Assembly (NCBI GenBank): GCA_000004985.1 | Contig: GG739152.1 | DNA length: 7,225 nt | Reading direction: 5' to 3' (one strand) | DNA from: Naegleria gruberi | Taxonomy: Eukaryota | In this document: piece after piece, positions 1-7,225 of the stretch | How the letters are laid out: each line of letters opens with the position of its first letter | Position numbering within the stretch: position 1 is the first letter of the stretch | Program-made: the position numbers and the translations under genes | The notes under the pieces: model-generated | Database searches by the model: none | Seen by the model: only the letters and a program-made list of their open reading frames with translations | What the model was told of the DNA's origin: nothing

Positions 1-475
1 TCTCTGACCATCCACACAGTTCATACTCCTCTCCCTTTCCTTTTGTAAAAACACCAAAAACCGAAGCTAACAAATAGGAAACAAAGTAAGGCGAAATCTC
101 ATACGAATCCCACAATGTTACTCTCTCACAATAAAATTCATCAGGTATTTGTGAGGTAATATTCTTCAATACAGCAGCCCTCCGATCAGGAGTTATATTC
201 AAATTTACAGTCATGATTGGACTGGTATTCCAACACTTGTTGAAATTCTTCGAGTAGGAAATTTGTTTGGTATATAATAGCGTCATGGGAATACTCTGAT
301 TGAATATTGGTGCAAATCCATTCACTCCATTATGTATCATTCCGAAACTCTTATCCATATAATTGTTATTATTTAATATATTAATAATAATTATCATCAC
401 AACAATGAGTATTATTAAAACAGAAAATGAAACTCTGGGAAATAGTATTTGTGTCCTTGATTGTCGTAGAATCAT
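1..475 (-). CDS. Gene A: 5'-complete, 3'-truncated ORF. 158 codons are visible and it runs off the left window edge. Predicted type-II membrane or secretory glycoprotein: short basic N-terminus, about 20 hydrophobic residues, then a region with four N-x-S/T sequons.
   Basis: Minus-strand ATG at 475..473 in an A-rich context (cacaaaaaaATGatt). An in-frame TAA lies just upstream at 505..503, and there is no stop from 472 down to position 1. I translated the reverse complement of 1-480 segment by segment. Translation: MILRQSRTQILFPRVSFSVLIILIVVMIIIINILNNNNYMDKSFGMIHNGVNGFAPIFNQSIPMTLLYTKQISYSKNFNKCWNTSPIMTVNLNITPDRRAAVLKNITSQIPDEFYCERVTLWDSYEISPYFVSYLLASVFGVFTKGKGEEYELCGWSE... Sequons: NQS, NTS, NIT, NIT. 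It is not in the supplied ORF track, apparently because the ORF has no in-window stop. Confidence 0.6.
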   Translation of the reverse strand, partial: MILRQSRTQILFPRVSFSVLIILIVVMIIIINILNNNNYMDKSFGMIHNGVNGFAPIFNQSIPMTLLYTKQISYSKNFNKCWNTSPIMTVNLNITPDRRAAVLKNITSQIPDEFYCERVTLWDSYEISPYFVSYLLASVFGVFTKGKGEEYELCGWSE

Positions 476-739
476 TTTTTTGTGGTGATTCTCGTTTCGA
501 GATTACAAAGTTACATTCTTGGTGTGAAAGATTTTTATGATTATTGTAAAGTTGTTAAATAAATCATCAAATTTAGTAATTGTAAACTCAAAAACCCACA
601 TGTATCGGCTTATACTTTCAACTAAAAGGAATTTTGAAATATCAAGTGCAGTCAACTGTTTCTATATCAACGCACTAATCGAATGCGCATAATAATTTGT
701 ACACCCTCATTAAGATGAAACCTTGGTGGTTCCAACTTG

Positions 740-747
740 TATAAATA
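740..747 (+). promoter_or_regulatory. TATA box (TATAAATA) for gene B. A CCAAT motif lies at 769-773.
   Basis: Exact TATAAATA at 740-747, 91-98 bp upstream of the ATG at 838. It sits in the 362-bp AT-rich divergent intergenic region between the gene A ATG (475, minus) and the gene B ATG (838, plus). Confidence 0.35.
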
Positions 748-837
748 CCACTTATCGGCCAATTTCAAAACTCTAAATCCCGACTATGCATTCCTTTAAA
801 TTCACACAAAAGCCGAAATAATAAATCTCATAAAAAA

Positions 838-878
838 ATGTCTCAACAAGTAATTGATCTCAACAAGCAACATTTCGA
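838..878 (+). CDS. Gene B: 5' end of a plus-strand CDS. 13 codons are visible before it runs into the N block. Product unknown.
   Basis: ATG at 838-840 in a strong A-rich context (cataaaaaaATGtct), with the TATA box about 95 bp upstream. It reads MSQQVIDLNKQHF and then enters the N run at 879. The ORF-track entries 838..6255 and 854..6235 share this start, but their length is an artefact of N translated as X. Confidence 0.45.
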
Positions 879-3800
879 NNNNNNNNNNNNNNNNNNNNNN
901 NNNNNNNNNNNNNNNNNNNNNNNNNNNNNNNNNNNNNNNNNNNNNNNNNNNNNNNNNNNNNNNNNNNNNNNNNNNNNNNNNNNNNNNNNNNNNNNNNNNN
1001 NNNNNNNNNNNNNNNNNNNNNNNNNNNNNNNNNNNNNNNNNNNNNNNNNNNNNNNNNNNNNNNNNNNNNNNNNNNNNNNNNNNNNNNNNNNNNNNNNNNN
1101 NNNNNNNNNNNNNNNNNNNNNNNNNNNNNNNNNNNNNNNNNNNNNNNNNNNNNNNNNNNNNNNNNNNNNNNNNNNNNNNNNNNNNNNNNNNNNNNNNNNN
1201 NNNNNNNNNNNNNNNNNNNNNNNNNNNNNNNNNNNNNNNNNNNNNNNNNNNNNNNNNNNNNNNNNNNNNNNNNNNNNNNNNNNNNNNNNNNNNNNNNNNN
1301 NNNNNNNNNNNNNNNNNNNNNNNNNNNNNNNNNNNNNNNNNNNNNNNNNNNNNNNNNNNNNNNNNNNNNNNNNNNNNNNNNNNNNNNNNNNNNNNNNNNN
1401 NNNNNNNNNNNNNNNNNNNNNNNNNNNNNNNNNNNNNNNNNNNNNNNNNNNNNNNNNNNNNNNNNNNNNNNNNNNNNNNNNNNNNNNNNNNNNNNNNNNN
1501 NNNNNNNNNNNNNNNNNNNNNNNNNNNNNNNNNNNNNNNNNNNNNNNNNNNNNNNNNNNNNNNNNNNNNNNNNNNNNNNNNNNNNNNNNNNNNNNNNNNN
1601 NNNNNNNNNNNNNNNNNNNNNNNNNNNNNNNNNNNNNNNNNNNNNNNNNNNNNNNNNNNNNNNNNNNNNNNNNNNNNNNNNNNNNNNNNNNNNNNNNNNN
1701 NNNNNNNNNNNNNNNNNNNNNNNNNNNNNNNNNNNNNNNNNNNNNNNNNNNNNNNNNNNNNNNNNNNNNNNNNNNNNNNNNNNNNNNNNNNNNNNNNNNN
1801 NNNNNNNNNNNNNNNNNNNNNNNNNNNNNNNNNNNNNNNNNNNNNNNNNNNNNNNNNNNNNNNNNNNNNNNNNNNNNNNNNNNNNNNNNNNNNNNNNNNN
1901 NNNNNNNNNNNNNNNNNNNNNNNNNNNNNNNNNNNNNNNNNNNNNNNNNNNNNNNNNNNNNNNNNNNNNNNNNNNNNNNNNNNNNNNNNNNNNNNNNNNN
2001 NNNNNNNNNNNNNNNNNNNNNNNNNNNNNNNNNNNNNNNNNNNNNNNNNNNNNNNNNNNNNNNNNNNNNNNNNNNNNNNNNNNNNNNNNNNNNNNNNNNN
2101 NNNNNNNNNNNNNNNNNNNNNNNNNNNNNNNNNNNNNNNNNNNNNNNNNNNNNNNNNNNNNNNNNNNNNNNNNNNNNNNNNNNNNNNNNNNNNNNNNNNN
2201 NNNNNNNNNNNNNNNNNNNNNNNNNNNNNNNNNNNNNNNNNNNNNNNNNNNNNNNNNNNNNNNNNNNNNNNNNNNNNNNNNNNNNNNNNNNNNNNNNNNN
2301 NNNNNNNNNNNNNNNNNNNNNNNNNNNNNNNNNNNNNNNNNNNNNNNNNNNNNNNNNNNNNNNNNNNNNNNNNNNNNNNNNNNNNNNNNNNNNNNNNNNN
2401 NNNNNNNNNNNNNNNNNNNNNNNNNNNNNNNNNNNNNNNNNNNNNNNNNNNNNNNNNNNNNNNNNNNNNNNNNNNNNNNNNNNNNNNNNNNNNNNNNNNN
2501 NNNNNNNNNNNNNNNNNNNNNNNNNNNNNNNNNNNNNNNNNNNNNNNNNNNNNNNNNNNNNNNNNNNNNNNNNNNNNNNNNNNNNNNNNNNNNNNNNNNN
2601 NNNNNNNNNNNNNNNNNNNNNNNNNNNNNNNNNNNNNNNNNNNNNNNNNNNNNNNNNNNNNNNNNNNNNNNNNNNNNNNNNNNNNNNNNNNNNNNNNNNN
2701 NNNNNNNNNNNNNNNNNNNNNNNNNNNNNNNNNNNNNNNNNNNNNNNNNNNNNNNNNNNNNNNNNNNNNNNNNNNNNNNNNNNNNNNNNNNNNNNNNNNN
2801 NNNNNNNNNNNNNNNNNNNNNNNNNNNNNNNNNNNNNNNNNNNNNNNNNNNNNNNNNNNNNNNNNNNNNNNNNNNNNNNNNNNNNNNNNNNNNNNNNNNN
2901 NNNNNNNNNNNNNNNNNNNNNNNNNNNNNNNNNNNNNNNNNNNNNNNNNNNNNNNNNNNNNNNNNNNNNNNNNNNNNNNNNNNNNNNNNNNNNNNNNNNN
3001 NNNNNNNNNNNNNNNNNNNNNNNNNNNNNNNNNNNNNNNNNNNNNNNNNNNNNNNNNNNNNNNNNNNNNNNNNNNNNNNNNNNNNNNNNNNNNNNNNNNN
3101 NNNNNNNNNNNNNNNNNNNNNNNNNNNNNNNNNNNNNNNNNNNNNNNNNNNNNNNNNNNNNNNNNNNNNNNNNNNNNNNNNNNNNNNNNNNNNNNNNNNN
3201 NNNNNNNNNNNNNNNNNNNNNNNNNNNNNNNNNNNNNNNNNNNNNNNNNNNNNNNNNNNNNNNNNNNNNNNNNNNNNNNNNNNNNNNNNNNNNNNNNNNN
3301 NNNNNNNNNNNNNNNNNNNNNNNNNNNNNNNNNNNNNNNNNNNNNNNNNNNNNNNNNNNNNNNNNNNNNNNNNNNNNNNNNNNNNNNNNNNNNNNNNNNN
3401 NNNNNNNNNNNNNNNNNNNNNNNNNNNNNNNNNNNNNNNNNNNNNNNNNNNNNNNNNNNNNNNNNNNNNNNNNNNNNNNNNNNNNNNNNNNNNNNNNNNN
3501 NNNNNNNNNNNNNNNNNNNNNNNNNNNNNNNNNNNNNNNNNNNNNNNNNNNNNNNNNNNNNNNNNNNNNNNNNNNNNNNNNNNNNNNNNNNNNNNNNNNN
3601 NNNNNNNNNNNNNNNNNNNNNNNNNNNNNNNNNNNNNNNNNNNNNNNNNNNNNNNNNNNNNNNNNNNNNNNNNNNNNNNNNNNNNNNNNNNNNNNNNNNN
3701 NNNNNNNNNNNNNNNNNNNNNNNNNNNNNNNNNNNNNNNNNNNNNNNNNNNNNNNNNNNNNNNNNNNNNNNNNNNNNNNNNNNNNNNNNNNNNNNNNNNN

Positions 3801-6220
3801 NNNNNNNNNNNNNNNNNNNNNNNNNNNNNNNNNNNNNNNNNNNNNNNNNNNNNNNNNNNNNNNNNNNNNNNNNNNNNNNNNNNNNNNNNNNNNNNNNNNN
3901 NNNNNNNNNNNNNNNNNNNNNNNNNNNNNNNNNNNNNNNNNNNNNNNNNNNNNNNNNNNNNNNNNNNNNNNNNNNNNNNNNNNNNNNNNNNNNNNNNNNN
4001 NNNNNNNNNNNNNNNNNNNNNNNNNNNNNNNNNNNNNNNNNNNNNNNNNNNNNNNNNNNNNNNNNNNNNNNNNNNNNNNNNNNNNNNNNNNNNNNNNNNN
4101 NNNNNNNNNNNNNNNNNNNNNNNNNNNNNNNNNNNNNNNNNNNNNNNNNNNNNNNNNNNNNNNNNNNNNNNNNNNNNNNNNNNNNNNNNNNNNNNNNNNN
4201 NNNNNNNNNNNNNNNNNNNNNNNNNNNNNNNNNNNNNNNNNNNNNNNNNNNNNNNNNNNNNNNNNNNNNNNNNNNNNNNNNNNNNNNNNNNNNNNNNNNN
4301 NNNNNNNNNNNNNNNNNNNNNNNNNNNNNNNNNNNNNNNNNNNNNNNNNNNNNNNNNNNNNNNNNNNNNNNNNNNNNNNNNNNNNNNNNNNNNNNNNNNN
4401 NNNNNNNNNNNNNNNNNNNNNNNNNNNNNNNNNNNNNNNNNNNNNNNNNNNNNNNNNNNNNNNNNNNNNNNNNNNNNNNNNNNNNNNNNNNNNNNNNNNN
4501 NNNNNNNNNNNNNNNNNNNNNNNNNNNNNNNNNNNNNNNNNNNNNNNNNNNNNNNNNNNNNNNNNNNNNNNNNNNNNNNNNNNNNNNNNNNNNNNNNNNN
4601 NNNNNNNNNNNNNNNNNNNNNNNNNNNNNNNNNNNNNNNNNNNNNNNNNNNNNNNNNNNNNNNNNNNNNNNNNNNNNNNNNNNNNNNNNNNNNNNNNNNN
4701 NNNNNNNNNNNNNNNNNNNNNNNNNNNNNNNNNNNNNNNNNNNNNNNNNNNNNNNNNNNNNNNNNNNNNNNNNNNNNNNNNNNNNNNNNNNNNNNNNNNN
4801 NNNNNNNNNNNNNNNNNNNNNNNNNNNNNNNNNNNNNNNNNNNNNNNNNNNNNNNNNNNNNNNNNNNNNNNNNNNNNNNNNNNNNNNNNNNNNNNNNNNN
4901 NNNNNNNNNNNNNNNNNNNNNNNNNNNNNNNNNNNNNNNNNNNNNNNNNNNNNNNNNNNNNNNNNNNNNNNNNNNNNNNNNNNNNNNNNNNNNNNNNNNN
5001 NNNNNNNNNNNNNNNNNNNNNNNNNNNNNNNNNNNNNNNNNNNNNNNNNNNNNNNNNNNNNNNNNNNNNNNNNNNNNNNNNNNNNNNNNNNNNNNNNNNN
5101 NNNNNNNNNNNNNNNNNNNNNNNNNNNNNNNNNNNNNNNNNNNNNNNNNNNNNNNNNNNNNNNNNNNNNNNNNNNNNNNNNNNNNNNNNNNNNNNNNNNN
5201 NNNNNNNNNNNNNNNNNNNNNNNNNNNNNNNNNNNNNNNNNNNNNNNNNNNNNNNNNNNNNNNNNNNNNNNNNNNNNNNNNNNNNNNNNNNNNNNNNNNN
5301 NNNNNNNNNNNNNNNNNNNNNNNNNNNNNNNNNNNNNNNNNNNNNNNNNNNNNNNNNNNNNNNNNNNNNNNNNNNNNNNNNNNNNNNNNNNNNNNNNNNN
5401 NNNNNNNNNNNNNNNNNNNNNNNNNNNNNNNNNNNNNNNNNNNNNNNNNNNNNNNNNNNNNNNNNNNNNNNNNNNNNNNNNNNNNNNNNNNNNNNNNNNN
5501 NNNNNNNNNNNNNNNNNNNNNNNNNNNNNNNNNNNNNNNNNNNNNNNNNNNNNNNNNNNNNNNNNNNNNNNNNNNNNNNNNNNNNNNNNNNNNNNNNNNN
5601 NNNNNNNNNNNNNNNNNNNNNNNNNNNNNNNNNNNNNNNNNNNNNNNNNNNNNNNNNNNNNNNNNNNNNNNNNNNNNNNNNNNNNNNNNNNNNNNNNNNN
5701 NNNNNNNNNNNNNNNNNNNNNNNNNNNNNNNNNNNNNNNNNNNNNNNNNNNNNNNNNNNNNNNNNNNNNNNNNNNNNNNNNNNNNNNNNNNNNNNNNNNN
5801 NNNNNNNNNNNNNNNNNNNNNNNNNNNNNNNNNNNNNNNNNNNNNNNNNNNNNNNNNNNNNNNNNNNNNNNNNNNNNNNNNNNNNNNNNNNNNNNNNNNN
5901 NNNNNNNNNNNNNNNNNNNNNNNNNNNNNNNNNNNNNNNNNNNNNNNNNNNNNNNNNNNNNNNNNNNNNNNNNNNNNNNNNNNNNNNNNNNNNNNNNNNN
6001 NNNNNNNNNNNNNNNNNNNNNNNNNNNNNNNNNNNNNNNNNNNNNNNNNNNNNNNNNNNNNNNNNNNNNNNNNNNNNNNNNNNNNNNNNNNNNNNNNNNN
6101 NNNNNNNNNNNNNNNNNNNNNNNNNNNNNNNNNNNNNNNNNNNNNNNNNNNNNNNNNNNNNNNNNNNNNNNNNNNNNNNNNNNNNNNNNNNNNNNNNNNN
6201 NNNNNNNNNNNNNNNNNNNN
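879..6220. other. Masked or unsequenced block of 5,342 consecutive N. Its content is unknown.
   Basis: I counted directly: the first n is at 879 and the last at 6220. Gene B enters it from the left and gene C exon 4 enters it from the right, so at least the 3' portions of two convergent genes lie inside. Confidence 0.99.
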
Positions 6221-6586
6221 ATCTGCACCATCTGATTCCATATCAAGCAAATTAATTGCGTCTGCTGAAGGTTGTGTTGCTCTTGTGTCAGGTTTTTTGA
6301 TCCAATCTTTAACAAGTGTTAAAAAAACAACTTCATCTTCTGCAACATAGCTCTGCAATGAAGAGAATTGACCATTGTTGGCTCTGACATGTTCTCTTGT
6401 TGGTGAAGAGGTAGAAGGTTGAATATCTGTTGCTTGAATTGAGGATGGAACCCCTTCTATATTAGAAACTTCTACATTGGAATTCTTCTTTCTTTTTGGC
6501 TTCTCTTTTTTCTTTAATTCTATTAGACTCTTTCTTTTAAAAGAACTCCACAGATTGCTGAATATCTTACTGACATAACAATAGCT
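6221..6586 (-). CDS. Gene C exon 4, visible part (122 codons, phase 0). It continues leftward into the N block. It encodes a stretch resembling a nuclear localisation signal (KRKSLIELKKKEKPKRKKN), an S/T/P/Q-rich low-complexity region and an acidic patch.
   Basis: The minus-strand frame is open from the acceptor TAG at 6589..6587 down to 6221. Translation: SYCYVSKIFSNLWSSFKRKSLIELKKKEKPKRKKNSNVEVSNIEGVPSSIQATDIQPSTSSPTREHVRANNGQFSSLQSYVAEDEVVFLTLVKDWIKKPDTRATQPSADAINLLDMESDGAD... The right-hand ends of ORF-track entries 802..6315 and 860..6358 overlap this real coding stretch. Confidence 0.7.
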
Positions 6587-6641
6587 CTAATTAATTGTTG
6601 GAAAATAATTAATAAATAATTTAAGGATAAACTTCACTTAC
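6587..6641 (-). other. Gene C intron 3 (55 nt, phase 0).
   Basis: On the minus strand it starts with GTAAGT (6641..6636) and ends with aattaaTTAG (AG at 6588..6587). A CCAAC branch-like motif lies 11 nt upstream of the acceptor. Removing it joins exon 3 (ending ...CAA AGT ATT) in frame to the long open frame of exon 4. The alternative ttcAG acceptor at 6559..6558 was tested and gives an immediate in-frame TAA. Confidence 0.55.
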
Positions 6642-6819
6642 AATACTTTGCACGTATTTATATGTATCCGTTGACAATCCATTAACATGTTTTCTGAACA
6701 ATGTTTCACCAAAAGTTAATTGCAGACAATCTTTACATGAACTCATGGCAGTATCATTTTGGGGAATCCCTTTTCGCTTACAGTAAATTCGAATACATTG
6801 CATAACTTCTCTTTTTAGT
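6642..6819 (-). CDS. Gene C exon 3 (178 nt). It encodes a Cys-rich segment with a C-x4-C-x14-C-x2-C arrangement.
   Basis: This is the inner part of ORF-track entry 6621..6848. That entry starts at a TTG (not an ATG), and its last 7 codons (VSEVYP*) are read from the GTAAGT intron. The first exon nucleotide (A at 6819) completes the codon GC|A carried over from exon 2. Exon reading: (A)LKREVMQCIRIYCKRKGIPQNDTAMSSCKDCLQLTFGETLFRKHVNGLSTDTYKYVQSI. Confidence 0.6.
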
Positions 6820-6861
6820 CTATATAAAATCAAATAAATAACTAACAATTTGCTTACTTAC
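6820..6861 (-). other. Gene C intron 2 (42 nt, phase 2). A second donor (GTAAGC) lies 4 nt downstream, giving a tandem donor GTAAGTAAGC.
   Basis: Minus strand: gtaagtaagcaaattgttagttatttatttgattttatatag. The donor GTAAGT is at 6861..6856 and the acceptor tatAG at 6821..6820. The length is a multiple of 3, and removal bypasses the in-frame TAA at 6860..6858. The result joins ...CAA CGA GC to A CTA AAA..., giving ...TQRALKREV.... Confidence 0.5.
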
Positions 6862-6931
6862 GCTCGTTGAGTATCCTTCCATCCCACTGCAGCCTTGGGA
6901 TAACAGTCAGCCAACTTTTCATATGTGGCTT
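6862..6931 (-). CDS. Gene C exon 2 (70 nt), read in the frame that gives (E)ATYEKLADCYPKAAVGWKDTQR(A).
   Basis: This frame is open from 6983 to the intron-2 donor and is the same frame as exon 3. The acceptor is gtttacCAG with AG at 6933..6932. The phase-1 start matches the phase-1 end of exon 1 (G|AA gives Glu). The alternative frame (KPHMKSWLTVIPRLQWDGRILNERK) is also open across this segment, so the frame choice rests on splice phase and a weak codon-usage preference. Confidence 0.45.
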
Positions 6932-7097
6932 CTGGTAAACATGTTATGGTTAATTTAGTCTTCTTCTTTGTTATTAGAATAATTTATGTTGAATAAATGG
7001 TGCTAAACTACTTACTTTTACTGATGGTGATGATGCTGAAATGATGTAAAATTGGCAGTTGATGGAAAAGTTACAAGGTTGATGTTGAATTACTTAC
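6932..7097 (-). other. Gene C intron 1 (166 nt, phase 1). It contains the candidate 20-nt cassette exon at 7035..7016.
   Basis: Donor GTAAGT at 7097..7092 immediately after ATGCCAG. The acceptor is ...aTTAACcATAACatgtttacCAG, which carries TTAAC and ATAAC branch-like motifs 18 and 12 nt upstream of the AG. Confidence 0.4.
7016..7035 (-). other. Candidate 20-nt cassette micro-exon (CATCATCACCATCAGTAAAA) inside gene C intron 1.
   Basis: On the minus strand it is flanked by a consensus acceptor cATTTCAG (AG at 7037..7036) and a perfect donor GTAAGT (7015..7010). Including it would split intron 1 into introns of 62 and 84 nt and shift the downstream frame by +2. See the findings entry for the frame consequences. 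Confidence 0.25.
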
Positions 7098-7104
7098 CTG
7101 GCAT
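7098..7104 (-). CDS. Gene C exon 1: a 7-nt micro first exon (ATG CCA G) carrying the start codon.
   Basis: The minus strand reads ...cacaataaATGCCAG|GTAAGTaattc. The ATG sits in an A-rich context and is followed after 4 nt by a perfect GTAAGT donor. Phase 1 matches the exon 2 frame, predicting an N-terminus MPEATYEKLADCYPKAAVGWKDTQRALKREVMQC.... There are four ACTTAC (minus-strand GTAAGT) sites in the 1,005 readable nt on this side against about 0.25 expected by chance. I cannot exclude a 5' exon further upstream. Confidence 0.3.
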
Positions 7105-7175
7105 TTATTGTGTTTTTTATTGTGTTTTTTTTGATTCGAATTTTCAGTCGAAAGCCAGTTTTTAGACGAAAAAAA
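7105..7175. promoter_or_regulatory. 71-bp head-to-head intergenic region between the start codons of gene C (minus) and gene D (plus). Presumed compact bidirectional promoter and leader region.
   Basis: The minus-strand ATG is at 7104..7102 and the plus-strand ATG at 7176-7178. The interval is T-rich on the plus strand and A-rich on the minus strand, and it contains the tandem 12-mer listed separately. Confidence 0.35.
7107..7132. repeat. Perfect tandem direct repeat ATTGTGTTTTTT x2. The second copy runs into a T8 tract.
   Basis: Read directly: 7107-7118 attgtgtttttt and 7119-7130 attgtgtttttt, followed by tt at 7131-7132. On the minus strand it reads AAAAAACACAAT x2, immediately upstream of the gene C ATG. 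Confidence 0.8.
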
Positions 7176-7225
7176 ATGTCTTTACAAAATAACAAGGAAC
7201 AAGGTATCTATTTGAAAGACGCTGG
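7176..7225 (+). CDS. Gene D: 5' end of a plus-strand CDS. 16 codons are visible before it runs off the right window edge. Product unknown.
   Basis: ATG at 7176-7178 after an A6 run (gacgaaaaaaATGtct). It reads MSLQNNKEQGIYLKDAG with no stop before the window ends. It shares the ATGTCT start with gene B. Support is only start context and an open frame over 50 nt. Confidence 0.35.
   Translation, partial: MSLQNNKEQGIYLKDA

Follow-up and report, generated by a model that had tools for sequence, protein, structure and literature searches.

The window analysed here, a stretch of 7,225 bases, is dominated by a single run of N. The base composition places 5,342 N in one unbroken run at positions 879–6220, which is the sole ambiguous stretch of the window and has no called bases interspersed, so that, as the original prediction stated, this part cannot be read from the window. 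The best reading of the run is a size-estimated gap that separates the two contigs making up a small scaffold of Naegleria gruberi NEG-M. The left contig (positions 1–878) is 878 bp long with 32.1% GC, and the right contig (positions 6221–7225) is 1,005 bp long with 32.5% GC; both lengths lie within the range of Sanger reads. The published N. gruberi assembly is a Sanger assembly, with 33% GC, 40.9 Mb and 1,977 scaffolds.

The window is eukaryotic, its genes are spliced, and their best matches are in N. gruberi. Open reading frames enter the N block from both sides, gene B on the plus strand and gene C on the minus strand, and the two genes are therefore convergent, as originally described. 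The readable part of gene B (positions 838–878, plus strand) consists of an ATG at 838–840, which was also correctly located, 13 codons (MSQQVIDLNKQHF) and 2 further bases before the gap. Gene D (positions 7176–7225, plus strand) starts with an ATG and runs off the right end after 16 codons (MSLQNNKEQGIYLKDA). Gene A (positions 1–475, minus strand) is unannotated and known from its translation; its reading frame of at least 158 codons begins at the ATG at 475–473 and extends beyond the scaffold's left end, and its product has a hydrophobic, signal-anchor-like N-terminal segment. When a chimeric query combining genes A, B and D was searched against 5.8 billion clusters, no protein matched at E ≤ 10, for gene A or for the other two.

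Gene C (positions 6221–7104, minus strand) is the most informative feature. We built its intron-containing model by hand from the window, with exons at 7104–7098, 7035–7016, 6965–6862, 6819–6642 and 6586–6221, the last of which continues into the gap. All four introns are of the GT..AG type. The N boundary at 6221 coincides exactly with a codon boundary of gene C, and the reading frame is still open there, in agreement with the original prediction; the count of at least 207 codons given at that time becomes 225 readable codons once the four introns are removed. The presence of spliced genes on a eukaryotic scaffold had been missed, and since the genes here are spliced, a bacterial-style reading of open reading frames in such windows is misleading. 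A Pfam search with genes A and C assigned no family, no relatives of gene C were found in viral contigs, and the AlphaFold single-sequence model of the related protein NAEGRDRAFT_79192 (P0001) has a pLDDT of 37.

The gene C model matches NAEGRDRAFT_79192 of N. gruberi with about 99% identity, and the assembly contains three near-identical copies of the gene. The two paralogues, NAEGRDRAFT_79192 (193 aa) and NAEGRDRAFT_80659 (P0003, 241 aa, the full form), sit on large scaffolds, one of 530 kb that carries EFC46272.1 and one of 362 kb that carries EFC41441.1. Their splice junctions are identical to those of the window copy wherever they can be compared, and they supply the C-terminus LYSDNGQSDSEEAQQL that is missing from the window. 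Small differences distinguish the copies: the window gene lacks one Gln codon (AEDE-VVFL versus AEDEQVVFL in the paralogues) and has Asp where NAEGRDRAFT_80659 has Ala (SSIQATDIQ versus SSIQATAIQ).

A further copy was recovered, via protein P0004, on the ENA metagenome contig ERZ929261 k127_325338 (L001, 510 bp). This contig matches positions 6221–6399 of the window (minus strand) with zero substitutions across the 179 shared bases, and it differs from the window by a CAA insertion and a frame-shifting 2-nt deletion. It continues past the gap edge for 331 bp that correspond to gap sequence, and there 16 codons are followed by a TAA and an AT-rich remainder; past the gene C stop, this remainder has no open reading frame longer than 40 aa. 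Because its source is an environmental sample, we regard it as a related copy and not as the window locus itself. None of the papers searched mentions PRJEB11402. Taken with the two paralogues, which also show 16 further codons past the gap edge and then a stop, the environmental contig bears out the earlier proposal that the 3′ end of gene C falls inside the block.

The annotation deposited for this locus, NAEGRDRAFT_76782 (P0002, EFC35563.1 / XP_002668307.1), is 109 aa long and is encoded exactly by exons 1–4 of the window plus an intron read-through. It passes through the canonical GTAAGT donor of intron 4 and reads positions 6621–6641 (minus strand) as coding, giving VSEVYP and then a stop, whereas in the paralogue models of 193 and 241 aa the last exon is spliced on and supplies the C-terminus named above. 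A gene finder would be expected to stop early by intron read-through in this way if it could see no stop codon in the last exon, and the reading of 6621–6641 as coding is an annotation artefact caused by the gap. As evidence on the nature of the N run, the truncation is suggestive and not decisive, because gene models vary between copies anyway (that of NAEGRDRAFT_79192 starts at Met50). In practical terms, the NAEGRDRAFT_76782 model represents a multi-copy gene of 241 aa, cut short by the gap.

The sole contig recorded for NAEGRDRAFT_76782 spans 7,225 bp, the same as the window. The window encodes this protein exactly, and no other contig is recorded for it, which makes it very probable that the window represents a small scaffold in its entirety. 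The agreement of the two lengths is in itself also compatible with real sequence that was later replaced by N.

Overall, the N run is most likely an assembly artefact, and we hold with considerable confidence that it is an ordinary size-estimated gap in a small leftover scaffold which the window covers in full. The run consists of N only, the lengths of the flanks fit a Sanger assembly, and the annotation is truncated at the gap. Besides fosmid libraries, JGI Sanger projects used libraries of about 3 kb and of 6–8 kb; gaps written by the JAZZ assembler have non-round estimated lengths. The 7.2-kb span of the two-contig scaffold would be compatible with the 6–8-kb plasmid library. The window thus resembles the mate-pair gaps of the JGI NEG-M assembly in having a single non-round N run between contigs of read length, a total span of about one plasmid insert and an annotation truncated at the gap; none of its observed features departs from size-estimated Sanger scaffold gaps.

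According to this model, the window would be a complete 7,225-bp scaffold of the Sanger whole-genome-shotgun assembly of N. gruberi NEG-M (GCA_000004985), in which two contigs of 878 bp and 1,005 bp would have been ordered and oriented by the assembler from reads of paired clone ends. The run of 5,342 N would then be a placeholder whose size was estimated from the clone insert, neither a measured distance nor hidden sequence. A near-identical multi-copy segment, which takes up at least the right part of the scaffold, is the probable reason why the scaffold was left unassembled and unplaced. Gene C would end 16 codons inside the gap, as in its paralogues, and the remainder would be gene B and intergenic DNA. 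The caveat attached to the original prediction, that the block might be a sized assembly gap and not masked sequence, is accordingly the best-supported reading, while two of its other proposals are not supported. The view of the block as a mask hiding what the window had been selected for fits poorly with the 7,225-bp contig of NAEGRDRAFT_76782, the read-sized flanks and the gene model truncated at 6221; the view of it as a measured 5.3 kb containing the bulk of gene B fits poorly with the nature of a sized-gap length, which is estimated from clone-insert size, and with the fact that no protein with the gene B N-terminus was found. A chance test does not apply to the N run, which is not a statistical feature. 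As the run is most likely an ordinary gap, it offers no hidden biological feature for assessment; more generally, when a small leftover scaffold of a draft eukaryotic assembly contains a run of N, this should not be counted as a hidden system.

Searches with the window sequence gave no sign of a prokaryotic or viral locus: no match was found in the bacterial, archaeal, viral, phage or metagenome collections searched. The exact 41-mer at 838–878 and a 40-mer of gene C were absent from the genome, viral and metagenome contig collections, a megablast search of the left flank against phages gave no match, and the contig index had no entry for the three N. gruberi proteins or for four open reading frames of the window.

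Because gene C is multi-copy in the assembly and also occurs on the environmental contig, the region is repetitive, and the gap may hide a repeat. A more specific form of this idea, in which a recently duplicated segment, or a mobile element, with gene C and a large unannotated gene B lies in the gap and broke the assembly by its repetitiveness, seems to us unlikely. In the unmasked flanks we found neither terminal repeats nor target-site duplications, and comparison of one flank with the other gave short, AT-rich matches of low identity; a scan of the flanks for Rfam families, tRNAs and meaningful inter-flank repeats was also negative.

A mis-join of the scaffold by a chimeric clone, in which case genes B and C would not be neighbours and the gap would correspond to no real interval, is also unlikely. 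The two contigs do behave differently, since gene C has two annotated counterparts in N. gruberi and gene A has none; unannotated open reading frames are, however, common in an annotation dating from 2010, assemblers usually require more than one consistent mate pair for scaffolding, and we saw no positive sign of chimerism.

We consider it improbable that the block is a deliberate mask placed over real, known sequence with a feature of interest beneath. A few stretches of the bacterial and archaeal contig collection are described as masked by N, and the roughly central position of the block between flanks of about 1 kb would suit such a mask, as would the failure to locate the three N. gruberi proteins in the contig index. 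Against it, the flanks match contigs of read length, the window is absent from the bacterial and archaeal contig collection, and the deposited NAEGRDRAFT_76782 is cut short in just the way to be expected of an exon 5 without a stop. In addition, if real annotated sequence lay under the block, a protein with the gene B N-terminus should exist, as a sequenced 5-kb region would have been annotated, and none was found. This last argument must be used with care. A profile search with the 13-residue N-terminus found no protein among 1.84 billion representatives of 50%-identity clusters, and a padded alignment gave no candidate but also missed its built-in control, the 16 C-terminal residues of NAEGRDRAFT_79192. 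Our simulations indicate that E ≤ 10 is out of reach for a lone 13-mer, whereas a stacked alignment attains it, and that with the larger library an E of about 1e-5 would be expected for an exact match to gene B. The failure to find gene B is weak evidence, given that the profile search covered cluster representatives only and that the positive control failed in the padded search.

Hard masking of the RepeatMasker type over a transposable or viral element between genes B and C is very improbable: the three or more nearly identical gene C copies in the assembly, one more on the environmental contig and a reported repeat content of about 5% of the N. gruberi genome would be in its favour, but its right edge cuts the last exon of gene C, so that the mask would begin within a coding exon whose copies are identical on either side and would leave the repeated remainder unmasked, repeat masking usually leaves several patches and not one 5.3-kb block flanked by read-length pieces, and the truncated NAEGRDRAFT_76782 argues that the sequence was already missing at annotation.

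A minor observation concerns the starts of genes B and D, which have the context AAAAAAATGTCT in common; positions 832–849 and 7170–7187 are 89% identical (repeat family D1).

The window contains a single run of N, at positions 879–6220 (5,342 bases), exactly as the original prediction had it, and we consider this run to be very probably an assembly gap. The readable flanks comprise 878 bases (32.1% GC) on the left and 1,005 bases (32.5% GC) on the right. The NEG-M assembly of Naegleria gruberi, a heterolobosean amoeboflagellate, was published as a Sanger assembly of 40.9 Mb in 1,977 scaffolds, with 33–35% GC and about 5% repeats. The window is very probably one whole small scaffold of that assembly. 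The JGI reportedly used 6–8-kb plasmid libraries and wrote estimated gap sizes as non-round figures; two contigs of 878 and 1,005 bp within a total length of 7.2 kb are the expected product of paired end-reads of plasmid clones. All observations fit a gap of estimated size, of the ordinary kind, in a scaffold left over from the 2010 draft assembly, and we see no biological feature to classify.

Scans of the window found no Rfam-type RNA families or tRNAs, a repeat scan found no significant repeats between the two flanks, and the window sequence had no match in phage, viral, bacterial/archaeal or JGI metagenome collections. In appearance the flanks are not prokaryotic.

The right flank has short minus-strand coding pieces lying 42–62 bases apart, and the sequence between them starts with GTAAGT and ends with AG. 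Joining five pieces (exon 1, 7104–7098; exon 2, 7035–7016; exon 3, 6965–6862; exon 4, 6819–6642; exon 5, 6586–6221, up to the N boundary) gives gene C, whose open frame runs for 225 codons right up to that boundary and is, as the original prediction said, still open at 6221. The model matches a single protein cluster of four members, that of the N. gruberi hypothetical protein NAEGRDRAFT_79192 (P0001; 99% identity, E = 1e-109); no Pfam family was found for it, and its single-sequence structure model (pLDDT 37) was unusable. Read by eye, the protein has six cysteines within residues 1–76, is rich in Lys/Arg at KRKSLIELKKKEKPKRKK and ends in an acidic tail, a composition that would be compatible with a nuclear protein.

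The N. gruberi assembly has gene C in three near-identical copies (NAEGRDRAFT_76782, 79192 and 80659). They are set apart by a single Gln codon missing from the window copy, by an Asp in SSIQATDIQ that is Ala in the paralogue P0003 (NAEGRDRAFT_80659), and by one splice choice. The scaffolds that carry P0001 and P0003 are 530,355 bp and 362,555 bp long. These copies suggest that a segment was duplicated recently or that gene C belongs to a mobile unit, and the repetition of gene C could plausibly explain why the scaffold stayed unmerged and its gap open. The 5' exons in the deposited models are very small (7 and 20 nt).

The protein deposited for the window copy, P0002 (NAEGRDRAFT_76782, EFC35563.1/XP_002668307.1, 109 aa), has one recorded contig, of 7,225 bp, exactly as long as the window. 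Its sequence equals window exons 1–4 followed by VSEVYP and a stop, a read-through into intron 4. The large-scaffold models splice exon 4 to exon 5 and end in ...DGADLYSDNGQSDSEEAQQL; unlike them, P0002 ignores a perfectly good GTAAGT donor and runs to the first stop. This is the behaviour expected of a gene model when exon 5 passes into N without a stop codon, and it suggests that the N were already present when the genome was annotated. P0002 is a form of the 241-aa protein of the paralogous locus (P0003) that the gap has cut short. The read-through past the intron 4 donor occupies 6621–6641 on the minus strand.

The second argument comes from gene B, whose plus-strand frame, as the original prediction described, opens at ATG 838 and can be read for 13 codons (MSQQVIDLNKQHF) ahead of the N run. 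With 5.3 kb of real sequence available, an annotated gene B would be expected in the databases. A profile search with the 13 N-terminal residues gave no match among 1.84 billion representative proteins clustered at 50% identity, a level that may hide the true protein; in simulation, an exact match reached about E = 1e-5 in a library three times larger. A chimeric A+B+D-type query and a padded-alignment search gave no candidate either, but the padded search also missed the C-terminal 16 residues of P0001 placed in the query; single-row columns are apparently ignored in word collection, and negatives from such queries are unreliable.

We stop short of near certainty about the gap because both arguments are indirect, the models of the copies vary (that of P0001 begins at Met50) and the 50%-identity representatives may hide a protein. 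A wrong scaffold join, assessed separately from these readings, is unlikely. Deliberate masking of real sequence is improbable, since P0002 behaves as if no exon 5 stop was visible and no protein with the gene B N-terminus was found among the representatives. A repeat hard-mask, with the repeat or mobile element once proposed as its cause, is scarcely credible: the right boundary cuts a coding exon of gene C, the copies are alike on both sides of the cut, and the flanks lack terminal repeats.

What the assembly gap replaces can be estimated in part. The 3' end of gene C does belong there, and judged from P0001 and P0003, which have 16 further codons and a stop, the remainder would be only 51 bases. 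Through P0004, the fourth member of the P0001 cluster, we reached a 510-bp ENA metagenome contig (k127_325338, sample ERZ929261) that aligns to window 6399–6221 with zero substitutions, a CAA insertion and a 2-nt deletion; the insertion is the extra Gln also present in P0001 and P0003. Beyond the match it runs on for 331 bases, in which the 16 codons and a TAA stop are followed by an AT-rich stretch of 280 bases without an ORF of more than 40 aa on either strand. In related copies, therefore, at least 280 non-coding bases follow gene C, and the end of gene B lies farther off. That the block holds the bulk of gene B, as a 1,700-codon gene, is not established, the gap size being an estimate. That the gap hides a duplicated or mobile stretch with gene C and a large gene B missing from the annotation is unlikely, and would be of modest interest if true. 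The match and indels of the metagenome contig mean that its sample contains either a pseudogene copy or an organism very closely related to strain NEG-M; the literature searched made no mention of its study, PRJEB11402. The 2-nt deletion shifts the frame of the last exon of gene C.

Gene A (475 to 1, minus, at least 158 codons) begins with a signal-anchor-like hydrophobic N-terminus; a search of 5.8 billion protein clusters gave no match, and no Pfam family was found. It is either a Naegleria gene that escaped annotation and is truncated by the scaffold end, or no gene at all. It carries several N-x-S/T sites. Gene D starts at 7176 (plus) in a context, AAAAAAATGTCT, shared with gene B: 16 of 18 bases are identical between 832–849 and 7170–7187, and both proteins begin with Met-Ser. 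This likeness probably reflects the A-rich context in which translation usually starts in the organism, and not a repeat.

Follow-up and report, generated by a model that had tools for sequence, protein, structure and literature searches.

A probable five-exon gene with a seven-nucleotide coding start on a gapped scaffold of Naegleria gruberi

Clusters of extended donor motifs can point to spliced eukaryotic genes in raw sequence, and we asked whether one such cluster on a small scaffold of Naegleria gruberi marks a real gene and how its exons are joined. The DNA analyzed here (the window) is that whole scaffold of 7,225 bp, which holds 1,883 real bases on the two sides of a long run of N. The window contains exactly four copies of the hexanucleotide GTAAGT, all on the minus strand (7097-7092, 7015-7010, 6861-6856 and 6641-6636), and its real bases hold no further copy, and no GTATGT, on either strand. 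Chance would place 0.33 GTAAGT sites on the minus strand of the 1,005-nt right-hand block (Poisson P(>=4) ~4e-4), and 2 of 200 dinucleotide shuffles of the whole window reached four sites. An earlier note on this DNA had reported the same four sites, with a somewhat lower expected count of 0.25. It had also read the open reading frames correctly: the sole real one in this region is a TTG-started frame of 75 aa (6621-6848, minus strand), which overlaps exon 4 of the gene described below, and the rest arise artefactually from the run of N. Neither Rfam nor a tRNA scan matched anything in the window.

Judged from deposited gene models and one orthologue, these donors very probably belong to an ordinary spliceosomal protein-coding gene of N. 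gruberi, here called gene C, which would have five exons on the minus strand, begin at ATG 7104 and encode a product of 241 aa (Table 1). All four GTAAGT motifs serve as donors in this structure, every intron is GT-AG and of the U2 type, and once the introns are removed 675 visible coding nucleotides stay open from the ATG to the edge of the gap. GC content is 0.36 in the exons versus 0.24 in the introns. An environmental contig and the GenBank model NAEGRDRAFT_79192 supply 16 more codons and a TAA past the gap edge, and the last exon in full counts 414 coding nucleotides plus the stop. The individual junctions rest on GenBank gene models and on the orthologue from Willaertia magna.

The beginning of the gene is unusual in its coding length. 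Exon 1 also carries 5' UTR upstream of 7104, so the seven nucleotides are its coding portion only; the "7-nt start exon" of the earlier note is right for the coding sequence and wrong for the transcribed exon. The pattern ATG-N4-GTAWGT, with an expectation of 0.003 per 300 nt, occurs once in the window, at this start. The spacer that separates gene C from its plus-strand neighbor, whose protein begins MSLQNNKEQGIYLKDAG, contains a tandem AAAAAACACAAT twice on the minus strand and is a putative promoter. At 71 nt it would have to hold two 5' UTRs as well as a promoter, a tight fit and a caveat for ATG 7104. The gap that cuts off gene C also cuts off a plus-strand gene beginning at 838.

In introns 1 and 2 the acceptor is the first AG at least 20 nt past the donor. 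AAG acceptors are less favored than YAG. Intron 2 ends in AAG, with two further in-frame AGs immediately following at 6963 and 6960, and this junction carries the caveat that a transcript skipping exon 2 could use the CCAG at 6932 and likewise stay in frame.

Table 1. Predicted features of gene C and its surroundings in the window
Feature	Position	Strand	Length	Description
Spacer between divergent start codons	7105..7175		71 nt	between gene C ATG 7104 (-) and neighbor ATG 7176 (+)
Exon 1, coding part	7098..7104	-	7 nt	ATGCCAG: Met, Pro and first base of Ala; start of NAEGRDRAFT_76782 and NAEGRDRAFT_80659
Intron 1	7036..7097	-	62 nt	GTAAGT...TTTCAG, phase 1; TTTCAG is the first AG after the donor
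Exon 2, internal micro-exon	7016..7035	-	20 nt	CATCATCACCATCAGTAAAA; encodes (A)SSPSVK; NAEGRDRAFT_76782 translates exactly with this exon
Intron 2	6966..7015	-	50 nt	GTAAGT...ACAAAG, phase 0; uses the 7015 donor
Exon 3	6862..6965	-	104 nt	encodes KKTKLTITCLPEATYEKLADCYPKAAVGWKDTQR(A)
Intron 3	6820..6861	-	42 nt	GTAAGT...TATAG, phase 2
Exon 4	6642..6819	-	178 nt	conserved-domain core (LKREVMQCIRIYCKRKGIPQND...YKYVQSI); internal ATG 6803-6801
Intron 4	6587..6641	-	55 nt	GTAAGT...AATTAG, phase 0; spliced in NAEGRDRAFT_79192 (VQSI/SYCYV)
Exon 5, visible part	6221..6586	-	366 nt	end of conserved domain, Lys-rich KKKEKPKRKK, Ser/Thr-rich region, acidic tail
N run	879..6220		5,342 N	taken to be a sized scaffold gap

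Gene C is already known: it is annotated as NAEGRDRAFT_76782 (EFC35563.1), including the seven-nucleotide coding start. That model is an exact translation of exons 1 to 3 and of the window from 6819 onward. The statement that ORF finding had missed the gene holds for a prokaryote-style finder and not for GenBank. A protein search with the spliced model matched NAEGRDRAFT_79192 (EFC46272.1), a hypothetical protein of N. gruberi, at 99% identity. NAEGRDRAFT_76782 and NAEGRDRAFT_80659 (EFC41441.1; 241 aa) fall in the same 90% cluster as this protein. NAEGRDRAFT_80659 and NAEGRDRAFT_79192 are near-identical copies or alleles of NAEGRDRAFT_76782, ~99% identical to gene C over the shared parts. Among the deposited models, the features in common with gene C are the start of 7 nt, the micro-exon of 20 nt and introns 3 and 4. 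A search of the literature for NAEGRDRAFT locus tags and for a Naegleria donor consensus found nothing.

The three GenBank models are predictions, and they are mutually inconsistent. NAEGRDRAFT_76782 retains intron 4 and ends after 109 aa at a TAA within it, probably since the final 16 codons are lost in the gap together with the true stop and the predictor needed one in frame; at this end of the gene the earlier note's model, in which the last intron is spliced, is better than the deposited one. NAEGRDRAFT_79192 starts at the internal Met of exon 4, and NAEGRDRAFT_80659 is one Ser short at the intron-4 junction and has one Asp-to-Ala change. One CAA (Gln) codon present in NAEGRDRAFT_79192, NAEGRDRAFT_80659 and the environmental contig is missing from the window copy, and the contig itself has a 2-nt frameshifting deletion.

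The gene also has an orthologue in W. magna, ABK040_003205 (phmmer E = 9e-9, 31-36% identical), in which the exons measure 7, 41, 17 (or 101), 175 and 213 nt and the donors are one GTATGT and three GTAAGT. Both genes have five exons, four introns and a 7-nt coding start (ATGTCTT followed by GTATGT in W. magna); introns 1, 3 and 4 lie at identical positions, and all phases (1, 0, 2, 0) are identical. Intron 1 is 54 nt long in W. magna and interrupts the gene at the same place and in the same phase 1. The following exon, 41 nt and Ser-rich, matches the 20-nt exon 2 of gene C in position and phase. Intron 3 (44 nt, phase 2) splits the same codon, 8 codons before a conserved Cys, and the phmmer alignment spans its junction. 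Intron 4 (42 nt, phase 0) is likewise in the same position, and homology continues past it. All W. magna introns lie between 42 and 60 nt. The start motif ATG-N4-GTAWGT, expected 0.001 times per 300 nt there, is found a single time in the 20.7-kb W. magna locus, both strands counted, at the start of the orthologue. With the register fixed, the exon-3 peptide resembles the in-frame W. magna segment at P = 3e-4 to 1e-3 and the C-terminal tails of the two species resemble each other at P = 5e-5; the two products share a Lys-rich linker and an acidic DAI-x-L-x-D tail. Synteny between the window's neighboring genes and the W. magna locus was not found. An uncalled Ras-family gene in the same W. magna locus has an 11-nt exon, indicating that micro-exons occur elsewhere in the lineage.

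The W. magna copy differs from gene C at two conserved places. Its exon-3 equivalent has a TAG (10244-10246 of the W. magna locus) in place of the conserved Trp codon, and the annotated model uses this TAG as a 3' splice site, which yields the 17-nt exon 3; the candidate acceptors are 10163 and 10247. Ahead of the conserved tail there is a TAA in frame (10735-10737). Because both stops lie inside conserved segments, the W. magna copy may be decaying. A variant genetic code was rejected as the explanation for the TAG and TAA, since neighboring genes have standard-code ORFs of 341 and 358 aa in DNA of ~24% GC; GC content across the locus ranges from 6 to 25%.

Homologues were not found in the annotated proteomes of N. 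fowleri and N. lovaniensis, and among 1.8 billion representative proteins none was found outside N. gruberi and W. magna. The JGI metagenomes, scanned both with patterns from the protein alignment and with a degenerate nucleotide pattern for CIRIYCKRKGIPQ, yielded no relatives. One further candidate (phmmer E = 8e-5), from assembly GCA_000142945.1, which we take to be Phytophthora infestans, was not accepted as homologous, being a tandem-repeat model of 1,979 aa whose score was summed over six copies of a short motif. We conclude that the gene C product is restricted to the Naegleria/Willaertia lineage.

This range bears on the suggestion that the splicing is of a fission-yeast-like fungal style. 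The sole homologues come from N. gruberi (99-100%) and W. magna, and the 32% GC of the window compares with 33% for the N. gruberi genome (PMC8296547), so the fungal assignment fails; the accompanying rejection of a nematode style was sound. Gene C does resemble genes of compact genomes such as that of fission yeast in its short (42-62 nt), AT-rich introns, extended GTAAGT donors, AG acceptors and micro-exons, but its host belongs to the Heterolobosea (Discoba) and not to the fungi. The CTAAC-like branch motifs said to support a fungal style are at best loose matches to yTnAy, uninformative in introns of 24% GC. With four short introns in 520 nt, gene C stands well above the N. gruberi average of 1.7 exons per gene and introns of 203 nt (PMC8296547).

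Is the copy in the window a distinct functional gene? It could instead be a non-functional duplicate or a fragment of an alternative haplotype on a small unplaced scaffold, and of the alternatives to our reading this one survives best, although we judge it unlikely. Three near-identical protein models sit on three scaffolds, of which the other two measure 530 kb and 362 kb, the scaffold analyzed here is tiny and mostly gap, its copy alone lacks the CAA codon, and decay is seen in the family in the deletion of the environmental contig and the two in-frame stops of W. magna. The window copy nevertheless keeps all 675 visible coding nucleotides open and its splice sites intact, and it differs from the other copies by nothing but an in-frame 3-nt indel. 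Allelic status, moreover, would leave gene C no less a gene.

A second alternative concerns the first intron. The earlier note had placed the exons at 7104-7098, 6931-6862, 6819-6642 and 6586-6221, with introns of 166, 42 and 55 nt, and we could reproduce the open frame of 207 aa that it quoted. Much of that model stands: the strand, the ATG at 7104, the seven coding nucleotides at the start and the final two introns, 42 nt (6861-6820) and 55 nt (6641-6587), which match GenBank models of this gene and are kept in position and phase in W. magna. The first intron does not. Its 166 nt span introns 1 (62 nt) and 2 (50 nt) of our model, the 20-nt micro-exon between them (7035-7016) and the opening 34 nt of exon 3, and the N-terminus MPEATYEK... 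gives way in the five-exon model, with its exact NAEGRDRAFT_76782 translation, to MPASSPSVKKKTKLTITCLPEATYEK. That the main mRNA nevertheless joins the 7-nt exon directly to 6931 seems to us very unlikely. The frame is open across that junction, its acceptor is a good CCAG, W. magna has a phase-1-compatible CTAG within its exon-3 equivalent, and such a transcript might be made as a minor isoform by exon skipping. However, the rule offered for the model, that each donor splices in frame to the nearest downstream YAG, is not followed by the model itself. It lists three introns for four donors and leaves the perfect GTAAGT at 7015 unused inside the 166-nt intron, which undercuts the very statistics of the donor cluster, and the nearest YAG after donor 7097 is the TTTCAG ending at 7036 (62 nt away), not the CCAG ending at 6932. 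To reach the latter, the spliceosome would pass over that first AG and nine more. An intron of 166 nt would also be an outlier next to the 42-62 nt of gene C and the 42-60 nt of W. magna, and exon 2 is present in two GenBank models as well as in the orthologue. Missed micro-exons are the typical error when splicing is traced by eye from donor motifs.

A shade less probable again is a start of translation at the internal Met of exon 4 (MQCIRIY...), with the upstream exons serving as 5' UTR or lying outside the gene. One of the three GenBank models, NAEGRDRAFT_79192, begins there, and this start avoids the tight 71-nt spacing to the neighbor. W. magna, however, has Leu at this position, and use of its next Met would remove the most conserved motif. 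Homology extends upstream of the Met and over intron 3 (the phmmer alignment begins at query residue 21), the exon-3 peptide is significantly conserved, as is the 7-nt start motif, and frame and phase are kept across three upstream exons in both species. The weakest alternative, that the deposited 109-aa model (an exact translation from the window ending in ...VQSIVSEVYP*) is the true product with intron 4 retained, is highly improbable: although non-animal eukaryotes often retain introns (PMC6142364), intron 4 is spliced in the other two copies, W. magna has an intron of the same phase in exactly the same position, followed by a conserved exon (SYCYVSKIFSN vs RYSYCSKLFTS), and the hidden stop most likely accounts for the truncation. 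Public RNA-seq for N. gruberi is available as PRJEB23822 (PMC6142364) and from a mitosis time course of 829 million reads (bioRxiv 10.64898/2026.08.18.745565).

The five-exon model predicts a product with a conserved helical domain of ~100 aa in its N-terminal part, followed by an NLS-like linker rich in Lys, a region rich in Ser/Thr and an acidic tail containing a conserved DAI-x-L-x-D motif. Pfam-A hmmscan with the four-exon and full-length models, the W. magna protein and the repeat unit of the rejected tandem-repeat candidate detected no family; for the N. gruberi and W. magna proteins this held at E <= 10, a threshold at which the Pfam SWIB family (PF02201) did not match either. We compared a Naegleria+Willaertia profile with the PDB. 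Its best match was 1v32, a SWIB chain (E = 0.022 at full length and 0.0079 with the domain only), at a level where a spurious casein kinase 2 (CK2) match of similar E-value marks the noise of the search. The CK2 matches (E ~0.02-0.2) were rejected, as they aligned to the Lys-rich, low-complexity linker. The identity of 1v32 as SWIB was confirmed through its matches to the SWIB regions of UAF30 and SMARCD. Comparison by hhalign with a SWIB alignment of 3 sequences from the PDB gave P = 0.013 and a probability of 3.3%, and a protein search that started from the SWIB segment of UAF30 produced only 2 matches. AlphaFold2 models were of low confidence (mean pLDDT 37 for N. gruberi and 51.5 for W. 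magna), and Foldseek against the PDB returned nothing below E = 3.9.

The gene C domain does show a core pattern similar to that of SWIB/MDM2 domains (PF02201), as in Arabidopsis At5g08430 (1v32), yeast UAF30 and BAF60/SMARCD. The shared elements are a helix [RK]-x-E-V-x-x-x-[IL]-x-x-Y-[IC]-K, an [IL]-[QP] loop and C-[DK]-x-x-L-x-L-x-F-G. Small SWIB-only proteins of plants and fungi are likewise small and carry a basic linker. Among several PDB SWIB chains 1v32 alone was matched, and gene C is at most a candidate member of the family; we regard the resemblance, seen at the level of sequence, as a weak lead only. If it is followed, the N-terminal domain might be a very divergent SWIB/MDM2-like protein-interaction module and the product a small nuclear adaptor associated with chromatin or transcription, both of them weak guesses. 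A fuller proposal is possible, though we think it more doubtful than not: the ~100-aa domain would be a highly divergent SWIB/MDM2 domain in a family of small nuclear chromatin adaptors specific to Naegleria and Willaertia, the unusual micro-exon layout (7-nt start, 20-41-nt exon 2) would have been fixed since the genera split, and the W. magna copy would have undergone a TGG-to-TAG change that at once lost the Trp and made the 3' splice site now used to skip most of exon 3.

Gene C matters little to biology at large, being already part of the N. gruberi NEG-M annotation. Its value is for curation: the model deposited for this scaffold is cut by an assembly gap and the three copies disagree, and the five-exon structure, backed by W. 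magna, leads to one consistent protein of 241 aa. If the SWIB-like lead were true, the gene would encode a lineage-specific chromatin factor in a deep-branching eukaryote, a modest result.

A motif count of the window recovered four GTAAGT sites, all on the minus strand and at the positions reported in the earlier note (7097, 7015, 6861 and 6641); no other GTAAGT, and no GTATGT, was found on either strand. By chance, 0.33 sites would be expected on the minus strand within the 1,005-nt block, the probability of at least four sites is approximately 4e-4, and whole-window shuffles reached four in only 2 of 200 cases. The cluster is real and non-random. The earlier remark on the ORF track holds: apart from N-run artefacts, the ORF finder showed a single ORF, 75 aa long and TTG-started (6621-6848, minus strand). 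Re-splicing the exon set proposed for the minus-strand gene that starts at ATG 7104 (gene C) recovered the open frame of 207 aa given there, its introns being 166, 42 and 55 nt long, and a search with this product found 99% identity to the hypothetical protein NAEGRDRAFT_79192 of Naegleria gruberi, which is the source organism in place of the fungal-style one that had been guessed.

Two further GenBank models, NAEGRDRAFT_76782 (EFC35563.1) and the 241-aa NAEGRDRAFT_80659 from a second copy, begin MPASSPSVK|KKTKLTITCLPEATYEK... The first is an exact translation from the window and falls in the same 90%-identity cluster as NAEGRDRAFT_79192. Gene C is therefore already annotated. Mapping the two models onto the window gave five exons, which are listed in the table together with the N run. 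The introns are 62, 50, 42 and 55 nt long, each has GTAAGT at its 5' end, and their phases are 1, 0, 2 and 0.

Exons of gene C and the N run, in window coordinates
Feature	Positions	Strand	Length
Exon 1, coding part	7104-7098	minus	7 nt
Exon 2	7035-7016	minus	20 nt
Exon 3	6965-6862	minus	104 nt
Exon 4	6819-6642	minus	178 nt
Exon 5	6586-6221, continuing into gap	minus	366 nt visible
N run	879-6220		5,342 N (74% of window)

Several observations count in favor of the five-exon model: it uses all four donors with introns of uniform length, introns 1 and 2 each end at the first AG lying 20 nt or more past the donor, and GC content is 36% in exons vs 24% in introns. By contrast, the earlier note had every donor spliced to the nearest YAG, yet its model had three introns for four donors, so that the 7015 donor lay idle within the 166-nt intron. 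Downstream of donor 7097, the first YAG reached is the TTTCAG ending at 7036, rather than the CCAG ending at 6932. Given the five-exon structure, that 166-nt intron spans introns 1 and 2, the 20-nt micro-exon between them and the first 34 nt of exon 3. Thus, the proposed strand, start codon, 7-nt coding start and last two introns stood, and intron 1 did not. Seven nucleotides of the "start exon" are indeed coding, but the physical first exon also carries 5' UTR, and the true internal micro-exon of gene C is exon 2.

Real sequence accounts for 1,883 of the 7,225 bases of the window (1-878 and 6221-7225), with approximately 32% GC in both blocks; the N. gruberi genome has 33% GC, introns that average 203 bp and 1.7 exons per gene (PMC8296547). 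As a whole, the window corresponds to one complete small scaffold from the NEG-M assembly of N. gruberi, in which the N run is presumably a sized gap. This run hides the last 16 codons and the stop of gene C, as well as nearly all of a plus-strand gene that enters the gap from ATG 838 (MSQQVIDLNKQHF). Also in the left block, a minus-strand ORF running off the edge (ATG 475 to 1) encodes 158 aa (MILRQSRTQILFPRVSFSVLIILIVVMIIII...) with a hydrophobic N-terminal anchor; it had no match in Pfam and resembles a type II membrane protein. At the other end, ATG 7176 opens a divergent plus-strand gene (MSLQNNKEQGIYLKDAG...) only 71 nt from the gene C ATG. This spacer holds two tandem copies of AAAAAACACAAT (minus strand) directly upstream of the gene C start, as well as a TTTTCAG that precedes the neighbor's ATG by 28 nt. 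The context AAAAAAATG is common to all three neighboring start codons. Scans of the window found no Rfam families and no tRNAs.

NAEGRDRAFT_79192 and NAEGRDRAFT_80659 have 16 further residues beyond the gap edge (...GAD|LYSDNGQSDSEEAQQL). A 510-nt environmental contig (ENA ERZ929261, run ERR1078381), which matches window positions 6398-6221 with no mismatches and two indels, provides the 16 missing codons, a TAA stop and 3' flank, and therefore the full product of the window copy is 241 aa. In this contig, a 2-nt deletion shifts the gene C frame (MLKIGSKNLT|RATQPS...), which points either to misassembly or to decay of the gene copy in an environmental Naegleria. The model deposited for the window scaffold keeps intron 4 and stops inside it (VQSIVSEVYP*), whereas intron 4 is spliced out in the models of the other N. 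gruberi copies; the truncation likely arose because the real stop is hidden in the gap. The 3' end in the earlier note is better than this database entry. The three protein models come from three scaffolds and are approximately 99% identical. Between 6332 and 6331 (minus strand, exon 5), the window copy is one CAA (Gln) codon short of NAEGRDRAFT_79192, NAEGRDRAFT_80659 and the environmental contig, all of which have it (AEDEQVVFL in the two models vs AEDEVVFL in the window copy). NAEGRDRAFT_80659 differs further by one Asp-to-Ala change and by the absence of a Ser at the intron-4 junction. The copies are either alternative haplotypes (alleles) or paralogues.

HMMER, run against 1.8 billion representative proteins, identified a sole credible relative outside the N. 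gruberi cluster, the hypothetical protein ABK040_003205 of Willaertia magna, from the sister genus of Naegleria (E = 9e-9, 36% identity). Its locus (L001, 6-25% GC) has the same design as gene C, with a 7-nt coding start (ATGTCTT|GTATGT) and four introns of phases 1, 0, 2 and 0, three of which have GTAAGT donors. Introns 3 and 4 lie at identical codon positions in the two genes: intron 3 is 8 codons upstream of a conserved Cys, and intron 4 follows VKKI in W. magna and VQSI in gene C. The window and the whole 20.7-kb W. magna locus (both strands counted) each have a single instance of the pattern ATG-N4-GTAWGT, in both cases at the gene's start (expectation per 300 nt of 0.003 and 0.001, respectively). 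The phmmer alignment of the gene C product to the W. magna protein spans the intron-3 and intron-4 junctions. With the register set by intron 3, the exon-3 peptide is significantly similar to in-frame W. magna sequence, and this similarity holds outside the annotated W. magna CDS (P ~1e-3 over 19 aa and 3e-4 over 25 aa). A match was likewise seen between the C-terminal tails (P ~5e-5). Together, the shared intron layout, the start motif, the junction-spanning homology and the exon-3 and tail similarities argue for coding upstream exons in gene C. They also speak against initiation at the internal Met (ATG 6803), as in model NAEGRDRAFT_79192; W. magna has Leu at this site.

The W. magna orthologue contains two in-frame stops, a TAG at the conserved exon-3 Trp codon (L001 10244-10246) and a TAA just ahead of the conserved acidic tail (10735-10737), both within segments significantly conserved with N. 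gruberi. The annotated model uses the TAG as a 3' splice site, giving a 144-nt intron and an exon 3 of 17 nt, and ends at the TAA. The stops could reflect decay into a pseudogene, misassembly or a splice site newly created by mutation; a variant genetic code is unlikely because neighboring W. magna genes have long standard-code ORFs. Elsewhere in this locus, three clustered GTAAGT sites lie on the plus strand at ~15110-15460, in a stretch lacking any gene call. By-eye splicing of this segment yields a partial Rho-like small GTPase (E = 2e-8 to the Pfam Ras family); it uses an 11-nt micro-exon (CCGGTGCTGAT, 15301-15311) and gives WDTGADEY in place of the canonical Rho motif WDTAGQEDY.

The gene C protein comprises a conserved, predicted helical N-terminal domain (~100 aa), a Lys-rich stretch (KKKEKPKRKK) whose basic character is kept in W. 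magna, a Ser/Thr-rich segment and an acidic tail in which the motif W...S-x-DAI-x-L-x-D is conserved. No Pfam family matched it at E <= 10. A two-species profile searched against PDB sequences found the Arabidopsis SWIB-domain chain 1v32 (E = 0.022), which became the top match with a profile of the domain alone (E = 0.0079). This chain was confirmed as SWIB by its matches to the SWIB regions of UAF30 and SMARCD, and the alignment is plausible (KREVMQCIRIYCKRKGIPQ...SCKDCLQLTFG vs RTEVVRRLWAYIKAHNLQNP...LCDEKLELILG). A clearly spurious CK2 match scored about as well in the profile search against PDB, and hhalign of the gene C family with SWIB was marginal (P = 0.013, probability 3%). AlphaFold2 gave pLDDT values of 37 and 51.5, and Foldseek returned no match. 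Because the statistics are marginal, the pLDDT low and the Foldseek search empty, the view of the protein as a nuclear adaptor of divergent SWIB-like type is kept as a rather doubtful working hypothesis, not as a finding. A 1,979-aa Phytophthora gene model (GCA_000142945.1 DS028121.1, 4341578-4359866) has approximately 10 tandem repeats of ~195 aa, each bearing a motif (GLRDAKRALRSRLWECISVY) similar to the gene C segment GWKDTQRALKREVMQCIRIY; we treated this match as chance, inflated by the repeats.

The useful output of this analysis is a corrected, consistent five-exon, 241-aa model of gene C, together with the demonstration that its micro-exon architecture is common to Naegleria and Willaertia.

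Follow-up and report, generated by a model that had tools for sequence, protein, structure and literature searches.

A small protein encoded by the minus strand of a Naegleria gruberi scaffold carries four cysteines arranged as C-x4-C-x14-C-x2-C. The preliminary description of the locus regarded this spacing as typical of small zinc-binding modules, zinc-ribbon or treble-clef-like. Whether such a module exists, and to which domain the N-terminal region of the protein may otherwise be related, are the questions raised by the locus. The window, meaning the whole stretch of DNA analysed, is an entire small N. gruberi scaffold (7,225 nt, 32% GC). Positions 879-6220 consist of Ns only, which mark an assembly gap of ~5.3 kb, and readable sequences are found at 1-878 and 6221-7225. 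Nothing relevant emerged when the window was scanned for Rfam families, tRNAs and repeats, and a literature search in which the three locus tags of the gene and its copies, and their accessions, were tried retrieved no paper mentioning them.

Gene structure and copies

The gene, called gene C, is genuine and spliced, and corresponds to NAEGRDRAFT_76782. All its features lie on the minus strand, and coordinates are given in the direction of transcription. In the preliminary model exons span 7104-7098, 6931-6862, 6819-6642, and 6586 to the gap; they are joined in phase, and separated by canonical GT..AG introns. The first exon (ATGCCAG, 7104-7098) is located 71 nt from the start (7176) of the divergent gene D. 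It carries the start codon (7104-7102), ends at the donor CAG/GTAAGT, and the resulting N-terminus, MP..., agrees with the database models of NAEGRDRAFT_76782 and NAEGRDRAFT_80659. These two models include in addition a 20-nt mini-exon encoding ASSPSVK (7035-7016), which the preliminary model omits, and use an earlier acceptor at 6965, and the protein accordingly begins as MPASSPSVKKKTKLTITCLPEATYEK... The exon encoding KKTKLTITCLPEATYEKLADCYPKAAVGWKDTQR(A), which accounts for one or more N-terminal helices ahead of the core of the similarity discussed below, spans 6965-6862 in the database version, and starts from 6931 in the preliminary one. The four introns of the five-exon model measure 62, 50, 42 and 55 nt, and the first two, which flank the mini-exon, are similar in size to the other two. 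Models with and without the mini-exon are both in frame. From EATYEK onward the protein is identical in the preliminary and database models, and the four-cysteine finding is therefore independent of the model chosen. All four cysteines, and the core of the similarity to SWIB/MDM2 domains, are encoded by the third exon of the preliminary model (6819-6642, LKREVMQCIRIYCKRKGIPQNDTAMSSCKDCLQLTFGETLFRKHVNGLSTDTYKYVQSI), which is bounded by AG and GT and is in phase. The visible part of the last exon spans 6586-6221; 16 codons more fall inside the gap, and in the paralogous or allelic copies the protein ends with ...LYSDNGQSDSEEAQQL.

The conceptual product of gene C is 99% identical to the hypothetical protein NAEGRDRAFT_79192, and NAEGRDRAFT_76782 and NAEGRDRAFT_80659 are included in the 90%-identity cluster of the latter. 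NAEGRDRAFT_80659 (241 aa) is a full-length copy, and NAEGRDRAFT_79192 and NAEGRDRAFT_80659 are the two near-identical copies of gene C in N. gruberi. The scaffold analysed is probably an allelic or duplicated version of the loci on the 530-kb and 362-kb scaffolds hosting NAEGRDRAFT_79192 and NAEGRDRAFT_80659, respectively. Database annotations are not uniform. The NAEGRDRAFT_79192 model begins only at Met32, an internal residue, and does not include the upstream exons; in the NAEGRDRAFT_76782 model the donor at 6642 is read through, and the protein ends with ...QSIVSEVYP. The reading frame and the exon 3/4 junction of the preliminary model are borne out by the three database gene models, and by a homologue from another genus which aligns across the junction.

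Database models disagree over the N-terminus and over one acceptor, which might be taken to mean that the open reading frame is not protein-coding, or that the residues of interest are read in the wrong frame. This is extremely improbable. The homologue from the other genus is 39% identical, the N. gruberi copies differ from each other by in-frame indels only, all splice sites follow the canonical form and preserve the phase, and in the N-terminal exon a core of 70 nt reaches 49% GC, against 18-30% in the flanking introns.

The four cysteines and their conservation

The motif QCIRIYCKRKGIPQNDTAMSSCKDC is encoded at 6800-6726. In the numbering of the preliminary model (MPEATYEK...) the cysteine codons are at 6797-6795 (Cys34), 6782-6780 (Cys39), 6737-6735 (Cys54) and 6728-6726 (Cys57). 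The spacing and the peptide quoted in the preliminary description are correct, and all four codons fall within exon 3, as claimed; the interval originally assigned to the motif, 6642-6780, has to be amended to 6800-6726, because it omits Cys34 and clips Cys39. Cysteines total six in the 207-aa protein of the preliminary model; the five-exon database model has seven, and these all fall within its N-terminal 125 residues.

A zinc-finger family, or a zinc protein of solved structure, was sought in Pfam, NCBIfam and PDB, and no match was obtained at E <= 10; the early remark that no family could be recognised holds for the Pfam and NCBIfam scans. A word-indexed search of 5.8e9 proteins retrieved the N. 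gruberi cluster alone. An exhaustive phmmer search of 1.84e9 representatives added one real relative from outside N. gruberi, the 150-aa protein KAL9649525.1 of Willaertia magna (E 8.7e-9). In BLASTP the two proteins share 39% identity over 87 aa (E 2e-15), in an alignment spanning the junction of exons 3 and 4 of the preliminary model. A second phmmer hit, the 1,979-aa protein P0003 (E 8e-5), was rejected, being internally repetitive, with a score deriving from six repeated short stretches. A profile built on the two species found no further relatives, either in the 5.8e9 proteins or among viral contigs and JGI metagenome contigs. The protein thus appears, so far, limited to N. gruberi and W. 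magna.

The four cysteines are not conserved in Willaertia, the single orthologue available for comparison (n=1). Cys34 is kept, and Cys39, Cys54 and Cys57 are replaced by Ile, Tyr and Leu, respectively, which makes a zinc site unlikely. Lack of the four cysteines in orthologues had been named in the preliminary description among the results that would refute its reading. The structure predictions would lead in the same direction. In both AlphaFold models, which are of low confidence, Cys34 and Cys39 lie in one continuous helix, in the i/i+5 relation, and the helix that follows contains Cys54 and Cys57. Residues five positions apart on a regular helix do not face the same way, and cannot share a zinc ion as ligands; the predicted geometry, if true, would be unsuited to shared chelation. 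The protein resembles four-cysteine zinc modules, such as those with zinc-ribbon, treble-clef, A20 or GATA-type spacings, in having two close cysteine pairs with 14 residues in between. It differs from them because the first pair, C-x4-C, is set within a predicted helix and forms no CxxC knuckle, the putative ligands are not conserved in the orthologue, and searches detected no resemblance in sequence to families of this kind.

The zinc-binding module is not supported, given the loss of three of the four cysteines in the only outside homologue, and the failure of Pfam, NCBIfam and PDB searches to reveal a zinc-finger family. It may still be argued that a single zinc ion is bound by Cys34, Cys39, Cys54 and Cys57 in a small module of zinc-ribbon or treble-clef-like type, perhaps acquired in the N. 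gruberi lineage alone. The spacing does exist, and is found in all three N. gruberi copies, but these are near-identical, and hence their cysteine conservation is uninformative. Patterns of the type C-x2-5-C-x8-25-C-x2-5-C arise in just 1.4% of composition-preserving shuffles of the whole protein, but in 7% of those of the cysteine-rich N-terminal 125 residues, and the spacing is only mildly unusual. CKDC opens a predicted helix, an arrangement known from some treble-clef sites, but the i/i+5 pair Cys34/Cys39 belongs to the segment of the model with the best scores (pLDDT ~60-67). Altogether, a zinc site of this sort looks improbable. The position of CKDC at the N-terminus of a predicted helix would suit as well a CxxC motif which is redox-active, or forms a disulfide, and holds no metal. 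Willaertia carries YKDL at the equivalent position, no thioredoxin-like or other redox family was matched, and a protein which may well be nuclear would reside in a reducing compartment. Such a role is extremely improbable.

Similarity to SWIB/MDM2 domains

SWIB/MDM2-type domains are compact helical folds which bind a partner protein, and are found in BAF60 of SWI/SNF, in yeast UAF30, in plant SWIB proteins and in MDM2. Gene C shows a weak but consistent similarity to these domains. When the two-species profile was searched against 177,635 distinct PDB sequences, the best match was 1V32_A, with an E value of 0.008 (0.0058 with the domain alone) over ~64 residues. 1V32 is the sole PDB match below E = 0.05; the next one, RecX, is an unrelated helical protein with an E value of 0.075. 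BLASTP aligned the N. gruberi protein with 1V32 at 34% identity over 67 aa, with a pairwise E of 2e-4. Pfam PF02201 identifies 1V32 as a SWIB/MDM2 domain (E 3.8e-11); 1V32 also matches the SWIB domains of UAF30 and SMARCD, and is reported as an Arabidopsis SWIB/MDM2 structure (PMC4721021). The stretch of gene C aligned to it (6878-6648, residues 21-83 in the preliminary numbering) starts at KDT (6878-6870), and is interrupted by the intron 6861-6820.

The similarity extends to a wider set of sequences. In hhalign comparisons P was 0.019 with an alignment of 3 SWIB sequences, and 0.005 with one of 84, and in a column-shuffle null the real score was reached in 4 of 400 trials with the latter. 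The larger set, whose members are mutually related, consists of 80 bacterial SWIB loci plus 1V32, UAF30, P0008 and P0009. Bacterial loci were used because a set drawn from the protein database was mostly made of truncated vertebrate SMARCD fragments, and was dropped. Scored with a SWIB HMM, the real sequence was equalled by 14 of 2000 shuffles for N. gruberi, and by 48 of 2000 for Willaertia (empirical p 0.007 and 0.024, respectively). In the reverse direction, 83 of the 84 SWIB sequences obtained a higher score with the family profile than they did when reversed, and 94% of the 84 outscored at least 95% of shuffled versions of themselves.

The same register emerges from HMMER, in both directions, from hhalign and from MAFFT, and the five bacterial SWIB alignments displayed follow the register seen with 1V32. 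Results of the hhalign global mode were discarded, since the alignment of the ends was meaningless. In the MAFFT alignment REVMQCIRIYCKRKGIP is opposite TEVVRRLWAYIKAHNLQ, and SSCKDCLQLTFG opposite ILCDEKLELILG. The core motif sought was (R)-x-E-V ... [WIL]-x-Y-I-K ... L-x-d-P ... [IV]-x-C-D-x-x-L ... [LIF]-F-G, and N. gruberi carries in register R-E-V ... I-x-x-Y-C-K ... I-P ... S-C-K-D-C-L ... T-F-G. Tyr38-Cys39-Lys40 fall on the SWIB Y-I-K, which is canonical in Willaertia (YIK), Cys54-Lys-Asp on C-D, and Phe62-Gly63 on F-G; Y38, K40 and L58 are invariant throughout the mixed alignment. Since Cys39 coincides with the Ile of YIK, and Cys54 with the Cys of CD, these cysteines occupy positions which in SWIB relatives are held by a hydrophobic residue or by a cysteine which is not a ligand.

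The similarity has clear bounds. Pfam PF02201 gave no match at E <= 10 with the N. gruberi protein, the isolated domain, NAEGRDRAFT_80659 or the Willaertia protein; the gathering score of the family is 25 bits, and the controls 1V32 and UAF30 scored 43 and 104 bits, respectively. In the PDB search with the two-species profile, UAF30, SMARCD1, 1V31 and MDM2/4 were absent at E <= 10. Weak scores are nevertheless found among accepted members. MDM2 and MDM4 match the canonical SWIB profile at E 0.04-0.4, and a true divergent member can therefore score as weakly as this. Other candidates retrieved during the scans were set aside. Nexin_C, SAM_BAF, NOC3p and MKT1_N (Pfam and NCBIfam, E 0.04-0.3) fall far below their cut-offs, and casein kinase II (single-sequence PDB search, E ~0.1-0.2) owes its score to composition artefacts, mainly in the basic low-complexity region.

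In the structure predictions mean pLDDT was 40 with an alignment of 3 sequences and 47 when SWIB sequences were added, values both too low for fold assignment. At this low confidence helices are predicted at residues 3-10, 20-42, 54-61, 64-70 and 76-112, the best scored being 20-42 (pLDDT ~60-67). Their order is compatible with the SWIB fold, as known from the structures of MDM2 and SWIB domains. A Foldseek comparison of the model with PDB gave noise only, with no match at E <= 0.001.

The N-terminal region could be a lineage-specific helical domain unrelated to SWIB/MDM2, an orphan fold still followed by the conserved basic stretch, and the resemblance to SWIB would then reflect chance, or convergence of amphipathic-helix patterns and of a motif resembling YIK...FG. 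The missing Pfam match fits this possibility, as do the finding of one SWIB entry in PDB, followed by RecX at E 0.075, the SWIB P-values, which mostly range from 0.005 to 0.02 and are not mutually independent, the lack of a confident AlphaFold fold along with the empty Foldseek search, and the lack of more relatives in the sets of 5.8e9 and 1.84e9 proteins, in metagenome or in viral contigs. It is less easily reconciled with an unbiased search of 177,635 PDB sequences topped by a SWIB domain (E 0.006-0.008), with a similarity which reaches 84 diverse SWIB sequences, real ones surpassing reversed ones in 83, and with the agreement of four methods on one register. An orphan domain is on the whole less likely than a SWIB-like one. 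Our preferred reading, to which we assign a probability of about 0.5, is that the ~85 N-terminal residues, predicted to be helical, are a very divergent SWIB/MDM2-type domain.

Comparison with known SWIB/MDM2 proteins

The best, and only clear, PDB match of the gene C family profile is the SWIB/MDM2 domain of the Arabidopsis At5g08430 type (1V32; PF02201). The two have in common KDT..., E/D-V, Y-I/C-x-K-x-G-[IL]..P, C-[KD]..L.L.FG and T-[IL]-F-R..V..L....YK. In contrast to the plant domain, the N. gruberi protein is below the Pfam SWIB threshold, with no match at all. The plant protein is a large multi-domain one, of SWIB-Plus3-GYF organisation, whereas gene C encodes a small domain with a basic stretch and an acidic tail, and nothing else.

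In overall design gene C is reminiscent of yeast UAF30 (PDB 7Z0O chain G) and its relatives, which are small, and carry a single SWIB-type domain followed by a Lys/Glu-rich stretch. The register of UAF30 and gene C is identical throughout the YIK ... CD..L..G core. The likeness may extend further. MAFFT sets LIQEVRRKEKPI of P0007, a UAF30-like protein 85% identical to the UAF30 fragment, opposite LIELKKKEKPK of N. gruberi and LIEEKVIEKPI of Willaertia. These tails are of low complexity, and their similarity may be due to chance. Differences are marked as well, since UAF30 scores 104 bits with the Pfam SWIB model and gene C has no score. UAF30 carries moreover an N-terminal DEK-C domain, which is absent from gene C.

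The p53-binding N-terminal domain of MDM2/MDM4 is a divergent branch of the same superfamily, and scores in the same twilight zone as gene C. MDM2 Cys77, which is not a ligand, occupies what we take to be the position of Cys54 of gene C. The gene C profile had no direct match to MDM2/MDM4, and the protein has neither a RING nor an acidic-zinc region of the MDM2 type. No p53 is known in Naegleria.

The explanation which best accounts for the whole protein, again with a probability of about 0.5, is a SWIB/MDM2-like domain devoid of a metal site and followed by a stretch resembling a nuclear localisation signal, in a nuclear adaptor of chromatin or transcription. The domain would bind a partner protein, after the examples of SWI/SNF, UAF and MDM2-p53. 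Its four cysteines would form no metal site, three being at positions held in Willaertia by Ile, Tyr and Leu, and Cys54 also coinciding with the non-ligand cysteine of CD. Partner binding by SWIB/MDM2 domains is established for SWI/SNF, for UAF, a factor of Pol I, and for the MDM2-p53 pair (PMC4721021). A composite scheme may be conceived, in which a Heterolobosea-restricted SWIB/MDM2 branch, so far unrecognised because it is too divergent for the existing family models, acquired in N. gruberi a Cys4 metal or redox site on the SWIB helices, and became a lineage-specific, metal- or redox-regulated chromatin adaptor. We hold it very improbable.

As to the meaning of these observations, a false zinc-finger lead is removed for gene C, and proteins so far filed as hypothetical in two heterolobosean amoebae receive a testable annotation, combining a SWIB/MDM2-like domain with a stretch resembling a nuclear signal. 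Were the SWIB link true, a very divergent branch would join a family of domains with functions so far ill defined (PMC4721021), and Naegleria would gain a small candidate chromatin adaptor. The protein is an ordinary lineage-restricted one, probably an adaptor associated with chromatin, and has no bearing on any major open question.

The basic stretch and the C-terminal tail

The region following the domain is partly conserved as well. The two genera share K.K.LIE.K..EKP, and then KRKK (residue 116 in N. gruberi) or KRKR (residue 118 in Willaertia), each of which matches, as a pattern, the K-K/R-x-K/R core. The basic cluster KRKSLIELKKKEKPKRKKN (6538-6482), partly conserved in Willaertia, has classical patterns of nuclear localisation signals, and residues 100-120 carry a net charge of +9. 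KRKSLIELKKKEKPKRK fits, again as a pattern match only, the bipartite signal made of KR, 10-12 residues and a basic cluster. The basic cluster, the S/T/P-rich motifs and the acidic patch mentioned in the preliminary description are all present as quoted; TSSPTRE is encoded at 6412-6392, KKPDTRATQPS at 6298-6266.

The idea that the protein is nuclear, and possibly binds nucleic acids, is compatible with these data. The conserved basic stretch fits a nuclear localisation signal, and the domain is most like SWIB/MDM2, a module typical of chromatin and transcription complexes (PMC4721021); both localisation and binding are extrapolated from such likeness. The lysine-rich stretch would ensure nuclear import, and perhaps make non-specific contacts with DNA, and the protein would act as a small nuclear adaptor tied to chromatin or transcription.

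The remainder of the protein is made up for 41% of S, T, P, Q and N, and has an AlphaFold pLDDT of ~30. The acidic C-terminal tail starts with LLDMESDGAD... (6250-6221), and the last 33 residues have a net charge of -9. Disorder is expected for both the S/T/P/Q-rich region and the tail, and the latter may have a regulatory role. Past the basic stretch Willaertia shares only R-x-N-N-x-Q-F and the hydrophobic T-L-[VI]. The former corresponds to RANNGQF in N. gruberi (6385-6365) and RLNNRQF in Willaertia, a short motif conserved within an otherwise unconserved S/T/P/Q-rich region.

Discordant gene models and differences between copies

Three database models cover near-identical N. gruberi copies of gene C, the spliced minus-strand gene that encodes the four-cysteine motif, but are mutually discordant (window 6621-6848, minus strand). 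The model annotated on the window's own scaffold, NAEGRDRAFT_76782, ignores the donor at 6642, reads into the intron, and stops at ...QSIVSEVYP. NAEGRDRAFT_79192 starts from an internal methionine, Met32, and lacks the 5' exons. NAEGRDRAFT_80659 is a full-length model of 241 amino acids. Two alternatives, both in frame, exist for the 5' end of the gene (window 7016-7035 plus 6932-6965, minus strand): the database-model version features a 20-nt mini-exon and an acceptor at 6965, the version given in the preliminary description instead has one 166-nt intron that ends at an acceptor at 6931.

The window differs from NAEGRDRAFT_79192 and NAEGRDRAFT_80659 by in-frame changes only (near 6332-6337 and 6430, and at 6584-6586, minus strand). 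The differences among the copies are one additional Gln (AEDEQVVF, where the window reads AEDEVVF), the lack of one Ser in NAEGRDRAFT_80659 (QSIYCY, against QSISYCY), and an Asp to Ala replacement (QATDIQ, against QATAIQ). Such an exclusively in-frame pattern is consistent with allelic or recently duplicated copies, which would be maintained under coding constraint.

The segment following the SWIB-type domain

In the alignment, the tail LIQEVRRKEKPI of the UAF30-like, SWIB domain-carrying protein P0007 pairs with LIELKKKEKPK in N. gruberi and LIEEKVIEKPI in the Willaertia magna homologue of gene C (window 6500-6530, minus strand). The paired segments are located directly C-terminal of the SWIB-type domain, the N-terminal region of gene C with probable SWIB/MDM2 likeness. 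The resemblance could reflect either a tail motif common to the three proteins, or a low-complexity coincidence.

Assembly gap and neighbouring reading frames

A run of N spans positions 879-6220 (5,342 nt), accounting for 74% of the window. Since NAEGRDRAFT_76782 has a single contig, which at 7,225 nt is exactly as long as the window, this stretch appears to be a complete small scaffold of N. gruberi interrupted by an assembly gap, and a masked repeat is disfavoured. The beginning of a plus-strand gene (838-878, MSQQVIDLNKQHF...) is interrupted by the gap after 13 codons, and this gene is convergent with gene C across it. On the other side of gene C, within the region 7105-7225, a plus-strand ORF (beginning MSLQNNKEQGIYLKDA...) starts at 7176 and runs off the right end of the window. 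Only 71 nt separate its start from the start codon of gene C on the opposite strand, an arrangement suggesting that the two share a very short divergent promoter.

An uninterrupted minus-strand ORF of 158 codons occupies positions 1-475, its ATG being at 475, and runs off the left end. No Pfam family was found for its product; close to the N-terminus lies a hydrophobic segment, VSFSVLIILIVVMIIIINIL, that resembles a signal anchor.

A gene C fragment in an unrelated assembly

P0006 is a 47-aa ORF fragment encoded by a 510-nt ENA contig from an unrelated assembly. It holds the exact C-terminus of the gene C product (...TRATQPSADAINLLDMESDGADLYSDNGQSDSEEAQQL), and its residues 1-10 correspond to a different reading frame of the same locus. 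Judging from this match, the ENA sample contains N. gruberi-like DNA.

Follow-up and report, generated by a model that had tools for sequence, protein, structure and literature searches.

A 20-nt segment near one end of a Naegleria gruberi scaffold raises the question of whether it is an optional exon that swaps the reading frame of its downstream neighbour, or an ordinary exon of its gene. The stretch of DNA that we analysed (the window, 7,225 bp) is a complete N. gruberi scaffold with a gap of 5,342 N (879..6220), and the legible bases are confined to 1..878 and 6221..7225. The preliminary description placed the segment inside a 166-nt first intron of a minus-strand gene, here gene C, as a cassette micro-exon whose inclusion shifts the frame by +2. 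The 70-nt exon that follows would then be read in a second open frame (KPHMKSWLTVIPRLQWDGRILNER), and a second donor four bases downstream of the first would restore the original one. All coordinates and motifs of that description were reproduced on the minus strand, as were its four translations: skipping of the segment gives MPEATYEK..., inclusion with the second donor gives MPASSPSVKKPHMKSWLTVIPRLQWDGRILNERK-LKREV..., and inclusion with the first donor ends in a stop directly after ...NEH. The second donor does yield a 38-nt intron, as had been claimed.

A database search with the protein built from these exons matched a single cluster, at 99% identity: that of N. gruberi NAEGRDRAFT_79192, which comprises four proteins:

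P0001, NAEGRDRAFT_79192: 193 aa, encoded on a 530-kb scaffold; the model begins MQCIRIY, at the ATG equivalent to 6803..6801.
P0002, NAEGRDRAFT_76782 (EFC35563.1 / XP_002668307.1): 109 aa, encoded on the scaffold analysed here; the model runs through intron 4 to a stop.
P0003, NAEGRDRAFT_80659: 241 aa, encoded on a 362-kb scaffold; the model has an odd SI/YCYV junction.
P0004: a 47-aa fragment encoded on an ENA metagenome contig.

Joining of exons 7104..7098, 7035..7016, 6965..6862 and 6819 onward reproduces P0002 exactly (109 of 109 aa). The 20-nt exon is thus an annotated one: public N. gruberi gene models have listed it, as a normal in-frame exon 2, ever since the genome was released. The same exon 2 is present in the model of the copy NAEGRDRAFT_80659, and P0002 and P0003 share their N-terminus, both starting MPASSPSVKKKTKLTITCLPEATYEK.... 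The introns of the annotated model measure 62, 50, 42 and 55 nt and have phases 1, 0, 2 and 0. Its parts, together with the sites used by the other splicing paths considered below, are as follows:

7098..7104, minus strand: coding part of exon 1, ATGCCAG, 7 nt, directly followed by a GTAAGT donor; its ATG is the first one downstream of the divergent gene's start and has an A-rich context.
7036..7097, minus strand: intron 1, 62 nt, GTAAGT...TTTCAG; past the donor hexamer, no other AG comes before the terminal one.
7016..7035, minus strand: exon 2 (the micro-exon), 20 nt, CATCATCACCATCAGTAAAA, encoding (A)SSPSVK in the single frame of the gene.
7037..7036 and 7015..7010, minus strand: splice sites of exon 2, the AG of its acceptor TCATTTCAG and its GTAAGT donor.
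6966..7015, minus strand: intron 2, 50 nt, GTAAGT...AACAAAG; in the preliminary description, part of one 166-nt intron.
6960..6967, minus strand: three tandem in-frame acceptor AGs, AAAG/AAG/AAG; the first is the annotated acceptor.
6862..6965, minus strand: exon 3, 104 nt, made up of 34 nt (6965..6932, KKTKLTITCLP) and the 70-nt exon of the preliminary description (6931..6862).
6932..6933, minus strand: AG of the acceptor chosen for that 70-nt exon, TTTACCAG; required alike by skipping of the micro-exon and by the frame-swapping path.
6852..6861, minus strand: tandem donor GTAAGTAAGC, a consensus GTAAGT (6861) whose +5/+6 GT opens a weaker GTAAGC (6857).
6820..6861, minus strand: intron 3, 42 nt, phase 2, acceptor ATATAG with its AG at 6821..6820, seven codons upstream of a conserved Cys.
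6642..6819, minus strand: exon 4, 178 nt, with the conserved core from CIRIY onward and an ATG at 6803..6801.
6587..6641, minus strand: intron 4, 55 nt, phase 0, GTAAGT...TTAG.
6221..6586, minus strand: exon 5, continuing into the N gap.

The deposited models of NAEGRDRAFT_76782 and NAEGRDRAFT_80659 and the preliminary description have the exon, its acceptor and its donor in common; they differ in that the models treat the exon as constitutive and continue at acceptor 6966, whereas the description treated it as optional and continued at 6932. The acceptor AG at 6967..6966 (AATAACAAAG/AAGAAG) had been overlooked, 34 nt upstream of the chosen AG at 6933..6932. With it, the frame is never shifted, because 20 + 34 = 54 nt are inserted, and the +2 shift disappears. 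Skipping of the micro-exon with the 6966 acceptor gives MPEED followed by a stop; the exon is therefore obligatory in the annotated model and not a poison exon, as had been considered, and the stop after ...NEH arises solely when the 6932 acceptor is combined with the first donor. The part of the original proposal that stands is that the segment behaves as a genuine exon between TTTCAG and GTAAGT; its role as a frame-shifting cassette does not, since the annotated exon 2 stays in frame. The three AGs at 6967..6960 resemble NAGNAG tandem acceptors, being three in-frame candidates 3 nt apart at the annotated start of exon 3, a likeness that concerns the acceptor and not the donor. Their alternative use would leave KKK, KK or K in the protein without a frameshift.

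The signals around the 20-nt segment are those expected of an exon. GTAAGT occurs four times in the legible sequence (3,766 strand-bases), always on the minus strand and within 460 nt (7097 to 6641), and all four occurrences are donors of this gene in the deposited models; base composition predicts 0.2 occurrences in that stretch (Poisson P ~6e-5). The interior of the formerly assumed 166-nt intron was also put through 20,000 dinucleotide shuffles. A GTAAGT was present in 4.0% of them, a GTAAGT with a YAG 3-57 nt upstream in 2.7%, and one with a pyrimidine-rich acceptor in 0.6%. The 54-nt stretch formed by the micro-exon and the adjoining 34 nt is open solely in the frame of the model, with a codon score of +8.8 bits. 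The segment has the build of a cassette micro-exon, at most 30 nt in length with competent 3' and 5' splice sites on both sides. From these features of the sequence, the 20-nt segment is very probably a genuine tiny exon.

Six of the nine CATCA pentamers of the window are packed into 63 nt (7022..7084, minus strand), covering the 62-nt intron 1 and the 20-nt exon, and ATTCAACAT(C/A)AA follows both the 7097 and the 7015 GTAAGT donors. The cluster could be a splicing enhancer or branch-related motif serving the tiny exon, or a local repeat; over the whole window the pentamer count (9, with 6.0 expected) does not deviate significantly.

We consider it probable that the annotated model describes the main mRNA and that the 20-nt segment is the constitutive exon 2 of a five-exon, lineage-restricted gene, NAEGRDRAFT_76782. 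Translation would start at ATG 7104, and after 7 nt a 62-nt intron would be spliced out through the first downstream AG (7037..7036). The 20-nt exon would be joined across a 50-nt intron to the 104-nt exon starting at 6965, and the consensus GTAAGT at 6861 would serve the 42-nt intron. The predicted product begins MPASSPSVKKKTKLTITCLPEATYEKLADCYPKAAVGWKDTQRA-LKREVMQCIRIY... and keeps one frame throughout. The GTAAGC four bases further on would be a trivial second GT, giving at most splicing noise with a premature stop, and the second open frame of the 70-nt segment would be a chance property. We infer that this mRNA predominates; what was observed are the sequence features, the exact match to P0002, the outcome of the chance controls and the intron layout conserved in the sister genus, described next.

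An exhaustive HMMER search with P0003 recovered one true distant relative, a protein of Willaertia magna from the sister genus (P0005, KAL9649525.1), which is 39% identical to the N. gruberi protein from CIRIY onward. Its locus on JBEGDK010000091.1, in an assembly annotated by BRAKER2 with RNA-seq and protein hints (PMC11702301), reproduces the protein from exons of 7, 41, 17, 175 and 213 nt and introns of 54, 144, 44 and 42 nt. The introns have phases 1, 0, 2 and 0, the same in number and phase as those of the annotated N. gruberi model, and exon 1 (ATGTCTT/GTATGT) is 7 nt long and ends in phase 1. Three junctions coincide exactly between the two genera: junction 1, which follows 7 coding nt, junction 3 in phase 2 exactly seven codons before the conserved Cys, and junction 4 in phase 0 at I/[SR]Y.YC. 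The comparison supports the predicted four-intron layout over the three-intron main path of the preliminary description. The tiny internal exon of Willaertia (17 nt, at 2747..2763 of the locus sequence 2501..3237) lies among extremely AT-rich introns of 7-13% GC.

Several observations count against the annotated model. The remaining phase-0 intron, at junction 2, lies at a different codon in the two genera. The N-terminal peptides of the two genera share no significant similarity under any model: the Willaertia peptide aligned with that of each N. gruberi model no better than with shuffles (p 0.57-0.99), a comparison that does not discriminate between the models, and the segment is not alignable. 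The 6966 acceptor has an A-rich context; a similar A-rich acceptor, ATACAAG, is used by Willaertia intron 1. A rule of choosing the first AG downstream, considered as decisive for the 6966 acceptor, was dropped, as Willaertia intron 2 (144 nt) passes over internal AGs.

The deposited models themselves are a further point against it. The N. gruberi assembly contains three near-identical copies of the gene, of which the one on this scaffold is the third and slightly diverged, and their three models are mutually discordant, which suggests ab initio prediction. Two of the three are visibly defective, P0001 being truncated at the N-terminus and P0002 reading through an intron; in P0003, the SI/YCYV junction is disfavoured relative to SI/SYCYV by the Willaertia alignment. 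The protein databases searched contain no transcript-derived protein for gene C. At ~6335 (minus strand, GAAGATGAA/GTTGTT) the window is missing a CAA (Q) codon, giving AEDEVVFL where P0001, P0003 and an ENA contig have AEDEQVVFL; this makes the scaffold a variant, allelic or duplicated, and not a redundant assembly of one sequence. That contig (ERZ929261, k127_325338, 510 nt), from a sample labelled as a metagenome, is nearly identical to the 3' end of gene C in N. gruberi except for a 2-nt deletion and the CAA codon. It provides the stop codon and ~280 nt downstream, hidden beneath the N block in the window.

The alternative that survives best is skipping of the micro-exon, in most messages or as a genuine second form, with exon 1 joined to 6931 across a 166-nt intron to give MPEATYEK.... 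The gene would then have two in-frame proteins 18 residues apart, one from the micro-exon with the 6966 acceptor and one from skipping with the 6932 acceptor. The skipped message is stop-free and in frame with perfect donors only, and TTTACCAG is richer in pyrimidines and has branch-like TTAAC and ATAAC motifs upstream. Its N-terminal length (26 aa with the 7098/6931 junction) is nearer the 22 aa of Willaertia, a point that also weighs against the annotated model. Introns of N. gruberi average 203 bp (PMC8296547), not far from 166 nt, the passage of Willaertia intron 2 over internal AGs offers a parallel, and transcriptomes of N. gruberi in general do show exon skipping (PMC6142364). RNA-seq reads of the species exist (PRJEB23822). 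Skipping would, however, require the splicing machinery to ignore an intronic TTTCAG and perfect GTAAGT, a combination found by chance in 0.6-2.7% of cases, and it leaves three introns of phases 1, 2 and 0 against the four of phases 1, 0, 2 and 0 in Willaertia. Intron retention exceeds exon skipping in all but one of 65 species surveyed, N. gruberi being among those covered (PMC6142364), and the exact full-length protein is absent among 15 billion sequences. We regard skipping, whether predominant or as a co-isoform, as unlikely, yet as a serious alternative.

According to a second alternative, the gene has no upstream coding exons: translation would start at ATG 6803, as in NAEGRDRAFT_79192, and 6820-7175 would be promoter or 5' UTR in which the splice-like motifs are non-coding or unused. 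One of the three deposited models (P0001) does begin MQCIRIY, and robust similarity to Willaertia starts at CIRIY. Against this, 29 residues precede the conserved Cys in the Willaertia protein. The Willaertia gene also has an intron that matches intron 3 (6861..6820) exactly in position and phase, and, as no Met lies between that conserved phase-2 intron and the Cys, coding must extend upstream. The region contains three perfect GTAAGT on the strand of the gene, in an organism that averages 0.7 introns per gene (PMC8296547). The 70-nt segment is a GC island (49%, compared with 18-32% in the flanking introns) with good codon usage, and ATG 7104 would open a 4-codon upstream ORF in transcripts starting in the 71-nt intergenic gap. 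These observations make a start at 6803 improbable.

The preliminary description had called a segment open in two frames with compensating splice sites unusual; in our controls, both features were at chance level. In the trusted coding sequence of the window, 18% of 74-nt windows are free of stops in a given second sense frame and 30% in at least one such frame, and in synonymous resamplings of the peptide of the 70-nt exon the second frame remains open in 46%. The codon log-odds of the 70-nt exon are +3.2 bits in the main frame and -4.0 bits in the alternative one, or +7.8 and +0.2 bits when scored against base composition, with a small reference set of ~340 codons in both cases. As to dual coding, the second frame is open no more often than by chance and carries no coding signature. 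Between ATG 7104 and the conserved exon we further enumerated the GT/AG splicing paths that have no more than three introns, each 35 nt or longer. Of these, 16 keep the frame without a stop on perfect donors alone, and the number rises to 36 once donors matching at five of six positions are allowed; 11 of the 36 go through GTAAGC, among them the path of the preliminary description.

The second donor, which had been credited with rescuing the frame, is a weaker site matching at five of six positions and lacking the +6 T that all eight donors annotated for the gene in Naegleria and Willaertia have. Its orthologue in Willaertia is the donor GTAAGTATTT, whose +4 site, GTATTT, agrees with the consensus at three of six positions; the tandem donor is therefore not conserved. 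A GT at +5/+6 is inherent in GTAAGT, and all four donors here have a purine after the second GT. Exact look-ups of the full-length isoforms with skipping, with frame swapping or with a start at the exon-2 ATG, each with and without the Q codon, gave no match among 15 billion proteins.

The frame-swapping scheme, in which the micro-exon is joined to 6931 and GTAAGC 6857 restores the frame to give an alternative N-terminus, or the first donor gives a poison isoform, is very improbable: the path exists, is free of stops and has a 38-nt intron above the 30-bp minimum used for Naegleria (PMC8296547), but it is one of 36 frame-preserving paths, must pass the three AGs at 6967-6960 and prefer a five-of-six donor without the invariant +6 T over the overlapping perfect one, leads through a frame of negative codon score whose openness is expected in 18-46% of controls, depends on a donor not conserved in Willaertia, yields an N-terminus carried by no protein in the databases searched, and belongs to a type of +4 donor shift that in human is mostly noise cleared by NMD (PMC8055015). 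If true, a fraction of the transcripts of this heterolobosean amoeba would have the 70-nt exon read in its second frame, putting two unrelated N-termini on one protein body, with the mismatched combinations as NMD substrates. The tandem donor and second frame look like chance: the apparent coupling arose because the acceptor at 6966 was overlooked, together with features expected by chance, and a frame-swapping mechanism appears unnecessary.

The main frame may also be favoured, as a hint, by the only other HMMER match, a Phytophthora infestans protein of 1979 aa with many near-identical repeats (PITG_03983, P0006; E = 4.8e-4). Its ungapped alignment to main-frame residues 20-57, spanning the junction at the first donor, scores 28.9 bits per repeat, compared with 16.5 for the alternative frame; the relation is remote, its significance is inflated by the near-identical repeats, and the comparison is biased by a main-frame query. 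The segment ...GRGLRDAKRALRSRLWECISVYT... of this protein resembles GWKDTQRALKREVMQCIRIYC of gene C, a likeness that could be coincidental or reflect a distantly shared motif.

Gene C can be set beside several known systems. Like the GYNNGY (+4) class of tandem donors, GTAAGTAAGC has two GT four bases apart, and splicing at the second would lengthen the exon by 4 nt and change the frame (PMC8055015). The layout of two GY 4 nt apart is present at 6861..6852 trivially, as any GTAAGT qualifies: the class arises from the donor consensus itself (PMC8055015), and seven of the eight donors annotated in Naegleria and Willaertia share the motif. The second site here is a putative one. In the human catalogue, use of such sites disrupts the frame and NMD-sensitive isoforms are expected (PMC8055015); the gene C site differs in that it is not conserved in Willaertia. 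Animal cassette micro-exons and poison exons share with exon 2 the very short length, the strong flanking signals and the premature stops produced by some site combinations (after MPEED or after ...NEH), but in gene C inclusion is needed for an open frame with the annotated acceptor, and the host is an intron-poor heterolobosean. Gene C also resembles the Willaertia orthologue, with its 7-nt first coding exon, its 17-nt internal exon and its four introns of phases 1, 0, 2 and 0; there, in contrast, the tiny exon ranks third and not second, and the orthologous intron has no credible second donor.

Elsewhere on the scaffold, a 12-nt perfect tandem duplication (two copies of AAACACAATAAA, minus strand, 7104..7127) ends at the gene C ATG. 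It falls inside the 71-nt gap that separates the divergent start codons at 7104 (minus strand) and 7176 (plus strand), which is probably a very compact bidirectional promoter. An ORF of at least 158 aa (1..478, minus strand) exits the start of the window; its start lies in an A-rich context, its N-terminus has a hydrophobic segment, and it is without relatives among 5.8 billion proteins, the N. gruberi annotation included. Pfam found no domains, and a search of 6221-7225 against Rfam (E <= 1) returned a single chance-level miRNA match. An unspliced ORF of 60 aa matched no database record, and a scan of JGI metagenomes with P0003 gave 600 pattern matches, none of them a true relative.

The significance of the locus is slight, in that the exon has long been in the public annotation, and an overlooked acceptor plus chance best accounts for the frame-swap coupling. 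It has modest value as a set of three near-identical copies of an orphan gene with discordant models. Naegleria and Willaertia also appear to share, by conservation, a 7-nt first coding exon and tiny internal exons in a lineage averaging less than one intron per gene, which makes the gene a convenient test case for the recognition of very short exons in Heterolobosea.
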